From an uncultured bacterium (GTDB lineage: Bacteria > Patescibacteriota > Minisyncoccia > Phycocordibacterales > GWA1-40-21), in contig CAIKXE010000004.1 of the NCBI GenBank assembly GCA_903831305.1, positions 147,524 through 211,523 on the forward strand: a stretch of DNA of 64,000 nt. The letters run 5' to 3'. This document shows, in pieces, positions 1-64,000 of this stretch. Below the pieces are notes generated by a model. That model was not told the origin of the DNA. It ran no database searches and worked only from the letters and a program-made list of their open reading frames with translations. The position numbers were made by a program, and so were the translations under genes. Position 1 is the stretch's first letter, and the number at the start of each line of letters is the position of its first letter.

Positions 1-7
1 TAGTAGC

Positions 8-1540
8 ATGAAAAAATTATCTAATAATATTTTTGGTTTTATTAAAAGACATAAGATCTGGTCATTAGTTATTGGTTTGGTTATTGTTTATTTAGTCTGG
101 TATTTTATTAAGAACAGTTCTGAAAATATAAAATATACGGAAGTGCCGGTGGTGAATGGACCAATTTCTGAAATCGTCAGTGTGACCGGTAATGTCAAAC
201 CGCTTGCTGACGTGAATCTGGCTTTTGAACGTGGTGGGCGTGTTTCATCAATTCCGGTGGTTGTAGGAGACCGAGTCTATACTGGCCAGTTACTAGCTAC
301 GGTTTCAAACGCAGATTTGTCTGCCAGTCTAGACCGAGCAAGGGCAGATCTGAAAATTGCGGAAGTTCAGGCTGGTAATGTATCAGCTAGTTCAGAAGCC
401 CAAAACTCTACACTCGCCACCGCTCGCTTAAATTTACAGCAAGGAAAAGTTTCCTTGATTAATACTTTAACTGATGCTTATACTAAGGGTGATGATGCCG
501 TTCGGAATAAGATATTTTCCTTATTTACTGATCCGGTAAAATATAATGCTAATCTGGCTTTTCCAACGGAGACATTTTTGCAGGAGGATATTGAGGATGG
601 TAAGGATAAGCTCGTTGATATGCTAGACGTTTGGTATCGGGCCTTGCCAGGTCTGACCACCTCAGCTGATCTGAGCGTTAACCATAGTACCGCTAAAACC
701 AATTTGGAGGCTATAAAGAAAACATTGGATAAATGTGCCTTAGCCGTAAATAATTTATCTGCCGATAGAGATGGTGTGACCCAAACACAGATAGACACTT
801 GGAAGTCAAATGTTTCCCTGGCCCGCAGTTCTATTGATACCACTATCAGTACTGTTAATACTGCCCTGGACCAATATGAAAGCGCTGGTCTAGCCCTGAA
901 GACGGCGGAGAATAATTATCAAGTGCAGACCCTCACTGTGGATCAGGCTAGAGCCGGTGTAGCGTCAGCTGAGGCGGAACTCGCCAAATCTATGATTCGC
1001 TCACCTATCACTGGGGTGGTGACTAAAATAGATGCCAAGTTAGGGGAGATTGTCTCGGCTAATGTAAATACTATTTCGGTTATTTCTTATGGTGATTATG
1101 AAGTGGAGTCTTTTATTCCGGAGGCTGATATTTCTAAAATAAAGATTGGTAATACTGCGCTTACTACTTTGGATGCGTATGGTGATAGTGTTACCTTTAA
1201 TACCTCAGTGGTCAGAGTAGATCCTGCCGCTACGGTGATTGATGGCGTGCCGACTTATAAGGTGACATTAAAATTTGACACCAAAGATGAGCGGGTGCGT
1301 TCGGGTATGACGGCCAACCTTGATATTTTGACTAATAAAAAAGCTGATGTTCTGACCTTGCCTAGCCGGGTGATTGTGACAAAAGAGGATGGTAAATATG
1401 TTTCCTATATGAATCCCGCTGATCAAAGTGAAATCCTAGAAAAGAAAATTATCACTGGTCTGCGTGGCTCAGACGGTAACGTGGAGATCGTTTCTGGTCT
1501 TAATTTGGGGGATAAGGTAATTATTCCAGTTCTAAAATAA
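8..1540 (+). CDS. HlyD/MacA-type periplasmic adaptor (membrane fusion protein) of a tripartite/ABC efflux system
   Basis: 510-aa ORF with an N-terminal TM anchor, long coiled-coil-like middle (LSASLDRARADL..., AEAELAKS) and a C-terminal beta-barrel region. It sits immediately upstream of two FtsX-permease plus ABC-ATPase pairs. Confidence 0.6.
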   Translation: MKKLSNNIFGFIKRHKIWSLVIGLVIVYLVWYFIKNSSENIKYTEVPVVNGPISEIVSVTGNVKPLADVNLAFERGGRVSSIPVVVGDRVYTGQLLATVSNADLSASLDRARADLKIAEVQAGNVSASSEAQNSTLATARLNLQQGKVSLINTLTDAYTKGDDAVRNKIFSLFTDPVKYNANLAFPTETFLQEDIEDGKDKLVDMLDVWYRALPGLTTSADLSVNHSTAKTNLEAIKKTLDKCALAVNNLSADRDGVTQTQIDTWKSNVSLARSSIDTTISTVNTALDQYESAGLALKTAENNYQVQTLTVDQARAGVASAEAELAKSMIRSPITGVVTKIDAKLGEIVSANVNTISVISYGDYEVESFIPEADISKIKIGNTALTTLDAYGDSVTFNTSVVRVDPAATVIDGVPTYKVTLKFDTKDERVRSGMTANLDILTNKKADVLTLPSRVIVTKEDGKYVSYMNPADQSEILEKKIITGLRGSDGNVEIVSGLNLGDKVIIPVLK

Positions 1541-1541
1541 T

Positions 1542-2792
1542 ATGTTTGAGCGAAGCCTAAAAACTGGCTTGTTTCTCTCTATCAGGCAGATCCGTCGAGC
1601 TAGTCTCTGGACAAATATTCTTATTATTTTTGTGATGACCCTTACTTTTTTGAATTTGGTGGTGGTCTCTGGAATTTTAGTGGGTTTGATAGAGGGCTCC
1701 AGTAACGCTTTTCGTGAGCAGTACTCTGGGGACATTTTACTCACGAACCTAAAGAATAAAGATTATATTTCTAATACTCCTATTATTATAAAAAATATTG
1801 AATCTATCCCAGAAGTGAGGTCAATCACCACTCGGTATACGGCTGGTGGTCGAGCTGAGGCAAATTATAAAAACAAGACTAATTTAAACGATAAATCTAA
1901 TTCTGTTGGTGTGCAAATGGTCGGCATTAATCCGGCTGATGAAGACAAAACCACTGACCTATCAAAATTTATTGTTGAAGGATCATATTTTGACGGTAAT
2001 GATGAGAGTAGTGTGCTCGTTGGCTCTTCACTTTTAAAAAAGTATTCGCGCGTAGTCACCCCCAGCTTGGAATTATTAGAAAATGTGAGCGTTGGTTCTA
2101 AAATCCGAGTGTCGATCGGTAACTATCAAAAAGAAGTCACCGTCAAAGGAGTAATAAAAAGTAAAATCCAGTCTACGAGTAACCGCATCTTTTTTACTGA
2201 TGATGAATTACGGAAGATTCTAAACCGTAGTGACTACGGGGCCAATGAGATAGCCGTCAAACTTATCCCCGGTGCTGATCCCTTGATCATTGAATCTCTT
2301 TTAAAAGCAGATGGCTTTGAGAAATTTAGCAATATTGATACCTGGGAGGAAGCGCAAGGTCAGTTTTATAAAGATCTCGGATCCACCTTTGTCATTCTTT
2401 CAAATATGATCGGTAGTATTGGTTTGACGGTGGCCTCCATCACCGTTTTTATTGTGATTTTTATCAACGCTATCACCAGAAGAAAATTTATTGGAATTTT
2501 AAAAGGGATCGGTATTTCTAGTACCGCACTTGAGATCTCTTATGTTTTTCAGTCTCTGTTTTATGCTTTTATTGGTTCTGGTCTAGGCCTACTTTTGCTA
2601 TTTGGTTTTCTCAAACCGTATATAGATCTTCACCCTATTGATTTTCCTTTTAGCGATGGTATTTTGGTGGCTACTTTTAGCGGAACATCTATCCGAGTGG
2701 GTTTACTTTTTGTTATTACCATGATTGCTGGCTATATTCCCGCTAGGATTGTCACTAAGCAAAATACTTTAGATTCCATCCTGGGACGATAA
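1542..2792 (+). CDS. ABC transporter permease, FtsX/MacB-type
   Basis: N-terminal TM helix, large extracytoplasmic domain and a C-terminal 3-TM FtsX-like block. Start is 2 nt after the adaptor stop. Confidence 0.6.
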   Translation: MFERSLKTGLFLSIRQIRRASLWTNILIIFVMTLTFLNLVVVSGILVGLIEGSSNAFREQYSGDILLTNLKNKDYISNTPIIIKNIESIPEVRSITTRYTAGGRAEANYKNKTNLNDKSNSVGVQMVGINPADEDKTTDLSKFIVEGSYFDGNDESSVLVGSSLLKKYSRVVTPSLELLENVSVGSKIRVSIGNYQKEVTVKGVIKSKIQSTSNRIFFTDDELRKILNRSDYGANEIAVKLIPGADPLIIESLLKADGFEKFSNIDTWEEAQGQFYKDLGSTFVILSNMIGSIGLTVASITVFIVIFINAITRRKFIGILKGIGISSTALEISYVFQSLFYAFIGSGLGLLLLFGFLKPYIDLHPIDFPFSDGILVATFSGTSIRVGLLFVITMIAGYIPARIVTKQNTLDSILGR

Positions 2793-2802
2793 TTATAAAA
2801 AC

Positions 2803-3489
2803 ATGATACAAGTAAAAAAGATAGTAAAAACATATCATAATGGTCAGACGGATGTCCGGGTACTTAAAGGTATTGATTTAAATATTGCTGAGGGAGAATT
2901 TGTCATTATTATGGGTCGTTCCGGAGCGGGCAAGAGTACCTTGTTATACCAAATGGGTCTGCTGGATCATCCCACGAGTGGGCAAATAATTATTAATGGC
3001 ATAAATACCACTGGTCTTGTCCATGACGAGCGTACCGCCTTTAGACTTAATGAGCTCGGTTATATTTTTCAGGATTATGCTTTGGTTCCAGAGCTTACGG
3101 CCGGGGAAAATATCATGTTGCCGATGCTTATGCGAGGGGATAGTACTAAAATGGTTGAGTCTCGCTCCAAATTAGCCTTAGAGAAGGTGGGGATTGGGGA
3201 CAAGTTTGATAATCTCCCTAGTCAGCTCTCCGGTGGTGAGCAACAGCGGGTAGCTATTGCGCGGGCTTTGGCTGGGGGCCCTAAAATAATCTTTGCGGAT
3301 GAGCCCACGGCAAATCTGGACAGTGATAATTCTCGTTTAATTGTGGATTTATTTGTAAAATTGAATAAGGGTGGTCAAACTATTGTGATGGTTACGCATG
3401 AGGAAGAATATGCTAAACTAGCAGATCGGGTGGTACGTCTACAGGATGGGGAGATAGTTTCTGTTGAAGAAAATCATAAAAGTAAGTAG
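2803..3489 (+). CDS. ABC transporter ATP-binding protein (MacB/LolD-like)
   Basis: Walker A GRSGAGKST, ABC signature LSGGEQQRVAIARAL and Walker B IIFADEPT. Confidence 0.85.
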   Translation: MIQVKKIVKTYHNGQTDVRVLKGIDLNIAEGEFVIIMGRSGAGKSTLLYQMGLLDHPTSGQIIINGINTTGLVHDERTAFRLNELGYIFQDYALVPELTAGENIMLPMLMRGDSTKMVESRSKLALEKVGIGDKFDNLPSQLSGGEQQRVAIARALAGGPKIIFADEPTANLDSDNSRLIVDLFVKLNKGGQTIVMVTHEEEYAKLADRVVRLQDGEIVSVEENHKSK

Positions 3490-3504
3490 TATAAAAAGCA
3501 CAGT

Positions 3505-4224
3505 ATGAATGTAATTGAAGCAAAAAATTTAGGGAAGGTTTATGACAATGAAGGGGTAAAGACTAATGCCCTTCGTGAAGTGTTTTTTGATATAAAAAAG
3601 GGCGAATTTGTGGCCATCATGGGTCAGTCTGGTTCAGGGAAATCAACTCTCCTTCAAATTTTAGGTTTACTTGATGATTATACCAGTGGCACGTATCATT
3701 TTTTAGGAAAAAATATTAAAGATTATAATCAAAAGGAAATAGCGCAGATTCGTAATCAAAAAATGGGTTTTGTCTTTCAAGCTTTTAACTTATTAGCTCG
3801 GGAAACGGTTTTAAATAATGTTAAATTACCATTACTTTACTCTGATAAACCAGAGCAAGAGTGGGAAGAACTGGCAAAGGCGGCGGTGGTGGCGGTGGGA
3901 CTAGAACACCGAATGCATCATGAGGCCAAACAGCTATCCGGTGGAGAAAAACAGCGGGTAGCTATTGCGCGGGCTTTAGTGAATAATCCGGAGGTGATCT
4001 TTGCGGATGAGCCTACTGGTAATTTGGATTCTAAATCTGGCCAAGCCGTCATTGAGATTATACAAAAGCTGAATCGCGAGTTGGGTCATACCGTGATCCT
4101 TATCACCCACGAGACTTACACCGCGGAATATGCTGAGAGGATTATCCGTCTGCATGATGGCCAAGTAGAGAGTGATACAAAAGTAAATAACCGGCGAATC
4201 CATAGTCATGATTTTGTAAAGTAA
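3505..4224 (+). CDS. ABC transporter ATP-binding protein (second copy)
   Basis: Walker A GQSGSGKST, signature LSGGEKQRVAIARAL and Walker B VIFADEPTGNLD. Confidence 0.85.
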   Translation: MNVIEAKNLGKVYDNEGVKTNALREVFFDIKKGEFVAIMGQSGSGKSTLLQILGLLDDYTSGTYHFLGKNIKDYNQKEIAQIRNQKMGFVFQAFNLLARETVLNNVKLPLLYSDKPEQEWEELAKAAVVAVGLEHRMHHEAKQLSGGEKQRVAIARALVNNPEVIFADEPTGNLDSKSGQAVIEIIQKLNRELGHTVILITHETYTAEYAERIIRLHDGQVESDTKVNNRRIHSHDFVK

Positions 4225-4227
4225 AAA

Positions 4228-5472
4228 ATGCAAATAAAATATAGTATAAAAACAGCAGTCAACGGTTTGCGGACACATAAATCCCGCTCGGCTTTGACTA
4301 TTCTTGGAATCGTTATCGGCATTACTTCTATTATTATGGTGATGGCCTTGGGTGCGGGGGCGCAGAATCTGATTTTGGGTGAAATCCAGGGAACCATTGG
4401 CTCCAAGGTCATAGAGATCCGCCCAGGAAAAGAGCCCAAAGGACCGACTGATATGATGGGTATAATGTTTCTAGATTCGTTGAAACAAAAAGATGTTGAT
4501 GCCCTTAGTAAAAAAGCTAATGTCCCGTCTTTAACCGGAGTTATGCCTCTGGTTGTGGGAAGTGAAACCATAACTTATGACAGTGAGACTTACTCTGCCT
4601 CCTATTATGGCGTCAATCAGCTGGCCACCAGGATGTATAATATGATACCAGTAGCTGGCCGCTTTATGACGGAGGAAGAGGTCAAAGGCTTTGCGGATGT
4701 GGCAATTATCGGTAATAAGGTCAGAGAAGAACTTTTTGCTGGTAAAGATAAAGTTTTAGGTGAGAAGATCAGAATAAAAGGAAAGAATTTTAGGATTATT
4801 GGTATTCTGCCGGAGAAAGGCTCGGGTATGGTCAGCTTTGATACTATTGTTATTGTTCCTTATACTACCGCTCAGCAATATTTATCCGGTAAAAAATATT
4901 TTCAGCATATTGTGGTGGAGGTTGATTCTGAGGCTAATGTCCCGAGAGCTATAGAAGATATTAAAACGACCATAAGGGACTCTCACAATATTACCAACCC
5001 CGAGGATGATGATTTTAGTCTGGGTAGCCAGGCCGACGCTATGAAGATGGTTAGCTCGGTTATGGATACCTTAACTTTGTTTCTGGTGGCGGTAGCGGCA
5101 ATTTCTCTCATTGTGGGAGGGGTGGGGATTATGAATATAATGCTCGTCTCGGTGACCGAGCGCACAAAGGAGATTGGTTTACGTAAAGCTCTGGGAGCAA
5201 CGGATAGTGATATTCTCATCCAGTTTTTACTGGAGGCTGTTATCCTTACGGCTCTTGGAGGGCTTATTGGTATTATTTTGGGCTCCGGCTTATCTCTCAT
5301 TACTTCTGTCTTGATAAATAAATTTGCTGCCTTAAATTGGACTTTCTCTTTCCCTTGGGGTGGGGCCTTCCTGGGCCTAGGTGTTTCCAGCTTGATTGGC
5401 CTCGTCTTTGGTATTTACCCCGCTCGCCAGGCGGCTAAAAAGAGTCCGATGGAAGCGTTGCGGTATGAGTAA
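4228..5472 (+). CDS. ABC transporter permease, MacB-like (N-terminal TM, periplasmic domain, C-terminal FtsX 3-TM)
   Basis: 414 aa with MacB_PCD-like architecture and a C-terminal block of the FtsX type (…IGLRKALGAT…). Confidence 0.7.
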   Translation: MQIKYSIKTAVNGLRTHKSRSALTILGIVIGITSIIMVMALGAGAQNLILGEIQGTIGSKVIEIRPGKEPKGPTDMMGIMFLDSLKQKDVDALSKKANVPSLTGVMPLVVGSETITYDSETYSASYYGVNQLATRMYNMIPVAGRFMTEEEVKGFADVAIIGNKVREELFAGKDKVLGEKIRIKGKNFRIIGILPEKGSGMVSFDTIVIVPYTTAQQYLSGKKYFQHIVVEVDSEANVPRAIEDIKTTIRDSHNITNPEDDDFSLGSQADAMKMVSSVMDTLTLFLVAVAAISLIVGGVGIMNIMLVSVTERTKEIGLRKALGATDSDILIQFLLEAVILTALGGLIGIILGSGLSLITSVLINKFAALNWTFSFPWGGAFLGLGVSSLIGLVFGIYPARQAAKKSPMEALRYE

Positions 5473-5643
5473 CTCCACCACCTCCCCTCGAGGACTCGGT
5501 ACTCCTCCTTAATCAAGGAGGAGAAAGGGGAGTTGCTAAAACTGAGTACTAATGTTCCCTTTCCCCACCTTAGTCAAGGCGGGGTGGTGAGTCTGCGAAC
5601 CAGGGCGGTTGTGTTAGCTTTATTTCTATATTACTATCTATCA

Positions 5644-6519
5644 ATGCTAAAAATATTAGATGGACGAGTGGTGCGGGATAAGATAATGGCGGATTTGAAA
5701 AAAACCGTTGGTACTTTCAAAGTGGTGCCTAATTTAGCCATCATAAAGATCGGGGATAATCCAGATTCTGCTGTCTATGTCAAAAATAAAATTTCTTTCG
5801 CTAAAAAGATTGATGTGAATGCTTATGTGGTTTATTTTCCTCCCGGGGAAATCACTCAGGAAGTGCTCTTGGCTGAAATTGAAAAATTAAATAAAGATGA
5901 TGCGGTGAATGGCATTATCATTCAATCACCATTACCAGAACCGCTAAATTGGGCGGAGGCCGTAGAGGCGGTGGTACCAGAAAAAGATGTGGATGGCCTG
6001 ACGGCGGTCAATGTCAAAAAGTTATTAGGGAATGATTTGTCTGGTTTTGTCCCGGCCACGGCGCGCGGGGTTTTATCCTTGCTAAATTATTATGAAATAC
6101 CAATTAAGGGTAAAAAGGTGGTGGTGATGGGGCGGTCAGCCTTGGTGGGTAAGCCCGTGGCTAATTTAATGCAGAACAGTGGTGCCACAGTGACCGTTTG
6201 CCACAGTAAAACCGTTAATCCCGAAAAAGAAACCAGAGAAGCGGACATTTTGATTGTGGCTATTGGTCAGCCAGAGCTTGTGGGGGCGGATTATGTGCAG
6301 GTGGGGCAAGTGGTGATAGATGTGGGTATTACTTCGGTCATAAATGCTGATGGTACAAAAAAAGTCCTGGGGGATGTGGATTTTGAGTCCGTTAAAAACA
6401 TTGTTTCGGCTATTTCTCCGGTTCCCGGTGGGGTGGGCCCTATGACCGTAGCCTCTTTATTTCAAAATTTAGTGGAGGCAGTAGAAAGAAAAAACCGTCA
6501 GGACATACTTTCCGTTTAA
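5644..6519 (+). CDS. folD: Bifunctional methylenetetrahydrofolate dehydrogenase/cyclohydrolase
   Basis: MLKILDGRVV… start and Rossmann motif VVVMGRSALVGKPVANLM. The listed ORF starts upstream, but a FolD-like start (ATG at 5644) is in frame. Confidence 0.8.
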   Translation: MLKILDGRVVRDKIMADLKKTVGTFKVVPNLAIIKIGDNPDSAVYVKNKISFAKKIDVNAYVVYFPPGEITQEVLLAEIEKLNKDDAVNGIIIQSPLPEPLNWAEAVEAVVPEKDVDGLTAVNVKKLLGNDLSGFVPATARGVLSLLNYYEIPIKGKKVVVMGRSALVGKPVANLMQNSGATVTVCHSKTVNPEKETREADILIVAIGQPELVGADYVQVGQVVIDVGITSVINADGTKKVLGDVDFESVKNIVSAISPVPGGVGPMTVASLFQNLVEAVERKNRQDILSV

Positions 6520-6559
6520 CGGAGTACCTAATCACTTCAAGTATGTCCTGACGGTTTTT
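6491..6559 (+). terminator. Rho-independent terminator hairpin after folD
   Basis: aaaaaccgtcaggacatact … agtatgtcctgacggttttt. It is a ~20-bp perfect inverted repeat whose 5' arm overlaps the end of folD, followed by TTTTT. Confidence 0.5.
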
Positions 6560-6617
6560 CCCCTAATATGCTATAATACCCCTGTCGGTACTTTTATTAA
6601 GTTAATTTATAAAAAAT

Positions 6618-7481
6618 ATGGAAAATACGAATAATCAAAATAGTTGTTGTGAAGGTGGAGTTTGTAAGGACGGTGCTACTTGTGGTTCTTGTTGTAAAAT
6701 GTGTGAAAACATGGGCATGTGCCATGGTGGTAAGGGCCACAAAATAATGAAGTTTGCTGTTATTATCATTGTCATCCTTATCATTGTTAAAATTCTTGGT
6801 GGTGGTCATGGTGACTGGAGAGATAATAAAGTAATAAACACCATTACCGTCTCTGGTACTGGTGAAATAGTGGTCAAGCCAGATATTGCCACTGTTTCTT
6901 TTGGTGTTACCGCTGAAAATCTGGATGTAGCCAAAGCGCAAACAGAGTCCGCCACAAAAATAAATAATATTATTGCTTTCCTAAAAACTAAGGGCGTTGA
7001 GGAAAAGGACATTAAGACTACAAACTATAGTATCTACCCTCGTTATAATTATGTCGGTGCTACTACTTATTATCCTTACACTGGCAGGCAGGTACTCGCG
7101 GCTTATGTTATTTCTCAGAACATAGAAGTAAAAATCCGAAATATTGCTGATGCCGGCGCCGTTCTTACTGGGGTGGGTGAGTTTGGAGTGACGGATGTCA
7201 GTGGTTTGACTTTCACCGTGGATAATCAAGATGCCGTAAAGGATCAAGCCAGGGACCTTGCTATCACTGATGCCAAGGCTCAAGCCAAGGTTTTAGCTAA
7301 TGGTTTGGGAGTAAAATTAGTCAAGATCACTAGTTTTTCTGAAGGTGGAAACTATCCAGTATATTACGCTATGGATAAGGCCGCTGTTTCTGGTATGGGT
7401 GGAGGTGTTGTGGCCCCTCAAATACCAACCGGGGAGAACAAAATCACTTCTACTGTCAGCGTCACTTACGAAATCAGATAG
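6618..7481 (+). CDS. SIMPL/DUF541-domain protein with Cys-rich cytoplasmic N-terminus and single TM
   Basis: Residues ~80-287 match the SIMPL / 26-kDa periplasmic immunogenic protein pattern (TITVSGTGEIVVKPD…, …TVSVTYEI). The N-terminal 40 aa contain 10 Cys plus His (CCEGGVCKDGATCGSCCKMCENMGMCHGGKGH) followed by a hydrophobic helix. Confidence 0.55.
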   Translation: MENTNNQNSCCEGGVCKDGATCGSCCKMCENMGMCHGGKGHKIMKFAVIIIVILIIVKILGGGHGDWRDNKVINTITVSGTGEIVVKPDIATVSFGVTAENLDVAKAQTESATKINNIIAFLKTKGVEEKDIKTTNYSIYPRYNYVGATTYYPYTGRQVLAAYVISQNIEVKIRNIADAGAVLTGVGEFGVTDVSGLTFTVDNQDAVKDQARDLAITDAKAQAKVLANGLGVKLVKITSFSEGGNYPVYYAMDKAAVSGMGGGVVAPQIPTGENKITSTVSVTYEIR

Positions 7482-7590
7482 CGTTTCTAGGGTAATTTGA
7501 TTTTGGAGGCTTCACAGCCGGGTAGGCGAGAGAGAGCAAATTTTCAGCAGAAAATTATGCGCACTCCAAAATTAAATTACCTAGAAACGC
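7481..7590 (+). repeat. Copy A of a ~72-nt structured repeat element embedded in the loop of a terminator hairpin
   Basis: Outer stem gcgtttctagggtaattt / aaattacctagaaacgc encloses the core 7501-7572 (ttttggaggcttcacagccgggtaggcgagagagagcaaattttcagcagaaaattatgcgcactccaaaat). The core is internally palindromic (ttttggag…ctccaaaa; gcaaattttc…gaaaattatgc). Confidence 0.5.
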
Positions 7591-7673
7591 GGACATTGCA
7601 TTTTGTTTTGCTACGTGGTAGTATTAAAAGACCTCGGAGACGGGGTTTTTTAATAAAAGAATAATATAAAACT

Positions 7674-7871
7674 ATGTCAAAACTAGGAGAATATTTGAAG
7701 GAAACAAAGGCGGAGTTAAAGCATGTGAGCTGGCCATCTAAGAATCAGGCGGTGTTATTCACTGTGATTGTTGTCGTTTTTTCTATCATTGTGGCTATCT
7801 TCCTGGGGGCTTTTGACTATATTTTTACCATTGGACTCAAAAAAGTTTTGGAGCTCAAAAATCTGATTTAA
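7674..7871 (+). CDS. secE: Preprotein translocase subunit SecE
   Basis: 65 aa with a single C-terminal TM helix and the conserved synteny directly upstream of nusG. The pattern …KETKAELKHVSWPSK… is typical SecE. Confidence 0.75.
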   Translation: MSKLGEYLKETKAELKHVSWPSKNQAVLFTVIVVVFSIIVAIFLGAFDYIFTIGLKKVLELKNLI

Positions 7872-7895
7872 TAATTTAAATTTTAAACCAAATAA

Positions 7896-8441
7896 ATGGC
7901 TAAACAAAATATACAAGAAGGTAGAAATTGGTATGCTATCCACACTTATGCGGGTTATGAAAATGCCGTGGCTAGAAATCTAAAGCAGAGAATTGACTCC
8001 TTGAATATGAATGACAAGATCTTTGAGGTGATTGTTCCGATTGAGAAAAAGATTAAAATCAAAGGTGGTAAAAGAATAGAAGAGGAAGAGAAGATCTACC
8101 CCGGTTATGTCCTGGTGGATATGGCCGTGACTGATGATTCCTGGTATGTAGTGAGAAACACCCCTCGGGTGACCGGGTTTGTGGGTTCTGGGGTTTATCC
8201 GGTACCGCTAAGTAAAGAGGAGGTAGACAATATTTTCAGCCGAATGAACGCCAATACCGTCAAGCATAATAGCGGTTTGTCTGTAGATGACGCGGTGGTG
8301 ATTACGGATGGTCCGTTTAAGGATCTGGAAGGTAAGGTGAGTGAGGTGGATAACGAGCGTGGTAAGGTCAAGGTGTTGGTTTTGATGTTTGGCCGGGAGA
8401 CTTCTGTGGAGCTTGATATGTTGCAGATTCGCCCAATTTAA
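7896..8441 (+). CDS. nusG: Transcription termination/antitermination factor NusG
   Basis: NGN domain (WYAIHTYAGYENAV) and C-terminal KOW motif (GKVSEV…GKVKVLVLMFGRETSVELD). Confidence 0.85.
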   Translation: MAKQNIQEGRNWYAIHTYAGYENAVARNLKQRIDSLNMNDKIFEVIVPIEKKIKIKGGKRIEEEEKIYPGYVLVDMAVTDDSWYVVRNTPRVTGFVGSGVYPVPLSKEEVDNIFSRMNANTVKHNSGLSVDDAVVITDGPFKDLEGKVSEVDNERGKVKVLVLMFGRETSVELDMLQIRPI

Positions 8442-8498
8442 GGTAGTTTATTAATAGTCTGATTCGCTTCTAAGTCAGACAAATTATAAAATAAAAAA

Positions 8499-8924
8499 AT
8501 GGCAAAGAAAATAACAAAAAAATTAAAGTTACAAATCCCGGCTGGTAAAGCTAATCCCGCTCCACCAGTTGGCCCCGCTCTTGGTCAGGCTGGTATTAAT
8601 ATCGGTGACTTCGTCCAAAAGTTTAATGCCGCTACCGTGAAGATGATGGGGGACATTGTCCCGGTGGAAATCACTGTTTATGAGGATCGTTCTTATGATT
8701 TTAAACTAAAGACTCCACCCGCAACCGGTTTGATTCTTAAGGCCGCTGGCGTGGAGAGTGGTTCTGGTAAGCAATTAGTCAAAAAGGCTGGTACTATCAC
8801 TCGTGCTCAGGTCAAAGCCATCGCGGAGAAGAAAATGGCTGATCTAAATGCCAATGATATCAACGGTGCCATGAAAATCATTGAGGGCTCTTGTAGGTCT
8901 ATGGGGGTGGAAGTGAAGGGGTGA
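8499..8924 (+). CDS. rplK: 50S ribosomal protein L11
   Basis: [35 protein letters not shown]… is canonical L11. Confidence 0.95.
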
Positions 8925-8933
8925 TTTTGTTCG

Positions 8934-9036
8934 CCCCGTAACTATATCATTTTGGAGTGCGCATAATTTTCTGCTGAAAATTTGCTCTCTCTCGGCTACC
9001 CGCCTGTGAAGCCTCCAAAACGATACAGTTACGGGG
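8934..9036 (-). repeat. Copy B of the ~72-nt structured repeat element (inverted relative to copy A), in the loop of the rplK terminator hairpin
   Basis: Outer stem ccccgtaactatatcatttt / aaaacgatacagttacgggg. Core 8949-9020 is the reverse complement of the copy A core with 2 substitutions in 72 nt. Confidence 0.5.
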
Positions 9037-9061
9037 CTCACCTAAATAATTGATATTACAA

Positions 9062-9100
9062 ACAAAAAACAACCCTTTATCAAGGGTTGTTTTTTGTACT
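9062..9100. terminator. Hairpin terminator
   Basis: aaaaaacaaccctttatcaagggttgttttttg, with A-run and T-run on either side. Confidence 0.5.
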
Positions 9101-9120
9101 GTGGGGTGTAAAATCAAGGG

Positions 9121-9615
9121 ATGGAAAATACTAAATATGTGCGACCGAGTTGGGATGAATATTTTATGAATATTGTGCGAGCCGTTGGCGGGAGGGCTAC
9201 TTGTGATCGGGGGCGAACCGGCTGTGTGATTGTAAAAGATAAACATATTATTTCCACTGGTTATGTGGGAGCACCGGCTGGTTGTAAAAGCTGTGATGAG
9301 GTTGATCACGAATTAAACACGGTCATTCAGGAAGATGGTACCCAAACAAAACATTGTGTGCGGACTACTCACAATGAACAAAACGCGCTTGTTCAAGCTG
9401 CTCGTTTTGGTGTCAGTACTGATGGTGGAACTTTGTATTGTATGATGACACCGTGTTATACCTGTGCCAAATTGCTGATTAATGCGGGCATTAAAAGAGT
9501 AGTTGCGGAAAAAGATTATCATGCGGGGACTAGGAGTAAGGCAATATTTGCTGAAGCGGGTGTTCAGTATGAATTATTAAATGCCGAGGTGGTGTCTTAT
9601 TCTAATATGAAATAA
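9121..9615 (+). CDS. dCMP deaminase (cytidine/deoxycytidylate deaminase family, ComEB-like)
   Basis: Zinc-binding motifs H-N-E-Q-N-A (HNEQNAL) and PCYTCAKLLINAGIKRVV. Confidence 0.8.
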   Translation: MENTKYVRPSWDEYFMNIVRAVGGRATCDRGRTGCVIVKDKHIISTGYVGAPAGCKSCDEVDHELNTVIQEDGTQTKHCVRTTHNEQNALVQAARFGVSTDGGTLYCMMTPCYTCAKLLINAGIKRVVAEKDYHAGTRSKAIFAEAGVQYELLNAEVVSYSNMK

Positions 9616-9616
9616 T

Positions 9617-10171
9617 ATGGCTGAATTAATTTTAGGTTTAACCGGTCCGATCTCTTGTGGTAAAGGTACAGTTAAAAAATATATAGTAGAAAAATACAAA
9701 GCGGAGGATTGTCGTTTTTCTACGATTCTAAGGGATGTGTTAAACCGAGTGGATTTACCAACCAGCCGTGATAATTTGATAAAAGTTTCAACCGTTTTAA
9801 GACAGACTTTTGGTGAAGATTTGCTAGCCAAGGCTATTGCTAAGGATGCTTCCGGTTTAAATTCTAAGGTCGTGGTTATAGATGGGATCAGGCGCATGAC
9901 GGATATTGGCCACCTGATTAATCTACCGCATTTTGTTTTAGTTAGCGTGGATGCTAGCCCTAAAGTCCGTCATGAGCGTTTAGTTTTAAGAAAAGAAAAT
10001 GAAGGTGATGCCCAAAAAACTTTTGAAGACTTTTTAGCGGATCATAGACGGGAGACGGAGATCACTATTCCAGAAGTGATGAGCCAAGCTAGAGAAAAGA
10101 TAAATAATGATGGGGATTTTACTGTTTTGTATAAACAAGTGGATACTATTATCAGCAAATATATAAAATAA
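9617..10171 (+). CDS. P-loop nucleoside/nucleotide kinase family protein (AAA_17/dNK/CoaE-like)
   Basis: N-terminal Walker A GLTGPISCGKGT. It lies between dCMP deaminase and tmk; specific substrate not assignable. Confidence 0.45.
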   Translation: MAELILGLTGPISCGKGTVKKYIVEKYKAEDCRFSTILRDVLNRVDLPTSRDNLIKVSTVLRQTFGEDLLAKAIAKDASGLNSKVVVIDGIRRMTDIGHLINLPHFVLVSVDASPKVRHERLVLRKENEGDAQKTFEDFLADHRRETEITIPEVMSQAREKINNDGDFTVLYKQVDTIISKYIK

Positions 10172-10172
10172 A

Positions 10173-10793
10173 ATGCCCAAAGGAAAATTTATTGTCATTG
10201 ATAGTGGCGAGGGGGCAGGCAAGACCCTACAGCTAGAAAAAGCCAAGGCTCTCTTTGGTGATTCTTTGGTTTTGACCCGGGAGCCTGGTGGGTCACCATA
10301 TGCTGAGGAAATACGCCAGATTATTTTGAAGTCCCCAAACTCGGGGCAGGCGGATGCCAAGACTTTATTTGCTTTATTTTGGGCGGCTCGGGCGGATCAT
10401 CTGAAAAATACCGTTAGACCAGCGCTCGAAGCGGGTAAAACAGTGATTACGGACCGTTTTGATTCTTCCACTTTTGCCTATCAGATAATTGCTCAGGGGG
10501 CCACAGAGCTCAAAGACTTTTTTTGGCAAATGCGGGACTTTTATTTGGGTGATTTGAAGCCAGATTTATATATTTATTTTGATATTGACCCGGTAATCGG
10601 CTTAGCTAGAAAAAATAAACAAGGTGGAGCAGAATTAAACCATTTTGAAGCTAGAGAAATTAATTTTCATAATTCTTTGCGAGCCGGTTTTAAAGAATTT
10701 ATCGGTCACGTTCCGCATACCATTATTGATGCCAGCCAGTCGGTTGAAAAAGTCTGGGCTGATTTTAGTGCTGTTTTAAAAAAGAATTTATAA
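10173..10793 (+). CDS. tmk: Thymidylate kinase
   Basis: P-loop IVIDSGEGAGKT and TDRFDSSTFAYQ (DR…AYQ) motif. Confidence 0.85.
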   Translation: MPKGKFIVIDSGEGAGKTLQLEKAKALFGDSLVLTREPGGSPYAEEIRQIILKSPNSGQADAKTLFALFWAARADHLKNTVRPALEAGKTVITDRFDSSTFAYQIIAQGATELKDFFWQMRDFYLGDLKPDLYIYFDIDPVIGLARKNKQGGAELNHFEAREINFHNSLRAGFKEFIGHVPHTIIDASQSVEKVWADFSAVLKKNL

Positions 10794-10814
10794 AGATTTT
10801 AATCAAATAAAAAG

Positions 10815-12104
10815 ATGAAAGTATTTGTTTATGATGAGTTTGGTCCTCAGGATACTGCTATGATGCAGGCCCTATATTCTAGAAGTGCTCAGAGTGTGGA
10901 GGAACACGTAAAAAAGGTTAGGGAAAGTAATTCGGGTAAATTCATGGAGCGTTTTTATGTGGGTTATGGTCATGCCAGTATTGCAGACTGTGGTAGCACC
11001 ACTATCTTTGTGGAGGGGGTGAGTATGCTGGTAGCCAAAGCCATACAAGATTGGCCACTATATTCTGGTCAGGAAACTAGTTCCCGCTATATTGATATGT
11101 CTCGGCAAGCTATCATTGACCCGGTGGGGACTAAAGACTCAAAACAAATATTAGATAGTTGGATGGAATTTTATACTAGTAGCCAAGCCGAGGTCCAAGC
11201 TCATATTGCTCAGAAATATCCTAGAAAAGAAGATGAAGATGAGGTGGTCTATTGTAAGGCCGTGACGGCTCGGGCTTTTGATACTTTGCGGGGGTTTTTA
11301 CCCGCGGGGGTCGCTACCCAGTTTAGCTGGCATACAAATTTACGCCAGGCCCATGACAAGTTGGTTTATCTGAGGCGCCATCCCTTAGCGGAGGTTCGAG
11401 AGGTGGCGGAAAAGATTTTAGCTAGTCTGAAAGAAAAATATGCTCAGAGCTTTGGCCATTTAGAAACTCCGGAGCAGGATAAATATTGGAATTTCTTAGG
11501 GAGCAAATATAATTATTATTTTAATAAAAGCGCTAAGGCATTTTTGGCTAAAACTAATATTAATAAAAAGGAAATTGCTCAGTATAATGATATTTTTTCT
11601 AAACGAGCGCTGAAAACTGGCTTGCCTCATTTCTTGACGGAGCTTGGTAATGTGACTTTTGAATTTCTCCTAGACTTTGGTTCTTTCCGTGATATTCAGC
11701 GCCATCGAAACGGCGTCTGTCGAATGCCACTTTTGACATCTAAATTTGGTTTTAATGACTGGTATTTAAACGAATTACCAGAAAGCGTCCGTAAAACGGC
11801 CGAGAAGTTGATTAAAGAACAGGTTAAGTTGATTAATAAATTAAAAACCACTCCAGAGAACAAACAGTATTATTTGGCGATGGGTTTCAATGTCACTTGT
11901 AAAGTTTCTTATGGCTTACCAGCGGCTACTTATGTCTCAGAATTACGCTCAGGCCGATTAGTACACCCAACATTAAGAAAGGTAGCTCATCAGATGAGTA
12001 GAGCTTTAATAAAAATGTTTCCAAATTTAAAGTTGCAGTCAGACTTTAGTTTGGACGATTGGAATATTAGACGGGGAATGCAAGATATTAAGGAGAAAAA
12101 ATAA
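10815..12104 (+). CDS. ThyX-like flavin-dependent thymidylate synthase, unusually long (429 aa) with the ThyX signature split between the two halves
   Basis: The sequence shows QETSSRY (aa ~88-93), resembling the ThyX substrate-binding S-x-R-Y element, and RHRNGVCRMPLLTS (aa ~296) containing the RHR triad. Operon context is dCMP deaminase, tmk, glyA and dut. Family assignment is inferred. Confidence 0.45.
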   Translation: MKVFVYDEFGPQDTAMMQALYSRSAQSVEEHVKKVRESNSGKFMERFYVGYGHASIADCGSTTIFVEGVSMLVAKAIQDWPLYSGQETSSRYIDMSRQAIIDPVGTKDSKQILDSWMEFYTSSQAEVQAHIAQKYPRKEDEDEVVYCKAVTARAFDTLRGFLPAGVATQFSWHTNLRQAHDKLVYLRRHPLAEVREVAEKILASLKEKYAQSFGHLETPEQDKYWNFLGSKYNYYFNKSAKAFLAKTNINKKEIAQYNDIFSKRALKTGLPHFLTELGNVTFEFLLDFGSFRDIQRHRNGVCRMPLLTSKFGFNDWYLNELPESVRKTAEKLIKEQVKLINKLKTTPENKQYYLAMGFNVTCKVSYGLPAATYVSELRSGRLVHPTLRKVAHQMSRALIKMFPNLKLQSDFSLDDWNIRRGMQDIKEKK

Positions 12105-12105
12105 T

Positions 12106-13314
12106 ATGAAAGACAAACAAATTGAAAAACTGATTAAGGCGGAGGAGGGGAGGCAGAAGAAAACCATTTCTTTAATCGCGTCGGAAAATTATGTCTCGGC
12201 CGATGTTTTAAAAGCCCTCGGCTCCAAGTTTACAAATAAATATTCGGAAGGCTATCCCGGGCACCGTTATTATAAGGGGCAGACTTTTACGGATCAGGTG
12301 GAGGAGCTCTGCCGTAGCCGCGCCTTGAAACTTTTTAAATTAAATTCTAAAGATTGGGCGGTGAATGTGCAAGCCCTCTCTGGCTCACCAGCAAACTTGG
12401 CGGTTTACTTGGCCCTAGTGCCTCCGGGCGGTAAGGTGATGGGGATGTCCTTGGACCATGGTGGGCACCTTACTCATGGTCACAAAGTCTCCGCTACGGG
12501 TAAAATCTGGACGCAGGTGCCGTACGGGGTAGATAAAAATACTGAAGTTATAAATTATGACGAGATAAAAAAGATTGCTGTGGCGGAAAAGCCAGATATG
12601 ATTATTGCTGGCTATACCGCTTATCCACGGACAGTGGATTTTAAAAAGTTCCGAGAGATTGCGGATGTGGTAGTCCATCCTGAGGCTGGGCGAAGGACTA
12701 TACTCATGGTGGACATGTCACATTTTGCTGGGCTAGTGGCCGGTGGGGCTTATCCGTCACCGTTTGACTATGCAGATGTGGTAACCACCACGACTCATAA
12801 AACGCTTCGCGGACCGCGTAGCGCCTTGATTTTTTCTCGTCGGGATAAAACTAAACTGAATGCCAAAGGTAATCCAGTGAGCTTTGGTGACTTGATTGAT
12901 AAAGCCGTTTTCCCCGGGTTACAAGGTGGTCCGCATATGAATCAGATTGCCGCTGTAGCTGTGACCTTAAAAGAAGCTTCTACTCCCGCTTTTAAAAAGT
13001 ATGCCAAACAGGTGGTGAAGAATGCTAAGGTGCTAGCAGAGGAATTAAAGAAGATGGGTTGGAAGATTATCTCTGGTGGTACGGATAGTCATTTGATTTT
13101 GGTGGACACTGGGAAAATCAGCGGAGCCGAGGCAAGTGATAGATTGGAGAAAGTGGGGATTATTGTAAATAAAAATACCATCCCAAACGAGCCTAGGAGC
13201 CCCATGGATCCCTCCGGTATCCGCCTTGGTACTGCCGGAGAAACCACCCGCGGGGCTAAGGAAAAGGATATGGTGAAGCTCGCTAAAAGGATTGATCAAG
13301 CTTTGAAAAAATAA
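12106..13314 (+). CDS. glyA: Serine hydroxymethyltransferase
   Basis: ENYVSADVLKALGSKFTNKYSEGYPGHRYY and the PLP-lysine region TTTTHKTLRGPR. Confidence 0.9.
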   Translation: MKDKQIEKLIKAEEGRQKKTISLIASENYVSADVLKALGSKFTNKYSEGYPGHRYYKGQTFTDQVEELCRSRALKLFKLNSKDWAVNVQALSGSPANLAVYLALVPPGGKVMGMSLDHGGHLTHGHKVSATGKIWTQVPYGVDKNTEVINYDEIKKIAVAEKPDMIIAGYTAYPRTVDFKKFREIADVVVHPEAGRRTILMVDMSHFAGLVAGGAYPSPFDYADVVTTTTHKTLRGPRSALIFSRRDKTKLNAKGNPVSFGDLIDKAVFPGLQGGPHMNQIAAVAVTLKEASTPAFKKYAKQVVKNAKVLAEELKKMGWKIISGGTDSHLILVDTGKISGAEASDRLEKVGIIVNKNTIPNEPRSPMDPSGIRLGTAGETTRGAKEKDMVKLAKRIDQALKK

Positions 13315-13736
13315 TGATTTTAAAAATTAAAAAGTTAAATAGCGAGGCGGTGATGCCCAAGTATGCCACGAGAGGTGATGCGGGGATGGATTTGTTTTGC
13401 TTGGACCGGGTGGTGGTGGCGCCAATGGCACGGGTGCAGGTCAGTACCGGACTAGCCATGGAGATACCGGAGGGTTTTGTGGGACTGATCTGGGATAAAA
13501 GTAGTTTGGCCCATAAGTTTGGGCTAAAGATTCTTGGCGGAGTGATTGATTCTGGCTACCGTGGGGAAATAAAGATCGGTATTATAAATTTAAGTACAGA
13601 GGATTATATTTTTGAAAAGGGACATAAGGTGGCGCAGATGATAATTCAGAAAAAGGAAACGCCGGAGATTGTGGAGGTGACGGATCTCTCAGTGACTGAT
13701 CGTGGTGAGTCTGGTTTTGGTAGTACAGGGAAGTAG
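13314..13736 (+). CDS. dut: dUTP diphosphatase
   Basis: ATRGDAGMDL and GVIDSGYRGEI motifs. Overlaps the glyA stop (ATGA). Confidence 0.9.
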   Translation: MILKIKKLNSEAVMPKYATRGDAGMDLFCLDRVVVAPMARVQVSTGLAMEIPEGFVGLIWDKSSLAHKFGLKILGGVIDSGYRGEIKIGIINLSTEDYIFEKGHKVAQMIIQKKETPEIVEVTDLSVTDRGESGFGSTGK

Positions 13737-13799
13737 GTTTGCTTGCCCGCCCGAAGCTTTCTTAAGCGAAGGAGGGGGAGTACGGGAAAGTAAAATAAA

Positions 13800-13846
13800 A
13801 AAGAGGGCCCCGCTGACAGTAATCTGTCGGCGGGGCCTTTAGGCTT
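13800..13846. terminator. Bidirectional GC-rich hairpin terminator between dut (+) and the NMO gene (-)
   Basis: aaaaagagggccccgctgacagtaatctgtcggcggggccttt. Confidence 0.5.
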
Positions 13847-13860
13847 GGGCTCATATCCTT

Positions 13861-14934
13861 TCAGTTATGAGCGAGTTCTATCATTAGTTCGGAGACGGGG
13901 AGGATCTTGTCCACGCGGTAGGCGTTTGTACCCACGGTGTACATGGCCGGTTCACCGGGAGCAAGGCCTATGGCCGCGCGCAAGGCGTCACAGATGCAGA
14001 AATACTTGCTGTGCTCGGGGTGATTAGGGTGCGCTTTACAGATGGTATAGTGACCCTCCTTGTCCTTGCCCAGGACATAACCCATCCGGCATTTGGGACG
14101 GCGGGTACCAGCTAGTAGCTCCAGGTAAGCAGGTGAACATTTGAGTATCCGGAAAGGGAAACCACAAGGGGAGCTACCCACCGTTATGATATCTTCCTGT
14201 CGGCACTCCACCACCGCGCGTTTGAACTCCGCGGTTGCTGAGCTCTCTTCAGTCGCCAGGAATCTGGTTCCCAGCTGAACCCCGCTCGCTCCAAGTCCAC
14301 GGAACTTCCAGATGTCGGTGTTCGTGTAGATTCCTCCGGCTACTATCACTGGGATATTGCCATTTTTAGTGGCTACTTCCAGTACTTCTGGCAGAAGTTC
14401 TTCAAGCTCGAGCTCAGACTGGCCGATGTCTTCCAGACGAGCACCCAAGTGTCCACCAGCCGCGTTTGGTCCTTCCAGGATTATGACATCCGGTTTCTGG
14501 TGACAGTACCGGAGCATGATCTTGAGACCTCTTGCACTCGAGGTGATCAGTCCAAAAGCGGTGTCCTTAAAAATCGTCCCGCGTTTGGGCACACCAGCTC
14601 CAAAGAAGATCACGGACACTTTGGCATCCAGGGCCGCTGTGACCGTTTCATCATAGCTCTCCGCGAGGATACCCATGACGTTTAGTCCTACACCGTAGCC
14701 GTCAGTCATCGCGGTCGCAATCTCTTCCTGCACGGCTTCATACGTGGTGTATGACCGTCCTTTGGTGATGGTGTAGAAGTCCTTGAGTCCAGCACTAGAT
14801 AGAACCCCTAAGCCACCATTTCTCCAAACCGCGCGCGTCAACCGCGGTCCAGATACACCGGCGCCCATACCTCCTTGGATGATGCAATACGGCCGGACAA
14901 TGTTCCCAAATCTCAATTCAGGAATGGTACCCAT
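13861..14934 (-). CDS. Nitronate monooxygenase / 2-nitropropane dioxygenase (NMO/FabK-like FMN oxidoreductase)
   Basis: N-terminal IIQGGMGAGVSGPRLTRAV and TIM-barrel FMN-binding pattern. The gene is markedly GC-rich relative to the flanks. Confidence 0.8.
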   Translation of the reverse strand: MGTIPELRFGNIVRPYCIIQGGMGAGVSGPRLTRAVWRNGGLGVLSSAGLKDFYTITKGRSYTTYEAVQEEIATAMTDGYGVGLNVMGILAESYDETVTAALDAKVSVIFFGAGVPKRGTIFKDTAFGLITSSARGLKIMLRYCHQKPDVIILEGPNAAGGHLGARLEDIGQSELELEELLPEVLEVATKNGNIPVIVAGGIYTNTDIWKFRGLGASGVQLGTRFLATEESSATAEFKRAVVECRQEDIITVGSSPCGFPFRILKCSPAYLELLAGTRRPKCRMGYVLGKDKEGHYTICKAHPNHPEHSKYFCICDALRAAIGLAPGEPAMYTVGTNAYRVDKILPVSELMIELAHN

Positions 14935-15036
14935 ATTCGTCTCCTTACTAATATTAAAGATCTACGACTCTTCCTAAATACTAACACGGTTTACCGGATT
15001 ATTCTTTTTTTGCCAGTTATATGTTAGTCTTTTAAG

Positions 15037-16497
15037 ATGGTAAAAAAGATAATTAAAAAAGTTGTAAAAAAGGCAAAAGTGATAAAGTCACCAGCTACCG
15101 CCTATGATGTGGTTATTATTGGTGGCGGGCCAGCCGGACTCATGGCCGCGTGCCAAGCTGGCGGGGCAGGGAAAAAAGTTCTGGTCTTGGAGAAGAATGA
15201 CGAGCTCGGCAAAAAGCTACTAATCTCCGGTGGTGGGCGCTGTAACTTGACCAACGCTAATCCAAATCATCGAGAGTTTGTCAGTAAATATGGTAAGAAA
15301 GGAGATTTTTTATTCAGCCCATTCTCTATTTTTGGTGTACCAGAAACTATAAAGTTTTTTAATGATTTGGGTTTGGAGACAAAGATAGAACCTGGTTTTA
15401 GAGTGTTTCCTGTGAGTGATAATTCCGCCGATGTTTTAAATATTTTGGTCAATCAGGCAAAAAAGTTAGGTGTAGAGTTTAAATTGTCTGCGGAGGTGGC
15501 TTCTCTTTCCCCCTCATTAGATAAGGTGAGTTTTGGGATGGGATCCAAAACGCAAGACTTCGAGTATTCCGTATCCGGGAAGCGAGAAGTGTACTGTTCC
15601 TGTAAGGAAGGGGCTAGGGGGCAGTTGAAAAATCAGAAAAGGATTAAGTCCGTAGTTTTACTTTCTGGTGAAGAAATCTCTGCCCATAAATTTATTTTAG
15701 CCACTGGGGGCATGTCTCACCCGGAGACCGGCTCCACCGGTGACGGTTTTAAATGGCTAAAAGAGATCGGTCATAAAGTAACTACGCCTAATCCGTCTTT
15801 GGTCCCGGTGAAAGTTTCTAATCCTTGGATTGCCGAGCTCTCTGGTATTAGCTTGGATGCTGTAGGTATTTCTGTCTGGGTTAACCAAGGTGGTTTTAAA
15901 AAAGTTTTGACTAAAAAAGGACGGATTCTTTTCACCCATGTGGGTCTGACTGGGCCGACGATTTTAAATATGAGTAAAGCGATCGGGGAGTATTTGGAAT
16001 ACCCTAATCCCGAAGACGGTCGGGCAGGCGGTGAAGTCCTCATCTCTTTGGATCTTTTCTCCGGGGTGGGTTTGGATCAGATGCATGAGATGATGCTAAA
16101 GACTTTTACGGAGCATATAAATAAGAAAATAAAAAATCTGGTTTTCCCGCAGGTACCAGGGAAAATATTTGAGTTGATTTTAAAACAGCTGGAGATTGAT
16201 CCCGAGTGGGAGATAAATGAAATCCGCCGAGAAGAGCGCTTGGCACTGATTGAGAAATTTAAAAAGTTTGAACTGACGGCCTCCGGACTGCTAGGGTTTG
16301 ATAAAGCTATCATCACGAGCGGGGGACTAGACTTAGGCGAAGTGGATTTTAAGACTATGGGTTCTAAACTTTATGATAATTTGTATTTTGCCGGGGACAT
16401 CCTGGACTTTGACCGTCCTTCTGGTGGCTTCTCTCTCCAGCTCTGCTGGACCACTGGGTATATCGCGGGAAAAAGCTCAGTAAACGGCCTAAAATAA
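15037..16497 (+). CDS. HI0933/BaiN-family FAD-dependent oxidoreductase (aminoacetone oxidase family)
   Basis: YDVVIIGGGPAGLMAA dinucleotide-binding motif after a Lys-rich N-terminal extension. C-terminal GFSLQLCWTTGYIAG is typical of the HI0933 family. Confidence 0.8.
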   Translation: MVKKIIKKVVKKAKVIKSPATAYDVVIIGGGPAGLMAACQAGGAGKKVLVLEKNDELGKKLLISGGGRCNLTNANPNHREFVSKYGKKGDFLFSPFSIFGVPETIKFFNDLGLETKIEPGFRVFPVSDNSADVLNILVNQAKKLGVEFKLSAEVASLSPSLDKVSFGMGSKTQDFEYSVSGKREVYCSCKEGARGQLKNQKRIKSVVLLSGEEISAHKFILATGGMSHPETGSTGDGFKWLKEIGHKVTTPNPSLVPVKVSNPWIAELSGISLDAVGISVWVNQGGFKKVLTKKGRILFTHVGLTGPTILNMSKAIGEYLEYPNPEDGRAGGEVLISLDLFSGVGLDQMHEMMLKTFTEHINKKIKNLVFPQVPGKIFELILKQLEIDPEWEINEIRREERLALIEKFKKFELTASGLLGFDKAIITSGGLDLGEVDFKTMGSKLYDNLYFAGDILDFDRPSGGFSLQLCWTTGYIAGKSSVNGLK

Positions 16498-16536
16498 GGC
16501 TTTATTACCACGATATTTGACAAAATCCTTAAACTA

Positions 16537-16565
16537 TTGACTTCTGTCATGTTTGGGTGTATAAT
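16537..16565 (+). promoter_or_regulatory. Near-consensus sigma70-type promoter (TTGACT-17 nt-TATAAT)
   Basis: ttgacttctgtcatgtttgggtgtataat, ~100 nt upstream of the GC-rich ORF starting at 16670. Confidence 0.5.
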
Positions 16566-16669
16566 AGTAGATAGATAGTTACAAGAAGTTAGTTGGCCGT
16601 AAATGGGCAAACGCTCGTTCGGCTGTCAGTAAGTGCGGAATGTCCATAAAATCGGAAAGGGAAGATGAT

Positions 16670-17143
16670 ATGGCTACTAAAACCGAGCTTGACTATCTCC
16701 GTCTCATTTCAGATGGAGAGGTCGTGATAGGCCCGACTGATGGTGAGAAAACTATCACCCAGGCCTTGAAAGTGGTCAGTTATGTTGATCCCAGCTTCAC
16801 GAACTACATGGATGTCAAGGGTCAGTCGACCCAGAACACCCCGGTCCAGGTCTATGAACTAGTCAGGGAAGGCACAGCTACCCAGATCTTCGAAAGTCTC
16901 GGAGTGGATCTGAACCAACTCTGTCTAACACAGAGTCAGATCATCCAGTTCATGAGAGACGGTCGCGATTGGGTCCTGTATTACGGGGATTCAGTGTCCT
17001 TCCTCTTCAAAGTGAATGACGAGCCCCTCGTCGTTTGCGTGGGCCGGGGCTCTGATGGGCTCGGGGGGTTCGTGTACCATTTATCGAAAGGCGGCGTCCT
17101 GTTAGCTAAGAGCTGGGACCGGTTCGTCGTTCCGCAACTGTGA
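16670..17143 (+). CDS. Hypothetical protein (GC-rich, compositionally foreign)
   Basis: Continuous ORF with the Shine-Dalgarno-like aaagggaag 6 nt upstream of ATG 16670; the listed ORF starts at 16640 in the same frame. No family recognised. GC-rich codon usage unlike neighbours. Confidence 0.4.
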   Translation: MATKTELDYLRLISDGEVVIGPTDGEKTITQALKVVSYVDPSFTNYMDVKGQSTQNTPVQVYELVREGTATQIFESLGVDLNQLCLTQSQIIQFMRDGRDWVLYYGDSVSFLFKVNDEPLVVCVGRGSDGLGGFVYHLSKGGVLLAKSWDRFVVPQL

Positions 17144-17411
17144 CCTCATGGTGGTAATCTCCACCAAAACGCTTTGAAGATATGCGTCTACAACTTCATC
17201 CCTCGCAGGTGCTACTCGGCACTTGCGGGGGATTTTAATTTGCCCAGTGGTCAACGTGGCAGGTTGACCACTTAGGGCTACATTGCGTAGTAGTTCCTAT
17301 ATGCAATTATAATATAACGACCGTGTCCTTATAATTGCATGTTTATATTCAAGCATAGTTAGGTAAGTGGTGTAGGTGGAAAAAAGGGCGGTGGGATGCT
17401 AGTATATACAG

Positions 17412-19160
17412 ATGATTAAAGAGGAGATTATTGATTTAATAAAAAAAGCAGTTTTGGCTCAGGGTATTCCCGAGCAGGACATACCGGCTTTTACCTTGGA
17501 GCATCCAGATGAGATGAGTTATGGGGACCTAGCCAGCAATGTGGCTTTGGTTTTATCCAAGTCACTTAAGAAGTCTCCAGTGGAAGTGGCTAAGCAGGTG
17601 GTGGAGAATTTAAATAAAAATAAACTTGATGCGGTGGAAAAAATAGAAATGGCGGGTCCGGGTTTTATTAATTTCTATTTAGCGGATAAATATTTTGTGG
17701 CTGGGGTAGGGGAGGTTTTAAAAGCGGGTGAAAAGTATGGTACTAATAATAATCTTAAGGGGCAGAAGACGATTGTAGATTACACTGACCCAAATCCCTT
17801 CAAAGATTTTCACATTGGGCACTTAATGAATAATGTAATAGGTGAAGCACTATGCAGAATCATGGAAGGTAATGGCGCCAATGTAAAAAGGGCTAATTAT
17901 CAAGGGGATGTCGGGATTCATGTTGCCAAGACTATCTGGGGGGTATTTAAAATGTTAGGGGATGGAACGGCGAAGAAGGAATTCTTTGGTGGATTATTTG
18001 GCTTTGGTAATAACCCCAAGGTTTGGGGAAGGGCGTATGCTTTAGGTGCTACTACTTTTGACCAAGATGAACAAGCCAAAAAAGAGATTACTGATTTAAA
18101 TAAAAAGATTTATGAAAGATCAGATAGAAAAATTAATAAAATTTATGATTTTGGTAAAAAGATATCACTTCAGGAATTTGAAAAGATATATAAGATTTTA
18201 GGCACTAAATTTGATTACTATTTTTTTGAAAGTGAGGTTGGAAATCTAGGTAAAGAGATTGTTCTTAAAGGTCTTAAAGATGGTATTTTTGAAAAAAGTG
18301 ACGGGGCGACAGTCTTTCATGGAGAAAAGTATGATCCACTTTTGCATACTCGTGTTTTCATCAATTCTCAGAATTTGCCTACCTATGAGGCCAAGGAACT
18401 AGGTTTGATTGTTGAAAAAAATAATAGATTTCCTTTTGATAAGACTATTTCCGTTACGGGAAACGAAATAAACGATTATTATAAAGTTTTACTAAGGGCT
18501 ATGTTTCTTACTGTGCCAGATTTAGCAAAAAAAGTTACTCATATTGGACACGGTATGCTCCGTCTGCCAACTGGAAAAATGTCTTCCCGAACCGGTCAGG
18601 TTATTACTGGAGAATTTTTGCTTTCTGAAATAAAAAATAATGTTTTGGAAAAGATGAAGGATCGACAAATACCAGAGAAAGAGAAATATCTAGTTGCAGA
18701 GATAGTGTCTATTGGAGCTTTAAAATACTCTATTCTTAAGCAAGAAACTGGTAAAGATATTATTTTTGACTTTGATAAATCTCTGTCTTTTGAAGGGGAC
18801 TCGGGACCATATTTGCAATATGCTTGTGTCCGCGCCAAATCCATCTTAGAGAAGGCGGAGAAAGAGGGAATCAAGGCTAATTTAAATCTAGAAAATACCC
18901 CAGTGATTGGTGAATTACCCAAACTCTTGGTTAGATTTCCAGAAGTGGTGGAACGGGCGGGCAAGGAATATTCTCCGCATTATTTAGCCACTTATCTCAC
19001 GGAGCTCGCTTCCGCTTTTAGTACTTTTTATGCGGAGCAGGTGGTGGTGGATAAAAATGATCCCGTCTCACCTTACCGGGTAGCCCTCACCTCCGCTTTC
19101 CTGACCGTAATGAAAAATGGTTTGAACCTCCTGGGCATTAAAGTCCCTGAGCGGATGTAA
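17412..19160 (+). CDS. argS: Arginine--tRNA ligase
   Basis: Class I HIGH motif (DFHIGHLMNNVIGEAL), ArgRS N-terminal add-1 domain and C-terminal DALR-like region ending …PERM. Confidence 0.9.
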   Translation: MIKEEIIDLIKKAVLAQGIPEQDIPAFTLEHPDEMSYGDLASNVALVLSKSLKKSPVEVAKQVVENLNKNKLDAVEKIEMAGPGFINFYLADKYFVAGVGEVLKAGEKYGTNNNLKGQKTIVDYTDPNPFKDFHIGHLMNNVIGEALCRIMEGNGANVKRANYQGDVGIHVAKTIWGVFKMLGDGTAKKEFFGGLFGFGNNPKVWGRAYALGATTFDQDEQAKKEITDLNKKIYERSDRKINKIYDFGKKISLQEFEKIYKILGTKFDYYFFESEVGNLGKEIVLKGLKDGIFEKSDGATVFHGEKYDPLLHTRVFINSQNLPTYEAKELGLIVEKNNRFPFDKTISVTGNEINDYYKVLLRAMFLTVPDLAKKVTHIGHGMLRLPTGKMSSRTGQVITGEFLLSEIKNNVLEKMKDRQIPEKEKYLVAEIVSIGALKYSILKQETGKDIIFDFDKSLSFEGDSGPYLQYACVRAKSILEKAEKEGIKANLNLENTPVIGELPKLLVRFPEVVERAGKEYSPHYLATYLTELASAFSTFYAEQVVVDKNDPVSPYRVALTSAFLTVMKNGLNLLGIKVPERM

Positions 19161-19164
19161 CACA

Positions 19165-19200
19165 AAGGCCTAGCCTTTGAAGGCTAGGCCTTTGTGTTTT
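19165..19200 (+). terminator. Rho-independent terminator after argS
   Basis: cacaaaggcctagcctttgaaggctaggcctttgtgtttt. Confidence 0.5.
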
Positions 19201-19224
19201 GTGCTGGTTATCCACTTTTTTGGT

Positions 19225-19560
19225 TGACAATCTGACCAAAATAAATGATATAATTGTGCCCAGATAGGGTATGATCTTGCTGTTGAGTAGGATCCGATGC
19301 CCGAAGTTAAGAGTGGGGTAGTGAGTGGAGACCCTGGTTATGTTGAACACAAATGGTCGTCTGATGTCGTGGAACGAGTACCAGGAGATGGTGCTCCGGG
19401 TACAGTCCAGACGTCACAGCGCGTGGAGGTGGTACAACGGTTTGCGCCGCTTCGCCGGAAGGAGGAACGGTTGACCGGAAGCTGAGCTTCATCAACCCAC
19501 ATGGGCCGTCTCGAGACTCTCGCAATTCGGCGGGAGGGTAGAGGCGGCTTTCTTTTGCCT
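19225..19560 (+). ncRNA. Candidate structured non-coding RNA / long 5' leader of ileS (identity unresolved)
   Basis: Promoter-like TTGACA(19225)-18 nt-TATAAT(19249). The downstream ~300 nt are strongly GC-enriched against an AT-rich genome, and only short ORFs overlap on both strands. A terminator-like hairpin agaggc…gcctct lies at 19530-19552, ~55 nt before the ileS ATG. Confidence 0.3.
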
Positions 19561-19606
19561 CTTTGACTATAAACTGCTACAATAAAATCTATAATATTAT
19601 AAATAT

Positions 19607-22600
19607 ATGGATAATAAAGACATCACTAGTAAAAGTCTCCGGGCACAAAAAGAAGAGCAAATCCTCAAGTTCTGGCAGGATAATCAGATTTTTGAAAAGT
19701 CTTTGGCCAAGGAAGCCCCCAAAGGTGAATTTGTTTTTTATGATGGGCCACCTTTTGCCACCGGTTTACCGCACTATGGGCACCTGCTAGCCGGGACGAT
19801 CAAAGATTACGTGGGTCGCTACCAGACCATGCGCGGGTATCATGTGCCTAGGCGTTGGGGCTGGGATTGTCATGGTTTGCCCGTGGAAAATATTGTGGAG
19901 AAGGATTTGGGCTTAAAGAGTCGAAAGGATATTGAAGAATACGGTATAGAAAAATTTAATGATAAAGCTAAAGCCTGCGTGCTGACTTATGTGGATGATT
20001 GGAAAAAGATCGTTCCGCGCATGGGGCGCTTTGTGGATATGGAGCATGATTATAAAACCATGGACTCTTCTTTTACAGAGAGCGTCTGGTGGATTTTCCA
20101 TAAATTAAACGAAAAAGGTTTGGTTTATGAAGGTTTCAAGTCTATGCATCTTTGCCCGCGCTGTGAGACCACTTTGTCCAACTTTGAAGTGAATCAGGGT
20201 TATAAGGATATCACGGATATTTCTGTGACGGTGAAATTTGCGGTGGTAGGGGAAGCTGGTACTTTCTTCCTAGCTTGGACCACCACCCCTTGGACCCTAC
20301 CAGGAAACGTCGCTCTTGCTGTTGGTCCGGATGTTGATTATGTCAAAATCAAAGTGATGCCCACCGGGGAGAATTATATTTTGGCCAAGGCTCGGTTAGG
20401 GGTGATTAAAGATGATTACGCTATCGTGGAAGAATTTAAGGGCGAGAAGGTGATCGGTCAGTCTTATAAACCCGTTTTTGATTATTACAATAATAAAGAG
20501 ACCAAGAATATTGCCAATGGTTTCAAAGTTTACGGTGCCAGCTTTGTGACAACTACGGATGGTACCGGTATTGTCCATATTGCGCCGGCTTTTGGTGAGG
20601 ATGATATGAACCTAGGTAAGGAAAATAATCTACCCTTTATCCAGCACGTAGGGACGAACGGGCGGTTCAAACCAGAAGTGACGGATTTTGCTGGTCTTTT
20701 GGTAAAACCAAAAGATGATAAGGAGTCTGGACAGGATCATCAGAGCTCGGATATTTTAGTAATTAAATATTTGGCGGGAAAAGGGACTTTGTTTGCTAAA
20801 GAAAAGTTGATTCACTCTTATCCACATTGCTGGCGTTGTCAAACCCCGCTTTTAAATTATGCTTCTTCCTCCTGGTTTGTGGAAGTAACTAAATTTCGAG
20901 ATGATTTGGTAAAAGCAAATAAAGGGATTAACTGGGTGCCAGTCGATATCAAGGAAGGGCGGTTTGGCAAGTGGCTAGAAGGAGCCCGGGATTGGGCTAT
21001 CTCCCGTTCGCGTTACTGGGGTGCGCCTTTGCCGGTCTGGCGTTGTGATGGCTGTGCCAAGAAAGAATTTATCGGCTCGGTAGAAGATTTAAAAAAGAAA
21101 ACTGGCGGACGAAATAATTTTTATGTCGTACGGCACGGCGAGGCTGATAATAATGTGCTCGGTATTATTAGCTCGGATCCTAAACGGCCGCATCATCTGA
21201 CAGAGAAGGGAATTTTGCAAGTTAAAGAGGAGGCGGAAAAGCTAAGGTCAAAAAAGATTGATTTGATTTATGTTTCACCCTTTGTCCGGACCCAAGAGAC
21301 CGCTAAAATAATTGCTGAAATTTTAAATATTCACCCGGATAAAGTTATTACTGATGATCGTATCCACGAAGTTTATGGTGGCGAGCTTGATGGAAAAACT
21401 GATGCTGAATATCAACGTTTCTTTGGCTCGCGTTTGGAGAAATTTGATAAGACTCCTGTCGGTGGGGAAAATTATACGCAGATAAAAAACCGGATGACAG
21501 AATTTGTCTATGATGCTAATTCTAAAAATAAGGGCAAGAATATTTTAATCATTAGTCATAATACGCCAATCTGGCTCATGTTTGCTGGAATCTTTGGCCT
21601 TGACCCAGCTCAGACCATAGACCTTCGTCGTGAGGCTAGAGATTTTATAAAGAACTCAGAGGTCAAAGAATTACCTTTTGCGCCGATCCCGCATAATCAT
21701 AATTATGAATTGGACTTGCATCGGCCATATATTGATGAGGTGACTTTTGCTTGTCCTTGCGGTGGTACTATGAGGCGGGTACCAGAGGTATTTGACTGTT
21801 GGTTTGAATCCGGCTCCATGCCGTTTGCTCAGGCTCATTATCCGTTTGAAAATCTAGACAAATTTAATCCGCACCCGGGAATGTTTAGAAAGCCGGTAGG
21901 CTTTCCAGCAGAATATATTGGTGAGGGTTTGGATCAGACTCGGGGGTGGTTTTACTCTATGCTGATCTTGTCTGTCGGTTTATTTGGCGAGTCTTCTTAT
22001 AAAAATGTTATTGTAAATGGGATTATCTTGGCTGAGGATGGGCAAAAGATGTCCAAAAGTTTGAAGAATTATCCGGATCCGATGATTTTGGTGGACAAAT
22101 ACGGCGCTGATGCCTTGAGGTATTATCTGTTATCTTCACCGGTAGTCCGGGCGGAGGATCTATGCTTCTCGGAAGCGGGGGTGGATGAAGTGATGAAGAA
22201 GATTTTGACTAGGTTAGACAATGTCTTTTCTTTCTATGAGATGTATAGTAAAGAGTCCTCGGTGCCGGTTAGAAACTTTGTGCCAGAGTCAGAAAATATT
22301 TTGGATCAGTGGATCCTTATTAGATTAAAGGAACTTATTATTGCTGTGACTGGTGCCTCTGATAAATATGAGATGGACCGGGCGGTTCGGCCAGTGATGG
22401 ATTTTGTGGATGATTTGTCCACTTGGTATTTGCGTCGTTCCCGTGACCGCTTTAAATCTGCTAATCAAAAGGATAAAGTCCAGGCTATCCAGTCTACTCG
22501 TTTTGTCTTGGAGGAATTGACAAAAGTGATTGCCCCGGTGATGCCTTTTTATGCTGATGAACTTTACCAAAAAGTAAAATCTTTTGAGGGTAAAGAGAGT

Positions 22601-23140
22601 GTGCATTTATCAGCTTGGCCAGAGGTGGTTAAACTGACTAAAGTGGATGAAGCGGTAAAGATTAGCATGGAGGAGGTTAGAAAAATTGTTTCCTTGGGCC
22701 TTGAAGCCCGAGCTAAATCAAATATTAAAGTCCGTCAGCCCCTTGCCAGCCTTAAGGTTAAAGAGGGTAAGGTGATTTTGTCAGATTTGTATTTAAGTCT
22801 GATCCAGGATGAAATAAATGTAAAGAAAGTGATTTTTGATAAGACTATTATTGAGGCCGTGGAGCTTGATCTGGTCATTACGCCCGAGCTTAAGGAGGAG
22901 GGGGCGGTACGCGAGCTTACTCGAGCTATTCAGGAACTGCGCAAGCAAGAAAAGCTGTCTCCGACGGATTTTGCGAGTTTGAAAATTAAGACGGATGAGC
23001 GCGGTAAAAAGCTCGTCCAAAAGTTTGAAGCGGAAATAAAGAAAACCACCTTGATCAAGATTATTTCTTTTGAGGAGTTTGACGTGGAGTCAGTGACGGT
23101 GGTAGATGATTTGTCTTTTGGTCTAAAAATAAACCGATGA
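19607..23140 (+). CDS. ileS: Isoleucine--tRNA ligase (type 2, eukaryote-like) carrying an in-frame histidine-phosphatase (PGM-family) domain insertion
   Basis: HIGH motif PHYGHLLAG, KMSKS motif KMSKSLKN, CP1 editing domain, Zn-ribbon CPRCETT / WRCDGC / CPCGG. Residues ~500-690 (nt ~21100-21690) contain VVRHGEADNN…ISHNTPIW, a histidine phosphatase superfamily fold, not IleS. Confidence 0.9.
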   Translation: MDNKDITSKSLRAQKEEQILKFWQDNQIFEKSLAKEAPKGEFVFYDGPPFATGLPHYGHLLAGTIKDYVGRYQTMRGYHVPRRWGWDCHGLPVENIVEKDLGLKSRKDIEEYGIEKFNDKAKACVLTYVDDWKKIVPRMGRFVDMEHDYKTMDSSFTESVWWIFHKLNEKGLVYEGFKSMHLCPRCETTLSNFEVNQGYKDITDISVTVKFAVVGEAGTFFLAWTTTPWTLPGNVALAVGPDVDYVKIKVMPTGENYILAKARLGVIKDDYAIVEEFKGEKVIGQSYKPVFDYYNNKETKNIANGFKVYGASFVTTTDGTGIVHIAPAFGEDDMNLGKENNLPFIQHVGTNGRFKPEVTDFAGLLVKPKDDKESGQDHQSSDILVIKYLAGKGTLFAKEKLIHSYPHCWRCQTPLLNYASSSWFVEVTKFRDDLVKANKGINWVPVDIKEGRFGKWLEGARDWAISRSRYWGAPLPVWRCDGCAKKEFIGSVEDLKKKTGGRNNFYVVRHGEADNNVLGIISSDPKRPHHLTEKGILQVKEEAEKLRSKKIDLIYVSPFVRTQETAKIIAEILNIHPDKVITDDRIHEVYGGELDGKTDAEYQRFFGSRLEKFDKTPVGGENYTQIKNRMTEFVYDANSKNKGKNILIISHNTPIWLMFAGIFGLDPAQTIDLRREARDFIKNSEVKELPFAPIPHNHNYELDLHRPYIDEVTFACPCGGTMRRVPEVFDCWFESGSMPFAQAHYPFENLDKFNPHPGMFRKPVGFPAEYIGEGLDQTRGWFYSMLILSVGLFGESSYKNVIVNGIILAEDGQKMSKSLKNYPDPMILVDKYGADALRYYLLSSPVVRAEDLCFSEAGVDEVMKKILTRLDNVFSFYEMYSKESSVPVRNFVPESENILDQWILIRLKELIIAVTGASDKYEMDRAVRPVMDFVDDLSTWYLRRSRDRFKSANQKDKVQAIQSTRFVLEELTKVIAPVMPFYADELYQKVKSFEGKESVHLSAWPEVVKLTKVDEAVKISMEEVRKIVSLGLEARAKSNIKVRQPLASLKVKEGKVILSDLYLSLIQDEINVKKVIFDKTIIEAVELDLVITPELKEEGAVRELTRAIQELRKQEKLSPTDFASLKIKTDERGKKLVQKFEAEIKKTTLIKIISFEEFDVESVTVVDDLSFGLKINR

Positions 23141-23727
23141 AGAAAAAAGTGATTTTTGTGCACGGTTATGGTCTAGCCGCCCCACTTGAGACAGAAGACT
23201 GGCCAGGCACACTTGGCTGTGAACTAAAAAAGCAAGGTTTCGATTTTCAGCTTTTACTGATGCCTGAGGCGGCCTATCCGGCTATCTCCGAATGGCTGAT
23301 TTTTTTAGTTAAGCAAAATATAAAAGTAAACGAAAATACTTATTTTGTCGGGCACAGCCTGGGTTGTATCACTATCGCTCGTTTTTTGGAAAAACTACCT
23401 GAGGGTGTTATGGCTGGGGGGTGTGTTTTTGTTTCAGGATTTTGTTCATTGCCACAAATACCGCTACTCAAAGAATTTTGTAATTTACCCCTAGATTTTT
23501 CTGAGGTTAAGAGGCACTCGCGAGATTTTGCTGTCGTGGTCTCTGATAATGATCACATTATTCCGTTGGTCCGTAGTCAAGAACTAGCCGAGAGACTTGG
23601 AGCTAGAGTAATAGTAGAACGTAATATGGGGCATTTTATTTCTGGGGTTAAGGAGGTTCCGAGTGTTTTAAATACTATTTTAGAAATGGCACAAATGACG
23701 GAGGAACGTAAAGAAATGAAAAACTAG
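23137..23727 (+). CDS. Alpha/beta hydrolase, YdeN/RBBP9-like serine hydrolase
   Basis: GHSLG nucleophile elbow (VGHSLGCITIARF), ~190 aa. Overlaps the ileS stop by 4 nt. Confidence 0.6.
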   Translation: MKKKVIFVHGYGLAAPLETEDWPGTLGCELKKQGFDFQLLLMPEAAYPAISEWLIFLVKQNIKVNENTYFVGHSLGCITIARFLEKLPEGVMAGGCVFVSGFCSLPQIPLLKEFCNLPLDFSEVKRHSRDFAVVVSDNDHIIPLVRSQELAERLGARVIVERNMGHFISGVKEVPSVLNTILEMAQMTEERKEMKN

Positions 23728-23742
23728 GTCACTAGCTGTATT

Positions 23743-24348
23743 ATGTCACATACCATATATACAACTGAAGGGTTTATTCTTAAAAGCGTAAATTTTGGCG
23801 AGGCTAATAAGTATTTTTTTATTTTTACTAAGGAGTTTGGTTTGATCCGGGCGGCGGCTCAGAGTGTGAGACATCTAAAATCCAAATTACGTTATGGGTT
23901 AGAGGATCTTTCTTTAAGCCAGATTTCCGTGGTGCGGGGAAGAGAAGTTTGGCGCTTAACCAGCGCGGAAAAAAAGCTTGGCTTGGCGGAGAAGGAAAGG
24001 TTACTGATGTGGTCACAGATTTTTTCTTTGTTACTGCGCCTCCTTCATGGTGAGGAGAAGAATGACGCCCTTTTTAGTATTTTAAAGGAGGGTATGTTTT
24101 TTCTAAATACTCTTGATGACGTCGGGGGTGAAAAAAAGCAAAAGGAGAGAGCCGGGCTACTGGCAAGCTTTGAATGTATTATAGCTCTGCGGATTTTGTC
24201 TGTCCTTGGCTATATTGGTCAGTTAGGAGACTTTGATCAGTTCACTCTTTCACCATATTTTACGCCGGAGCTTATTTTAAACATGAGTGCTCTTAGGTCT
24301 AGGGCGATTGGGGAGATAAATAAGTCACTAAAAGAAACACATTTATAG
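23743..24348 (+). CDS. recO: DNA repair protein RecO-like
   Basis: N-terminal OB-fold pattern typical of RecO (TEGFILKSVNFGEANKYFFIFTKEFGLIRAAAQSVRHLKSKLRYGLE). Shorter than canonical RecO. Confidence 0.55.
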   Translation: MSHTIYTTEGFILKSVNFGEANKYFFIFTKEFGLIRAAAQSVRHLKSKLRYGLEDLSLSQISVVRGREVWRLTSAEKKLGLAEKERLLMWSQIFSLLLRLLHGEEKNDALFSILKEGMFFLNTLDDVGGEKKQKERAGLLASFECIIALRILSVLGYIGQLGDFDQFTLSPYFTPELILNMSALRSRAIGEINKSLKETHL

Positions 24349-24451
24349 TGATTTCACACATGTTTTGTGTGGCTTCGTCTGGCTTTTTACTTGGAAGTAA
24401 GTTAAATTATGTGTTATAATTTATGGGTAAAGAAGTCTAAAATATTTAATT

Positions 24452-26380
24452 ATGTACGAAGATCCAAAAAGTAAAATAAGTCTACTTGAAAAGGTACTTG
24501 ATGCTAGGGAAGACCGTGTGACTAAACGGATAAAGCGTCATGAGCTACGGGATAAAGAAATTACGGTTCGACAGGATTGGGATGAGAGTGAATTCAAGTC
24601 GGGTCTTACGGAGCCTATATCCCCACGTAAGGGTATGTCTTTTTCTGTAAAAATACTAATCGGCTCAATTATTTTTTTTATCATTGCTTTTGGTATAACT
24701 GCTTATAAGTTTTTGGGGGGAGGAAATGTCGTATCTGGGAACAACATTGTTGTGACGGTGAAAGCTCCTGTTTCAGTGTCAGGTGGGTCAGTTGTGCCTT
24801 TTGAAATTGAAATAAAAAATAATAATAGCGTCACTTTATCTGGGGCGGATTTGGGAATAGTCTTTCCTTTGGGCGCTAGGGATATAACTGATACTTCAGC
24901 TAATGCTAAGCGCATACAGGAATTTATTGGGGACATTTTACCTGGCCAAACACTTAAGAAGAATTATTCGGTCGCCTTGTACGGTGTCGAAAATGAGAAG
25001 AAAGAAATAAATATTACTTTGGAATATAAAGTGGCCGGCTCTAACTCACTGTTTAATAAAACCAAAAATTTTGTTGTTTTGATCAGTTCTTCGCCAGTTA
25101 GCATTGTGGTCACTGGTCCGGTGGAAGTAAATACTAATCAAGCGGTTGATTTTACCGTAGAGGTTACTTCTAATTCACCATCAGTAATCAAGGGTTTATT
25201 GCTGAAGGCCGTTTATCCTTTTGGTTTTTCGTTTACTAGTTCAAACCCTAAGATATTTTCTAAGAATGATTTATGGCTGATAGGTGACCTGGCACCTGGG
25301 GCCAAACGGACCATTAAGTTTTCCGGCGTTCTAAATGGCCAAGAGGGGGAAGAACGTGGTTTTACTTTTAATCTAGGATCTCAATCCAAGTCTGATAGTT
25401 TGGCTATAGAGATTCCTCTGGCTACAGAATTTTCTTCTGTTACTATTAGGCGGCCTTTTGTCAGTGCGGATATTACGCTTGATGGGTCAAGTGCTAATGA
25501 GTACGTTTCTTCTGCCGGGTCTAAAATAAATGCTTTGATAAATTGGCATAATAATTTAGCTTATGAAGTGTCTGATGTTTCTATTACCGTAAAGATAAAT
25601 GGCAATGCTTATGATGAATCTTCTCTTAGAGTAACTAATGGTTTATATAACTCTATTGATAACACTATTATTTTTAATAAAGCAACAGATAAAACTTTGG
25701 CGATTCTAGAACCCGGAACAAGCGGGGCTTCACGCTTTTCTTTTGATAGTTTTAGCGTTAAATCGGTTACGGGTTCGGCCCTGACGAATCCTATAATTTA
25801 TGTTGATGTCACCGTTAAGGGTAAGAGAGTTGATTATAGTGATGGTCCGGAAGATTTCTTTTTTTCTGATTCTCGAAAGATAAAACTTACTACCAACCCT
25901 CAATTATCAGCTAGTGCCTTGTATTATGTGGGGGCGTTTAAAAACACTGGTCCAATGCCACCTCAGGCCGAGAAAGAGACTACTTACACTATTACTTGGA
26001 CTGCTACAAACCCCTTGAATAATTTATCTGGAGTACAAGTGGCGGCTACTCTGCCGGCTCATGTAAAGTGGCTATCATCTATTACTCCCGGTCAGGAAAA
26101 GGTGGACTATAATGAGGATACAAGGGCCGTCGTCTGGAATCTAGGTAGTGTTTTAGCCGGGGCAGGGACAATTTCTCCGGCTCGAGTAGTGTCTTTTCAG
26201 GTTTCTATTTTGCCGGGGGTTGATAAAATTGGTTCTGTACTGGATTTGATTAGCGCCGCTTCTCTTACTGGTCGTGATAGCTTTACTCTGACAGGTGTTT
26301 CAAGTTCTTTTTCTGGCCTAAATACCAGGTTAAATAATGATCCATATTTTAAAGAGGGGAATGAAATAGTGATTCAATAG
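24452..26380 (+). CDS. Membrane-anchored cell-surface protein with repeated DUF11/CARDB-like beta-sandwich domains
   Basis: TM helix at aa ~65-85, then several ~110-aa repeats with the patterns NQAVDFTVEVTSNSPS…, GQTLKKNYSVALYGVENE… and TISPARVVSFQVSILPG…. Confidence 0.5.
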   Translation: MYEDPKSKISLLEKVLDAREDRVTKRIKRHELRDKEITVRQDWDESEFKSGLTEPISPRKGMSFSVKILIGSIIFFIIAFGITAYKFLGGGNVVSGNNIVVTVKAPVSVSGGSVVPFEIEIKNNNSVTLSGADLGIVFPLGARDITDTSANAKRIQEFIGDILPGQTLKKNYSVALYGVENEKKEINITLEYKVAGSNSLFNKTKNFVVLISSSPVSIVVTGPVEVNTNQAVDFTVEVTSNSPSVIKGLLLKAVYPFGFSFTSSNPKIFSKNDLWLIGDLAPGAKRTIKFSGVLNGQEGEERGFTFNLGSQSKSDSLAIEIPLATEFSSVTIRRPFVSADITLDGSSANEYVSSAGSKINALINWHNNLAYEVSDVSITVKINGNAYDESSLRVTNGLYNSIDNTIIFNKATDKTLAILEPGTSGASRFSFDSFSVKSVTGSALTNPIIYVDVTVKGKRVDYSDGPEDFFFSDSRKIKLTTNPQLSASALYYVGAFKNTGPMPPQAEKETTYTITWTATNPLNNLSGVQVAATLPAHVKWLSSITPGQEKVDYNEDTRAVVWNLGSVLAGAGTISPARVVSFQVSILPGVDKIGSVLDLISAASLTGRDSFTLTGVSSSFSGLNTRLNNDPYFKEGNEIVIQ

Positions 26381-26415
26381 TTGTTAAAAAGTTTTAATTA
26401 TATATACTGTTAATT

Positions 26416-27828
26416 ATGAAAGAAAAAATAAAAGATAGTGAATTAATGGAAAAAATCATTTCACTCTGCAAGCGCCGAGGGTTTGTCTATCCTAGCTCGG
26501 AGATTTACGGCGGGTTTGCTGGTGTCTATGATTATGGTCATTACGGTATATTGCTAAAGGAAAACATTAAGAATGCCTGGCTTCGAGATATGGTCCAATT
26601 AAGGGAAGATGTTTTTGGTTTGGATAGTGCTATCTTTATGCACCCTAAAACCTGGATAGCTTCTGGCCATGTCGGCGGTTTTCAGGATCCGCAGGTGGAT
26701 TGTAAACAGTGTAAGGCCCGTTTCCGGGCGGACCATATTCTGGAGGGCTTTGGGGTAGTGGCTGATAAGATGCCTTTAGATTTTCTCAATACTGAATTAG
26801 ATAAACTGCGAGCCTTGGGCAAACTGGTCTGTTCAAATTGTGGTTCAAAGGATTTGACTTCCGCTCGAGCTTTTTCTCTGATGGTAAAATCAAATTTGGG
26901 ATCACCTGTAGATGCTTTGACTGAGGAAAACGTCACTTATTTGAGACCAGAAACTTGCGGGGGAATTTATTTGGAATATAAAAATACCTTAGATTCTCTT
27001 CACCCTAAATTACCATTTGGTATTGCTCAGGTGGGTAAAGCTTTTAGAAATGAAATCGCTGCCCGTCAGTTTATTTTTAGAACTCGTGAATTTGAGCAGA
27101 TGGAAATGCAGTATTTTCATGCGCCTACCGAGACAAAGAAACTCTATGAAATGTGGCAAAATACTCGTTGGCAGTGGTATTTAGAATATGGTATCCCGGT
27201 TGAAAAACTTCGCTGGTATAAGCATGAAAAATTAGCGCACTATGCGAGCGAGGCCTATGACATAGAATATTCTTTTGGTTTTTTTGGTAATAGTTTTAAA
27301 GAAGTAGAAGGAATTCACGCTCGAGGAGATTGGGATTTGTCACAGCATGCTAAGTTTTCTGGCCAGACCCTTGATTATTTTGATGAGGAAACCAAACAAA
27401 GATTCATCCCTCATATTTTGGAAACATCGGTTGGTTTAGGGCGCTTGTTTTTAATGTTTTTAGACCAGGCATATACTGAGGATGGGGAGGGTGATGATAA
27501 AAGAGTTTTCTTAAAATTAAATCCTCGTCTGGCTCCGGTAAAAGTAGCAGTCTTTCCACTCTTAAAAAATAAGCCAAATTTAGTAGCCAAGGCACGGGAG
27601 ATTTTTAGTGCATTGCGTCAGGAATTTGTTTGCGAATTTGATGACAACGGTAATGTGGGGAAGAGATATAGAAGGCAAGATGAAATCGGTACGCCATATT
27701 GCGTGACGGTGGATTTTGATACGGTGGAGAAAGATGATATGGTGACGGTGCGTGACCGTGATACCGGTGCGCAGGAAAGAATTGCCGTAAAAGAATTGGT
27801 GAGTTATTTAAAAACTAAACTCACTTAA
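26416..27828 (+). CDS. glyQS: Glycine--tRNA ligase (alpha2 dimeric type)
   Basis: N-terminus MEKIISLCKRRGFVYPSSEIYGGFAGVYDYGHYG and class II motifs (FRNEIAARQFIFRTREFEQMEMQYF). Confidence 0.9.
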   Translation: MKEKIKDSELMEKIISLCKRRGFVYPSSEIYGGFAGVYDYGHYGILLKENIKNAWLRDMVQLREDVFGLDSAIFMHPKTWIASGHVGGFQDPQVDCKQCKARFRADHILEGFGVVADKMPLDFLNTELDKLRALGKLVCSNCGSKDLTSARAFSLMVKSNLGSPVDALTEENVTYLRPETCGGIYLEYKNTLDSLHPKLPFGIAQVGKAFRNEIAARQFIFRTREFEQMEMQYFHAPTETKKLYEMWQNTRWQWYLEYGIPVEKLRWYKHEKLAHYASEAYDIEYSFGFFGNSFKEVEGIHARGDWDLSQHAKFSGQTLDYFDEETKQRFIPHILETSVGLGRLFLMFLDQAYTEDGEGDDKRVFLKLNPRLAPVKVAVFPLLKNKPNLVAKAREIFSALRQEFVCEFDDNGNVGKRYRRQDEIGTPYCVTVDFDTVEKDDMVTVRDRDTGAQERIAVKELVSYLKTKLT

Positions 27829-27854
27829 TATTCTCACTATTTTGTTCTTAAAAT

Positions 27855-29123
27855 ATGAATTACAAAAAAACTATTCTAGATAATGGCTTACGAATAATCA
27901 CTGTACCGATGAAGGATAATCCCACGGTCACCGTTTTTGCCTTGGTAGAAGCGGGGTCAAAATATGAGACAAAGGAGAAAAACGGTATCTCACACTTTTT
28001 GGAGCATATGTGTTTTAAGGGGACAACAAGAAGGCCTAGTAATTCGGACATTAGTACGGAGCTGGATAATATCGGCTCGCACTATAATGCTTTTACTGGT
28101 GAGGAAATTACCGGTTATTATGCCAAGGCGCAGTTTGCTCATATTGATAAATTGCTAGACGTGATAACGGATATGTATTTGAACCCATTGTTTGTTGAAA
28201 AAGAAATTGAAAAGGAAAAGGGGGTGATTATTGAAGAAATAAATATGTATGAGGATTTACCCCAGCGTAAAGTGCAGAATTTATTTACGGAATTAGTGTA
28301 TGGTGATCAGCCGGCTGGTTATGATATCGCTGGCCCTAAGGAAAATATCAAGGGCATGACTCAGGTAGATTTTATTAATTATAGAAATAAATTTTACACC
28401 GCCCCGGCCACTACTATCATAGTGGCAGGAAATTTTGGGGAAGAAAAAGTGGTTGCCGATGTTACTCGGATATTTTCCGTTTTACCTAAAGTGGGAAAGG
28501 GGACTAAGCTCCCAGTCAATGAAGGTCAAGTCAAACCCGCCGTTTCCTTATTTAAAAAGGAAACGGATCAAACGCATTTAGTTTTAGGGGTTCGGACTTT
28601 TGACCTTTATGATAAGAGAGATAAAGTGATGGATGTACTCGTGGGGGTACTTGACGCCGGGATGAGTTCCAGATTATTTAAAAAATTACGAGACGAGATG
28701 GGGGTATGTTATTATGTGAGTGCCGGTAATCAGGGTTTTACGGATCACGGCTTGTTTTCAGTCAGTGCTGGGGTAGATAATCTGCGGGTGAAGGAAGTGA
28801 TCAAGGTGATTTTAGGGGAGTTGAATAAATTTAAAACTGAATTGGTTTCTCCAGAGGAATTACAAAAAGTAAAACAGAATTTAGTCGGTACTATGTATTT
28901 GGGGCTAGAGTCCTCAGATTCATTGGCTCGGTTTTACGGTGGACAGGAGATTATGAATAAGGTTATAAAAAAACCAGAAGAAATAAAGGCAGAAATAGAG
29001 TCTATCACGGCCGAGGAAATAATGAGCTTGGCTAAGGAAGTATTTGTGGATAAGGGTCTAAACCTGGCACTGGTAGGGCGCTTTGAAGATAAGGGTGAGT
29101 TTGAAAATATTCTTAAATTTTAA
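27855..29123 (+). CDS. M16-family zinc peptidase (insulinase-like)
   Basis: Inverted zincin motif HFLEH (GISHFLEHMCFKGT) with a downstream Glu. Confidence 0.8.
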   Translation: MNYKKTILDNGLRIITVPMKDNPTVTVFALVEAGSKYETKEKNGISHFLEHMCFKGTTRRPSNSDISTELDNIGSHYNAFTGEEITGYYAKAQFAHIDKLLDVITDMYLNPLFVEKEIEKEKGVIIEEINMYEDLPQRKVQNLFTELVYGDQPAGYDIAGPKENIKGMTQVDFINYRNKFYTAPATTIIVAGNFGEEKVVADVTRIFSVLPKVGKGTKLPVNEGQVKPAVSLFKKETDQTHLVLGVRTFDLYDKRDKVMDVLVGVLDAGMSSRLFKKLRDEMGVCYYVSAGNQGFTDHGLFSVSAGVDNLRVKEVIKVILGELNKFKTELVSPEELQKVKQNLVGTMYLGLESSDSLARFYGGQEIMNKVIKKPEEIKAEIESITAEEIMSLAKEVFVDKGLNLALVGRFEDKGEFENILKF

Positions 29124-29146
29124 TTAATTTGTGCTATAATAGAGAT

Positions 29147-30289
29147 ATGGAGAAACCAGAGAAAAATATCAGTATAAATATTAGTTCTGTGGTTATTATT
29201 AAGACCTTGGTCATTCTGGTGGTGGCCTTTCTCTTGTATCAGTTACTGGATATTGTACTCGTGGTGCTTACAGCGGTGGTTATCGCTTCAGCCGTGGAGC
29301 CGGTAATTTTGTGGTTTGGAAAATACCGAGTAAATAGATTGTTTTCAGTTTTAATAACTTATATCTGCGTGGTCCTGACTTTTGCTGGTTTATTGTACTT
29401 TTTTATTCCACCAGTATTAGATGAAGCCTCAAACCTTTTAAGCACCGCTCCCAAATATCTAGATTCTATTACTTTATGGAATCCATTGAATGATGCTAAA
29501 TTGACGGAAACCAGTAAATTAGCCGGTGGTTTGTCAGATGGTCTGAATAGTAGTAAACAGTTTATCGGTAGTTTGTCTCAAGGTGGAAGTTCATCGGTTA
29601 TCACTGATCTGGTTGCCAAATTTAAGGGGATTACCGCCAATACGTCAGATGGGGTGATAAATATCGCTTCCAATATTTTTGGAGGGGCCTTTTCTTTTAT
29701 TTTGATTATTGTTTTGTCTTTCTATCTGGCTGTGCAGGAGGGGGGAGTAGAGAAATTTTTGAAGATAATTACCCCACTCAAGAGTGAAGCCTATGTCGTG
29801 GGTCTGTGGAAAAGGTCACAGAAGAAAATTGGTTTATGGATGCAGGGGCAGCTGGTCCTTGGTTTACTCGTGGGGGTTTTGGTTTACCTTGGCCTCATGA
29901 TCCTTGGTGTCCAGAATGCTCTGGTTCTGGCGGTTCTCGCCGGAGCCTTGGAGGTTATTCCTTATTTTGGTCCCATCCTCTCCGCTATTCCAGCCATCCT
30001 TTTTGGCTATACGGACGGGGGTGTGACTATGGGTCTTATGGTGCTTGGCCTGTTTGTTATTATTCAACAGTTTGAAAATCATTTGATATATCCTTTGGTG
30101 GTAAAGAAAGTGGTGGGTGTATCACCTATCATCGTTATTCTGGCCTTGATTGTGGGAGCCAAGTTTGCGGGTTTCCTGGGTATCCTTTTGTCTGTCCCGG
30201 TTACCTCGGCTTTTATGGAATTTATTGATGATGTGCAGAAAGATAAAGAAGATATTGCTGAGCATAAGACGACCGGTCACTTAGCCTAA
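29147..30289 (+). CDS. AI-2E family transporter (UPF0118/PerM permease)
   Basis: ~8 TM helices and the typical AI-2E topology. Start is chosen at MEKPEK; a TATAAT box lies 5-10 nt upstream. Confidence 0.7.
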   Translation: MEKPEKNISINISSVVIIKTLVILVVAFLLYQLLDIVLVVLTAVVIASAVEPVILWFGKYRVNRLFSVLITYICVVLTFAGLLYFFIPPVLDEASNLLSTAPKYLDSITLWNPLNDAKLTETSKLAGGLSDGLNSSKQFIGSLSQGGSSSVITDLVAKFKGITANTSDGVINIASNIFGGAFSFILIIVLSFYLAVQEGGVEKFLKIITPLKSEAYVVGLWKRSQKKIGLWMQGQLVLGLLVGVLVYLGLMILGVQNALVLAVLAGALEVIPYFGPILSAIPAILFGYTDGGVTMGLMVLGLFVIIQQFENHLIYPLVVKKVVGVSPIIVILALIVGAKFAGFLGILLSVPVTSAFMEFIDDVQKDKEDIAEHKTTGHLA

Positions 30290-30292
30290 ATT

Positions 30293-31747
30293 ATGTCTAA
30301 GAATTTTTACATTACCACCACGCTACCATACGTTAATGCCGAGGCTCATATGGGTCATGCTTTAGAGATGGTTCGGGCTGACGTTATTGCCCGGTATAAG
30401 AAACTCACTGGTTTTAATGTTTTTTTTAATACCGGTACGGATGAGCACGGCCAAAAGATTTATCAAAAGGCCCTGGAGAATAATCAAGCCCCAAAGGAGT
30501 ATACTGATTTTTATGCTGCCAAATTTCAGGATCTTCTAAAATTACTTGGTATCACCGAGACAGAGGGGATTACGCGCAATTTTATCCGGACCACAGATGA
30601 GAAACACATTACTTCCGCGCAGGCTTTCTGGAAAGTATGTGAGGAAAATGGTTTTATCTATAAAAAAAATTATCAGATAAAGTATTGTGTGGGGTGTGAG
30701 TTGGAAAAAACTGATTCTGATCTGGTGGATGGTAAGTGTCCGGACCACCCTAATCGCGAGCTCGAGATCCGCGATGAAGAAAATTATTTTTTCAAATTCT
30801 CGGAGTTTCAGAAACCTTTGCTAGAGTTTTATGCTAAAAATCCTAACTTTGTTATTCCGGATTTTCGCTTAAAGGAAATCAAAACTTTTGTAGAGGCCGG
30901 TCTGTCTGACTTTAGTATTTCTCGGTTGAAGAGTAAAATGCCTTGGGGTATAGCCGTACCAGGAGACGAAAACCAAGTGATGTATGTGTGGTTTGATGCC
31001 TTGGTGAACTATATTTCCGCTATTGGCTGGCCGTCTGATCTTGAGAATTTTACTAAGTGGCAGGTAGAGACCGGAGGGGTGGTGCAATACTGTGGCAAAG
31101 ATAATTTGCGTCAACAAACTGCCATGTGGCAAGCCATGCTTATGGCGGCGGGACTACCTAATTCTAAGGCCGTGGTGGTGGATGGCTTTGTGACGGGGGC
31201 GGGTGGGGTAAAGATGGGTAAGTCCTTGGGTAATGGTATTGACCCCGTAGAGCTAATAAAGGAATATGGCACGGATGCTATGCGTTATTTTGTCACACGC
31301 GAGCTCCATGCTTTTGAGGATACCGCCATGACCGTGGAGATGTTTAAAGAGGCTTATAATGCTAATCTGGCCAATGGTTTGGGTAATCTGGTGAGCCGGG
31401 TGATGAAGATGGCGGAAACAAATCTGGCCGGTCCCGTCTCCCTTTCAGAAAATATTTTGCCTCAAGATTTTGTTAATTTGCTAGAAAAATTTGAAATCCA
31501 AAAAGCCGTGGATTTGGTCTGGCAGAAAATAGCCGAGGCTGATAAATTGATTCAGGAGAAACAACCATTCAAATTAGTGAAGACTGATAAAGAAGCGGGG
31601 ACTAGGATAATTGAGGATCTGGTAATCAGGCTGGAAGTGGTGGCAAGTATGCTTGTGCCGGTTATACCAGAGACGGCGGAGAAGATTAAAAATTTAATTA
31701 GAACAAATAAATCTCCAGAAGCACCACTGTTTTTAAGAAAGGATTAG
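30293..31747 (+). CDS. metG: Methionine--tRNA ligase (short form)
   Basis: YVNAEAHMGHALEMV (HIGH-type) and KMGKSLGN (KMSKS). Confidence 0.9.
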   Translation: MSKNFYITTTLPYVNAEAHMGHALEMVRADVIARYKKLTGFNVFFNTGTDEHGQKIYQKALENNQAPKEYTDFYAAKFQDLLKLLGITETEGITRNFIRTTDEKHITSAQAFWKVCEENGFIYKKNYQIKYCVGCELEKTDSDLVDGKCPDHPNRELEIRDEENYFFKFSEFQKPLLEFYAKNPNFVIPDFRLKEIKTFVEAGLSDFSISRLKSKMPWGIAVPGDENQVMYVWFDALVNYISAIGWPSDLENFTKWQVETGGVVQYCGKDNLRQQTAMWQAMLMAAGLPNSKAVVVDGFVTGAGGVKMGKSLGNGIDPVELIKEYGTDAMRYFVTRELHAFEDTAMTVEMFKEAYNANLANGLGNLVSRVMKMAETNLAGPVSLSENILPQDFVNLLEKFEIQKAVDLVWQKIAEADKLIQEKQPFKLVKTDKEAGTRIIEDLVIRLEVVASMLVPVIPETAEKIKNLIRTNKSPEAPLFLRKD

Positions 31748-31750
31748 ATT

Positions 31751-32563
31751 ATGAAATATATTGATATTCACTCGCATTTGGGCTTTGAAGACTATGGTCC
31801 GGATCAAAAGGGGGTAATTGCCAGGATGAAAGAATCTGGAGTGGGGACTATTGCTGTAGGGGCGGATTTGGCCAGCTCAATTGAAGCCATTAAAGTAGCC
31901 GAGGAGAATGAAAATGTCTGGGCGTGCATTGGCCAGCACCCAACCCATAATGTCTCGAAAACGGACTTTCACCATGGTGAAAGTTCTGAAGTAAGCCATG
32001 GCTTACTTGGGTTTGATGAAGTGGAGTTTGAAAAGCTGGTAAAAAATCCTAAAGTGGTGGCGATCGGGGAATGTGGTTTGGAATATTATAAGTTGGAAGG
32101 GGATATTGAGAAAATAAAAGTCAAACAAAAAGCAGATTTTATTAAGCAAATAAAATTTGCGATTAAATATGATAAGCCACTAATGCTTCATATTCGTGAC
32201 GCTTTTGATGATGCTTATGATATTTTGAAAGAGTATCAGGGACAAGTGAGAGGGGATGTACATTTCTTCACCGGCAAGCTTCCTCAGGCTTTGAAATTCA
32301 TTGAACTTGGTTTTACTATCTCTTTTACTGGTCTTATCACCTATGTCCAGGACTTTGATAAAATTATTAAAAACGTGCCCTTGGAGGCCCTCCAGGCGGA
32401 GACGGATGCCCCTTACGTGGCCCCGGTGCCTCACCGTGGCACGCGTAATGAGCCGGCGTATGTTATACCAGTTTACCAAAAAATCGCCGAAATCCGGGGT
32501 GAAGAACCCGAAAAAGTCCGCCTCCAGCTCCTCGAGAATGCTAAAAGGCTGTTTGGAGTTTAA
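31751..32563 (+). CDS. tatD: TatD-family metal-dependent hydrolase/DNase
   Basis: IDIHSHLGFEDY N-terminus, GECGLEYY and HxRDA pattern. Confidence 0.85.
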   Translation: MKYIDIHSHLGFEDYGPDQKGVIARMKESGVGTIAVGADLASSIEAIKVAEENENVWACIGQHPTHNVSKTDFHHGESSEVSHGLLGFDEVEFEKLVKNPKVVAIGECGLEYYKLEGDIEKIKVKQKADFIKQIKFAIKYDKPLMLHIRDAFDDAYDILKEYQGQVRGDVHFFTGKLPQALKFIELGFTISFTGLITYVQDFDKIIKNVPLEALQAETDAPYVAPVPHRGTRNEPAYVIPVYQKIAEIRGEEPEKVRLQLLENAKRLFGV

Positions 32564-32634
32564 TCTTTTCTTCTTGACCAATATTTATATTAGTATATTC
32601 TTGACGTAGATTCAGTTCCAAATCACCAATAGCT

Positions 32635-33035
32635 AGGGGAGAAACACTCATGAGTCGTCGTCGTTGGTCTTATCGCCCAAGTATGCTTCGGCGGGAAGTG
32701 AAGGTCGATTCGCACGGTTTGTTCATTCACTATGGCGGATTCCGATACCGTCCACAAGGGGAGACAAAGGCGACGCCCACGGCACATGTTTTGCTCCACA
32801 GTCCCTTTCGCCGGGAGGATAATCTCGCCGTGGTGTCTATCGGTGGGAAGAACGAAACCTGGAAACAAGGAGGGACACCAAGAAATGAAGTGCCGTTTTT
32901 TAGCAAACGGATCCGTCTCACTGATCACTGTGCAGGCACTCGTCCTGACTTTGGTGATGTCATCATGGTGACACTTGTCAAACACTAGCTCGCGCGCACC
33001 GTTCTCCCGGGTTGGGGAATGGTGCGTTTTGTTTG
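32635..33035 (+). ncRNA. GC-rich ~400-nt non-coding-looking block upstream of rpsF; candidate structured RNA or foreign remnant (identity unresolved)
   Basis: Abrupt GC enrichment, only short mutually overlapping ORFs in several frames on both strands with implausible proteins. A terminal hairpin gcacc…cccgggttgggg…ggtgc is followed by GTTTTGTTTG at 32996-33035. Promoter-like TTGACC/TTGACG lie at 32574/32601. Confidence 0.3.
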
Positions 33036-33068
33036 ATATTTTACTCCTTTTATGTTAAGGTTGGTTTT

Positions 33069-33569
33069 ATGGAAAAAGTCGAAACATTAGAAAAAGAGGG
33101 TGGTGTCCAGGTTTACGAACTTGGTTACCATATAGTTTCCACCGTCGCAGAGGAAAACTTGCCTAAGGAAGTAGAAACCCTTAAAGCAATTGTTCTTAAG
33201 GATGGAGGATCGCTGATAAGTCTCGGCGAACCAAAGCTTATTAACCTCGCTTACTCGATGACTAAGTCTGTCGCGGACATTAAGAAGAAATTCAACACAG
33301 CCTATTTTGGCTGGTTAAAGTTCGAGACTAAGTCAGAGCTAATGCCTATGATAAAGAAGGCCGTGGATGCCAATCCGCTTGTCCTTCGTTATCTACTCAT
33401 TAAGACCGTAAGGGAGAACACTTTGTATACGCCAAAGCTAAATAGCGTAAAAGTAGCGGATAAGGAGGCCCCTAAGGCCAAGAAATCCATCAAGACTGAT
33501 GAGAAGAAAGCCACTTCTCTTGAGGACATTGATAAGAGTATTGATGAATTAGTAGTGTCAGCAGAATAG
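33069..33569 (+). CDS. rpsF: 30S ribosomal protein S6
   Basis: MEKVETLEKEGGVQVYELGYHIVSTV… then …LVLRYLLIKT, and a charged C-terminal tail. Synteny with ssb and rpsR. Confidence 0.8.
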   Translation: MEKVETLEKEGGVQVYELGYHIVSTVAEENLPKEVETLKAIVLKDGGSLISLGEPKLINLAYSMTKSVADIKKKFNTAYFGWLKFETKSELMPMIKKAVDANPLVLRYLLIKTVRENTLYTPKLNSVKVADKEAPKAKKSIKTDEKKATSLEDIDKSIDELVVSAE

Positions 33570-33639
33570 TTATTAACGCGCCCTTTTCTAGGGTCTAATC
33601 GGTAGGGAGAAAAAACATAAAATTCTCTATCACAACGGC

Positions 33640-34107
33640 ATGTATCTTAACAAAGCGTTTCTTTATGGTAATCTCGTCAGAGACCCTGAGCTCAAGGCTC
33701 TACCTTCCGGTATCAAGGTGACTAATTTTTCTTTGGCCACTAACCGCACTTATAAGGATAAAGATGGCAATAAAAAGGAGACTACCGAGTATCACAATGT
33801 GGTGGCGTTTGGTAAGCAGGCCGAGCTCATTGAACAGTATTTGAAGAAGGGGCGAGGAATATTTGTGGAAGGACGCTTACAGACCAGGAGCTGGGATGAT
33901 AAGGCCACTAACACTAAGAAATACCGCACGGAAGTGATAGTGGAGAACTTCCAGTTTGGTCCAAGTGGTGCGCCAAGCACTGGGGGCGGAACTTATACCC
34001 CAAGTCAGACAGAAGGTGGGCCAAGTAGTGCTAGTAACAAGGCTGATAAGATAGATACCATAGAATACCCGACGGAAGAGATAAATCCAGAAGATATTCC
34101 ATTCTAA
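33640..34107 (+). CDS. ssb: Single-stranded DNA-binding protein
   Basis: OB-fold N-terminus (NKAFLYGNLVRDPELK…YHNVVAFGKQAE), Gly/Ser-rich linker and acidic tail ending DIPF. Confidence 0.85.
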   Translation: MYLNKAFLYGNLVRDPELKALPSGIKVTNFSLATNRTYKDKDGNKKETTEYHNVVAFGKQAELIEQYLKKGRGIFVEGRLQTRSWDDKATNTKKYRTEVIVENFQFGPSGAPSTGGGTYTPSQTEGGPSSASNKADKIDTIEYPTEEINPEDIPF

Positions 34108-34158
34108 ATAAAGGTCAGAATTATTAAAAAATAAAATTACCCCACATCAAATAATAAT

Positions 34159-34383
34159 TTGATTGGGCAAGTAAAAAAAATGATTAAACAATGCTTTTTC
34201 TCACAAAATAATATAAAGTATGTGGACTATAAGGATTTGGACTTGATCAAGAAGTTCCTTAACCCACATGCTCGTATTATGAGCCGTAAGAAAACCGCTG
34301 TGGGTGCCAGAAGCCAACGTCAGTTAGCGGAGGCTATCAAGCGCGCTCGGTTCATGGGCTTACTACCGTATTTGTCTAGATAA
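34159..34383 (+). CDS. rpsR: 30S ribosomal protein S18
   Basis: YVDYKDLDLIKKFLNPHARIMSRKKT…QRQLAEAIKRARFMGLLPY. Confidence 0.9.
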   Translation: MIGQVKKMIKQCFFSQNNIKYVDYKDLDLIKKFLNPHARIMSRKKTAVGARSQRQLAEAIKRARFMGLLPYLSR

Positions 34384-34537
34384 CTTCAAATAAAAACACT
34401 CAAGGAGTATTCTCGGCACTCCTTGGGTGTTTTTAAATATATTTTACTTCTTCGCCAGATAAAGTGTGCGGAGCACTTCCACTAAATCCCCACCTTTTCT
34501 AAGGCGGGGTGGCCTTCCTAGGCCGGGGCGGTGAGCG

Positions 34538-35122
34538 CTACTTTTTAGCGCGTTCTACGTACTCACCCGTTTGAGTATTGACCACCACGGTATCATTTTC
34601 ACTGACAAAGAGGGGAGCCATGATGATGGCGCCGGTTTCCAAGGTGATTTGCTTACTACCACCGGTGGCGGTGTCACCCTTCAGGGCAGGTGGGGCATCA
34701 GTCACTTTTAATTCTACTTTGATAGGTAACTTAGTTCCAATCATCATCCCTTCCTCCTCATCATCGGCGGTAAAGACTAATACTTCCGCAATGGAGTTTG
34801 GCTTGAGGAACTTGGCTTGATAACCAATCAGATTTTCGTCAATCTTAAATCTTTTGGCTGGATCCTTGGGGTCGGCAAACCAAAACTCACCTTTGTTGGT
34901 ATATAAAAACTTGGCTTCTTTGGTGGTAATATCCGCCTCTTCTACCTTTTCTGCCTGGTGAAAGCTCTGCTCGGTGATTTTACCAGTAATCATATTGCGC
35001 AGTTTGGTAGCATTTACCGGTTTACGCATCTGCTTTCTAAAGACATGAGAAGACAGCACCTCATAAGGCTCATTATTAAAGATAATATACTTTCGCTCCA
35101 CGATTTCACTGTATTCAAGCAT
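34538..35122 (-). CDS. efp: Elongation factor P
   Basis: Three OB/KOW-like domains. The N-terminus is EF-P-like. Confidence 0.9.
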   Translation of the reverse strand: MLEYSEIVERKYIIFNNEPYEVLSSHVFRKQMRKPVNATKLRNMITGKITEQSFHQAEKVEEADITTKEAKFLYTNKGEFWFADPKDPAKRFKIDENLIGYQAKFLKPNSIAEVLVFTADDEEEGMMIGTKLPIKVELKVTDAPPALKGDTATGGSKQITLETGAIIMAPLFVSENDTVVVNTQTGEYVERAKK

Positions 35123-35371
35123 GGGACTATCTTATACAAAATAAGGCTATTTTGCAAGAGAAAAGGCTCGGACATTTTAAAATCTAATAACCAGGGCTTT
35201 TAAGGTAGCTTACATAATATGCGTTAGAATACCTTTTAGACCGATTACAATAAGTAAGATAGCGATGACAGATAGGGCGGGGTAGTAAACAGCCGTAAAA
35301 GCTAAAAGCGGGCCAGTGACCATACAGGTAATCCAAATATGCTCCATCTTAATTTTCCTAAGGTGTTTCAT

Positions 35372-36433
35372 TTATTCTTCAGTGGCTGGGACAGCTAATC
35401 CTCCGTCCTTTAGTCTTTCTTTAATTTCTTTTAGGATTTTATCGGCCACTACTTTATTTTCTTTACTCTTTAAGAACTGTCTGGTGGCGTCATAACCACG
35501 GCCCAGCTTTTTCTGCTCTTCTTTTTCGGTGGTTGCCCATTCATAAGACATACCGGCTTTCTTTATAATCCCTAGCTTTTCTCCCAAAGCAATCATCTCA
35601 CCCTCAGTGGATATTCCCTCGTTATACATCAGATCAAATTCAGTTTGTTTAAATGGGGCGGCTACTTTATTTTTAACTACCTTTACACGAATCCGGCCAC
35701 CCATAATCTCTTCACCTTTTTTAATCTGCGCAATACGGCGGATGTCTAAACGAACAGAAGTATAAAACTTTAAGGCCTTACCGCCGGGGGTAGTCTCGGG
35801 ATTACCAAACATCACCCCTATCTGCATGCGGATCTGGTTGATAAAGATGACGATAGTTTTGCTTTTGGCCACAATGGCGGTTAGTTTACGTAAAGCTTGA
35901 GACATCAGTCTGGCTTGCTTACCCATATGCTGGGCACCCATATCACCCTCAATCTCGTCTTTAGGGGTAAGGGCGGCTACGGAGTCTATAACTATCACGT
36001 CCATCTTGCCGGAGCGCACTAGGGACTCTACAATCTCCAGTCCTTGTTCACCATTGTCTGGTTGGGAAATGAGTAGTTCATCTATCTTTACGCCGATCTT
36101 TCTGGCATATTCTGGGTCCATAGCATGTTCAGCATCAATATAAGCACAGAGACCGTTTAATTTTTGAGCCTCGGCTACTACATGAAGAGCGAGGGTGGTT
36201 TTACCAGAAGATTCTGGCCCAAAGATCTCAATGATTCGGCCACGGGGGAGTCCACCCACGCCAAGTGCGGCATCCAGGCCGATGGAACCAGTGGAGATGG
36301 CGTTCACATCTACTCGCGGTTTTTCACCGAGCTTCATGATAGAATCATCACCAAACTTTGTCCGGATTTCATCCAATGTAGAATCAATATTTGCCCCTAG
36401 TACCTTTGGCTCCTTTTTTTCTTTTTTTATCAT
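35372..36433 (-). CDS. recA: Recombinase A
   Basis: [39 protein letters not shown], the RecA Walker A and L1/L2 regions. Confidence 0.95.
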
Positions 36434-36448
36434 TTTTTTCTTTTTTTT

Positions 36449-36538
36449 GAGACTAGGAAATGTTTAATTTTAAAATGTCTGGCCGAAGTTCTGACGAGGA
36501 GATCCGAGGACTTTTAAAATTAAACATTTCCTAGTCTC
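36449..36538. repeat. Perfect 27-bp inverted repeat with 36-nt spacer immediately upstream of recA
   Basis: gagactaggaaatgtttaattttaaaa (36449-36475) and ttttaaaattaaacatttcctagtctc (36512-36538) are exact reverse complements. Spacer is tgtctggccgaagttctgacgaggagatccgaggac. Confidence 0.6.
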
Positions 36539-36548
36539 AGTTATTAAA

Positions 36549-36836
36549 TTATTTCTTCTTTTTCTTTTTATCTTGTTCAAAGATCCAGAGGATAAAAACA
36601 ATACCGACGAAAATAGATAGAGGGGCAAAGTAGTAGGTGAGCCAGGGCTGATCTCTCATATTGGTGATGACGTAGTTACCTTTTCCAAACAGTTGCTCTT
36701 CCATAAAGCCCTGAATCGAGGCCAAGAGAAACATCACTGGTGTTGTGCCGGTTGTTAATAACAACATATAAAGCAAAACACCTATTACTCCATCTTTTAT
36801 TAAACCCGACCATTTTGTCCAAAATTTCATTTTCAT
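36549..36836 (-). CDS. Hypothetical small membrane protein
   Basis: 95 aa, 2-3 predicted TM helices, poly-Lys C-terminus. Confidence 0.35.
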   Translation of the reverse strand: MKMKFWTKWSGLIKDGVIGVLLYMLLLTTGTTPVMFLLASIQGFMEEQLFGKGNYVITNMRDQPWLTYYFAPLSIFVGIVFILWIFEQDKKKKKK

Positions 36837-36872
36837 TTCATTAACTTTTTATAAGAACATTATATCATATTC

Positions 36873-37223
36873 TTATTTATAAACTATTTGAAGTTTTTTC
36901 TCTGTCGTCTTACCAAAGCGGTCGCGGGCCTCTAGATCTAGGATATTATAGCCATAGGATAGTAAAATCTTTTCTGAGAAGCGGCCGCTTTCATCTACCA
37001 CTATCGGCCGGTCATTTAGGGTGATTTCTTTGGTGTTTTTACCCTGTCCCTCGATAGAAATCAGGGATTCTGATACGGATACACCATTTTCGGGAGAGAA
37101 AATTGTTATTTGAGGTCCCGTCGCATATTTCCACACCTCAAAAATACTATAACCAAAAAGACAGATTAAAAATAGGGTGATGATAATGACTTTGAAATAA
37201 AATTTTGTTTCGCGTCTGGACAT
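36873..37223 (-). CDS. Hypothetical membrane-anchored protein
   Basis: 116 aa, N-terminal TM helix then a beta-rich domain. Start is 9 nt after the ftsK stop. Confidence 0.35.
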   Translation of the reverse strand: MSRRETKFYFKVIIITLFLICLFGYSIFEVWKYATGPQITIFSPENGVSVSESLISIEGQGKNTKEITLNDRPIVVDESGRFSEKILLSYGYNILDLEARDRFGKTTEKKLQIVYK

Positions 37224-37231
37224 TTTATTTG

Positions 37232-39535
37232 TTAAAACTGCTTAGGATCTTCCGGTTCCTCAAAGCCGTTTTCATCAAGCTCTTTTTCCATATTTTCTCC
37301 GAGCATTTTGTCAGCGGTTTCCTCTAGATTGGCAGTATTGTTGTTTTCATCCGGAGTATTACCGATTAGTATTTCTCTTGGTTTGGCACCAGAACCAGGG
37401 CCAATCACTCCACGCTCCTCCAGTAGATCTATCAGGCGGGCGGCTCGGGCATAACCCACACTCAGCTTGCGTTGAATATAGGAAGTAGATGCCTTACCGG
37501 CTTTGATCACTTCTTCTTTAGCCGTTTCATATAGCTCGTCGTCATCCTCGATGTCGTCATTGATACCACCCTCAAATAAGACATTTTTATCTATGGCGGT
37601 TTCAGCAAAATTAATCTCTTGGCCAGGAATCTCATCTTGGTAGGATTCGGACAAGTATTTAACCACTTTCTTGACTTCTGTTTCAGAAATAAAGGCACTC
37701 TGAATACGGACGGGTTTAGACATCTCACCACCAAGGTAGAGCATATCTCCACAGCCGAGGAGCTTTTCTGCTCCGGTTCCATCTAGAATCGTGCGGGAGT
37801 CAATCTGGGATACCACCTGTAAGGCAATACGGGCGGGAATGTTGGCTTTAATCAAACCAGTGATGACATTTACGGACGGCCTTTGAGTGGAGAGGATCAA
37901 ATGTATTCCTACCGCTCGGCTCATCTGGGCCAGGCGGACGATAGAGCTTTCAAGCTCGCGGGGGTAGGTCATCATGATGTCTGCCAGTTCGTCTATCACT
38001 ACCACGATGAAAGGCATGGTTTCTGGTATCTCAAACTTGCTTTCGTCCTGGCCTTTTCCTTTGGCTTCTTTTACTTTTTGGAGAGCGGGGGTGAGAACAT
38101 TTTTGTGATAGGAATCAATATCTTTGCAGGCTCGTTCTTCTAGGATATCATAACGGCGGTCCATCTCTTTACCAGCCCATTTAAGAGCGAGGATGGTTTT
38201 TTTAGCATCAGTGATCACTGGAGTGAGGAGGTGGGGGATTTTGTTATATAAAGTAAGCTCCACGCGCTTGGGGTCAATCATTATAAATTTCAGTAGCTCT
38301 GGTGAATTACGGTAAAGCAGGGAAGTGATGATGGCATGTATAGTGACGGACTTACCTGAGCCGGTGGCACCAGCAATGAGGACGTGAGGCATTTTTCCTA
38401 GGCTAGCAAAGTGTGCATCACCAGATATCCCCTTTCCCAGAGAAACCAGGAGGGGTTTTTCTGATTCGCTGTATTTTTCTGAACTAAGAAGAGAAGCCAG
38501 ACCCACTAGTGTTTTTGTGGTGTTTGGTATTTCAATACCCACCAGGGATTTACCGGGGATTGGAGCTTCAATGCGGATCGGGTGGGCGGCTAAGGCATAG
38601 GCTAGGTTATCTTGGAGAGACACTATTTTAGAAAGCTTGACTCCTTCGGCGGGTTTTATAGCATAGCGAGTGACCGAGGGGCCGATGGTCACTTCATCCA
38701 TTTCTACATCAATACCAAACTTTTGCAAGGTCCTTTTTATGATATTGGCATTAGCCTTGATGTCCCCAGTGCCTGGCTTACCGCTATCATTAGCCAGAAG
38801 GGAAAGTGGGGGAGGGACGTACTCCTTGGCTCCAGGATTATTCCTCATGGCTATATCCATCTCATCTTCCTTGGCCTCAGTTTTTTTGGCGACGACGGGT
38901 TCTTTTAGTTTTACTTCCTTAACCTCTTCCTTTATCTCTTTTTTGGTTTCTTCCTCTTTTTCTACATCCTCCGCTATTTTATCTTCTTCTCCCTCCTGGT
39001 CTTCTTCAGATTTTTTAAATCGGCGCCAGAAGCATAGAGTGTCTAGAGTCAGCTCTGATTCAAAGAGAATTAAAATAGAGATTATGACCAAGGCACCCAG
39101 GATGATAAGGGTCGCGGTTGAGCCAAACAGCCAAATACCGAGTTTAGAAATTATTGCCCCTATGTTTCCACCATCGTGGGTCCAGTCCAGTAGTTTGGCT
39201 AATGTGCTTAAGATACCAAGTCCTGCCAAAAAAAGGAGCAGGGCTCCGGTGGTCTTTATCCCGCTAAATTCTTGGTCTTCTTTTTTTAGGAAGGAGATAG
39301 TGAGCATTATAAAAATAATTGGCAATAGATAATATCCCATACCAGAGAGCCAGGTCAGAGCGGTAAATAGTTTTTGTCCCACTGGTCCAAACAGGTCAAA
39401 AGAAGCCAGGATAAATAGGATTGCGAGGAGGAAAAAGGTAACAGCCAGTATACTATGTCTGGTCTCTTTTTTAAGTTTTTTTAGGGGGTTATCTGGTAGA
39501 GAAATATTTGCTTTAGCTTTATTTTTTTTGCTCAT
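37232..39535 (-). CDS. ftsK: DNA translocase FtsK/SpoIIIE
   Basis: N-terminal 4-TM region, acidic linker, motor domain with GATGSGKSV Walker A and a C-terminal gamma/wHTH region. Start chosen at the internal MSKKNK. Confidence 0.85.
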   Translation of the reverse strand: MSKKNKAKANISLPDNPLKKLKKETRHSILAVTFFLLAILFILASFDLFGPVGQKLFTALTWLSGMGYYLLPIIFIMLTISFLKKEDQEFSGIKTTGALLLFLAGLGILSTLAKLLDWTHDGGNIGAIISKLGIWLFGSTATLIILGALVIISILILFESELTLDTLCFWRRFKKSEEDQEGEEDKIAEDVEKEEETKKEIKEEVKEVKLKEPVVAKKTEAKEDEMDIAMRNNPGAKEYVPPPLSLLANDSGKPGTGDIKANANIIKRTLQKFGIDVEMDEVTIGPSVTRYAIKPAEGVKLSKIVSLQDNLAYALAAHPIRIEAPIPGKSLVGIEIPNTTKTLVGLASLLSSEKYSESEKPLLVSLGKGISGDAHFASLGKMPHVLIAGATGSGKSVTIHAIITSLLYRNSPELLKFIMIDPKRVELTLYNKIPHLLTPVITDAKKTILALKWAGKEMDRRYDILEERACKDIDSYHKNVLTPALQKVKEAKGKGQDESKFEIPETMPFIVVVIDELADIMMTYPRELESSIVRLAQMSRAVGIHLILSTQRPSVNVITGLIKANIPARIALQVVSQIDSRTILDGTGAEKLLGCGDMLYLGGEMSKPVRIQSAFISETEVKKVVKYLSESYQDEIPGQEINFAETAIDKNVLFEGGINDDIEDDDELYETAKEEVIKAGKASTSYIQRKLSVGYARAARLIDLLEERGVIGPGSGAKPREILIGNTPDENNNTANLEETADKMLGENMEKELDENGFEEPEDPKQF

Positions 39536-39926
39536 TTGTTTTAAGATTATTTGTGTAATTATATCATAGTATATGCCAGTATTAAAATCCAAATAGATGT
39601 TTCTCTCCAATAAAAACATTTAAATTGTTTGTGTCTGGTTTTGAGACCGGTCCTGTTGCCTATAAAGGCCGGTCAAAAGACGCGAGGACCAAATAATTTG
39701 AATAGTTTTTATTGGGGATATTGTATTTACATCTTGATTCTGATGTAGCGTATTACGGTATTTACCCTTTACATTATTTCACTGTCCGTTATATAATGGA
39801 CAAAAGGTTTTTTCTAAAAAAGTCATATTTTTCTCAAAAGGACAGTGTTAAAGACACCTAAGAGACAGTAAACCTAGACTAGGCTTTGGGAATACCCAAG
39901 GTCGAGCCTAGGTTTACAACAACATC

Positions 39927-40664
39927 ATGTTAGACCAAAACAAACAACAGAATAGCCTTCATAGTACTGGTGTTGGCCAGTCTAATACAGCGACCTTGGA
40001 CTGCATATTTTTAAAGGACAATCCAAAGTCCGCTTATCAGTATAAAAAGACAGAGAAGTTAGTATCAGCCATATATCTACTTTCCAATTTTGTCTCAGAC
40101 AAAGAGCCCCTCAAATGGCAGCTACGAGAGACCGCTTTAGAGCTAGTTTCTGTCTCTTTTGATCAGACTAAAATTGTGCCGGTTATTCTTCGTCTTATGT
40201 CTATACTGCAGGTGGCCAGAATCAGCGGGATTGTCTCCGAGATGAATTTTAGTATCCTCAAGTATGAGTTTGATTTGCTGGCTAGGGCAGCTGAGGAAGG
40301 CGGTAACAGTGGTGCTCAGGGGGTAATCTTTCCAGATCATTTTTTTACAGTAGAAAAACCCACTGAAGACAATAGTAGTGTTAATTTTCCTAAAGGACAT
40401 CAGGTACTGTCTGATAGGTTGTCCATTAGAAATAGTCAGGATAATGTCCGGACTCAGGAGGTAAAACACCAGGATAAATCTAACAGACAGGATTTAATTA
40501 TTTCCTTATTACGTAAGAATAGTGAGCTCGGAATAAAGGACTTCACTTTGTCCATCAAGGACTGCAGTGAAAAGACTATCCAGCGAGAATTGGTCGCTCT
40601 AGTGTCTAAAGGACAGGTTAAAAAAGTGGGGGAAAAGCGCTGGTCTAGGTATAGCCTTAAATAA
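39927..40664 (+). CDS. Hypothetical protein with C-terminal winged-helix DNA-binding domain (putative regulator)
   Basis: C-terminal ~60 aa DLIISLLRKNSELGIKDFTL…TIQRELVALVSKGQVKKVG resemble a DeoR/wHTH fold. N-terminal domain unknown. Confidence 0.4.
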   Translation: MLDQNKQQNSLHSTGVGQSNTATLDCIFLKDNPKSAYQYKKTEKLVSAIYLLSNFVSDKEPLKWQLRETALELVSVSFDQTKIVPVILRLMSILQVARISGIVSEMNFSILKYEFDLLARAAEEGGNSGAQGVIFPDHFFTVEKPTEDNSSVNFPKGHQVLSDRLSIRNSQDNVRTQEVKHQDKSNRQDLIISLLRKNSELGIKDFTLSIKDCSEKTIQRELVALVSKGQVKKVGEKRWSRYSLK

Positions 40665-41514
40665 TAGGCCTTCGTCGAACCATCTTCCTTTGGAGGGGCT
40701 TTTGAGCCTGACTGAGGTGAAAACGGAGAATTTTTTTAGCAGAAAAAATTCGTACCAGGGATATGGATGTGGTGAGAAAGAAGGCTGGTAAGGATTGGCA
40801 GAAGAAATAGGGGAAAAGGGTTGCTTTTTACCCCATAATATGCTATCCTTTCCCCTGTGGATTATGGCTCTTTATTGAGTTATCCACAGCCCCTATTTTG
40901 CTTATTTCCTAAGTAAAATATATAATACAGGGACAAGTAGTGTTAGCACCATTTTGTGCTATACTATTTATACCTTATACGAGTGATCTTTGATAAATAA
41001 ATAGAGTCGTAAATCACTGAAATTTCTTTTTCTATTACGCTGTTATAGATTGAATTTCCTTTCCATTCTTATCACTACAATTTCGCTGTTCTTATGTCGA
41101 AATCTTGAGTGCTGGATACTTAAAACAAATATTTATTTTGCCCTTTGTGTTTGTTTTTGGTATCCAGTGCTTGAGATAATATCTGAGCACGAAATATAGT
41201 TTGAAATTATGATAATCATCAGTTTGATATTTTAAAGTGATTATCGGAAAGCGGAGGGTAACAAGCAGGTCAAATTATGTTTGTCATCTTTCGTGAAGGA
41301 TAAAAATATTTTTCTTTGTGAATCGTCAGATTCATCAAAGGAGGTTCGGCCAGTTTTTAGTCGAAACTATGCCGACCATTTCTTAATAAAAAAAATTAAG
41401 AAATGTAGTTTATAAAAATGATCTCTTCTCACATTATTAAATTTTATTAGTTAAGTAGAAGAAATCATTGACTCACTTCTTTACGGAAGGGAGATAATTA
41501 AAAAATTATAAATC

Positions 41515-43569
41515 ATGTCTAAAAAATTATTGAGCGTCGGTATCGTTATGGTACTTGTCGCTGCAGTATTAGTCGGAGTTCCTGCTGCTAAGGCACAGAC
41601 CGTGTCTTGCGCAAACATTGACGCTATGTTGACAGTTCTCGGTATCACCGATGCTGCTAAGGTAGCTCAAGCTAAGTTGGCTTTTGGTTGCGGTGCTACC
41701 GCTCCTGCTGCTGCTTACACCTTTACTAGAGATTTGACCATTGGTTCAACTGGTGCTGATGTTACCGCCCTACAAACATTGTTAGGCGTTACCCCAGCTA
41801 CTGGTTACTTTGGTGCTATCACCAAGGCCGCTGTTGTTGCATACCAGACTTCAAAGGGTATCTCAGCTACCGGTTATGTTGGTCCTTTGACTAGAGCTGC
41901 ATTAAATGCAGGAGTCACTACCACCACCACAACCACAACCACTACCACTACTTGCCCAGCCGGTTATACTTGTACTTCAAATACTACAAGTGGAACTACT
42001 GGTTTGACTGGTGGAGCTGGTGATATTACTGTCACTGAAAAATCATCAGGAACAGAAAATGAGGTTCTCGAGGGAGCTACCGAGAAGGTTCTTGGGGTTC
42101 AAATCGAGGCTGAGGGTTCTGATATCTCCGTTACATCTATAAAGGTGGAACTGGAAAATGATGGTACTGGCTCACAAAGATTGAGCAAGTATATCGATAC
42201 TGTTGAAGTTGTGTTTGACGGTAAGGTTGTTGGTTCTGCTGATGCTAGCGATTTCTCTGAGAGTTCAGATGTATATTCAAAGAGCATCGCTTTGTCAGGA
42301 GTTGTCGTAGGTGAGAATGAAACAGGAAGACTTTATGTTTCTGTTTCATCTGTCGATAATATCGACAGCACTGATATAACTAATGCTTCCTGGGAAGTTG
42401 CCACTGATCAAATAAGATTTCAGGATGCAACCGGTGCTATCTTAACTAATACCACTGGTGAAGGAGTAAATGGTTCAATTACTGAAACAATTACTTTCAC
42501 TGATCTTCTTTCTTCTGGAAACGTTGAACTTAAAGTTAGCGAGGGTAATTCCGGTGTCAATGATACACACAATGTATCTGTTGATGATTCAAGCGACACA
42601 AACAACGTTGACGTTTTGAGCTTTAAGCTTAAGGCTGATGGCTCAGACATTGCTCTTCAGACTTTGTCATTTGGTGTCACTTCTAACAGTGGTACTGGTG
42701 TAACTGAAATTGCAAATGACTTCAGACTTATGATGGAGGACACAGAAGTTGGTACAGCTATATTAGACTTAAATTGTTCTGGTGGTACCAATGATGGGTT
42801 TGCTTCTACAACGGATGAAGCTATTTGTATTATTGTTAATAATCTAGATGATGATGATGTCGTCATCTCTGCTGGTGATACTGTTGATTTTACTTTGGTA
42901 GCTGATATCAATGATATTGACGGTGCATTTGTTAGCGGTAATGATTTGTCAGTTACTTTGAACGCAGACGTAACTCTGAGCTCAAATGGTCATGTTATCG
43001 CTGAGGATGAAAATGGTGATACTTTGACGACAGGTGAATTATCTGGTAGTGCAGACAGCACAACCATTAATTTCTTGTCAACTGGTATTTCTGTTACTGT
43101 AGTTAGTACTACAGCAGCTATTGATGCTGTTCAAGGTGATGTTGCAACTGATGACAAGGGTATCTACACTGTAGTATTTGATGTTGCTGCTATCGAGGAT
43201 GATGCTTATGTTGAATTAGGCTCAGCTACAAAGGGTGTTACAGAGAGCAATACTGGTGTAAACTTTGTTATGCAAGATACTGCAAGTGGTTATGCTGCCA
43301 CAAGCACTGGTGCTATTTCTCTATCAGAAGTTACTCGAGTAAGTGGAGGTACTCTAAGTGGAGAATTTGTTAAGATTGGAGCTGGCTCAACCGCTAGATT
43401 CCAGTTACAAGTTACCTTTGATCCTGCCCACACAACTGGTACTTCAGAAGGTTACAGAATGTATATGTACTCTGTAAACTCTGCTGCTTCAGCTGTAGAT
43501 GCTACTGCTCAACAGGTATTAACTCCTGAAGTAGATTACAGAACTGGTGCCAAGACAATTGGTAACTAA
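41515..43569 (+). CDS. Secreted/cell-wall-associated protein with two PG_binding_1 peptidoglycan-binding repeats, poly-Thr linker and large beta-rich domain
   Basis: Signal/TM at the N-terminus, DLTIGSTGADVTALQTLLGV…GYFGAITKAAVVAYQ…GYVGPLTRAAL (PGBD), a TTTTTTTTTTTT linker, then ~500 aa rich in T/S/G/V/D. Confidence 0.6.
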   Translation: MSKKLLSVGIVMVLVAAVLVGVPAAKAQTVSCANIDAMLTVLGITDAAKVAQAKLAFGCGATAPAAAYTFTRDLTIGSTGADVTALQTLLGVTPATGYFGAITKAAVVAYQTSKGISATGYVGPLTRAALNAGVTTTTTTTTTTTTCPAGYTCTSNTTSGTTGLTGGAGDITVTEKSSGTENEVLEGATEKVLGVQIEAEGSDISVTSIKVELENDGTGSQRLSKYIDTVEVVFDGKVVGSADASDFSESSDVYSKSIALSGVVVGENETGRLYVSVSSVDNIDSTDITNASWEVATDQIRFQDATGAILTNTTGEGVNGSITETITFTDLLSSGNVELKVSEGNSGVNDTHNVSVDDSSDTNNVDVLSFKLKADGSDIALQTLSFGVTSNSGTGVTEIANDFRLMMEDTEVGTAILDLNCSGGTNDGFASTTDEAICIIVNNLDDDDVVISAGDTVDFTLVADINDIDGAFVSGNDLSVTLNADVTLSSNGHVIAEDENGDTLTTGELSGSADSTTINFLSTGISVTVVSTTAAIDAVQGDVATDDKGIYTVVFDVAAIEDDAYVELGSATKGVTESNTGVNFVMQDTASGYAATSTGAISLSEVTRVSGGTLSGEFVKIGAGSTARFQLQVTFDPAHTTGTSEGYRMYMYSVNSAASAVDATAQQVLTPEVDYRTGAKTIGN

Positions 43570-43611
43570 CTAATTTAGTTAAATCTGGTCTAATACGCCT
43601 TACAAAGTATT

Positions 43612-43640
43612 TCAAAAACCACCCCACAAGGGTGGTTTTT
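43612..43640 (+). terminator. Rho-independent terminator
   Basis: aaaaaccaccccacaagggtggtttttgtg. Confidence 0.55.
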
Positions 43641-43892
43641 GTGTTGGAACAATGTTCAAAATGTCTCAAATATTTTGGTCCATCAATCTCCGCTTTAGAT
43701 AAGGCGGAGTGTCATTCTTATGACGAGGCGGTGTGATTTTACCTGTGGATAACTATTGTCGTTGCGTATTGATATGTTAATCTATTAAAGATATAATATA
43801 TAGGTGTCTTGTGTTTTATTATTAAAATATGAGGAAGTAATTTAGTCGATTATTTTTCCTTTTAAATTTATTTTATTATTAGCATTATTAAT

Positions 43893-46664
43893 TTGTTTAT
43901 TATGAATAAAAAACTTAGTTTATCTCTCGTCGCCTTGGTGCTACTTATCTCTGGTTTTATTGGAGCCTTTAAAGCCGAGGCGGCAATCAGCACCGTTACA
44001 GTCACTTCTCCTAATACAGCTGTATCATGGAGTGGAACCAATGAAATAACCTGGACCACTAGCCCCGCTCTTGATGCTGAAACGGTTAATATCTACTATT
44101 GTACGGGTGCTGATTGCGGTTCTAACATTTATACTGAAATTATTTCTGGTACGGCTAATGACGGTAGTTACCTTTGGAATACAGACCCAGCCGGAGGGGA
44201 CGCCGCTACTTATAAAATTAGAGTTGGTGCTTCATCTGAGCCGGTTTTAAGAGGGGATAATTCAGACGTGACTTTTACTGTTGATAATACCCACCCTACT
44301 ACGACAATCGGTTCTATTGATATTTCAGCTGACACAGGATCGAGTGCTACAGACTTTATAACACAAACCGCAAGCCAAACAATTACCGGTACCCTTAGTC
44401 AGGCCTTAGTTGCCGGTGAAATATTATATGGATCTGTAGACGGTGGTTCAAACTGGACTAATATTACAGCCAAGGCTACCAGTACTTCTCCTTACTTGGC
44501 TATAAGCTGGAATGGTGCCACATTGTCTGGAACCAGCACAATCAAAATGAAAGTTACTGATGCGGCTGGTAATGATGGTACCGTCGCCGAGCAAGCATAC
44601 ACCTTAGATACTACTGTTCCTACCATTACTTCTGTTACTGGTACCACTGTTGCAGGCGGTGGGGATGTAATTGTAATTAATTTTAGCGAAACTATTCATC
44701 CAGCTTCTAACTGGCCAGCGGCGTTTACCAGCATTACAAGTAATGGTGTATCTTTAGATTTTAGTAGCACAACCGGTAATTTTTCTTTTAATGGTGGTGA
44801 TTATGTAACCTTGACTCTATTAGAGAGTCCCACAAATACGGCTACTTATTTAAGAAACGGTAACACCATAGTAGTAACCCCTAAGATAAGTGAAATTCAT
44901 GATTTGGCTGATAATTATGTTGCCATTACCGCTATAACTAGTTCAGCCACTACCACTGGTGATGTCACTGCCCCAGCTGTGGCTTTAACTTATTCACCTG
45001 ATGCTACTACCTATAAGGCTGGAGATTCTGTCACTATCACCGCCACTTTTAATGAAGCTATTCATGAGGCCGTCTTACCAACTATCGCCATTGCGACCTT
45101 GGGAGATGGTAGCCAAGTAGCTACAAATATGTCTAGAACTTCAAATACTGTTTATACTTATGTTTGGACGGTGCCAGCCGGGGCGGATGAGAATGGAACA
45201 TCCACCGTCAGTATCATAGCTACAGACCTCGCCGGAAATGCTAATGCTACAGCTACAAATAATACAAAACAAGTTGATAACACTGCACCCGCTATTACTT
45301 CTGTTACTGGTACTACTGTTCAAGGGGGAGGAGACGTCATTGTAATTAATTTTAGCGAAACTATTCATCCAGCTTCTAACTGGCCAGCAGCTTTTACTAG
45401 TATCACAAGTAATGGCATATCTTTAGATTTTAGTAGCACAACCGGTAATTTTTCTTTTAATGGTGGTAATTATGTAACCTTGACTCTATTAGAGAGCCCA
45501 ACAAATACAGCTACTTATTTACGAAACGGTAACACCATAATAGTAACCCCTAAGGTAAGTGAAATTCATGACGTGGCAAATAACTATGTCGCCATTACTG
45601 CTACCACTAGTGCGGCAATAACTGGAAATGATACCACGGCTCCAGCTGTGGCCTTGACTTACTCACCAAACACTAATTCCTATGTGGCTGGTGCTGTTGC
45701 TACTATTACCGCCACCTTTGCGGAATCTCTCTTTGATTCAGTAGTTCCTCATATCGCTATTTCAACCCAGGGAGACGGGGATGTTTCCGCTGTTGATATG
45801 ACCAAGGTTTCTAATACTATTTATACTTATGTTTGGACGGTACCGTCTGGTGTGGACGAAGATGGATTAGCAACAATAACTATCTCTAATGCAACAGATC
45901 TAGCTGGTAATACTAACGCTACCGCTACCAATAACACCAAGACAATTGATGCTGTGGCGTCAATTGTAGATTCATTTACCGTTGAGGATATTACTTCAAC
46001 CGGTGGTACTTTGACAGTTCAGACAAATAAGATATCCACTTGTAACTATTCTAATGTAGATAGTTCATATGCCAGTATGTTGGCTATGGCCTCTACCACT
46101 AATGTCACTACCCATACCAAGATATTGACGGGCTTGACTCCAGGTACCCGTTATGATTACTATGTGCGTTGCCAAGATAACGCTCTAAATACCATGGTGA
46201 GTTCAGCTCACGTGTCTTTTGTCACTTCTGGTGGTACTGGTAGCTTTGGAATTGAGCGCGTGACAAATATTACTAATCAGACAACTGGTGGTGTCGCTGA
46301 TGGCACTTATCCAAATGGCTGGGAGTGGAAAATAAGGATTACTCTACCAACTGATCAAAATTACTTTGCTTTGAAGTTCAATAACTGGACCTCAGGTTCA
46401 AACACCTTAACGGCGGCTGGTAATATGAAATATTATTCAGAACAAATCGCCTCTGGCCCTGGTAGTTCAGCTGAATTAGCGGTTCCGTTTGCCACGGCCA
46501 ATACCTTTCCTACTAATCTAAGAGTTACCACTGATGTGGATCCATTTTTGCCAGGAATACAGACTGATGTTCACGTCATGGTAAAGCTTCCAAGTAATAC
46601 AGTAGCTGGTTCATATGGAACTAGTTATTGGGTAAACTATGAAGGCATATCAGAGCCACTATAA
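43893..46664 (+). CDS. Large secreted surface protein with tandem Ig-like (Big-type) repeat domains
   Basis: Signal peptide then repeated modules. Two ~225-aa tandem copies (TSVTGTTV(A/Q)GGGDVIVINFSETIHPASNWPAAFTSITSNG…) are near-identical. Confidence 0.55.
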   Translation: MFIMNKKLSLSLVALVLLISGFIGAFKAEAAISTVTVTSPNTAVSWSGTNEITWTTSPALDAETVNIYYCTGADCGSNIYTEIISGTANDGSYLWNTDPAGGDAATYKIRVGASSEPVLRGDNSDVTFTVDNTHPTTTIGSIDISADTGSSATDFITQTASQTITGTLSQALVAGEILYGSVDGGSNWTNITAKATSTSPYLAISWNGATLSGTSTIKMKVTDAAGNDGTVAEQAYTLDTTVPTITSVTGTTVAGGGDVIVINFSETIHPASNWPAAFTSITSNGVSLDFSSTTGNFSFNGGDYVTLTLLESPTNTATYLRNGNTIVVTPKISEIHDLADNYVAITAITSSATTTGDVTAPAVALTYSPDATTYKAGDSVTITATFNEAIHEAVLPTIAIATLGDGSQVATNMSRTSNTVYTYVWTVPAGADENGTSTVSIIATDLAGNANATATNNTKQVDNTAPAITSVTGTTVQGGGDVIVINFSETIHPASNWPAAFTSITSNGISLDFSSTTGNFSFNGGNYVTLTLLESPTNTATYLRNGNTIIVTPKVSEIHDVANNYVAITATTSAAITGNDTTAPAVALTYSPNTNSYVAGAVATITATFAESLFDSVVPHIAISTQGDGDVSAVDMTKVSNTIYTYVWTVPSGVDEDGLATITISNATDLAGNTNATATNNTKTIDAVASIVDSFTVEDITSTGGTLTVQTNKISTCNYSNVDSSYASMLAMASTTNVTTHTKILTGLTPGTRYDYYVRCQDNALNTMVSSAHVSFVTSGGTGSFGIERVTNITNQTTGGVADGTYPNGWEWKIRITLPTDQNYFALKFNNWTSGSNTLTAAGNMKYYSEQIASGPGSSAELAVPFATANTFPTNLRVTTDVDPFLPGIQTDVHVMVKLPSNTVAGSYGTSYWVNYEGISEPL
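44620..45960 (+). repeat. Tandem direct repeat (~670 bp x2) inside the surface-protein gene
   Basis: The 44640-44880 and 45310-45550 stretches are >90% identical at nucleotide level (…attgtaattaattttagcgaaactattcatccagcttctaactggccagc…), then diverge towards the 3' part of each unit. Confidence 0.6.
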
Positions 46665-46726
46665 TCAGCTAATTAGGATTTAAGCAGGGCTAGCCCAGTG
46701 TTAACTCTGCTAAAAATCTAAAAAAT

Positions 46727-47398
46727 ATGAAAACAAAGAATAAAATATTAATTAGTCTTGCTGTAGTTATGCTCATAGTATCAGCTAGTGTGGCATCAGT
46801 GTCAGCTACAGTAAGCTCAGAACAAAATTTGAATTCTAGTTTAGAGAGCGGACTAACAGGGGATGTTCATAATTGTTCTCCTTTGACTGTTGCCAATGGA
46901 TCAGTGGCTGCTTATCCCACCTGCACCATAACCTGTAATTCAGGTTATTCTTTAAGCGGGATCTCTTGTCTTGCTCGCAGTAGTGGAAGTAGTGGAGGAG
47001 GGGGTGGTGGAGGGTCAGGCAACACTTTTGTAGCAACAACGACCGTTACGACTACTGGAGGGGGCTCAGCTCGTGCTGGATACCAGTTTAATAATGACCT
47101 CGGGATCGGTTCAACTGGTACGGATGTAGTAGAATTGCAGAAAATATTAGTAGCTGGGGGTTATTTAGTAATGCCAGCTGGGGTCGCTATGGGGACTTAT
47201 GGACCAATGACGGTGGCCGCTGTCCGCGCTTACCAATTAGCTAATGGTTTGCCTTCCGTGGGGGTTGTGGGGCCACAAACCAGAGCTAAATTAAATGGTG
47301 GTGGTATGTCAACCGGGGCCTTTATTGACCTCCTTCTGCTACTTGGTATCATTTCTCCAGATAAGGCGGCATCTGCCAGACTTATTCTTGGTTTATAA
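46727..47398 (+). CDS. Small secreted protein with Gly-rich linker and C-terminal PG_binding_1 domain
   Basis: Signal peptide, GSSGGGGGGGSG linker, then LGIGSTGTDVVELQKIL…GTYGPMTVAAVRAYQLANGLPSVGVVGPQTRAKL. Confidence 0.55.
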   Translation: MKTKNKILISLAVVMLIVSASVASVSATVSSEQNLNSSLESGLTGDVHNCSPLTVANGSVAAYPTCTITCNSGYSLSGISCLARSSGSSGGGGGGGSGNTFVATTTVTTTGGGSARAGYQFNNDLGIGSTGTDVVELQKILVAGGYLVMPAGVAMGTYGPMTVAAVRAYQLANGLPSVGVVGPQTRAKLNGGGMSTGAFIDLLLLLGIISPDKAASARLILGL

Positions 47399-47439
47399 AA
47401 TATTTTTTGTAGAGCCTTTATTTTAGTTATAGAGCAACA

Positions 47440-47463
47440 CAAAAACCACTATACAGTGGTTTT
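47440..47463. terminator. Bidirectional hairpin terminator
   Basis: aaaaaccactatacagtggttttt, between convergent genes. Confidence 0.5.
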
Positions 47464-47469
47464 TGTATA

Positions 47470-48258
47470 TTAGAAAAAAGATTTAATTAGCCTCAGTTTT
47501 GCCCAGATGATGGCGGAAAACCAGCCCGGATACCGGCCAAAGTTTCTAATGATTATTTTATAGTGATTCCAAGCCATAATTACTTTTCTTTTCTGTGAAA
47601 TACTGCCCGAGTGCCTAGTATAGGCAGTGGTAATTTTAACCAGATTCTTCATTTTACCTAGTCGGCCGAGTCTCAGAAAGAGGTCCAAGTCTTCCACACA
47701 GGATAGTCTCTCGTCATAACCACCTGCTTTTGTTATAAGCTCCTGGCGGATTAAGACACTGGAGTGGGGGATTTGATTATCTTTTAGAATATTTTCTCGG
47801 ATTATCTGATCCTCAATAGCAAAATTAGTCTCTTTAATGAGGTCACCTTTTTCATTTATTATTCTGATATTTGAGCCAATCAAGGCATAGTCAGAATTTT
47901 GCTCTAAAAAGTCATATTGTTTCTGTAATTTATCATTATCCAGCCAATAATCATCACTATCTAGGACAGCGATATACTGGCCAGGAGCTAGTTTCAAGGC
48001 CTTATTTCTATTAGCAGAAATACCTAAAGCTGGTGAGTTTTTATAATACTTTATCCGGCTATCATTGACTGTGTAAGAGGCCACAATGGCCTCTGTAGCA
48101 TCCTTAGAATCATCATCGGAGACTATGAGCTCCCAGTCTGTAAAGGACTGTTTTTGGGCACTTTCAAGGGCTTGGGCTATGAAGTCAGCCCTATTTCTAG
48201 TGACGGTTATAATACTAATTTTTGGTTTTATATTTGTATCCATGTGATTTCTGATCAT
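47470..48258 (-). CDS. Family 2 glycosyltransferase
   Basis: ISIITVTRNRADFIAQALESAQKQSF…ELIVSDDDSKD (GT-A fold, DxD). Confidence 0.8.
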   Translation of the reverse strand: MIRNHMDTNIKPKISIITVTRNRADFIAQALESAQKQSFTDWELIVSDDDSKDATEAIVASYTVNDSRIKYYKNSPALGISANRNKALKLAPGQYIAVLDSDDYWLDNDKLQKQYDFLEQNSDYALIGSNIRIINEKGDLIKETNFAIEDQIIRENILKDNQIPHSSVLIRQELITKAGGYDERLSCVEDLDLFLRLGRLGKMKNLVKITTAYTRHSGSISQKRKVIMAWNHYKIIIRNFGRYPGWFSAIIWAKLRLIKSFF

Positions 48259-48269
48259 ACTGACAAGTA

Positions 48270-49109
48270 TTAAATTTTAATCCACTCTGGTGGCAGTAAA
48301 TTTGCGTATTCTTTTTGATGGAAGTTATTCCATTTCTTGGGTGCGATTACTATTTTATTTGGATTTTGATTTAGCCAAGCTATCCAAAAAGTAAAACTAC
48401 TGTTTGCAATAATATTGTGTTTGCATTTAGTTGCAATCATGAAATTATCGTAGACAGGGATATTAGCGTCAGAAAATATAATTGGTAAATCAGTTTTTAA
48501 ATTAATTTTGCACCATTCAATATCATCAGAAAAAATGAACAAAGTAGGGCTGGGCACCTTTTCTTTTATTAATCTAAGGGCTTTTTCATAATATTCAATA
48601 TTAAATGTTATCCACTCCTTCGCAAATTTTGGATTACTAACATAATCTCCTCTACGAACTCCTACATAAACTGAATTAGTATTTTCTATTTCTGATATAA
48701 TACCATATTTTTTAATAGTATTATCCTTCAGTGATACCTCCCTCAGAAGTTCACTCCGTATGGGCTCAAGGTATTTATAGCTTTGCCAATATCCTTCCAT
48801 ATAACCACTTTTGCTTTTTAGTAATCTAGGGATATATCCGATATTAAATGATCTTAAGACTTTTGTTTTAGCTAGCTCCAAGATTCTTGAAACTACCCCA
48901 AGTGGGTACCCTACTTTTTTAAGTTCCTCGTCCGAGGCTATCTCTACTTCTGTGTTTAAATAGCCAAGAAAATATTCTCTTATGCTATCATTCTTGTTTA
49001 CGAGGAATTTATATTTTACTTCAACATTATTTTTAACAGACAAAAGCCTCCCAAAAGAATATTGAAATAACTGGTTTCCAGGCCCACCACGTAATCGTAT
49101 TATTATCAT
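48270..49109 (-). CDS. Alpha-1,2-fucosyltransferase (GT11 family)
   Basis: N-terminal motif IIRLRGGPGNQLFQYSFG (GT11 signature GGLGNQMFQYA). Start set at the internal MIIIRL so as not to overlap the upstream gene. Confidence 0.7.
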   Translation of the reverse strand: MIIIRLRGGPGNQLFQYSFGRLLSVKNNVEVKYKFLVNKNDSIREYFLGYLNTEVEIASDEELKKVGYPLGVVSRILELAKTKVLRSFNIGYIPRLLKSKSGYMEGYWQSYKYLEPIRSELLREVSLKDNTIKKYGIISEIENTNSVYVGVRRGDYVSNPKFAKEWITFNIEYYEKALRLIKEKVPSPTLFIFSDDIEWCKINLKTDLPIIFSDANIPVYDNFMIATKCKHNIIANSSFTFWIAWLNQNPNKIVIAPKKWNNFHQKEYANLLPPEWIKI

Positions 49110-49114
49110 AGTGA

Positions 49115-50155
49115 TTATTTTTTTAAGATAGTCCTTTTTATTAAAATAACTTTTTTGGCTATGTTTTTTAGGTAAAAATATATTTTGTAGTGTAACCTTG
49201 CCGTCCTCCACTTTTTGTTATTTTTTATTTTTTCATCCAGACCGGTTTTATATGATATTCCCTGATATTTTTCAAAGAAGTTTATAAATTCCAGAGTCTG
49301 CTTTTCTAAACTTAAATTTTCGATTATGTATTTTCTTGGCTCAAAACTTGACCAGTTCTCTTCCATCTTATGTATTGAATTCTCAATCTCCTTCATGTTT
49401 TTTGTCTTTATCCCACACCTGTCATCAAAATAATATGCAGAAGTTGTATCCGAATATAGTAGCTCGGCTGGTGTGTATATCTTTTCCTCTTTATTTGTTG
49501 GTACCCAGTGTCCAATATTTAAAACGTCCCAGACTAAAATGGGGACGTTCATGGAAAGAGCCTCCTCCAATGCAATACCTTGACTCTCCTGTCTTCCAAG
49601 CCAAATAAGGTATTTTGTATTTCTTAGCTTTTCTATGTAGTCACTTTGTTTGTATGAACCATAAATAATTATTTCATGTTTGATTTCTAATTCATTTAGT
49701 ATTTTTTTAATATGCTCTAACTCACTGTCGTATCTTTGTTTAAAATATATTAAAACAATACCATTGGTTGGTTTTTGTCTCTCGGAAAATTCATATGTAT
49801 CAATTCCTACTGGCCAATAGACAAAAGGACATTTGTTAAATCCAAAACTTCTCCAGACACCAGCTGACCATTTTGAGGGTTGGATGTATATAAGGTTAGA
49901 AAAATTAATGTCCACGGGGATATTTCTCGGAAGTATGTAAAGATTTGGGCCAACAACTGCCTTAATCTTTTTCTTTGATACCTCCCTCAGAGCTTCAACA
50001 TCATCGTGTATCCACAATTGCGATGTTGTATCTAGGGCTCTGTTAATACAATAGGGGTAATTTAAGAGATCAAGACCTTTTATTAAATTTGTAGCTACTT
50101 TTTGTGGTCCCGAAGTATAACCAGACGCGACCGATTTTGAAATTATATTTATCAT
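49115..50155 (-). CDS. Putative GT-B (GT4-like) glycosyltransferase
   Basis: C-terminal E-x7-E-like region ESQGIALEEALSMNVPILVWD. N-terminus not diagnostic. Confidence 0.45.
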   Translation of the reverse strand: MINIISKSVASGYTSGPQKVATNLIKGLDLLNYPYCINRALDTTSQLWIHDDVEALREVSKKKIKAVVGPNLYILPRNIPVDINFSNLIYIQPSKWSAGVWRSFGFNKCPFVYWPVGIDTYEFSERQKPTNGIVLIYFKQRYDSELEHIKKILNELEIKHEIIIYGSYKQSDYIEKLRNTKYLIWLGRQESQGIALEEALSMNVPILVWDVLNIGHWVPTNKEEKIYTPAELLYSDTTSAYYFDDRCGIKTKNMKEIENSIHKMEENWSSFEPRKYIIENLSLEKQTLEFINFFEKYQGISYKTGLDEKIKNNKKWRTARLHYKIYFYLKNIAKKVILIKRTILKK

Positions 50156-50252
50156 GCTTTTGTTAAAATCTAAAAATATATTATTTTTAAGTTTAGCACG
50201 TTTTTAGCCTTAGGACTAGAAATTAGTCACTGTTTTGTGTTAGTATGTATGA

Positions 50253-51245
50253 ATGGATAGAGTAACAAAAAGATGTTCGCTTTGTAATAGTTTGGCCAAA
50301 CTGGAGTATCAAAATATGAAAGGGTATATAGAGAATTCTCGTTTTGACATATACAGTTGTACTGTTTGCGAGGCTTCGTTTGCAGACCCATTAAAATCTG
50401 ATGAAAAGATATATAATTATATTTATAAGCAGGCAGAAAGAGTGCCTGGGTATGAAAGATATTTTAGATTTTCAAAACTTGCTAAAAAAGTTATAAATCC
50501 ATTATGGTATTTGTGTAATGCGGAAGGTGTATATTGGTCTGTAAGAGAAGCATTACAGAAAAACTTTCAAGAGCAAAAGAATATCTCTATTCTTGAAGTG
50601 GGTAGTGGTTTGGGGTATCTAACATATAGCCTAAATACGGCCGGATATAAAACAACCGGTGTTGATATTTCTGAAGATGCCATACTTAAGGCAAAGAAGT
50701 ATTATGGAGATTTTTATGAGGTCGGGAATATATTTAAATTAGCAGAAGCAAGAATAAAAAAATATGACTGTGTTATTATGACAGAAATAGTTGAACATGT
50801 GGAAGACCCAAGAGGTTTTATTCAAGCATGTTTATCTCTTTTGAAGAGCGGTGGTAAATTAATACTGACCACACCTAATAAGTCTGCAACTCCAGCTGGG
50901 ACTATTTGGCAAGGGGATATACCATCTGTTCATTTGTGGTTTCTGGCGGAAAAAAGCATTTTAAAAATGGCAGAGAGTTTAGGAAGGAGATGCGAATTTA
51001 TTGATTTTACTGAATATTCAAGAATGTATTATACTCCAAGTCGTGTATATTCAATGGACGAGATTCAATCAGAAGCTCCTCGTCTTTCGAAAAATGGTCA
51101 AATTTTTCCTGGCAGGGAAGCAGGTCGAATAAAATCGTTCTTTTTTGGTTTAAAAGTTAGATATTGGCTATCATATATTAGAAGGAGACTCAAGGTAAAA
51201 CAAGTATCTCATCGCACGATTAATCTATGCGCTGTTCTTTCTTAG
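50253..51245 (+). CDS. Class I SAM-dependent methyltransferase with N-terminal Cys4 zinc-ribbon
   Basis: CSLCNS…CTVCE ribbon, then motif I ILEVGSGLGYLT and post-I/II motifs (DCVIMTEIVEHVEDP). Confidence 0.7.
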   Translation: MDRVTKRCSLCNSLAKLEYQNMKGYIENSRFDIYSCTVCEASFADPLKSDEKIYNYIYKQAERVPGYERYFRFSKLAKKVINPLWYLCNAEGVYWSVREALQKNFQEQKNISILEVGSGLGYLTYSLNTAGYKTTGVDISEDAILKAKKYYGDFYEVGNIFKLAEARIKKYDCVIMTEIVEHVEDPRGFIQACLSLLKSGGKLILTTPNKSATPAGTIWQGDIPSVHLWFLAEKSILKMAESLGRRCEFIDFTEYSRMYYTPSRVYSMDEIQSEAPRLSKNGQIFPGREAGRIKSFFFGLKVRYWLSYIRRRLKVKQVSHRTINLCAVLS

Positions 51246-51312
51246 TTTTTAACGGTTATGAGTATCATTTTTTAATAAAACCTAAATATACTTTATAAAT
51301 AATATCAATAAC

Positions 51313-52011
51313 ATGAACTTAATCACCATTATAAAGAAAAGTATACCCAAGTCTTTGTTTGAACCAGGTAAGAGAATTTTTCACTTTTTTTCAGACAAAA
51401 AAATATATACAAATTTTAATGTGAGAACTATTTACATGGGACATCAAAAAACTACATATCGAGGTATCAAGGCCATCAAGTGTCCATTTGATTATGTTAT
51501 ATACCAAATGATTATTTCTGAATTAAAACCTGATTTAGTTATTGAGATCGGGACTCATAGTGGTGGGGGTGCACTATACTTGGCCGACCTTCTTACTGTT
51601 ATTGGTAATGGGGTTGTTCATACTATTGACATAGCTCCAATTTCAGATAATTTACCAGCTAGTCACCCTAGAATAAAGTTTTTTACAAAAGGGTGGGAGG
51701 GTTATGATTTAAAAGAGACAGAGGGTTTTTGTAAAATATTGGTTATTGAGGACGGTGCTCATACGTATGAACACTCTATTGGTGCAATAAAGAAGTTTTC
51801 TCCACTTGTATCTGTCGGGTCATACCTTATAGTTGAGGATGGGATACTTGATGAACTTGGTATGAAAAAGAGTTATAACGGAGGTCCGGTGAGAGCCATA
51901 GAGGAGTTTTTGAAGATTAATAAGGACTTTGTTATTGATAGAGAAAGATGTGATTTTTTTGGCAAGAACGCGACTTTTAATGTAAATGGCTACCTTAAAA
52001 GAATAAAATAA
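51313..52011 (+). CDS. CmcI/cephalosporin-hydroxylase-family methyltransferase (sugar O-methyltransferase-like)
   Basis: KCPFDYVIYQMIISELKPDLVIEIGTHSGGGALYLADL is characteristic of the CmcI family. Confidence 0.6.
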   Translation: MNLITIIKKSIPKSLFEPGKRIFHFFSDKKIYTNFNVRTIYMGHQKTTYRGIKAIKCPFDYVIYQMIISELKPDLVIEIGTHSGGGALYLADLLTVIGNGVVHTIDIAPISDNLPASHPRIKFFTKGWEGYDLKETEGFCKILVIEDGAHTYEHSIGAIKKFSPLVSVGSYLIVEDGILDELGMKKSYNGGPVRAIEEFLKINKDFVIDRERCDFFGKNATFNVNGYLKRIK

Positions 52012-52012
52012 C

Positions 52013-52960
52013 TTGATGAAAACATTTCCTCCGCTAACAGTTTTGTTTAAAGGTCTGATAACTTTTATTCCGGGAGCTTATAAGATTTTTTGCAAGGGTA
52101 CTGGTGGAACAATTTCCTCTCGATATTGTTATTCTGTCTGGATGAGACATCTAGTGGTAACACAGGGTGCTAGAAATGGTATTATGCCAAAAGTCGTTGG
52201 TGAACTCGGGCCAGGGGACTCTATCGGTATTGGTCTCGCAAGTTTGCTTTCTGGGGTGGAAAAATACTTTGCATTGGATGTGGTTAAACACATAGATGTA
52301 AAAAGAAATTTAAAGATCCTTGAAGAATTGGTTGTTATGTTTAAAAACAAAGAGCGAATTCCTGATAAAAAGGAATTTCCAAATATTATACCATTGCTTG
52401 ATAATTATGATTTTCCTTCTAACATTCTTACCAGTGAGATTTTGTTTACGTCGTTAGCAGACAAGAAATTAAAACAAATTAGGAAAAGTGTTAGCAATAA
52501 TGCTTCTATGGAGCCTATGATCTCATATTTTGCTCCATGGGATGATAAAAATATTATTTCTCCCGGCGTGGCTGATATGATTTTCTCACAATTTGTGTTA
52601 GAGCATGTCAATGACCTAGAGAAATCCTATGGTGCGATGTTTACCTGGCTAAAATTTGGTGGTGTTCTTTCCAATGTTATTGATTTCCAATGCCATGGTA
52701 CATCTAGTGAGTGGAATGGTCACTGGTTGTATTCTAAATTATTATGGAAACTCATTGTTGGTGGAAGGTCGTTTCTTTTGAATAGACAGCCCGCTCAGTT
52801 TCATATAGATATTTTGGAGAGAAATAAATTTAAGGTTTTGAAAACAGAGCGGTTTTATAGAGAGTCAAAGATTTCTATAAAATCTTTGGCCGCAGAATAC
52901 GCTACTATTAGTTACGGTGATTTACAAACAACCATGATTTATATGCAGGCTGTGAAATAA
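52013..52960 (+). CDS. Putative SAM-dependent methyltransferase
   Basis: LGPGDSIGIGLASLL (motif I-like) and FSQFVLEHVNDL (motif II/III-like). Weak. Confidence 0.45.
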   Translation: MMKTFPPLTVLFKGLITFIPGAYKIFCKGTGGTISSRYCYSVWMRHLVVTQGARNGIMPKVVGELGPGDSIGIGLASLLSGVEKYFALDVVKHIDVKRNLKILEELVVMFKNKERIPDKKEFPNIIPLLDNYDFPSNILTSEILFTSLADKKLKQIRKSVSNNASMEPMISYFAPWDDKNIISPGVADMIFSQFVLEHVNDLEKSYGAMFTWLKFGGVLSNVIDFQCHGTSSEWNGHWLYSKLLWKLIVGGRSFLLNRQPAQFHIDILERNKFKVLKTERFYRESKISIKSLAAEYATISYGDLQTTMIYMQAVK

Positions 52961-52983
52961 GCAAATTTCTGAAAAGATTTTTT

Positions 52984-54414
52984 TTAAAAGTTTATGAAAG
53001 TTCCATCGACGCTTACATATCCACTTAACCCTTGTTCATTAAGAATTTTGTAGCCAGTCATCTCTTTTTTAAAAGTTTTTTCTAGCATGAGTTTATTATT
53101 CATAGCTATATTTAGGGTGCAAAGCCAAACTGCAAAGTCTTTTTTATTTATCTTATAAAAACAAGTGATCAAAATACCCGCATCAGTTCTAAACATTGAA
53201 TCATTATTTTCCCATCTATCCCAATCAAACTTTTCATTTAGCCAATATCTGCCAGAAATTTTAAAGATATTTTGGTAGAGGGGTAGGGCTATTATTTGCA
53301 ACCCTTTATAAATCATAGTGCCTTCCGCAATGTTTTTATATTTTCCATCGATCTTTTTCCTTAATTGATCTGTACCTCCATCATATATATTTAAAAATAG
53401 ATCTGTTTTTTCCCTTATTTCTCTTTCCCACTCGGCTGTGATGGTGCTACCTTCAATGTGAAGGATAAAGGAATTGGGTATCTTTCTCAGGCTTTCTATC
53501 GTCTTTATTGTCTGGTCAAATCTTTCTTGTGCAGAAAAAACAGATCTTTTTTTGGTATAGTTTAGCGGGTTAGATGATATGTTTATTACTGAAGTAATAA
53601 TACATAGATTCTTCGGTTTATTTTTCATACTTTCTTTTAACTCACTAATCTGTGTTTCTATCGGTGGTAATTGAATATCGGACTCCAGGCATTTATTAAT
53701 AGCTTGTCCTGTAGCGTATGGTTCTATGTTTACATTTTTAGCATAAATTTTAAAAATAGTATTAATCAAATTATACTTATTTATAATTTCGTTCGTCCCG
53801 TATTGGTTTAATACTGGTGTGTTATTCCAGTCAATTATTATTTTTTCACAAATTTTACACCACTGTCTAGTCGTTATCCCGTTCCAGTAGTGATCAGTGT
53901 AGCCCCTTATTGTGCCTTGGGCTGAGAGAGCCCAGTCTAAAAGTGAAACTTTGTTTTCTGATAGCTCATGGCCAATAATTGAAGTACGGATTATCTTGGT
54001 ATTCTTAAACTTCTTTTCTATCTGTTCTGATATATATGCTTTACTTTTACCATAAGGATCTACCGCATCCCGCTTACTGTTTTTGCTGTATTTTTTACTA
54101 ATACCTAAATTTCCTGAAAACTCACAGTCGGTCGATGGGTGAATGACCTTCTTTCCGAGTGTTTCAAGGAATATCGGTAAATCAATATTTAATTCTTTGT
54201 ATTTTTTTGGCTGATTAGAATATTTTTGTGGGGTAGCACCAATACAATTAATAATAAAATCCGCATCCGTCGATAATAGTTTTTTATTAAATTCTATATC
54301 TCCCCACCTCTCATTCAATATATATAAGGTGTATTTTTGGTAATATTGGGAAAAATATCTAAAAACTTCACTGCCCAACATTCCTTTGTGTCCCAGAATC
54401 ATTAATCTAATCAT
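52984..54414 (-). CDS. Fusion protein: N-terminal RmlD-like NAD(P)-dependent sugar-nucleotide reductase/epimerase domain plus C-terminal ~270-aa domain of unknown function
   Basis: MILGHKGMLGSEV… Rossmann start typical of dTDP-4-dehydrorhamnose reductase-like enzymes. The C-terminal half (from ~aa 200) has no recognised motifs. Confidence 0.5.
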   Translation of the reverse strand: MIRLMILGHKGMLGSEVFRYFSQYYQKYTLYILNERWGDIEFNKKLLSTDADFIINCIGATPQKYSNQPKKYKELNIDLPIFLETLGKKVIHPSTDCEFSGNLGISKKYSKNSKRDAVDPYGKSKAYISEQIEKKFKNTKIIRTSIIGHELSENKVSLLDWALSAQGTIRGYTDHYWNGITTRQWCKICEKIIIDWNNTPVLNQYGTNEIINKYNLINTIFKIYAKNVNIEPYATGQAINKCLESDIQLPPIETQISELKESMKNKPKNLCIITSVINISSNPLNYTKKRSVFSAQERFDQTIKTIESLRKIPNSFILHIEGSTITAEWEREIREKTDLFLNIYDGGTDQLRKKIDGKYKNIAEGTMIYKGLQIIALPLYQNIFKISGRYWLNEKFDWDRWENNDSMFRTDAGILITCFYKINKKDFAVWLCTLNIAMNNKLMLEKTFKKEMTGYKILNEQGLSGYVSVDGTFINF

Positions 54415-55355
54415 ATTGAAGGTTTGAAATACTTATACTTAGACAATATTTTATTTAGTTCCTCTTTTGATACACAGTGGTCTCTGGAGTCAAACACCTT
54501 TTGTGCTGTGAGCGTCTTTCTCTCGGATATATTTTTGTAGTGAATTAAGAAAAAATCCTTTTTCTTCACATATGTTACCCTGTTTGTTTCGTATGGTGAA
54601 ATCATTTGCTCATGATCCTTCTCTGATATACGAGGGGAGCCATTTACCCACCTTAGACCAAATTTTTCTTTGTATATTTCAAAGAGATCTAGTAATTTGA
54701 AAGCTTTAAGATTTGGAACAATATTATATCCTGTATAATTTACAGCAATTTCAACACAATCAATGGCTTGTTCGACGTCTATCATGAAGCGTGTCATTTC
54801 TTCTGAATATAGTTTTACTGGGTAGTTATTTTTAATTGAGTCCCAAATTAAAGGGATGATAGAACCTGTAGAATTTAAGACATTTCCATATATTACTGAA
54901 GATAATTTAGTAGATTCATTTTCAGCGTTTAGGATGAAGGCTTCACCTGCCACAAACTTCATTGCCCCATAAAGTGTGGTTGGGCACCTACTTTTATCTG
55001 AAGAAATAAATATACCAGCCTTAAGTTTGTTTTGTATTGCTGCCCTTCTAGAGTTAAAAGCACCATGTATAATAATTTCTAACGCTTCCTCGGGGTTCTC
55101 ATCTACCGCGCCTATTTGTTTCATTGATGCAGCAAAAATACCTATTGTGTGACCGCGAATACTCTTTTCCAGTAGTTCGTAATTTCTGACATCCCCAATT
55201 ATACAGTTAATTCTTGGAAATTGTTTCTTTATATAATAGTGTTTTGCCTCATCCCTGCTGAATATTGTAATTTCGTTTTTGTCGTAGAACCTTTTAATAA
55301 GGTTTTTACCTAAATACCCTGCACCACCTGTGATAAATATTTTTTCATTCTTCAT
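54411..55355 (-). CDS. Polysacc_synt_2-family sugar-nucleotide 4,6-dehydratase/epimerase (PseB/CapD/FlaA1-like)
   Basis: IFITGGAGYLGKNLIKRF…IFSRDEAKH. SDR extended family with the characteristic short spacing. Confidence 0.75.
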   Translation of the reverse strand: MKNEKIFITGGAGYLGKNLIKRFYDKNEITIFSRDEAKHYYIKKQFPRINCIIGDVRNYELLEKSIRGHTIGIFAASMKQIGAVDENPEEALEIIIHGAFNSRRAAIQNKLKAGIFISSDKSRCPTTLYGAMKFVAGEAFILNAENESTKLSSVIYGNVLNSTGSIIPLIWDSIKNNYPVKLYSEEMTRFMIDVEQAIDCVEIAVNYTGYNIVPNLKAFKLLDLFEIYKEKFGLRWVNGSPRISEKDHEQMISPYETNRVTYVKKKDFFLIHYKNISERKTLTAQKVFDSRDHCVSKEELNKILSKYKYFKPSI

Positions 55356-55368
55356 ATTTGTAAATATT

Positions 55369-56253
55369 TTAATTAATAAACTTTTTTAAAAACCTGACAA
55401 TCGGTACACTATATGGTATGAACTTTATAATTTGCTTTGCTGCTATTAATGTGGTTGTTTCTTTAATTTTGTATTCAGGCCACTTCTTAAGGTAATGCTT
55501 ATAAAATCTTTGGTAGTAATTATTATAAAACCTACACCAGGGCTTATATCCAGTAGTGTAGTGTAAAATAATTGGATCTGGCTTGACTCTGGTCTGACTC
55601 CTGTCTACTTGCAGGTTCCACTTCTTTTCTAACGGCAACCATTTATCTATACATAGAAAGTTTAGCACATCTTGGTCAGCGTAAATTAGCTCCTTAGAGT
55701 GTTTTTTTACGAATTCGATTGCTTTCGCTGTAAAGTCTTCCTGCCTCATTTTATCTAAATTCATAAGTAAAATTCCACTATTAAAATATTTTTTAATATA
55801 TTTAAAAAATGGACAATTCATTTTTAGTACTTGTTCCGCCACACTGTCTTCTACTGCGGCCAATAAATAGCAATCTAAACTATTTTCATATAAACCCTCA
55901 ATGTTTCCTATTACCAACGTGTCACAGTCTATGTAGATACATTTTTCTACATCTTTTAATATATCTGGAATACAAAGTCTGTAATAGGCGGGCAAAGTAT
56001 AATAGTACATTTGTGGAAAATCAGCAAAAATCTCAGTATTAACCTTAATAAAATTTATTTTTGTTTTATATATTTTGCCAATGTTTGTTAGTTTGACCTT
56101 GTTTTCATCTTTAATATCCCCATCAAGAATATTAATTATTAGCTGGTACTTATCTGATTGGAAGTTATCAAGCAAAGAATGCATAGAAACACCTAGCGGC
56201 TGAGAATAATTATCGTCAGAGGAATATACAATATTAATATCTTTTTTATTCAT
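55369..56253 (-). CDS. Family 8 glycosyltransferase (LPS alpha-1,3-galactosyl/glucosyltransferase-like)
   Basis: NIVYSSDDNYSQPLGVSMHSLL and DxD YIDCDTLV. Confidence 0.75.
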   Translation of the reverse strand: MNKKDINIVYSSDDNYSQPLGVSMHSLLDNFQSDKYQLIINILDGDIKDENKVKLTNIGKIYKTKINFIKVNTEIFADFPQMYYYTLPAYYRLCIPDILKDVEKCIYIDCDTLVIGNIEGLYENSLDCYLLAAVEDSVAEQVLKMNCPFFKYIKKYFNSGILLMNLDKMRQEDFTAKAIEFVKKHSKELIYADQDVLNFLCIDKWLPLEKKWNLQVDRSQTRVKPDPIILHYTTGYKPWCRFYNNYYQRFYKHYLKKWPEYKIKETTTLIAAKQIIKFIPYSVPIVRFLKKFIN

Positions 56254-57176
56254 ATTTTTTTTGATATTATTATGTTAATCCAATAATTCATATATAGGGC
56301 TTTGCTGTCTAAATTATTCATAATTTCGGTGTATTTTTCGGATAGTAGATCTGCGTTTAGACTTTTTAATTCATCCCAGTTTTCAACTATAAATAGTGGA
56401 ATACCTAAGTCTTTAAAATGTGCCATAGATATACTTTTTTTTACTATAGGAATAGTGCCTAAATATAGAGATTCCCATGTTCTGTGGCAGTCAGTACCAT
56501 TACCTTCCGGAGAGACTATAAATTTATACTCTGATAGACTAGTAAAATATTTAAACTGGTCTTTGTTCTCTATTTTAATTAAAAGATCATTAGTTTCAAG
56601 ACTATTCTTCAGATTAACCCTCTCTATATTACTGGTGGTAGTAAAACCAAAAGAGATTTTGTTTTTTTTAAAAATTCTATCAGATAAGTCACTACTTCTT
56701 TTCATGGTAGAAACACGACCGTTGTTATTGATGGAAGAATAGTGATAGTTAATTACCCCAATAGGGATGGGGGTAGTTTTATCATTTTTAAATGCTAGAT
56801 TTTGTGCAAACCAATGTATAATTTTATTGTCAATATATTTTTTATAGTCTGGGCCTATATTGGTATCCATGTTATGAGATATCAAGATATACTTATTTCT
56901 TATATAAGGATGTTTTTCTTTAAAGAAGGGATCTAAAAAATCGCTCCTAACAAAAACAATGTCGTTCTCCTCAACGTTTTTTGGTTCAATATCTGAAATC
57001 TCATCAAACACGTGTTGTGCAAGCGCTCTAAACCCGTCCCCTGTTACAAAAGGAAAACTAGTAGGTCTGTTTAGGCCTAAAATCTTAACAATTTTCCTTC
57101 TTATTTTTGTTTTGAATTTAAATATAAACATATTATAATTATAGAAAAGTAAAAATATCTTTTCTAATTGCAACAA
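56250..57176 (-). CDS. Hypothetical protein in glycan locus (possible unclassified glycosyltransferase)
   Basis: 308 aa, no recognised motif. Placed by context only. Confidence 0.3.
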   Translation of the reverse strand: MLQLEKIFLLFYNYNMFIFKFKTKIRRKIVKILGLNRPTSFPFVTGDGFRALAQHVFDEISDIEPKNVEENDIVFVRSDFLDPFFKEKHPYIRNKYILISHNMDTNIGPDYKKYIDNKIIHWFAQNLAFKNDKTTPIPIGVINYHYSSINNNGRVSTMKRSSDLSDRIFKKNKISFGFTTTSNIERVNLKNSLETNDLLIKIENKDQFKYFTSLSEYKFIVSPEGNGTDCHRTWESLYLGTIPIVKKSISMAHFKDLGIPLFIVENWDELKSLNADLLSEKYTEIMNNLDSKALYMNYWINIIISKKI

Positions 57177-57927
57177 AGTTTGTAACGGTCATTATTTCAT
57201 AATAGTGGTTATATCTCTTGAGTGGGTAATAACCATGTTTGAGTATTCTACATATTTGATACTGTTTACTTAGAATATCAAAGAATTGCTTTAGTGAATA
57301 TTTTTCGCTTGAAGTCGCTCCGAATTCAAATTGTATTAGTTTTATTTTTCCTTTATTAATCATTTCTCCTGCTCCTTCAAGTACCTTAAGCTCGTATCCT
57401 TCGACGTCTAATTTAAGTAAATCAATCGTATCTATTTTATTTTCTGCACAATATTCATCAAGGGTGACAATATCTATTTGCTCGTATAATTTCATATTAT
57501 TTTTTTTATCACTAACACAAGCTGTTGATTCGCCAGTAATATTAGCGGAGAGATATTTTCTTCCTTTGACCTCGCCAAGCGCTAAATTTTCGGTATAAAG
57601 CCCCTTCATATTTATTTTTGACAATTCTGAATAAGCTTTTTTTGATGGCTCAAAAGAGTATACGGAGGCTTTTTTATGAAAATGTGCCTTAAATAGGTTA
57701 ACCCATTCACCGACATGGGCGCCGACATCAAAAACTGTTACTTCTTTGCTCCCAGATATTTTATCGAGTACCTTGAGGACAGTCTCCTCACCGCTAGTTT
57801 CGACAATCTGACCCTCCCCAATATTTAGAATTTTCATTGAAAGATTTAATACCTTCTCAAAAAGAGGTTGAAATAGAGGCCTTGAAAAAACATCACCAAT
57901 AATTTTTTTAAATTTTAATATTTTCAT
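57139..57927 (-). CDS. FkbM-family methyltransferase
   Basis: FDVGAHVGEWV and LLKLDVEGYELKVLEG motifs. Confidence 0.7.
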   Translation of the reverse strand: MKILKFKKIIGDVFSRPLFQPLFEKVLNLSMKILNIGEGQIVETSGEETVLKVLDKISGSKEVTVFDVGAHVGEWVNLFKAHFHKKASVYSFEPSKKAYSELSKINMKGLYTENLALGEVKGRKYLSANITGESTACVSDKKNNMKLYEQIDIVTLDEYCAENKIDTIDLLKLDVEGYELKVLEGAGEMINKGKIKLIQFEFGATSSEKYSLKQFFDILSKQYQICRILKHGYYPLKRYNHYYEIMTVTNFVAIRKDIFTFL

Positions 57928-58060
57928 ATTAATTACACATGCTATAATAGCATATTAACTGTACATTTATTAGGTTAATGGGCTATAATATATGTGTTTT
58001 AATATTTCTGCAATTTTGATCTTACTGAGTGCTAGTAAATTTGTGGTTTAATTTTTTAAT

Positions 58061-58945
58061 ATGATTTCCTTTAATAAATTTGGTGAATACGGTAGATTTG
58101 GTAATCAGTTATTTCAGTATGCCTTTTTAAGGACTCAAGCAAAAAAAATAGGAACTAACTTTTATTGTCCAGATTGGCTTGGTGATAGAATATTTTGCTT
58201 GAATGATGAGAGTGAGAAGGGGAGTTGTGTTGAGCAAAAATTATTTTATAATGAAGGTGATAAAAATCACGGGTATCAAATAGAAGCAACAAAGATAGAA
58301 AATAATACCGATATCGTCGGGTATTTTCAATCAAGTAGGTTTTTTTCAAGAGCTCGCGTTTTGAAGTGGTATACTTTCAATGAGGATTTATTTTTAGTAA
58401 CAAGAAAAAAATATAGTCACATCGATTTTTCTAATAGCACATCAATTCATATTAGGCTCGGTGACTACGTAAAGGCCCCTCTGTTATTTTATATTTCTAA
58501 ACCATCTTACTTTAAGCAAGCCCTTTTAATTTTAGGACGTAGAAAACATATTTTGGTTTTTTCTGATAGCCCAAAACTTGCTAAAAAATATTTAAGTTTT
58601 CTTCCGCAGGATACTATCTTTGTCGAAGGTAATAAAGATTATGAGGATTTTTATTTAATGAGTCACTGTCGGGATATGATATGCTCAACATCTACTTTTT
58701 GTTGGTGGGCAGCATATATTAATAATTCGGAAAACAAAAGAGTTATTGTACCGAAGTGGTTGTTTTTACCAGGCGCACCAACTTTTAACAAGGACTTGTT
58801 TGAGGTAGAGGGGTGGGTCCAATTATCTGCACACAGATTTTATGATAATTATTATATCAAATATATACCCGTTCAAATGATTAAACAGTATAATAAATTT
58901 CTTAAATTAGTGTCTAGTAAATTTAAAATTATTTTAAATCACTAG
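58061..58945 (+). CDS. Alpha-1,2-fucosyltransferase (GT11 family), second copy
   Basis: EYGRFGNQLFQYAF signature near the N-terminus; ~290 aa. Confidence 0.75.
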   Translation: MISFNKFGEYGRFGNQLFQYAFLRTQAKKIGTNFYCPDWLGDRIFCLNDESEKGSCVEQKLFYNEGDKNHGYQIEATKIENNTDIVGYFQSSRFFSRARVLKWYTFNEDLFLVTRKKYSHIDFSNSTSIHIRLGDYVKAPLLFYISKPSYFKQALLILGRRKHILVFSDSPKLAKKYLSFLPQDTIFVEGNKDYEDFYLMSHCRDMICSTSTFCWWAAYINNSENKRVIVPKWLFLPGAPTFNKDLFEVEGWVQLSAHRFYDNYYIKYIPVQMIKQYNKFLKLVSSKFKIILNH

Positions 58946-58947
58946 AG

Positions 58948-59559
58948 TTATGGCATTATTCTTATAATGTCATCACGGATCTGAAAAATAAGCTCAGGCC
59001 TTATCTTTTTTAGAAAAGATTGAACTTTAATAAGCGTGGGGTAGTCATCTTTGCCAGTAAAGCATCTAGCATCATCAATCAAAATTATATGGTTTTTGAT
59101 CCTATGGTTTAGAATTAACTCTAGTTCTTTTAATATTGGGGTATTTTGGTCTCCTTTTGAACTATCACCTCCGGAATAGTGACCGTCAAGCCAAAAAAGT
59201 GTCGTCGCGTTCAACTTTTCTAAAATTAGAGGTAAAATCTTAGAACTATCACCTTGTAATATTTGAATGTGCTGATAATTAGCAAACCTATCTCGTGCTT
59301 TTTTAAATAGAAGCCTATCGATTTCCACAGAATATATTTCTTCAAATACGTTTTTTACCGCTTCAACCGTGCTACCGAGATATGTTCCAGTCTCAACAAA
59401 CTCTTTTATCGCAAATTTCTTAGCATACCCTCTTATTATTCGTTGTTTTATGAAGTGTGGCGGGGGGACAGGTTTATTTTTTAGGCGCCATTTGATTTCA
59501 TCCATAATTCTATTCTTTGGTAGCAGAGGCTTTATTATATTAATTATTTTTTTTAACAT
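58948..59559 (-). CDS. Putative class I SAM-dependent methyltransferase
   Basis: FVETGTYLGSTVEAV glycine-rich motif I-like segment. Weak. Confidence 0.45.
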   Translation of the reverse strand: MLKKIINIIKPLLPKNRIMDEIKWRLKNKPVPPPHFIKQRIIRGYAKKFAIKEFVETGTYLGSTVEAVKNVFEEIYSVEIDRLLFKKARDRFANYQHIQILQGDSSKILPLILEKLNATTLFWLDGHYSGGDSSKGDQNTPILKELELILNHRIKNHIILIDDARCFTGKDDYPTLIKVQSFLKKIRPELIFQIRDDIIRIMP

Positions 59560-60896
59560 TTATATTTTTTGGGAATGATTGTCGATAAAATTTTGGTTCT
59601 TGTTTGTCTAAAAAATACCAGTGATATTGGCCCGAAAGAATATGATATTAGTGTAGCATATGCAGAGCCGACAAGTCCAAATCTCGGAATCCATATGATA
59701 TTTAGTATTATGTTTAATACCATAGGAAAAAAAGATTTAAAAAGAAGAATTTTTTTAAAATTTTCAGTAATCAGGTAATTATCTGCCAAAATACCTAGAA
59801 ATGTTCCTATACAGGACCAGACATATATTTGTAAAATTATTGTACTTCCTGTAAAAGCTGACCCAAAAATTAATTTTATAATGAGTGGTGCTAATATGGT
59901 AACTGGCAGAGCAATGACGATTGCTATTAATAGAAGAGTGACAAAAAGTTTTTTTAATCTTGCATAGTATAATTCCTCCGAGGATTTCTTTGCGTTTATT
60001 ATAGCAGGAAAAACGGAAGAAACAATTATGCCTGGAATAAAATACCAAACTTCTGCTATTCTGGCGGCGGCATCGTAAATACCAACAGCGTGTGAATCAA
60101 CCATGTTTTTAATAAAAATTTGATCTATCCGAGAGTAAACAAGTATAAAAGTGCTTGTAAAAATAAATGGCCAAGAATCCCTTAATAGGTTTATAGTAAT
60201 CTTTTTATTAAACTTCCAGTCAGAGATTTTACCTTGAATCCTTTTCTCGTATGCTAGCCAATAAAAGAGAGCATAAAGTATTGATTCAAGTAGTAGTATA
60301 AAAGCAAGATAAATAACCCCTTTTCCGTTAATAATCACTATTATTTTTAATATATTTAGAATTAGGTTAACTAAAAAAGAGATGATAGAGGGATATTTTG
60401 ACTCTACTCTAGCCTGAAATTCAAAGTTAATTATTTGGAAGGCGTTAAAGATAAAGGTTGCTGAGAGTATTAGAATAAGAGTTTTTGAGACATCATCCTG
60501 TACGAAAAAAAAGGTAGATATAAATATTAAAAAGGCTGTTAAAAAACCAGCCACTAACTTAATCATAAGTGCTGAGCCGAGATATTCCTTTTTTTTGTCT
60601 GGATATTTGATTAAATCTCTATATAAAATGTTATCGATTCCTAAAGATGCTAAAATAGAAAAAATACTTATAAAACTAATTGCATAACTCAATTGACCAA
60701 AATTTGCTGGTCCAAGGCCTCTCGCTATAAAGGCAGTCGTAAGGAGGGACATTACCATACATAATATTCTTGACGTAAACAGCCACCCTGTATTTTGAAG
60801 GTACTTTTGAAAGCCGGCGTGTTGCCATTTTTCTCTTATATAAGCACGGGTGATGGGAGGGGTAATACTCATATTTTTATTAGGCAAGGATATCAT
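59553..60896 (-). CDS. wzx: Wzx-type oligosaccharide flippase (MOP superfamily polysaccharide biosynthesis protein)
   Basis: ~12-14 TM helices. The N-terminus TSRILCMVMSLLTTAFIARGLGPANFGQLSYAISF is typical of PST/Wzx. Confidence 0.75.
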   Translation of the reverse strand: MISLPNKNMSITPPITRAYIREKWQHAGFQKYLQNTGWLFTSRILCMVMSLLTTAFIARGLGPANFGQLSYAISFISIFSILASLGIDNILYRDLIKYPDKKKEYLGSALMIKLVAGFLTAFLIFISTFFFVQDDVSKTLILILSATFIFNAFQIINFEFQARVESKYPSIISFLVNLILNILKIIVIINGKGVIYLAFILLLESILYALFYWLAYEKRIQGKISDWKFNKKITINLLRDSWPFIFTSTFILVYSRIDQIFIKNMVDSHAVGIYDAAARIAEVWYFIPGIIVSSVFPAIINAKKSSEELYYARLKKLFVTLLLIAIVIALPVTILAPLIIKLIFGSAFTGSTIILQIYVWSCIGTFLGILADNYLITENFKKILLFKSFFPMVLNIILNIIWIPRFGLVGSAYATLISYSFGPISLVFFRQTRTKILSTIIPKKYKC

Positions 60897-60926
60897 TTTT
60901 AGAGCAAATTTGCTATTCTTGACGCT

Positions 60927-61124
60927 ATGGATAAATACCTTTTTGCTATTTTGGGTCTGACCACTTTTTCAGTGGTGATTATTATGTATATTCGGATTTC
61001 TACGCGGATGAAGAAGGGTGGGGAACCAGGGAAAAAAGATATGGGAAATAGTGATTCAGAGAGCTATGATAAGGTGAATAGTTTGGAAAACCTGCGCGCG
61101 GATGACTTTACCCTGCTTGAGTAA
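60927..61124 (+). CDS. Hypothetical small membrane protein
   Basis: 65 aa, one TM helix. Low confidence that it is expressed. Confidence 0.25.
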   Translation: MDKYLFAILGLTTFSVVIIMYIRISTRMKKGGEPGKKDMGNSDSESYDKVNSLENLRADDFTLLE

Positions 61125-61198
61125 GGTAAAAAGTTATCCACAGGGGAGCGGAAATTGGGGGTTTGAAGGTTTTGGGGATTTTGCTAATATGTCAATAG

Positions 61199-61711
61199 AT
61201 GAAAAATTTAAAGAAGCTTTGGCTGCTTACTTTTATTACCACGGCCTTTTTCCTATTACTAACCTTTGCTAATACTGGTGTGATGGAGGCAGCTGGCTTG
61301 GTAAATATTAATACCGCAGATGTAGTGGAGCTTGATACCTTGCCAGAAATCGGTCCCGCCACAGCGGCTAAAATAATTGCTTATCGAGAGACGAATGGGG
61401 TATTTGCTAGGATTGAAGATATTATGAATGTGAGCGGTATCAAGGAAGCCACTTTTGCTAAAATTAGAGACTATATTACGGTGGGCAGTGGTTCAGGAGA
61501 TACTGGAGATGAAGGAGACAGTGGCACAGGCACTACTACGGCCACCACCACACCACCCATCGCCACTACCACGGTTTCAACTGGTTCAGTAACTTATTCT
61601 GTACATTATATACAGGAGAGCTTGAGCAATTATGAGCCGACAAACGTCTTTAAAATTTCTGCGGGGCGGGAGCGGCTGGCTTTGAAGGAAATTACAACAT
61701 TAAAATTATAA
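61199..61711 (+). CDS. comEA: ComEA-like DNA-binding competence protein (tandem helix-hairpin-helix)
   Basis: Signal/TM then VNINTADVVELDTLPEIGPATAAKIIAYRETNGVFARIEDIMNVSGIKEATFAKI, followed by a Thr-rich tail. Confidence 0.75.
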   Translation: MKNLKKLWLLTFITTAFFLLLTFANTGVMEAAGLVNINTADVVELDTLPEIGPATAAKIIAYRETNGVFARIEDIMNVSGIKEATFAKIRDYITVGSGSGDTGDEGDSGTGTTTATTTPPIATTTVSTGSVTYSVHYIQESLSNYEPTNVFKISAGRERLALKEITTLKL

Positions 61712-61815
61712 GAGATAAGAATTATTATCTTATAAAAGATAGACACTTACCCAGATAATTAACCAGCAAAATAAATTTAATTTAACTTTTATATATAAAC
61801 TATATCAAAGCAAAT

Positions 61816-62412
61816 ATGAAAAAGGAAAATGTTGAAAAAGCTTTAGGTTTTTTGACCCTAGCAATGTACTATCATAATCTTGCAGGAAATGTTTTGTGTA
61901 AAATACAAGAATCTAATCCACATATTGTTGTTGGATCTAAAGGGATAGTAGATAAATATGATGAGATAACAAAATGGAGCGATTTTAGGGTATTAATTCC
62001 AACACTTTTCCTTTTTTATCATGGATTAGAACTCCAATTAAAAGGACTTTTAGCGTTTCATAATAAAGTCGATACAATTCATTCACTTGAAAAATTATTA
62101 TTACTAATTAAAAAAGAAAAAAGCTTTCCGCCAGAAATAATCACTGTCGCAGAAAAGCATATTGACATAAAAAATATTAATTTATTTCTAAAAAACTTTA
62201 TAACAAACAATAAACTTTCTGTAGATGATCTATATATGGCGTTGAGATATCCCACTGATAAAAAATCCTCCAGAGACTTTTCCTATTTAGATTTAAAATA
62301 TAAAGAAGATAAGATCATCCCTTATGTTGAGTCACTAATTGAAGATTGTAAAATATTGAGCCAAAAGACAGGAGAATATTATTCCCAATTTAGGCCACTT
62401 TTAGGTATTTAA
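61816..62412 (+). CDS. Hypothetical protein
   Basis: 198 aa, AT-rich. No recognisable motif. Confidence 0.3.
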   Translation: MKKENVEKALGFLTLAMYYHNLAGNVLCKIQESNPHIVVGSKGIVDKYDEITKWSDFRVLIPTLFLFYHGLELQLKGLLAFHNKVDTIHSLEKLLLLIKKEKSFPPEIITVAEKHIDIKNINLFLKNFITNNKLSVDDLYMALRYPTDKKSSRDFSYLDLKYKEDKIIPYVESLIEDCKILSQKTGEYYSQFRPLLGI

Positions 62413-62487
62413 TTGAATAAACTCACTAGATAGTGTAGGTAAATTGTTTATTAAATATGTTCTAATAACGTTGATGGCGGAGATGTT

Positions 62488-63456
62488 GTGGCCACTACGA
62501 CCGCTACTTCCACCGTTACTTACGAGCTGGTGACACCACCGGTAATTTTTTCTGCTGAAAATTTAACGAATACGACCCCAACTACTACTATTCTTTTTTC
62601 TGGTACTGGTGTCCCAAACTTCGTTATTTCTACTGATCTTATAACTGCCACGACCTCAGTAGGTGCTGATGGTAATTGGTCCATGCCAATTGATAATATT
62701 TCTCAAGGAACCACTACCATAAACTTTTTTGCGGAGCCAGATGAAACACATTTATCTATTAGTACTATAGACGTTGAAACTGGGATAACTCATATTATAA
62801 ATTATATAAAATCCGAGCCGACGGAAGTCGTTATTTTTGTGGCTGACGGTTTGGATATTTTTGCCACTGAACCGGAAGAGTGCCAAAAATCTCTAATACC
62901 TGACGGCTGTCTCATCACTACCACAGTGGTCAATATGTCTTGGGGGTCAAACTCTGGGTTAGCCAGTGAATATGGTATCAGGGTAAACGGCCGGCGCACC
63001 ATATTTACTCCCGAAACCTCCAGATTGCTTTATTTAAATAATAATACTACAAACACAATAGAGGTTTTTGCTAGGGATATGTTTGATAATGAATCAGACT
63101 ATATTATTTATGAAGTAATGGTTTATGAACGACCAGTAATTATTGAAAACATTGACTGGAGTGATACTAATGAAGGGGTGAAAATTACTCTCTATAACAA
63201 TACCCTGTATGACTTGGATTTGAATGATTGGACGCTCACCCTTTGGGATGGTTCTTTTAATCTGGGTCTGACGGGGACGATACCCGCCCAGGGGGAATAT
63301 GTGTTAGCCAAGGATACTGGTGTGTCTCAGGCGGGGGTGGACCAGACTTATACTGAAGCCTTTTATAATCAATACCGGGGTGATGAAATTATGAATGTCA
63401 ATTATTTAGCGGATTTAATTTCATACTATGAATTTAATCAGGTCTCAGCCTATTAG
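62488..63456 (+). CDS. Hypothetical Thr-rich secreted/surface protein
   Basis: N-terminal T/S-rich beta-strand repeats (ATTTATSTVTYELVTPP…). No known domain. Confidence 0.35.
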   Translation: MATTTATSTVTYELVTPPVIFSAENLTNTTPTTTILFSGTGVPNFVISTDLITATTSVGADGNWSMPIDNISQGTTTINFFAEPDETHLSISTIDVETGITHIINYIKSEPTEVVIFVADGLDIFATEPEECQKSLIPDGCLITTTVVNMSWGSNSGLASEYGIRVNGRRTIFTPETSRLLYLNNNTTNTIEVFARDMFDNESDYIIYEVMVYERPVIIENIDWSDTNEGVKITLYNNTLYDLDLNDWTLTLWDGSFNLGLTGTIPAQGEYVLAKDTGVSQAGVDQTYTEAFYNQYRGDEIMNVNYLADLISYYEFNQVSAY

Positions 63457-63553
63457 TTTGTTTTGACTTTTTATGGGGAAAAGAGTAATTTAGATAATAG
63501 ATTTTGGTCTTCGTGTTTTAGAGTGAAAGTGGTAGAAGTAGAAAGGGAATGCC

Positions 63554-64000
63554 ATGGGTTTATATGTGGAACTGCAAGGACGGGTAATCAAGGCGTTGTT
63601 CAACCTGGTGAAGACGGAGCCGGATTATCTCCGGGGGATGGTGAAAGGATACCGCGGGTTTCCTTTTGTTGGTCTCAGTGAGGGTGACTATCGCAAGATG
63701 CGTCATCATGGCTTCCGGGAGCCGAGTTTCAAGGACTGGCCCTGGTGCACGGAGATGGTGAAGATCATCCTGGAGCAAGTGGATGACAGTGGGACAGAAA
63801 TCGTCATCCGGAACCAGCTGGGAATGAGACTCTTGGGCTACGGTACCACTCAGACCAGCGAGGAGCACGAGAAGACGGCGTCCTTGGGGATCTGTTTTCT
63901 CCGGACGCCAGTGGTCGCTCAACCGGGCGCCCTCAAGGTGGGGGATACCCTGGCGACGGGAGAGAGGATTCTCTCTGAACCCCGTTGCAGTGATGATGGC
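63554..64000 (+). CDS. Hypothetical protein, 5' partial view (runs off window end); GC-rich, compositionally foreign
   Basis: Open frame from ATG 63554 to the window end with no stop (MGLYVELQGRVIKALFNLVKTEPDYLRGMVKGYRGFPFVGLSEGDYRKMRHHGF…). GC-rich third positions, unlike the host. Confidence 0.35.
   Translation, partial: MGLYVELQGRVIKALFNLVKTEPDYLRGMVKGYRGFPFVGLSEGDYRKMRHHGFREPSFKDWPWCTEMVKIILEQVDDSGTEIVIRNQLGMRLLGYGTTQTSEEHEKTASLGICFLRTPVVAQPGALKVGDTLATGERILSEPRCSDDG

What the first reader, a model, noticed from the sequence alone, without database searches (positions are those of the whole stretch)
7481..9036. Two inverted copies of a ~72-nt palindromic structured element, each lodged in the loop of a terminator hairpin, bracketing secE-nusG-rplK
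Core A (7501-7572, + orientation) and core B (8949-9020, reverse orientation) are 70/72 identical. Each core is internally self-complementary (ttttggag…ctccaaaa ends; gcaaattttc-agca-gaaaattatgc centre). Each sits inside a different longer hairpin (gcgtttctagggtaattt…aaattacctagaaacgc and ccccgtaactatatcatttt…aaaacgatacagttacgggg). Those outer hairpins look like the native terminators of the upstream genes (SIMPL-domain gene; rplK). The picture is of a small MITE/REP-like element that inserts into hairpin loops, or alternatively a conserved structured RNA module. It is not explained by any coding feature.
Basis: seen in the sequence. Interest (0 to 1): 0.7.

Follow-up and report, generated by a model that had tools for sequence, protein, structure and literature searches.

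The report
Structured hairpin repeat family in Saccharibacteria
The two inverted 72-nt sequences are real copies of a previously undescribed ~110-nt hairpin repeat of Candidatus Saccharibacteria, with a strongly conserved three-way-junction tip on a fast-changing stem, that was gained and lost as a whole unit rather than inserted into existing terminators.

Summary
Core A (7501-7572, +) and core B (8949-9020, -) are 70/72 identical. Their two differences are one compensatory C-G to G-C swap in a small hairpin. Each core caps a long, different stem.

The element is a multi-copy repeat of Candidatus Saccharibacteria, found at unrelated loci in several MAGs and metagenomes. Relatives with empty sites lack the outer stems too, and the real rplK terminator (9062-9097) is conserved in all of them. 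So the stems belong to the element and are not native terminators. A and B occur independently of each other in relatives, so they do not form a functional bracket.

The cap folds into a three-way junction that covariation supports (19 of 24 pairs changed on both sides). Only one strand keeps the fold (56 G-U pairs against 8). The cap diverges far less than its stem or than four-fold sites. It matches nothing in Rfam, phages or plasmids, and the window encodes no transposase.

Best reading: a non-autonomous hairpin element propagated through a folded single strand. The main rival is a host-used structured RNA module. It is a new variant of a known kind, of moderate interest.

The parts
7481..7590 (+). 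Element A, whole hairpin. It starts at the G of the stop codon of the SIMPL-domain gene and ends 6 nt before the secE promoter-like -35 hexamer.
   Evidence: absent as a unit from empty sites in L022-24, L034/35, L028/30 and L037-39
7481..7497 (+). A, 5' arm of the variable basal stem (GCGTTTCTAGGGTAATT). It pairs with 7575-7590.
   Evidence: L036 has CTAG->CCGG in both arms, two compensated pairs
7498..7574 (+). A, conserved cap. P1 = 7498-7508/7564-7574, including a conserved G.T wobble. P2 = 7517-7519/7525-7527 with loop GGGTA. P3 = 7536-7545/7550-7560 with loop AGCA and bulged A7557. Junctions are GCTTCACA, GAGAGAGA and GCA.
   Evidence: covariance model R1 107 bits; covariation
7575..7590 (+). 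A, 3' arm of the variable basal stem (AATTACCTAGAAACGC).
8933..9037 (-). Element B, whole hairpin, cap antisense to rplK and dcd. It lies between the rplK stop (8924) and the real terminator.
   Evidence: the same element at the same site and orientation in L036 and L037
8947..9023 (-). B, conserved cap. P2 is GGC/GCC, the form seen in all other copies.
   Evidence: model R1 107 bits
9062..9097 (.). Not part of the element: the conserved bidirectional terminator hairpin after rplK (16-bp perfect stem, A-run and T-run).
   Evidence: I8; conserved in every relative, with or without an element
7596..7660 (+). Not part of the element: the conserved secE promoter-like TTGCAT-17-TAGTAT and the leader terminator-like GACCTCGGAGACGGGGTTTTTT.
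   Evidence: read from sequence; conserved in all relatives; the simple scan did not flag it
40687..40760 (+). Distant member of the same superfamily ('variant 4'). It has the same P1/P2/P3 layout, and its homologue sits after rplK in L020.
   Evidence: model R1 18.4 bits, E 0.12 here; L020:11051-11130 30.3 bits, E 1.4e-4

Best explanation
**What it is.** A and B are two separately inherited copies of a ~105-115-nt 'cap-and-stem' hairpin repeat specific to one clade of Candidatus Saccharibacteria.

**Shown.**
- The whole hairpin, stem plus cap, is what is present or absent at a site.
- The 72-78-nt cap is nearly invariant between loci and species. It folds on one strand only into a three-way junction: P1, a small P2 hairpin, and an A/U-rich P3 hairpin with an AGCA loop and a bulged A.
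- The basal stem differs at every locus, changes fast, and only keeps its pairing.
- The cap can lie in either orientation inside homologous stems and relative to the neighbouring genes.
- No enzyme is encoded beside it.

**Inferred.** It is a non-autonomous selfish element whose active form is the folded single strand, most likely single-stranded DNA. A protein encoded elsewhere in the genome would recognise the cap, following the logic of REP/RAYT and IS200/IS605 ends. Copies would then be made, lost and re-oriented through that intermediate.

**Side effect.** When transcribed, either strand forms a very stable hairpin in the 3' UTRs of the SIMPL-gene and rplK mRNAs.

**Relation of A to B.** They are not a functional pair.
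For: - **Repeat family.** Caps at least 96% identical to A/B lie at unrelated loci. These include sites next to a methyltransferase-secF-secD cluster and beside other unrelated genes, read from ORF translations only. The contigs are from 2 metagenome records and 3 species-level Saccharibacteria MAGs, and each copy has a different stem.
- **Assembly behaviour.** Contigs from other samples break exactly inside the cores, as expected for a repeat.
- **Unit of insertion.** Empty sites lack both stem and cap.
- **Independence of A and B.** The occupancy of the two sites differs between relatives.
- **Fold.** 94.8% of cells are paired against 76.8% in shuffles (0/500). 19 of 24 pairs have changes on both sides. 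Slid controls give 40-51%. RNAalifold independently recovers P1, P3 and part of P2, with 18 of 22 pairs compensated.
- **One strand selected.** In all 15 copies and variants the cap '+' strand is 4-21 kcal/mol more stable than its complement. G-U pairs number 56 against 8.
- **Constraint.** Window vs L037, element B: the 72-nt core differs at 5 positions (two of them one compensated P1 pair) and the stem arms at 11 of 28, my counts from the sequences. Four-fold sites of nusG and rplK differ by 49-62%. In a sliding comparison the cap bins are the most conserved stretch of the region.
- **Orientation.** About half of the copies are antisense to the flanking genes. At site A the cap is + in window, L036 and L012 and - in L002, L020 and L013, inside recognisably homologous arms. 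This fits a DNA-level entity better than a cis-acting RNA.
- **No known match.** No Rfam family matches. No transposase, reverse transcriptase or recombinase domain was found in the window's ORFs.
- **Precedent.** REPINs are hairpins in ssDNA or mRNA with compensatory changes, mobilised in trans by a single-copy RAYT (PMC3116915). RAYT reads an imperfect hairpin in ssDNA (PMC3479197).
Against: - No candidate enzyme was found, and none could be searched for in these genomes with the caps available.
- No target-site duplication or conserved outer terminus is visible, and the arms are unrelated to neighbouring sequence. How each copy obtains its own stem is unexplained.
- Conservation of the cap at orthologous copies is more than a purely selfish, decaying repeat predicts. 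A keeps GCC/GGC and B keeps GGC/GCC in both the window and L036. This points to selection on each copy, which suggests host use.
- A related module ('var2') always lies sense-oriented right after rplK and pairs with the last rplK codons with covariation. That looks like an RNA function.
- Only about 0.3 Mb of related DNA could be examined, so copy number per genome is unknown.
- The covariation alignment was fitted to the model's structure.
- Recombination between lineages is evident: the B hairpin plus flank is 100% identical in L036 although four-fold sites differ by 31-35%. This blurs the rate comparisons.
Confidence: 0.45

Rival explanations
1. A host-used structured RNA module. The cap would be a protein-binding or catalytic three-way junction presented on a long helix in intergenic transcripts. 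It might act as an RNA processing or stability signal, an RNase III-type punctuation mark, or a small RNA released from 3' UTRs. In this view the repeat character only reflects how it spread.
For: - The cap is the most conserved stretch of the region, including its unpaired junctions and loops.
- A and B have kept their private P2 variants in two lineages.
- The fold is maintained by compensatory changes and G-U pairs.
- The var2 relative is always sense-oriented after rplK, and its 5' arm covaries with the rplK codons it pairs with.
- All copies lie in transcribed intergenic spacers next to gene ends.
Against: - About half of the copies, including B in three lineages, are antisense to both neighbouring genes.
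- No conserved promoter travels with the cap, and the simple scan finds none.
- The cap flips orientation inside homologous stems.
- No Rfam family matches, including all known self-cleaving ribozymes, even at E up to 10.
- The neighbouring genes share no common function.
Confidence: 0.3
2. A ~78-nt MITE (TGATTTTGGAG...CTCCAAAATTA) transposes on its own and targets the apex of pre-existing hairpins such as terminators, so the variable stems are native host sequence.
For: - The conserved unit ends in an 11-nt imperfect inverted repeat.
- Every copy has a different stem.
- The cap occurs in both orientations inside homologous stems at site A.
- Some outer stems elsewhere look like bidirectional terminators, with an A-run, a GC-containing stem and a T-run (L009, L010a, L011).
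- From memory, some insertion sequences do target palindromes (IS1397 in REP loops, IS1630 in terminator-like repeats).
Against: - At both window sites the stem is never seen without the cap in about 10 empty orthologous sites.
- The A and B stems lack a T-run, and the real terminators are separate and conserved.
- The stem runs into P1 with no leftover loop bases.
- No clear target-site duplication was found.
- No autonomous relative was found.
Confidence: 0.12
3. A and B act as a pair. The 77-nt inverted repeats would serve as recombination sites that invert secE-nusG-rplK, or as ends of a composite mobile unit, or they would pair with each other in one transcript.
For: Two 95%-identical inverted copies lie 1366 nt apart. 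Another inverted pair brackets methyltransferase-secF-secD in L010.
Against: - A and B are found separately in relatives, and the gene order and orientation of secE-nusG-rplK is the same in all 30+ loci fetched.
- The A-specific double change keeps the hairpin within the copy but creates two mismatches in an A:B duplex.
- No contig shows the inverted arrangement.
Confidence: 0.03

Closest known systems
REPINs / REP elements mobilised by RAYT (Y1/HUH) transposases
   Same: Both are short, non-coding, intergenic, multi-copy hairpins predicted in ssDNA or mRNA. Both show compensatory changes between arms, imperfect features in the stem, and no enzyme encoded beside them. REPINs persist for a long time within a lineage (PMC3116915, PMC3479197).
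   Different: In REPINs the two ends (the REPs) are the conserved part and the central spacer is variable. Here the centre is conserved and the ends are variable. No 5' GTAG-like guide was found and no RAYT was identified. The tip is a three-way junction rather than a simple loop.
Bacterial MITEs (Correia/NEMIS, RUP, ERIC, Nezha)
   Same: The size is similar (~100-150 bp). Both are palindromic, sit between genes in both orientations, and vary in presence between strains.
   Different: MITEs have conserved terminal inverted repeats and a target-site duplication, and they derive from a recognisable IS. Here the outermost ends differ in every copy, no duplication is seen, and no parent IS was found. 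The properties of these families are recalled from memory.
Rickettsia palindromic elements (RPE)
   Same: Both are clade-restricted hairpin repeats in a small, host-dependent genome. Both are retained at orthologous sites, and their mobilising mechanism is unknown. One hairpin element in the window even extends an ORF (folD, 6488-6561), as RPEs do.
   Different: There is no sequence relation. RPEs are conserved along their length, whereas here only the cap is conserved. This comparison is from memory.
Integron attC sites and IS200/IS605 ends (structure-read ssDNA recombination sites)
   Same: One strand folds, and function in these systems depends on structure with extrahelical bases. The bulged A in P3 and the conserved G.T wobble here fit that pattern. 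The fold is conserved through covariation.
   Different: attC conserves the base of the hairpin (the R and L boxes) and varies the tip, which is the opposite of this element. No cassette, integrase or tnpA/tnpB context is present.
Intrinsic (Rho-independent) terminators
   Same: Both are stable hairpins right after stop codons.
   Different: There is no U-tract. The stem is 25-28 bp and carries a 55-nt branched tip. Separate canonical terminators lie next to both copies.

Membership tests
REPIN / REP-RAYT system | Two highly conserved REP sequences in inverted orientation at the ends, separated by a less conserved spacer | tested here: not met
   The ends differ in every copy and the centre is conserved. 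REPIN layout is from PMC3116915.
REPIN / REP-RAYT system | A RAYT (Y1 transposase) gene in the same genome | not testable with these tools
   None was found among the window ORFs or among the Pfam labels of the fetched loci. Whole genomes could not be scanned.
REPIN / REP-RAYT system | Hairpin in a single strand with compensatory changes | tested here: met
MITE (DDE-transposase derived) | Conserved terminal inverted repeats at the outer ends of the inserted unit | tested here: not met
   The inserted unit includes the variable stem. Only the inner 11-nt repeat TGATTTTGGAG/CTCCAAAATTA is conserved.
MITE (DDE-transposase derived) | Target-site duplication flanking the insertion | tested here: inconclusive
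   Comparison of filled and empty sites shows no clear duplication. Arms are unrelated to flanks. A TA duplication cannot be excluded because it would extend the palindrome.
MITE (DDE-transposase derived) | A related autonomous IS with the same ends | tested here: not met
   None was found in about 0.3 Mb of related loci with model R1. ISL3 and rve-type transposases seen in L026 and L015 have unrelated ends.
Intrinsic terminator with an inserted element | The outer hairpin exists without the insert in relatives, and a U-tract follows the stem | tested here: not met
Any described RNA family (Rfam 15), including self-cleaving ribozymes and ribosomal-protein leaders | Match to a curated covariance model | tested here: not met
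   There were no gathering-score hits in the window or in L019, L025 or L037. Only chance-level miRNA and snoRNA hits appeared at E 0.5-10.
Protein-coding or tRNA-derived feature | A conserved reading frame or a tRNA-like gene | tested here: not met
   The frames through A and B end differently. Substitutions are compensatory for pairing, not synonymous. ARAGORN finds nothing.

The most novel reading that the evidence does not exclude
The cap is a new class of functional structured nucleic acid in Candidate Phyla Radiation bacteria. One possibility is a protein-binding or catalytic three-way junction that the host uses at many intergenic sites regardless of gene orientation. Another is the recognition module of a new structure-guided mobile system that rebuilds its own stem at each site. 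The var2 copies after rplK hint at the second option: an exact 21-nt direct repeat plus a 9-nt inverted copy of the rplK end flanks the module.
Probability: 0.15. Interest if true: 0.8.

Novelty: new variant of a known kind. Interest (0 to 1): 0.55.

Why it matters
Saccharibacteria and other Candidate Phyla Radiation bacteria have tiny, tightly packed genomes, and I found no paper describing their repeats or non-coding elements in the searches I ran.

This family, together with at least three other hairpin families seen in the same loci, shows that their few intergenic spacers are actively colonised by structured hairpin elements. These elements turn over between related lineages.

The conservation pattern is the reverse of REPINs and MITEs: an invariant branched tip on a free-running stem. 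That makes it a useful test case for two questions. One is how structure-read elements propagate. The other is whether such elements are co-opted for handling mRNA 3' ends.

On the practical side, the elements break short-read assemblies at essential operons, and they could serve as strain markers.

Tried and rejected
- **Rfam.** Searched at gathering and at E up to 10, on the window, on the element alone and on three related loci. Nothing was found.
- **tRNA and tmRNA.** None.
- **Hammerhead.** CUGACGAG occurs in a related hairpin (36444-36543) and in var2. Read by eye, the GAAA and stem II requirements are not met, and Rfam agrees.
- **Coding potential.** The frames through A and B are inconsistent.
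- **Own promoter or terminator.** The simple scans flag nothing at A or B. A TTGATA-17-TGTAAT motif upstream of B on the - strand also exists at empty sites, so it is not evidence.
- **Target-site duplication, or arms copied from flanks.** Negative for core-1 copies.
- **18-nt inverted match 7430-7447 / 8921-8938.** It is not conserved in L036, so it is probably chance.
- **Phage, plasmid and viral-contig searches.** No match.
- **Literature.** No paper describes such an element in Saccharibacteria or Patescibacteria.
- **L11 or L1 autoregulatory mimic.** Rejected because copies sit beside unrelated genes.
- **Inversion switch.** Rejected because gene order is constant in all loci.
Full report
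**1. Observation**

The sequence is as described. The 71-nt core pattern matches 7501-7571 (+) exactly and 8950-9020 (-) with two mismatches. It matches nowhere else in the window, and shuffles give no expected matches. The repeat finder gives a 77-nt, 95% inverted repeat 1366 nt apart, plus the two outer inverted repeats.

The full hairpins (7481-7590 and 8933-9037) fold at -52 and -58 kcal/mol as RNA, with z = -8.5 and -10.7. They are also stable as DNA.

The two A/B differences (7518 and 7526) are the two sides of one base pair of the GCC-GGGUA-GGC hairpin, so they are a single compensatory swap. The genes between the copies are secE, nusG and rplK. A SIMPL-domain gene lies upstream and a dCMP deaminase gene downstream.

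**2. Source and family**

The window matches an ENA lake-metagenome contig. Exact sub-patterns of the core hit three species-level 'uncultured Candidatus Saccharibacteria' MAGs and two JGI metagenome contigs. They hit nothing in viral contigs, phages or plasmids.

In these loci the cap is at least 96% identical to A/B. It lies next to unrelated genes: a methyltransferase-secF-secD cluster, a site between ORFs that read like relA and parB, a site beside a YraN-like ORF, and secE again. These gene names come from ORF translations only. Each copy sits on a different long stem.

Short contigs from other samples end inside the cores, as assemblers do at repeats.

**3. The stems are not native terminators**

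I fetched secE-nusG-rplK loci from relatives with 78-100% NusG identity.

- *Site A (after the SIMPL gene or upstream of the secE promoter).*
  - Occupied with cap +: window, L036, L012.
  - Occupied with cap -: L002, L020/21, L013.
  - Empty: L022-24, L034/35, L028/30, L037-39. There the stop codon is followed within 3-30 nt by the promoter TTGCTT, with no hairpin.
- *Site B (after rplK).*
  - The same element with cap -: window, L036, L037.
  - A distant variant with cap -: L020.
  - A related 'var2' module in sense orientation: L002, L019 (two in tandem), L025-29, L034.
  - A remnant: L016-18.
  - Nothing: L022/23, L031, L014/15.

No empty site keeps an outer stem. The conserved terminators are separate features: 9062-9097 after rplK, and the secE leader hairpin plus T-run at 7639-7660. 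So the hairpin as a whole is the gained or lost unit, and A and B are independent of each other.

The same loci hold at least three other hairpin families. A 'TTTTAAAA' family fills the nusG-rplK spacer in L036, L014-17 and L025-30 but not in the window, L018 or L019. L018/L019 and L014-17 share an identical NusG protein. The window has members of this family at 36444-36543 and 39602-39720.

**4. Structure**

A covariance model built from six core-1 copies finds all core-1 copies at 95-107 bits. It also finds diverged relatives:
- L010:3902-3980 (52 bits);
- L022:17093-17174;
- var2 copies;
- 'variant 4' at window 40687-40760 and L020:11051-11130.

On the 15-sequence alignment, 94.8% of cells pair against 76.8% in shuffles (0/500). 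19 of 24 pairs show changes on both sides. Sliding the partners drops pairing to 40-51%. RNAalifold recovers P1, P3 and part of P2, with 18 of 22 pairs compensated. The caveat is that the alignment was fitted to the model.

Concrete examples of compensation:
- P1 GGAG/CUCC becomes AAGG/CCUU in L020 and AGAG/CUCU in L037.
- P3 AAAUUUUC/GAAAAUU becomes AAAAUUUC/GAAAUUU in L020 and AACUUUUC/GAAAAGU in var2.
- P2 GGC/GCC becomes GCC/GGC in A.
- Outer stem A CTAG/CTAG becomes CCGG/CCGG in L036.

**5. One strand is the selected one**

In all 15 copies the cap '+' strand folds 4-21 kcal/mol better than its complement. G-U pairs number 56 against 8. Yet roughly half of the copies are antisense to their neighbours.

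At site A the arms of six lineages are recognisably homologous (TAG|CG..TTTC.T.G... on the left, ATTA.C..AGA on the right), while the cap points either way. The cap, together with its TGA/TTA junction, has therefore flipped inside a homologous stem.

**6. Rates**

Four-fold sites of nusG and rplK differ from the window by 31-35% in L036, 49-62% in L037 and 11-22% in L002.

| Comparison with the window | Core | Stem |
|---|---|---|
| L036, elements A and B | identical in sequence; A keeps GCC/GGC and B keeps GGC/GCC | A: two compensated pairs changed; B: identical |
| L037, element B | 5 of 72 positions differ (two are one compensated pair) | 11 of 28 arm positions differ |

These counts are mine, taken from the sequences. 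In a sliding comparison the cap is the best-conserved 40-nt bin of the region.

So the cap is under sequence constraint and the stem only under a pairing constraint. One caveat applies. The B hairpin and its flank are 100% identical in L036, which may reflect a recent recombination tract.

**7. What it is not**

- It matches no Rfam family, including ribozymes and ribosomal-protein leaders.
- It is not a tRNA.
- It has no consistent ORF.
- No promoter or terminator was called at A or B.
- No transposase, reverse transcriptase or recombinase domain was found in the 56 window ORFs scanned.
- There is no target-site duplication, and the arms show no relation to the flanks.
- I found no paper describing it.

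**8. Mechanism**

The shown facts are these: a repeat family, a whole-hairpin unit, a one-strand fold, a constrained cap, a free stem, either orientation, and no linked enzyme.

They fit best a non-autonomous element whose active form is a folded single strand read at the cap by a protein encoded elsewhere. REP/RAYT and IS200/IS605 are the precedents (PMC3116915, PMC3479197). I put this at about 0.45.

The main rival, at about 0.30, is a host-used RNA module. Two facts support it. The per-copy conservation is stronger than a decaying selfish repeat predicts. And var2's 5' arm covaries with the last rplK codons in sense orientation.

Some stems elsewhere (L009, L010a, L011) do look like bidirectional terminators, and the cap does flip.

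How each copy comes to have its own stem is unexplained. In L025 and L028, var2 is flanked by an exact 21-nt direct repeat of the rplK end. This is the only trace of an insertion mechanism that I found.

**9. Verdict**

This is a real and previously undescribed member of the world of bacterial palindromic repeats. Its conservation pattern is inverted relative to REPINs and MITEs, which makes it a new variant of a known kind. Interest is moderate (0.55). It would be higher if the cap proves to be a functional RNA or the handle of a new structure-guided mobile system.

Noticed in passing
window 40665-41514: An ~850-nt gene-free stretch, unusually long for this compact genome. It begins with the variant-4 relative of the cap (40687-40760). 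Rfam finds nothing in it at gathering score.
   Followed up: partly
window 6488-6561: A hairpin with 23-bp arms whose left arm encodes the last codons of folD and whose loop holds the stop codon. L036 lacks it and has a different, shorter FolD C-terminus. L037-39 have it, with a conserved loop and compensated stem changes. A hairpin element has therefore been absorbed into an ORF end.
   Followed up: partly
window 36444-36543 and 39602-39720: Two members of a second hairpin family, with arms ...TTTAATTTTAAAA and centre GTCTGG...CGAGGAC. One lies just upstream of recA and the other at the 5' end of ftsK. Both fold better on the window + strand (-46.9 vs -43.5 and -54.2 vs -34.5 kcal/mol). Relatives carry this family in the nusG-rplK spacer, which is empty in the window.
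   Followed up: partly
L025:1534-1645, L028, L034:10998-11109, L019:2561-2836, L002:1370-1450: A 'var2' module lies directly after rplK. An exact (L025/L028) or near-exact 21-nt direct repeat of the rplK 3' end flanks a 9-nt inverted copy of that end plus a cap-like module with GACG-loop and AGCA-loop hairpins. L019 has two units in tandem with three different rplK-end copies, and L016-18 keep a remnant.
   Followed up: partly
window 7596-7660: A conserved secE leader. A promoter-like TTGCAT-17-TAGTAT is followed by a terminator-like hairpin plus T-run ahead of secE-nusG in every relative. This may be an attenuator of the nusG operon.
   Followed up: no
window 8924-9121: rplK is followed by a terminator and a dCMP deaminase gene rather than by rplA. 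All relatives show the same break in the usual rplK-rplA order.
   Followed up: no
window 7430-7447 vs 8921-8938: A 17/18 inverted match between the 3' part of the SIMPL gene and the rplK stop plus the flank of element B (E 0.005 within the window). It is not conserved in L036, so it is probably chance.
   Followed up: yes
window 5562-5587, 34487-34512, 43687-43712: Three copies of a 26-nt motif, TCCCCACCTTAGTCAAGGCGGGGTGG, which is itself a small GC-rich inverted repeat.
   Followed up: no
L037:1900-2070 and L037:2850-3040: A third hairpin family with conserved termini (TTAACCCCGT ... ACAGGGTGATGATTTT) and a variable interior. It is inserted in the secE leader and in the nusG-rplK spacer of the L037-39 lineage.
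   Followed up: no
L022:5037-8803; L026:935-2131; L015:1-120: Other mobile features lie beside the same operon in relatives. L022 has a diversity-generating-retroelement-like bAvd + RT pair next to the SIMPL gene. L026/L027 have an ISL3 transposase upstream of secE. L015 has what looks like the end of an rve-type transposase.
   Followed up: no
window 19607-23140: The class-I tRNA-synthetase ORF (labelled Ile/Leu/Met/Val type) carries an inserted histidine-phosphatase (His_Phos_1) domain at residues 506-671.
   Followed up: no

Follow-up and report, generated by a model that had tools for sequence, protein, structure and literature searches.

A covarying hairpin near secE and rplK belongs to an uncatalogued repeat family of Patescibacteria that may act as a structured RNA

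The short hairpin at positions 7517-7527 of the window, by which the whole 64,000-nucleotide stretch of DNA analysed here is meant, is under selection for pairing and not for sequence. In the original prediction it was treated as a selected structure in its own right; it is indeed paired, but it is not free-standing and forms the distal arm (P2b) of a larger conserved fold. The element that carries it recurs in many genomes and constitutes an uncatalogued family, with no match in Rfam, among phages or in the literature. Covariation above the controls and an asymmetry of wobble pairs between the two strands were both found, as expected of a structured RNA under selection. On balance, we favour the reading that the hairpin belongs to a non-autonomous structured RNA repeat family, selfish or semi-domesticated.

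In the window, the repeat finder reports an inverted pair of copies of one element, copy A on the plus strand and copy B on the minus strand. Over a 72-nt core (A, plus strand 7501-7572; B, minus strand 9020-8949), sequence reading, the repeat finder and pairwise alignment agree on two differences only. Position 7518 is C in A and G in B (window position 9003, minus strand), and position 7526 is G in A and C in B (window position 8995). These two positions make the middle pair of a 3-bp hairpin, g7517-c7518-c7519 with g7525-g7526-c7527, around the loop GGGTA (7520-7524), and this hairpin is predicted by RNAfold in A and B alike. The swap of C:G for G:C first noticed within 7514-7535, an interval that encloses the hairpin, is thus real and concerns its middle pair in both copies. 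The accompanying claim that the copies differ at these two bases only holds for the 72-nt core; outside it the two sequences are unrelated, and each copy still makes its own stem of 25-28 bp. The outer 12-17 bp of this stem (P1) have nothing in common between A and B, yet they are self-complementary within each copy. The features of the copies are as follows.

7481-7590, plus strand: copy A, whole element, from RNAfold and covariance-model matches; it starts on the last base of the SIMPL/DUF541 stop codon.
7481-7508, plus strand: copy A, 5' arm of P1; its distal 12 nt are found in this copy only, and the proximal TAATTTGATTTTGGAG is semi-conserved in the subfamily, by comparison with W-type copies.
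7564-7590, plus strand: copy A, P1 3' arm, pairing with 7481-7508.
7511-7532, plus strand: copy A, P2 domain, made of P2a (7511-7513 with 7530-7532, UUC/GAG, with a conserved U.G), the internal loop ACA/GA and P2b.
7517-7527, plus strand: copy A, P2b, the hairpin first noticed, GCC-GGGUA-GGC, with the swapped pair 7518:7526.
7533-7535, plus strand: copy A, junction AGA.
7536-7545 with 7550-7556 and 7558-7560, plus strand: copy A, P3, with bulged A7557 and the loop AGCA at 7546-7549.
7561-7562 with G7509-C7510, plus strand: copy A, inner closing pairs GC, with bulged A7563.
8933-9037, minus strand: copy B, whole element, antisense, between the rplK stop (8924) and a bidirectional terminator (9062-9097); its P1 arms are 9037-9013 and 8957-8933.
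8994-9004, minus strand: copy B, P2b, GGC-GGGUA-GCC, the commonest version in the family.
40667-40786, plus strand: third, divergent and partly decayed copy, with the core at 40689-40763 and P2b GCCU-GACUG-AGGU.

Folded as the sense strand, the whole hairpin reaches a minimum free energy of -51.9 kcal/mol in A (z = -9.4) and -60.6 kcal/mol in B (z = -9.7) in RNAfold. The opposite strands also fold stably but more weakly, at -47 and -49 kcal/mol, because several of the stem pairs are G.U. Both copies match the covariance models well, with 102 bits each in the first search and 88 (A) and 90 bits (B) in the second. Only copy B has the sequence GTAAC/GTTAC. Positions 7430-7447 and 8921-8938 agree at 17 of 18 bases, in a geometry that suits neither a nested helix nor a simple flip, and this match may be due to chance (estimated p about 0.02 in the region). 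A third near-identical copy was searched for in the window and is absent. The degenerate relative at 40689-40763 (plus strand) was found by the second covariance model (28.8 bits, E about 1e-5); its inner P1 is mismatched and its fold has a z of only -2.7. It is of the same subtype as the copy that follows rplK in the relative L012 (11053-11128, minus strand), and L012, its closest relative, has GGCU/AGCC where this copy has GCCU/AGGU, so that a G:C is again exchanged for a C:G at the corresponding pair.

The two main copies lie among core genes, in the order SIMPL/DUF541 (6618-7481), copy A, a small terminator (7632-7651), secE, nusG, rplK, copy B, the bidirectional terminator (9062-9097) and a dCMP deaminase gene; copy B is antisense and begins 9 nt past the rplK stop. 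Homologues of NusG place the host in the Paceibacteria/Parcubacteria part of the CPR. The terminator scan finds no intrinsic terminator at A or B themselves, separate canonical ones following each of them, and a sigma-70 promoter scan returned nothing at either copy. ARAGORN detects no tRNA or tmRNA gene in the 64-kb window. Inverted copies can rearrange core operons, and an apparent inversion of secE-nusG-rplK was observed.

All copies of the family share one architecture, in which a long P1 of 25-45 bp is capped by a three-way junction of ~55 nt. The apical parts are P2a (UUC/GAG, with the conserved U.G), a GNA/GA internal loop, P2b, a purine junction of the GAGAGA type, to which the junction AGA belongs as part of a GAGAGAGA run, and P3, which has 10 bp, a bulged A and an AGCA loop and is followed by one or two closing pairs leading into P1. 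Hardly any variation is seen at the unpaired positions, namely the junction bases, the AGCA loop and the bulged A. P2b, in turn, is a conserved base with a free tip that tolerates anything from 4 nt up to expansions of about 110 nt. Some genomes have a form of ~190 nt, which keeps this fold and owes its length to about 110 nt added to P2b; other copies carry insertions of about 45 nt at or beside P2b (L063, L051 and L031 have expanded P2b tips). The subtype of the window has a semi-conserved unit of ~88 nt (TAATATGATTTTGGAG-core-CTCCAAAAATTATATTA), and every copy of it is flanked by a unique, complementary distal stem of 6-15 bp. The core is conserved across genera over a genomic GC range of 37-63%, and in genomes of 59-63% GC P3 stays AT-rich while P1 is GC-rich. 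The stem of L044 is perfect over 30 bp and has the appearance of being recently made.

Covariation was measured on 47 distinct copies from genome assemblies and, independently, on 55 distinct copies from metagenomes. In the genome set, 93.4% of cells are standard pairs, compared with 70.3% in column shuffles (none of 500 reaches the observed value) and 42-59% when the columns are slid by 1-3; in the metagenome set the values are 95.1% paired, 77.3% in shuffles and 38-62% when slid, the percentages of pairing being somewhat inflated in both sets by covariance-model alignments fitted to the structure, a concern that is limited by the raw P2 sequences and the slid controls. Double changes occur at all 27 pairs in the genome set. 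P2b is paired in 99.1% (genome set) and 99.4% (metagenome set) of cells, P2a in 94-97.5%, with the covarying versions UAC/GUG, UGC/GCG, CGC/GCG and AGC/GCU and with the U.G wobble as consensus first pair in most copies, and P3 in 99.8%, with double changes at 10 of 10 pairs. At the swapped pair itself, the genome set has G:C 26 times, C:G 9 times, U.G twice and G.U once, and the metagenome set has G:C 51 times, G.U once and U:A once, counts that do not represent independent events as many copies are related. Non-compensatory changes at this pair, the outcome that would have spoken against the hairpin, were looked for in all 47 genome and 55 metagenome copies, and it is unpaired in none of them.

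The raw sequences contain at least 14 Watson-Crick versions of P2b, among them GGC/GCC, GCC/GGC, AGCC/GGCU, GGCC/GGCC, GCGC/GCGC, GCUC/GAGC, CCGC/GCGG, AUGC/GCAU, AGAC/GUCU and GGUC/GACC. The loop varies freely in sequence and length (GGGUA, GACUG, GACG, GACCG, GGCG), and the GCC/GGC version of copy A reappears in L033, an unrelated GC-rich genome. With pairing kept in the further copies and in so many versions, the interpretation of the swap as the mark of a functional RNA or DNA hairpin is supported. The argument that covariation between A and B was already the classic signature of such a hairpin stands in so far as the swap preserves pairing, but two copies alone lack statistical weight. 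By our own estimate, which assumes that the first hit falls on a paired base, a second substitution restores the partner by chance with a probability of (1/71) x (1/3), roughly 0.5%; for two sequences this figure is suggestive and amounts to weak evidence, and it is the further copies that are decisive. The stronger covariation sits outside 7514-7535, in the copy-specific P1 stems of 25-28 bp, in P2a and in P3.

How the swap arose is a separate matter. A templated quasi-palindrome correction could produce such a change in one step without selection, and the difference between A and B may stem from a correction of this kind within the hairpin, since no wobble pair can serve as a step between G:C and C:G. 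Such an origin tells how the mutation came about and has no bearing on whether pairing is maintained. The family consensus and the near-identical core in locus L126 indicate that the G:C of B is ancestral and the C:G of A derived. A micro-inversion as the source was rejected: the reverse complement of GGCGGGTAGCC is GGCTACCCGCC and not the GCCGGGTAGGC of copy A. A flipped P2b does occur in L027.

It is on the sense strand of the core, and on that strand only, that selection maintains the fold. With "sense" set by the core, transition-type mismatches were counted in 93 distinct P1 stems, and the sense strand has 158 G.U against 11 A.C, compared with 61 against 73 in the reverse-complement control. 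The sense stem is the stabler one in 78 of the 93 stems, by a mean of 5.2 kcal/mol, and separate sets agree. Homogenisation of palindrome arms at the DNA level is strand-blind and cannot give this asymmetry of G.U and A.C, so the fold must be selected as a single strand. Given the wobble asymmetry and the conserved U.G in P2a, the active form is most likely RNA, although strand-specific folding and tolerance of wobbles could also suit a single-stranded DNA substrate.

The family was collected with a search pattern that left the hairpin unconstrained. Applied to GTDB species representatives, it yielded 31 loci, with up to 8 or more copies per genome; their titles are mostly Paceibacterota, Yanofskybacteria, Zambryskibacteria and Patescibacteria, with about ten Saccharibacteria and one Gammaproteobacteria. 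The same kind of pattern matches 107 metagenome stretches, and contigs of the same species as the window have identical A and B. A covariance model built from eight window-type copies recovered all pattern loci and, in addition, divergent copies that lack the pattern. A single 98-kb contig can have as many as 3 copies (L067, L091, L101), and one lineage of Yanofskybacteria has at least 15 near-identical copies of ~200 nt with the outer inverted repeat AAAGACTATACCC/GGGTATAGTCTTT. As far as sampled, the family is confined to Paceibacteria-type Patescibacteria (CPR). The 4227 models of Rfam 15 give no family match on the window, the related loci or the long form, and none overlaps the elements even at E up to 10; on 120 kb of related loci, only tRNAs were reported. 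The exact pattern is absent from viral contigs, blastn against phage genomes gave no match, and a full-text literature search found no published description of the element. The same search brought up the TIGR-Tas arrays of Parcubacteria, but these are tandem arrangements accompanied by a Tas gene, and the copies of the element are solitary.

The mobility of the element is inferred from presence/absence and bursts of copies only. In the relatives L014-L016, whose NusG is 91-95% identical, the whole hairpin is absent at both sites, and the empty sites have no palindrome, by which insertion into a pre-existing palindrome or terminator loop was rejected. L012, L005 and L047 have the element at the SIMPL-secE site in the opposite orientation, and the rplK site of L012 holds a different subtype. 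Orientation relative to the neighbouring genes is random (10 same/same, 11 opposite/opposite), with 11 of 39 copies antisense to both. The base of the hairpin lies 15 nt or less from the 3' end of a gene in 24 of 63 cases and from a 5' end in 4. The genes next to the copies are ordinary, unrelated housekeeping genes: the 150 non-redundant ones match 197 Pfam families without any recurrent one, and among 355 neighbour ORFs (about 8-20 kb round each copy) no gene for a transposase, reverse transcriptase, HUH or Y1 protein or integrase was detected. Target-site duplications were found neither in the comparison of filled and empty sites nor in the flanks of 17 aligned copies, and no defined transposition ends are seen. 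Some copies adjoin the same genes in distant genomes, as at L25/ctc, prfA-rpmE and the SIMPL-secE site.

Several known classes were considered and rejected. The missing target-site duplications, in the filled/empty comparison and the 17 flanks, speak against a MITE; as to terminal repeats, an outer inverted repeat is conserved in the Yanofskybacteria subtype, and copies of the window subtype all differ from one another in their outermost 6-15 bp. An integron attC site (RYYYAAC...GTTRRRY ends) does not fit, as the ends are not conserved and the copies are solitary and scattered among housekeeping genes. An intrinsic terminator was discarded on the negative scan at both copies, and a riboswitch or cis-regulatory leader on the random orientation and the 197 neighbour families without a recurrent one. 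A type I toxin-antitoxin (Sib/Ibs-like) or small-ORF repeat is contradicted by the only shared frame, in which both A/B differences are non-synonymous (QPGRR versus QAGSR), and any conserved reading frame by the length of P2, which varies by 1-2 nt among copies and breaks the frame. No reverse transcriptase, TnpB or IscB gene adjoins any copy, which speaks against a retron ncRNA, a DGR RNA or a TnpB or IscB omega RNA, and the ~190-nt long form has no TnpB, IscB or IS110 neighbour for which it could serve as an omega RNA or bridge RNA. A DGR is present in L014, a relative in which that site lacks the element. Within a single operon transcript, A could in principle pair with the antisense of B over 72 complementary nucleotides; as the way in which the family acts this was set aside too, as the local stems of each copy are stronger and members of the family are mostly solitary.

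By analogy, the element appears to work most like the structured intergenic repeats of the ERIC/REP type. Like ERIC/IRU, Correia/NEMIS, RUP, BOX and YPAL, it is a gene-less, long imperfect hairpin of about 100-200 bp that is multi-copy, intergenic and found in either orientation; in ERIC-type repeats as in the element, moreover, relatives differ in whether a copy is present, and insertions at set internal points (for the element, at the tip of P2b and immediately behind it) give rise to size variants. In ERIC-type repeats it is the ends or the whole sequence that is conserved, and they usually have terminal inverted repeats and target duplications. Unlike them, the element has its peak of conservation at the apical three-way junction and a copy-specific outer stem, resides in CPR hosts and has no sequence similarity to them. 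With REP/REPIN it has in common a strand-specific hairpin that is gene-less and multi-copy and, as inferred for the element, depends on a factor in trans. However, REPINs conserve the stem (two inverted REPs with a GTAG or CGTC tag) and vary the tip; in the element the pattern is reversed, with a conserved tip, variable stems and no shared GTAG/CGTC tag, and no RAYT-like gene is nearby, so membership of the REP/REPIN-RAYT class was rejected. Orphan ncRNA motifs of the Rfam type resemble it in the covarying multi-helix fold, the conserved junction nucleotides and the absence of a known ligand or partner, but the element differs from them in its unusually high copy number, random orientation and insertion-like polymorphism. 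In architecture, with a core of about 55-70 nt, a closing helix and two hairpins, it is similar to the hammerhead ribozyme, the purine riboswitch aptamer and phi29 pRNA; it has neither CUGAUGA/GAAA, nor the purine-riboswitch junction, nor pRNA-like complementary loops, and it is not fixed upstream of any gene class. The ITR of parvoviruses (AAV) recalls the element in its T-shape with two tip hairpins, GAG(C/A)-rich sequence near the junction and a flip/flop tip. The AAV ITR, however, is the DNA end of a linear ssDNA virus with a Rep gene, whereas the element is internal and chromosomal, has no Rep or HUH gene nearby and keeps a conserved wobble that points to RNA.

In the structured RNA repeat that we favour, the sense RNA would arise from transcription running on out of adjacent genes or from the element's own weak promoter. 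The bases of the junction and of P3 that are unpaired and invariant may offer a surface, for binding or for catalysis, to a factor provided in trans. Since P2b needs pairing and not sequence and its tip is free, it would be a structural or spacer arm that positions the conserved internal loop and the junction, and not a recognition site. The long P1 would serve as a clamp, possibly as a substrate of RNase III, with a sequence that drifts by compensatory change, and the family may persist as a non-autonomous selfish or semi-domesticated repeat. Against this proposal weigh the negative promoter and terminator scans at the window copies and the about one-third of copies that are antisense to both neighbours, as well as the target-site duplications, defined ends and mobilising enzyme that were searched for and not found. 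A related reading assumes an RNA-centred mobile or self-processing unit, in which the junction would be a small ribozyme or dedicated recognition module enabling the gene-less hairpin to copy itself via an RNA or RNA-templated intermediate, or the outer stems would be a guide-duplex payload on a constant scaffold. It would agree with the observations that the junction is invariant over 37-63% GC, the distal stems are unique and almost perfectly paired (in the window subtype) and no protein partner is visible; we regard it as quite unlikely.

The other explanations differ in what they make of the strand, the position and the movement of the element. It might be an ssDNA element whose T-shaped hairpin is read as folded single-stranded DNA by a trans-acting HUH/Y1 transposase, integrase or priming system and which spreads as DNA with no RNA role. 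Recognition of this kind is known from IS200/IS605 and REP-RAYT (HUH/Y1), attC (integrase) and single-strand origins (priming), and strand-specific, wobble-tolerant folds are found in attC bottom strands and IS608 ends. The gene-less, mobile-like behaviour, the orientation unrelated to neighbouring transcription and the absence of a promoter in the scan would all agree with it, as would the fact that both the core and P2b are met in flipped form; the combination of a long stem, a pair of small hairpins at its tip and a junction rich in GAGC/GAGA also recalls the parvoviral ITR with its GAGC Rep-binding repeats. However, the consensus first pair of P2a is U.G (T.G in DNA), which is usual in RNA and unusual in a DNA stem. 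A and B are opposed within 1.5 kb, so that orientation is not tied to the replication strand, and the 355 neighbour ORFs include no HUH, Y1 or integrase gene and the element ends no conserved cleavage motif. We consider this explanation unlikely. The movement is what a vertically inherited, non-mobile family of host sRNAs fails to accommodate. In such a family the junction would bind or titrate a housekeeping protein and P1 would be a processing stem, in line with the core highly conserved across genera and from 37 to 63% GC, the covariation in every helix and the same-gene positions in distant genomes (L25/ctc, prfA-rpmE, SIMPL-secE). CPR genomes are typically ~1 Mb in size, and 3 copies per 98-kb contig and 8 or more per assembly are far above known sRNA families for such a genome. 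Relatives with a NusG identity of 91-95%, moreover, have no element at the corresponding sites, single sites show flips of orientation and replacement of subtype, near-identical copies of ~200 nt occur in bursts, and the scans of the window copies found no promoter or terminator signature. This explanation, too, is unlikely.

The closeness to gene ends suggests a cis-acting 3'-UTR element that stabilises or terminates the transcript of the abutting gene in a REP/ERIC-like manner, since 24 of 63 hairpin bases lie within 15 nt of a 3' end, A starts on a stop codon, B lies 9 nt past that of rplK, and both strands fold stably. With 11 of 39 copies antisense to both neighbours and orientation random, yet one strand selected, this is very unlikely; a simple stabiliser would need neither invariant junction and loop bases nor a three-way junction, and canonical terminators already follow A (7632-7651) and B (9062-9097). 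The remaining explanation is a neutral palindromic repeat, in which the swap and the matched arms would result from templated mutation or arm-to-arm gene conversion with no selection on the fold. Template switching in hairpins can copy a change from arm to arm in one step, and the lack of a wobble intermediate between G:C and C:G, perfect 30-bp stems such as that of L044 and DNA-level flips of P2b (L027) and of the core are compatible with it. It is disfavoured, and in our judgement hardly credible: DNA homogenisation is strand-blind, yet the sense-strand mismatches are 158 G.U to 11 A.C, no positions are more conserved than the unpaired bases of junction and loop, the U.G of P2a is kept and not corrected to a perfect pair, and the core stays conserved in genomes that differ widely in GC.

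The genomes of CPR/Patescibacteria measure about 1 Mb, hardly any of their DNA is non-coding, and few non-coding RNAs have been described from them. In them, a repeat with well over a hundred sampled copies and covariation in all four helices nevertheless comes and goes between relatives. It would have one of two roles: that of a selfish element reliant on an RNA fold, a rarity among bacteria, or that of an abundant RNA that partners an unknown CPR protein. The family supplies a covariance model for the annotation of CPR genomes and a concrete candidate for biochemistry.

The hairpin element is not confined in the window to copy A (7481-7590, plus strand, after the SIMPL gene) and copy B (8933-9037, minus strand, after rplK), and the following features were located around these two copies and elsewhere in the window:

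40667-40786, plus strand: third element copy, divergent and partly decayed (core 40689-40763, covariance-model score 28.8 bits)
7430-7447 and 8921-8938: 18-nt inverted match, 17/18, CGGGGAGAACAAAATCAC versus its complement
7632-7651: small canonical terminator, CCUCG-GAGA-CGGGG followed by a U run
9062-9097: bidirectional canonical terminator, perfect 16-bp

The third copy is immediately preceded by a gene end at 40664 and shares its subtype with a copy sited after rplK in the relative L012 (11053-11128, minus strand). Comparison of these two reveals another G:C to C:G swap in P2b, the small distal hairpin arm whose middle pair is also exchanged between copies A and B. An otherwise normal element in L027 (6759-6825) carries P2b with its hairpin loop flipped to the reverse complement (GGCTACCCCGGGCC); this shows that DNA inversions on a small scale occur among these elements and that no constraint acts on the P2b loop. 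At its 3' end, the element in L034 (3948-4083) is partly duplicated in tandem, with TTATGCGATCTGTAAATGAGTTGGGTAAGCGAAT occurring again.

Larger rearrangements were considered by comparing two loci:

L006, 540-760: contig present in two samples, with rplK linked to rpsJ via a hybrid element
L046, 305-494: locus with the gene order taken as the starting point

The hybrid element combines the 3' arm of copy B with an A-like 5' arm. This would be the expected outcome of recombination between the inverted copies A and B, flipping secE-nusG-rplK, in a strain whose gene order was that of L046; the rplK-rpsJ join may also be a chimeric assembly. Of the two halves of the 18-nt inverted match, 7430-7447 falls in the terminal part of the SIMPL gene, 34 nt upstream of copy A, and 8921-8938 overlaps both the stop codon of rplK and copy B's outer arm. 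No simple model fits this match, and it may be due to chance.

The terminator at 7632-7651, approximately 22 nt upstream of secE, is conserved in the relatives L005, L012, and L014, and that at 9062-9097, conserved in L008-L011 and L014-L015, separates rplK and copy B from the dCMP deaminase gene. The latter belongs to a nucleotide-metabolism cluster following rplK (dCMP deaminase, an AAA kinase-like gene, thymidylate kinase, and ThyX). In the window (8499-9615), as in relatives, rplA is absent directly after rplK; the lack of uL1 is a known trait of CPR bacteria (PMC9297842). In the close relative L014, folD and the SIMPL gene are separated by an inserted diversity-generating retroelement cassette (7387-8803; bAvd accessory gene and reverse transcriptase, with an adjoining 635-aa ORF), and the neighbouring sites are without the hairpin element.

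Element copies were also found at L044 2855-3005 and L033 2631-2772, on contigs of 59% and 63% GC, one of which is titled Gammaproteobacteria. Their P1 stems are perfect and GC-rich (30 bp in L044), and P3 is AT-rich as usual. This combination points to either horizontal spread of the element or very strong sequence constraint.

Follow-up and report, generated by a model that had tools for sequence, protein, structure and literature searches.

Gene content and boundaries of the locus

Six tightly packed genes occupy the + strand at positions 9121-13736 of the window, the 64,000-nucleotide stretch of DNA that we analyzed, which comes from a lake-water Patescibacteria with a 0.76 Mb, 98.67% complete genome. 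They encode, in order, a dCMP deaminase, a P-loop kinase, Tmk, a Thy1-family protein of 429 amino acids (ThyX-long), SHMT, and a dUTPase (Table 1). This arrangement, described in the first-pass annotation, was confirmed from the ORF coordinates, and its family assignments were all verified by Pfam and NCBIfam profile matches. The first five ORFs are separated by gaps of 1, 1, 21, and 1 nt, while glyA and dut overlap by 1 nt. On the 5′ side, a hairpin resembling an intrinsic terminator (10-bp stem, 4-nt loop, T6) splits rplK from the cluster. A second hairpin, of 14 bp with an A-run and a T-run on its flanks, lies between dut and a convergent NMO-like gene and is likely a bidirectional terminator. 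Together, the gene spacing, the hairpins on both sides, and synteny in 20 related contigs indicate that the six genes very probably form one operon.

Table 1. Features of the operon, its flanks, and the FolD gene (positions are those of the window)
Feature	Predicted reaction	Position	Strand	Basis
FolD (methylene-THF dehydrogenase/cyclohydrolase)		5644..6519	+	Pfam THF_DHG_CYH_C E 1e-59, THF_DHG_CYH E 2e-28
Intrinsic-terminator-like hairpin		9068..9096	+	sequence inspection
dCMP deaminase, zinc-dependent, ComEB/DCTD type	dCMP -> dUMP	9121..9615	+	Pfam dCMP_cyt_deam_1 E 1e-22
P-loop NMP-kinase-fold protein, UPF0200/SSO1041 type		9617..10171	+	Pfam AAA_17 E 5e-12
Tmk, thymidylate kinase	dTMP -> dTDP	10173..10793	+	Pfam Thymidylate_kin E 4e-35
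ThyX-long		10815..12104	+	Pfam Thy1 E 2e-22, 80 bits (cut-off 24.8)
ThyX-long N-terminal ThyX-fold domain, residues ~1-232		10815..11510	+	Pfam Thy1 residues 16-208
ThyX-long C-terminal ThyX-fold domain, residues ~240-429		11532..12104	+	structural and profile matches
SHMT (glyA)	serine + THF -> glycine + CH2-THF	12106..13314	+	Pfam SHMT E 7e-158
dUTPase, trimeric type (dut)	dUTP -> dUMP + PPi	13314..13736	+	Pfam E 4e-30
14-bp hairpin		13806..13837	.	sequence inspection

The order nusG-rplK-deaminase-kinase-tmk-thyX-glyA-dut is syntenic across Paceibacteria-type relatives, so the cluster, which had been called an unusually complete single-locus module, is typical of its lineage rather than exceptional. 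The neighbors of its homologues recur in the 20 related contigs and also in 20 genomes of distant Patescibacteria, which indicates that the clustering exceeds chance.

Tmk scored 141.9 bits against TIGR00041 (cut-off 83.25), SHMT 510 bits against NF000586 (cut-off 335), and the dUTPase 149 bits against TIGR00576 (cut-off 102.55). SHMT carries its PLP-lysine motif, TTHK, at residue 229, and the dUTPase sequence shows the characteristic motifs, including the C-terminal RGESGFGSTG.

The deaminase and the P-loop kinase

The closest solved relative of the deaminase is the dCMP deaminase of S. mutans (2hvv, E 3e-27), and the HxE and PCxxC motifs are conserved. We found no other ORF of the CDA family in the host genome, nor a separate Dcd. 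Among 60 genomes of the host's order, 29 have Dcd, 8 have dCMP deaminase, and 1 has both; the two routes are thus nearly exclusive alternatives within the order. The host uses the ComEB-type deaminase of Gram-positive bacteria together with Dut to reach dUMP, as opposed to the Dcd and Dut of E. coli. Two features set it apart from the known ComEB-type route: the allosteric motif reads GYVG instead of GYNG, and the partner of the deaminase is a kinase from an orphan family.

The best matches to this kinase, both in sequence (3lw7/3h0k, E 2e-10) and in structure, are the "AdkA-like" archaeal proteins of the UPF0200/SSO1041 group (PRK08356). Its AF2 model (pLDDT 93.5) superimposes on 3lw7_A with Z 21.4 and rmsd 2.1 over 167 aligned residues, and the short-LID NMP-kinase architecture is common to both. 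Unlike the archaeal proteins, for which we found no assigned substrate, the kinase is bacterial and encoded within thymidylate operons, and it is only 22% identical to them. K16, R51, and R92 are invariant in its family, the LID residues R118, R121, and R125 are nearly so, and the catalytic residues are intact. The first-pass annotation suggested a dNMP or deoxynucleoside kinase, which is plausible; judged from sequence and model, a role as nucleoside-monophosphate kinase appears to fit better than one as nucleoside kinase. The dNMP kinase of phage T4 (1dek) is a structural neighbor (Z 14.7), and relatives of the kinase give sub-threshold matches to Pfam DNMK.

Adk, Tmk, and this protein were the only NMP-kinase-like proteins found in the host genome, which yielded no match to Cmk, Gmk, or PyrH. 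However, since most Patescibacteria, with or without the kinase, are missing canonical Cmk, the argument from complementarity is weak. Genome context offers another line of evidence: across the phylum the kinase is repeatedly adjacent or fused to dCMP deaminase, DHFR, Dut, Tmk, and ThyA/ThyX. This context argues against the idea that the P-loop protein is a passenger in the operon that has nothing to do with nucleotides, such as a dephospho-CoA kinase. Such a role could be proposed because its N-terminal GLTG...GK motif is like that of CoaE, dephospho-CoA kinases are among its structural neighbors (Z 14-15), TIGR00152 matches weakly (E 8e-6), and no other CoaE was found in the host genome. Yet the TIGR00152 match covers only residues 5-72 and, at 25.8 bits, falls short of the 65.55-bit cut-off, the Pfam CoaE model was unmatched even at E 0.01, and SSO1041, which was crystallized with AMP, is by far the better match. 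We therefore regard a dephospho-CoA kinase or similar passenger as extremely unlikely.

A second alternative is that kinase and deaminase are two subunits of one enzyme, a split, housekeeping counterpart of the antiphage PLK-DCD deaminase DcdV/AvcD (Vibrio cholerae VC0175; PADLOC dCTPase; NF041025), and that the P-loop protein is no free-standing NMP kinase. Such an enzyme would accept dCTP besides dCMP, and the dUTP formed from dCTP would be converted by Dut to dUMP. The two domains of DcdV/AvcD are homologous to our two proteins, at a moderate level of similarity (45 and 75 bits). The PADLOC dCTP-deaminase profile is matched consecutively by the kinase (154-297, E 1e-12) and the deaminase (333-484, E 1e-21), and fused kinase-deaminase proteins also occur in Patescibacteria, one of which matches that profile with E 5e-49. 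Moreover, the two genes adjoin in 19 of the 27 genomes with both, dut frequently comes next, the host lacks Dcd, and the change to GYVG recalls DcdV, in which the GYNG motif is also altered (bioRxiv 10.1101/2021.03.31.437871). Nonetheless, 22 of the 49 genomes with the kinase in the phylum sample have no dCMP deaminase, and in the order sample the kinase also occurs alongside Dcd or with neither enzyme. Fusions in other lineages join the kinase to DHFR as well as to dCMP deaminase, which ties it to thymidylate metabolism generally and not to the deaminase alone. The NMP-kinase catalytic arginines are all conserved, pointing to real phosphotransfer. Finally, the proteins here are encoded by two genes in a biosynthetic operon with no defense context, and the deaminase precedes the kinase, the reverse of the order in the fused proteins. 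A two-subunit enzyme is thus unlikely, if less so than a passenger.

We instead favor a (d)NMP kinase, with (d)CMP/UMP as the most likely substrates; assignment as a (d)CMP kinase specifically is tentative. As an active phosphotransferase, it would most likely convert (d)CMP, and possibly UMP and GMP, to the diphosphates and back. If it acts on (d)CMP, it would set how dCMP is split between dCDP/dCTP and, through the deaminase, dTTP.

A tandem duplication of the ThyX fold

The first-pass annotation called the fourth gene a ThyX-type synthase. By sequence, profile, and predicted fold, its product is indeed a ThyX homologue, but a two-domain, fused form that scores 37.9 bits against the NCBIfam ThyX equivalog model (TIGR02170), below the cut-off of 87.9. 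Its AF2 model has pLDDT 91.9 and pTM 0.89. Residues 5-224 match M. tuberculosis ThyX (3gwc_D) with structural Z 12.9, and the N half is also supported by a profile search against PDB. Residues 240-414 match T. maritima ThyX (4kat_D/1kq4) with Z 11.9, and a profile of the C half matches PBCV-1 ThyX (E 4e-5). Aligned with each other by hhalign, the halves gave a probability of 79.5% and E 1.5e-5.

Neither half carries a complete ThyX motif. By motif alignment, the N half retains GH, E87, S89-R91-Y92, R159, and N175/R177, and thereby the SxRY loop, R147, and the N-x-R motif (N163/R165 in T. maritima), while RHR is absent. The C half retains RHR as R296-H297-R298, together with R378, the equivalent of T. 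maritima R174, and its SxRY loop is deleted. Compared with canonical ThyX (T. maritima TM0449, M. tuberculosis Rv2754c, PBCV-1 A674R), ThyX-long has two folds per chain, each minus the complementary half of the motifs, and is a tandem duplication with the catalytic residues (GH, RHR, S-x-R-Y, R147, and R174) divided between the halves. S88, R90, Y91, and R174 have been named as essential in ThyX (PMC8316439); their equivalents are invariant in a phylum-wide alignment, although split across the halves.

These data suggest that ThyX-long is probably a fused pseudo-dimer, in which each polypeptide builds one composite active site. The N half would contribute S89/R91/Y92, R159, and N175/R177, and the C half R296-H297-R298 and R378. 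If so, a ThyX-long dimer would imitate the canonical homotetramer, with half of its four sites. Double-domain ThyX is an uncharacterized form, for which we found neither a solved structure nor an assay.

We considered whether ThyX-long methylates another pyrimidine nucleotide, such as dCMP, with the deaminase then converting 5-methyl-dCMP to dTMP. Its divergence, its score below the equivalog cut-off, and its split motifs would allow this, the deaminase is always near, and some ThyX homologues act on other substrates; one of these, PolB, is a structural match (Z 10.6). However, the equivalent of T. maritima R174 is invariant, and this residue is reported to activate dUMP by removing the proton of N3-H (PMC8316439); cytosine has no such group. 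The equivalents of S88, R90, and Y91 are invariant as well, the operon includes Dut, a producer of dUMP, and a ComEB-type deaminase was undetected in many genomes with ThyX-long. A substrate other than dUMP is therefore very unlikely.

The genomic role of ThyX-long, as the sole alternative to ThyA, is like that of canonical ThyX. In a sample of 200 Patescibacteria genomes, full-length ThyA was present in 81 and a Thy1 protein in 75, and no genome had both. In some lineages ThyX-long is fused to Tmk in proteins of 787 amino acids, and in distant lineages its gene adjoins glyA, folD, tmk, and dut.

Proposed route to thymidine nucleotides

The annotation had suggested checking that thyA and folA are absent. 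Neither Thymidylat_synt (ThyA) nor DHFR_1 (DHFR) had a profile match in the 98.67%-complete genome, which holds a single Thy1 gene, making ThyX-long its sole candidate thymidylate synthase. FolD, whose predicted position near the operon was borne out by Pfam, and Fmt were the only folate enzymes found besides those of the operon; 5-FCL and FTHFS were not found. The FolD ORF opens at 5533, and NCBIfam FolD models align from about residue 38, the ATG at 5644. FolD lies outside the operon but belongs to the same minimal folate cycle; in other Patescibacteria, folD adjoins glyA and thyX. The genome also encodes NDK, a class II RNR with an ATP-cone, and PyrG. The sequencing runs that contain this sequence were all of DNA.

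From homology and the gene inventory, the deaminase and Dut would form dUMP from dCMP and dUTP, SHMT would supply CH2-THF, and Tmk would form dTDP. ThyX is expected to yield THF rather than DHF, in which case SHMT, ThyX, FolD, and Fmt would make up a closed folate cycle with no need for DHFR. The claim that the locus covers every step to dTTP stands as far as dTDP; the last step depends on Ndk, whose gene is not in the operon but lies about 6 kb ahead of the window. Given the absence of ThyA, DHFR, and Dcd, the single Thy1 gene, and FolD and Fmt as the only other folate enzymes, the original reading of the operon, thymidylate synthesis by a ThyX-type synthase without ThyA or DHFR, holds and is very probably correct. 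The best explanation is a housekeeping operon in which deoxycytidine or deoxyuridine nucleotides are turned into thymidine nucleotides, in a host without ThyA, DHFR, or Dcd. The pathway itself is ordinary; its less ordinary parts are the double-domain ThyX and the orphan-family kinase.

A similar grouping of dCMP deaminase, thymidylate synthase, dNMP-type kinase, and dUTPase occurs in the dNTP-precursor set of phage T4 (cd dCMP deaminase, td/ThyX, frd DHFR, gene 1 dNMP kinase, and gene 56 dCTPase/dUTPase). Unlike that set, the operon has ThyX and SHMT in place of ThyA and DHFR, lacks a hydroxymethylase, and is a cellular housekeeping locus beside nusG-rplK with vertical synteny.

A conserved operon for thymidylate synthesis

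ORF calls and assignments with Pfam and NCBIfam models agree with the first-pass annotation that six tightly packed genes on the + strand form a thymidylate synthesis operon. The six ORFs, at 9121-13736, are separated by gaps of 1, 1, 21, and 1 nt, and the final gene pair overlaps by 1 nt. The first reading of a thymidylate operon is supported: the operon is real and conserved, and its pathway is ordinary. Synthesis of dTMP has already been counted in the minimal Patescibacteria repertoire (PMC12455944).

Features of the operon and its surroundings, with the models and scores behind each assignment
Feature	Position	Strand	Location	Evidence
Structured hairpin repeat	8925-9060		directly upstream of the terminator-like stem-loop	
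Stem-loop with T6 run	9068-9096		between rplK and operon	
Possible TAAAAT box	9109-9114		just 5′ of start codon	by eye
dCMP/cytidine deaminase, ComEB-like	9121-9615	+	operon gene 1	Pfam, NCBIfam
AAA_17 P-loop kinase	9617-10171	+	operon gene 2	Pfam, NCBIfam
Tmk	10173-10793	+	operon gene 3	equivalog TIGR00041 passed, 141.9 bits (cut-off 83.25)
Thy1-domain protein	10815-12104	+	operon gene 4	Pfam, NCBIfam
SHMT (glyA)	12106-13314	+	operon gene 5	NF000586, 509.9 bits (cut-off 335); PLP-lysine motif TTHK at residue 229
Trimeric dUTPase (dut)	13314-13736	+	operon gene 6	TIGR00576, 149 bits (cut-off 102.55); NF001862, 138 bits (cut-off 103); conserved motifs readable
14-bp hairpin	13806-13837		between dut and convergent NMO-like gene	
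FolD	5644-6519		outside operon	

We looked for regulatory signals around the genes. An Rfam scan of 5000-15200 gave no match near any gathering score and thus no sign of a THF or ZTP riboswitch there. In a promoter scan, the consensus matches were all weak and internal (20 vs 11.8 expected), with none upstream of 9121, the region of the possible TAAAAT box. The sequencing runs that contain the stretch are all lake-water DNA metagenomes, with no RNA run among them. Together with the names of homologues, these runs indicate that the source is a Paceibacteria-type member of the Patescibacteria from lake water.

To place the operon in its pathway, we performed six-frame searches of the whole source genome (760,696 bp in 13 contigs, estimated 98.67% complete). 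In line with the proposal that a ThyX-type synthase makes DHFR dispensable, the operon's Thy1 ORF is a ThyX homologue and the only Thy1 locus in the genome, while the Thymidylat_synt (ThyA) and DHFR_1 models had no match. There was no separate dCTP deaminase (Dcd), as the DCD model was matched by dut only. The genome also encodes PyrG and a class II (B12-type) ribonucleotide reductase with an ATP-cone. The suggestion that the operon covers every step to dTTP holds up to dTDP; the last step, from dTDP to dTTP, falls to an NDK encoded outside the operon, ~6 kb before the window. This NDK gene (G000:C4:141189-141791, G000 being the source genome, in which the window spans C4:147524-211523) aligns with the Pfam model as two separate segments (positions 1-49 and 53-135) with ~32 extra residues between them, pointing to an insertion in NDK.

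The folate enzymes found were SHMT, ThyX, FolD, and a single Fmt-like formyltransferase (Fmt); whole-genome searches for 5-formyl-THF cyclo-ligase and FTHFS gave no match. Since ThyX takes only the carbon from CH2-THF and releases THF (PMC5954106, PMC8316439), these four enzymes would close the folate cycle of this 0.76 Mb genome with no DHFR.

We also determined whether the locus is unusually complete, as had been claimed. It is not exceptional, as the cluster is conserved in relatives. In 20 contigs from related MAGs, collected with the ThyX protein, the genes run in the same order, nusG-rplK-deaminase-kinase-(tmk)-thyX-(tmk)-glyA-dut, often with folD and a SIMPL-like gene upstream. In 20 more distant Patescibacteria, the ThyX homologue adjoins glyA, folD, tmk, dut, or the deaminase gene in varying combinations. 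The succession of rplK and the deaminase gene, which stands in place of rplA, is likewise kept in relatives.

Two slots of the cluster vary (codes beginning with L and G denote loci and genomes of relatives). At L052:844-1416, L053:1620-2177, and L069, the kinase is only 24-38% identical to that of the source genome, while the deaminases of these close relatives are 81-91% and the ThyX proteins 86-89% identical, which suggests in-place replacement of the kinase by another UPF0200-like subfamily. The tmk of relatives lies either before or after thyX and encodes another type of Tmk (L057:8294-8986, L061:6571-7356, L052:1404-2114), with the P-loop DGSGKAT versus SGEGAGKT here, indicating that the tmk position has been rearranged among members of the lineage. 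One Zambryskibacteria MAG has, between the tmk and glyA of its operon, a gene for a 144-aa Nuc_deoxyrib_tr (DNPH1/Rcl-like) protein (L061:7360-7791; Pfam E 4e-17).

A two-domain ThyX with split catalytic residues

The Thy1 protein of the operon, here called ThyX-long, has 429 aa, twice the usual size of ThyX. It passed the Pfam Thy1 gathering score over residues 16-208 (80.2 vs 24.8 bits; 67.5 bits in the whole-genome scan) and did not reach the NCBIfam ThyX equivalog TIGR02170 (37.9 vs 87.9 bits). It has more than 4,400 homologues of near-full length, and 2,081 clusters in a library of 50%-identity clusters match it at E<=0.001.

A confident AlphaFold2 model built from a 34-sequence phylum-wide alignment (pLDDT 91.9, pTM 0.89) predicts a ThyX fold in both halves of the protein. 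Residues 5-224 of the model superimpose on M. tuberculosis ThyX (3gwc_D; Z 12.9, rmsd 3.6, 198 aligned) and residues 240-414 on T. maritima ThyX (4kat_D; Z 11.9, rmsd 3.2, 166 aligned). With the family profile, the N half matches M. tuberculosis ThyX (E 2e-15) and the C half PBCV-1 ThyX (E 4e-5). Comparison of the two halves with hhalign gave a probability of 79.5% (E 1.5e-5), and BLASTP gave nothing (E 1.1); the homology between them showed up only with profiles and predicted structure.

We aligned both halves with seven canonical short ThyX proteins of the same phylum to follow the catalytic motifs. In the N half, GH, the S-x-R-Y loop (S89, R91, Y92), R159 (equivalent to the phosphate-binding R147), and N-x-R (N175, R177) are present; RHR is replaced by QDW (QDW...SSRY), and R174 has no equivalent. 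The C half has RHR (R296-H297-R298) and R378 (equivalent to R174 of T. maritima), and lacks GH, the R147 equivalent, and the entire SxRY loop. RHR followed by S-x-R-Y is absent from either domain taken singly, and the full set is found only across both halves. The retained residues, including R378 and R159, are invariant in the 34-sequence alignment. These complementary motifs suggest that each chain could form one complete composite active site with parts from both halves, and that a dimer would mimic the canonical tetramer but have two sites rather than four.

In canonical ThyX, R174 takes the proton from N3 of dUMP and so activates it, and S88, R90, and Y91 assist methylene transfer (PMC8316439). 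Retention of the R174 equivalent argues for dUMP, rather than dCMP, as the probable substrate of ThyX-long. For the same reason, a rival route in which methylation comes first and deamination second is unlikely in this operon. Among 200 Patescibacteria genomes (the phylum sample), 81 have full-length ThyA, 75 have a Thy1 protein, and none has both. Two-domain ThyX is also found fused to Tmk, as 787-aa proteins in three lineages. The strict exclusivity with ThyA and the Tmk fusion lend indirect support to ThyX-long being a thymidylate synthase.

The two-domain form is the common one in this phylum: 58 of the 75 Thy1 proteins are long and 17 are short and single-domain, so that two-domain genes make up about three quarters of ThyX in the sample. 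Our literature search found no paper that treats ThyX in CPR, Parcubacteria, or Patescibacteria, and a 2018 ThyX review makes no mention of fused or duplicated ThyX. As we found no structure or assay of a two-domain ThyX (the assayed C. trachomatis ThyX, PMC3498832, may be of either type), mechanistic and inhibitor work based on the homotetramer may not transfer to it.

The dCMP deaminase and the adjoining kinase

The deaminase has intact zinc motifs, HNE and PCYTC, which align with those of the S. mutans enzyme (2hvv, E 3e-27); the next solved relatives are 4p9c, 1vq2, and 2w4l, and the closest proteins are the dCMP deaminases of S. mutans, cyanophage, T4, and human. It falls below the ComEB equivalog TIGR02571 (114 vs 219 bits), and the allosteric G[YW]NG motif is altered to GYVG. 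A phmmer search of the genome found no second, TadA-like deaminase of the CDA family. Within the order of the source genome (60 genomes), Dcd and the ComEB-type deaminase are almost mutually exclusive, with Dcd in 29, the ComEB-type deaminase in 8, and both in 1. By its gene content, the source genome is among the minority with the dCMP route to dUMP.

The best solved relative of the kinase is SSO1041/UPF0200, which was crystallised with AMP (sequence E 2e-10; structure Z 21.4, rmsd 2.1, 167/184 residues aligned). Lower structural matches are phosphomevalonate kinase (Z 17.2), dephospho-CoA kinases (~15), and T4 dNMP kinase and yeast UMP kinase (14.7). An alignment of 24 family members revealed that the P-loop lysine K16, R51, the DG-x-R arginine R92, and the LID arginines R118, R121, and R125 are kept, and the protein aligns with human AK1 through the same motifs. 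Since these P-loop and LID residues are conserved on an NMP-kinase fold, it looks like an active phosphotransferase.

In the source genome, a P-loop scan and phmmer detected only three NMP-kinase-like ORFs, Adk, Tmk, and this kinase, and the Pfam models for Cmk, Gmk, PyrH (AA_kinase), and CoaE had no match. The kinase falls outside the canonical Cmk family, as PF02224 had no match at E 0.001 in the whole genome, the kinase gene included, and outside CoaE, as PF01121 had no match at E 0.01 and TIGR00152 stayed below its cut-off (25.8 vs 65.55 bits). Across the phylum, the kinase and canonical Cmk showed weak complementarity, which we left out of the evidence: among 201 genomes, ~33 have a strong Cmk, and the kinase accompanies it in 3.

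The kinase could act on its own or be an obligate subunit of the deaminase. In the phylum sample, 49 genomes have the kinase and 62 the deaminase, and the two genes are adjacent in 19 of the 27 genomes that have both. The kinase also adjoins dut, tmk, and ThyA in the phylum. It is found without the deaminase in 22 of the 49 genomes and, in the order sample, in 7 genomes with Dcd and 4 with neither. These solitary occurrences favour reading it as a probable free-standing (d)NMP kinase rather than as an obligate part of the deaminase.

The pair also resembles DcdV/AvcD, antiphage deaminases with P-loop kinase-like and deaminase domains (PLK-DCD), in which both domains are needed to deaminate dCTP and dCMP (bioRxiv 10.1101/2021.03.31.437871). 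In the PADLOC dCTP-deaminase profile for DcdV/AvcD, the kinase and the deaminase align to successive segments (E 1e-12 and 1e-21), and a natural kinase-deaminase fusion matches this profile with E 5e-49. However, DcdV/AvcD is one polypeptide with the kinase-like domain first, whereas here there are two genes with the deaminase first, and these score only 62.5 and 23 bits against the cut-off of 400 for NF041025 (DcdV/AvcD). Their neighbours are nusG-rplK and biosynthetic genes. The pair is a plausible housekeeping relative of the defence enzymes.

A joint reading of the fused ThyX and the kinase

Within a textbook pathway, the operon has two uncharacterised variants, a fused ThyX and an orphan kinase. 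Three linked claims would join them. Patescibacteria and, judging by one Atlas hit, some Verrucomicrobiota would use a distinct ThyX architecture, a single-chain pseudo-heterodimer that arose by duplication and complementary loss and has one composite site per chain. The adjoining UPF0200 kinase would be the pyrimidine (d)NMP kinase that has long been missing from these genomes without Cmk and PyrH, and the same kinase would be the free-living counterpart of the DcdV/AvcD P-loop domain. We offer the three together as a tentative reading that we lean somewhat against. The orphan UPF0200 family does gain a concrete functional context here, in a genome with three NMP-kinase-like genes.

Other fusions and variant frames

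Natural fusions among genes of this pathway were found at three loci: Tmk with two-domain ThyX at L051:7118-9466 (G186), the kinase with dCMP deaminase at L092:4169-5284 (G082), and DHFR with the UPF0200 kinase at L091:4208-5290 (G003), next to thyA and a dCMP deaminase gene. Ten genomes of the order have frames of 353-402 aa with two tandem dCTP-deaminase (DCD) domains (for example, G218:C2:166802-167785 and G221:C2:39728-40714), the same subunit-fusion trend as in two-domain ThyX. Partial Thymidylat_synt matches (model ~85-230) occur within 470-600 aa proteins of 18 phylum-sample genomes (for example, G016:C1:430903-431289) and look like a TS-like domain within a larger protein. Two homologues of the kinase, G210:C3:7540-8088 and G253:C7:12094-12642, each contain one in-frame TAA.
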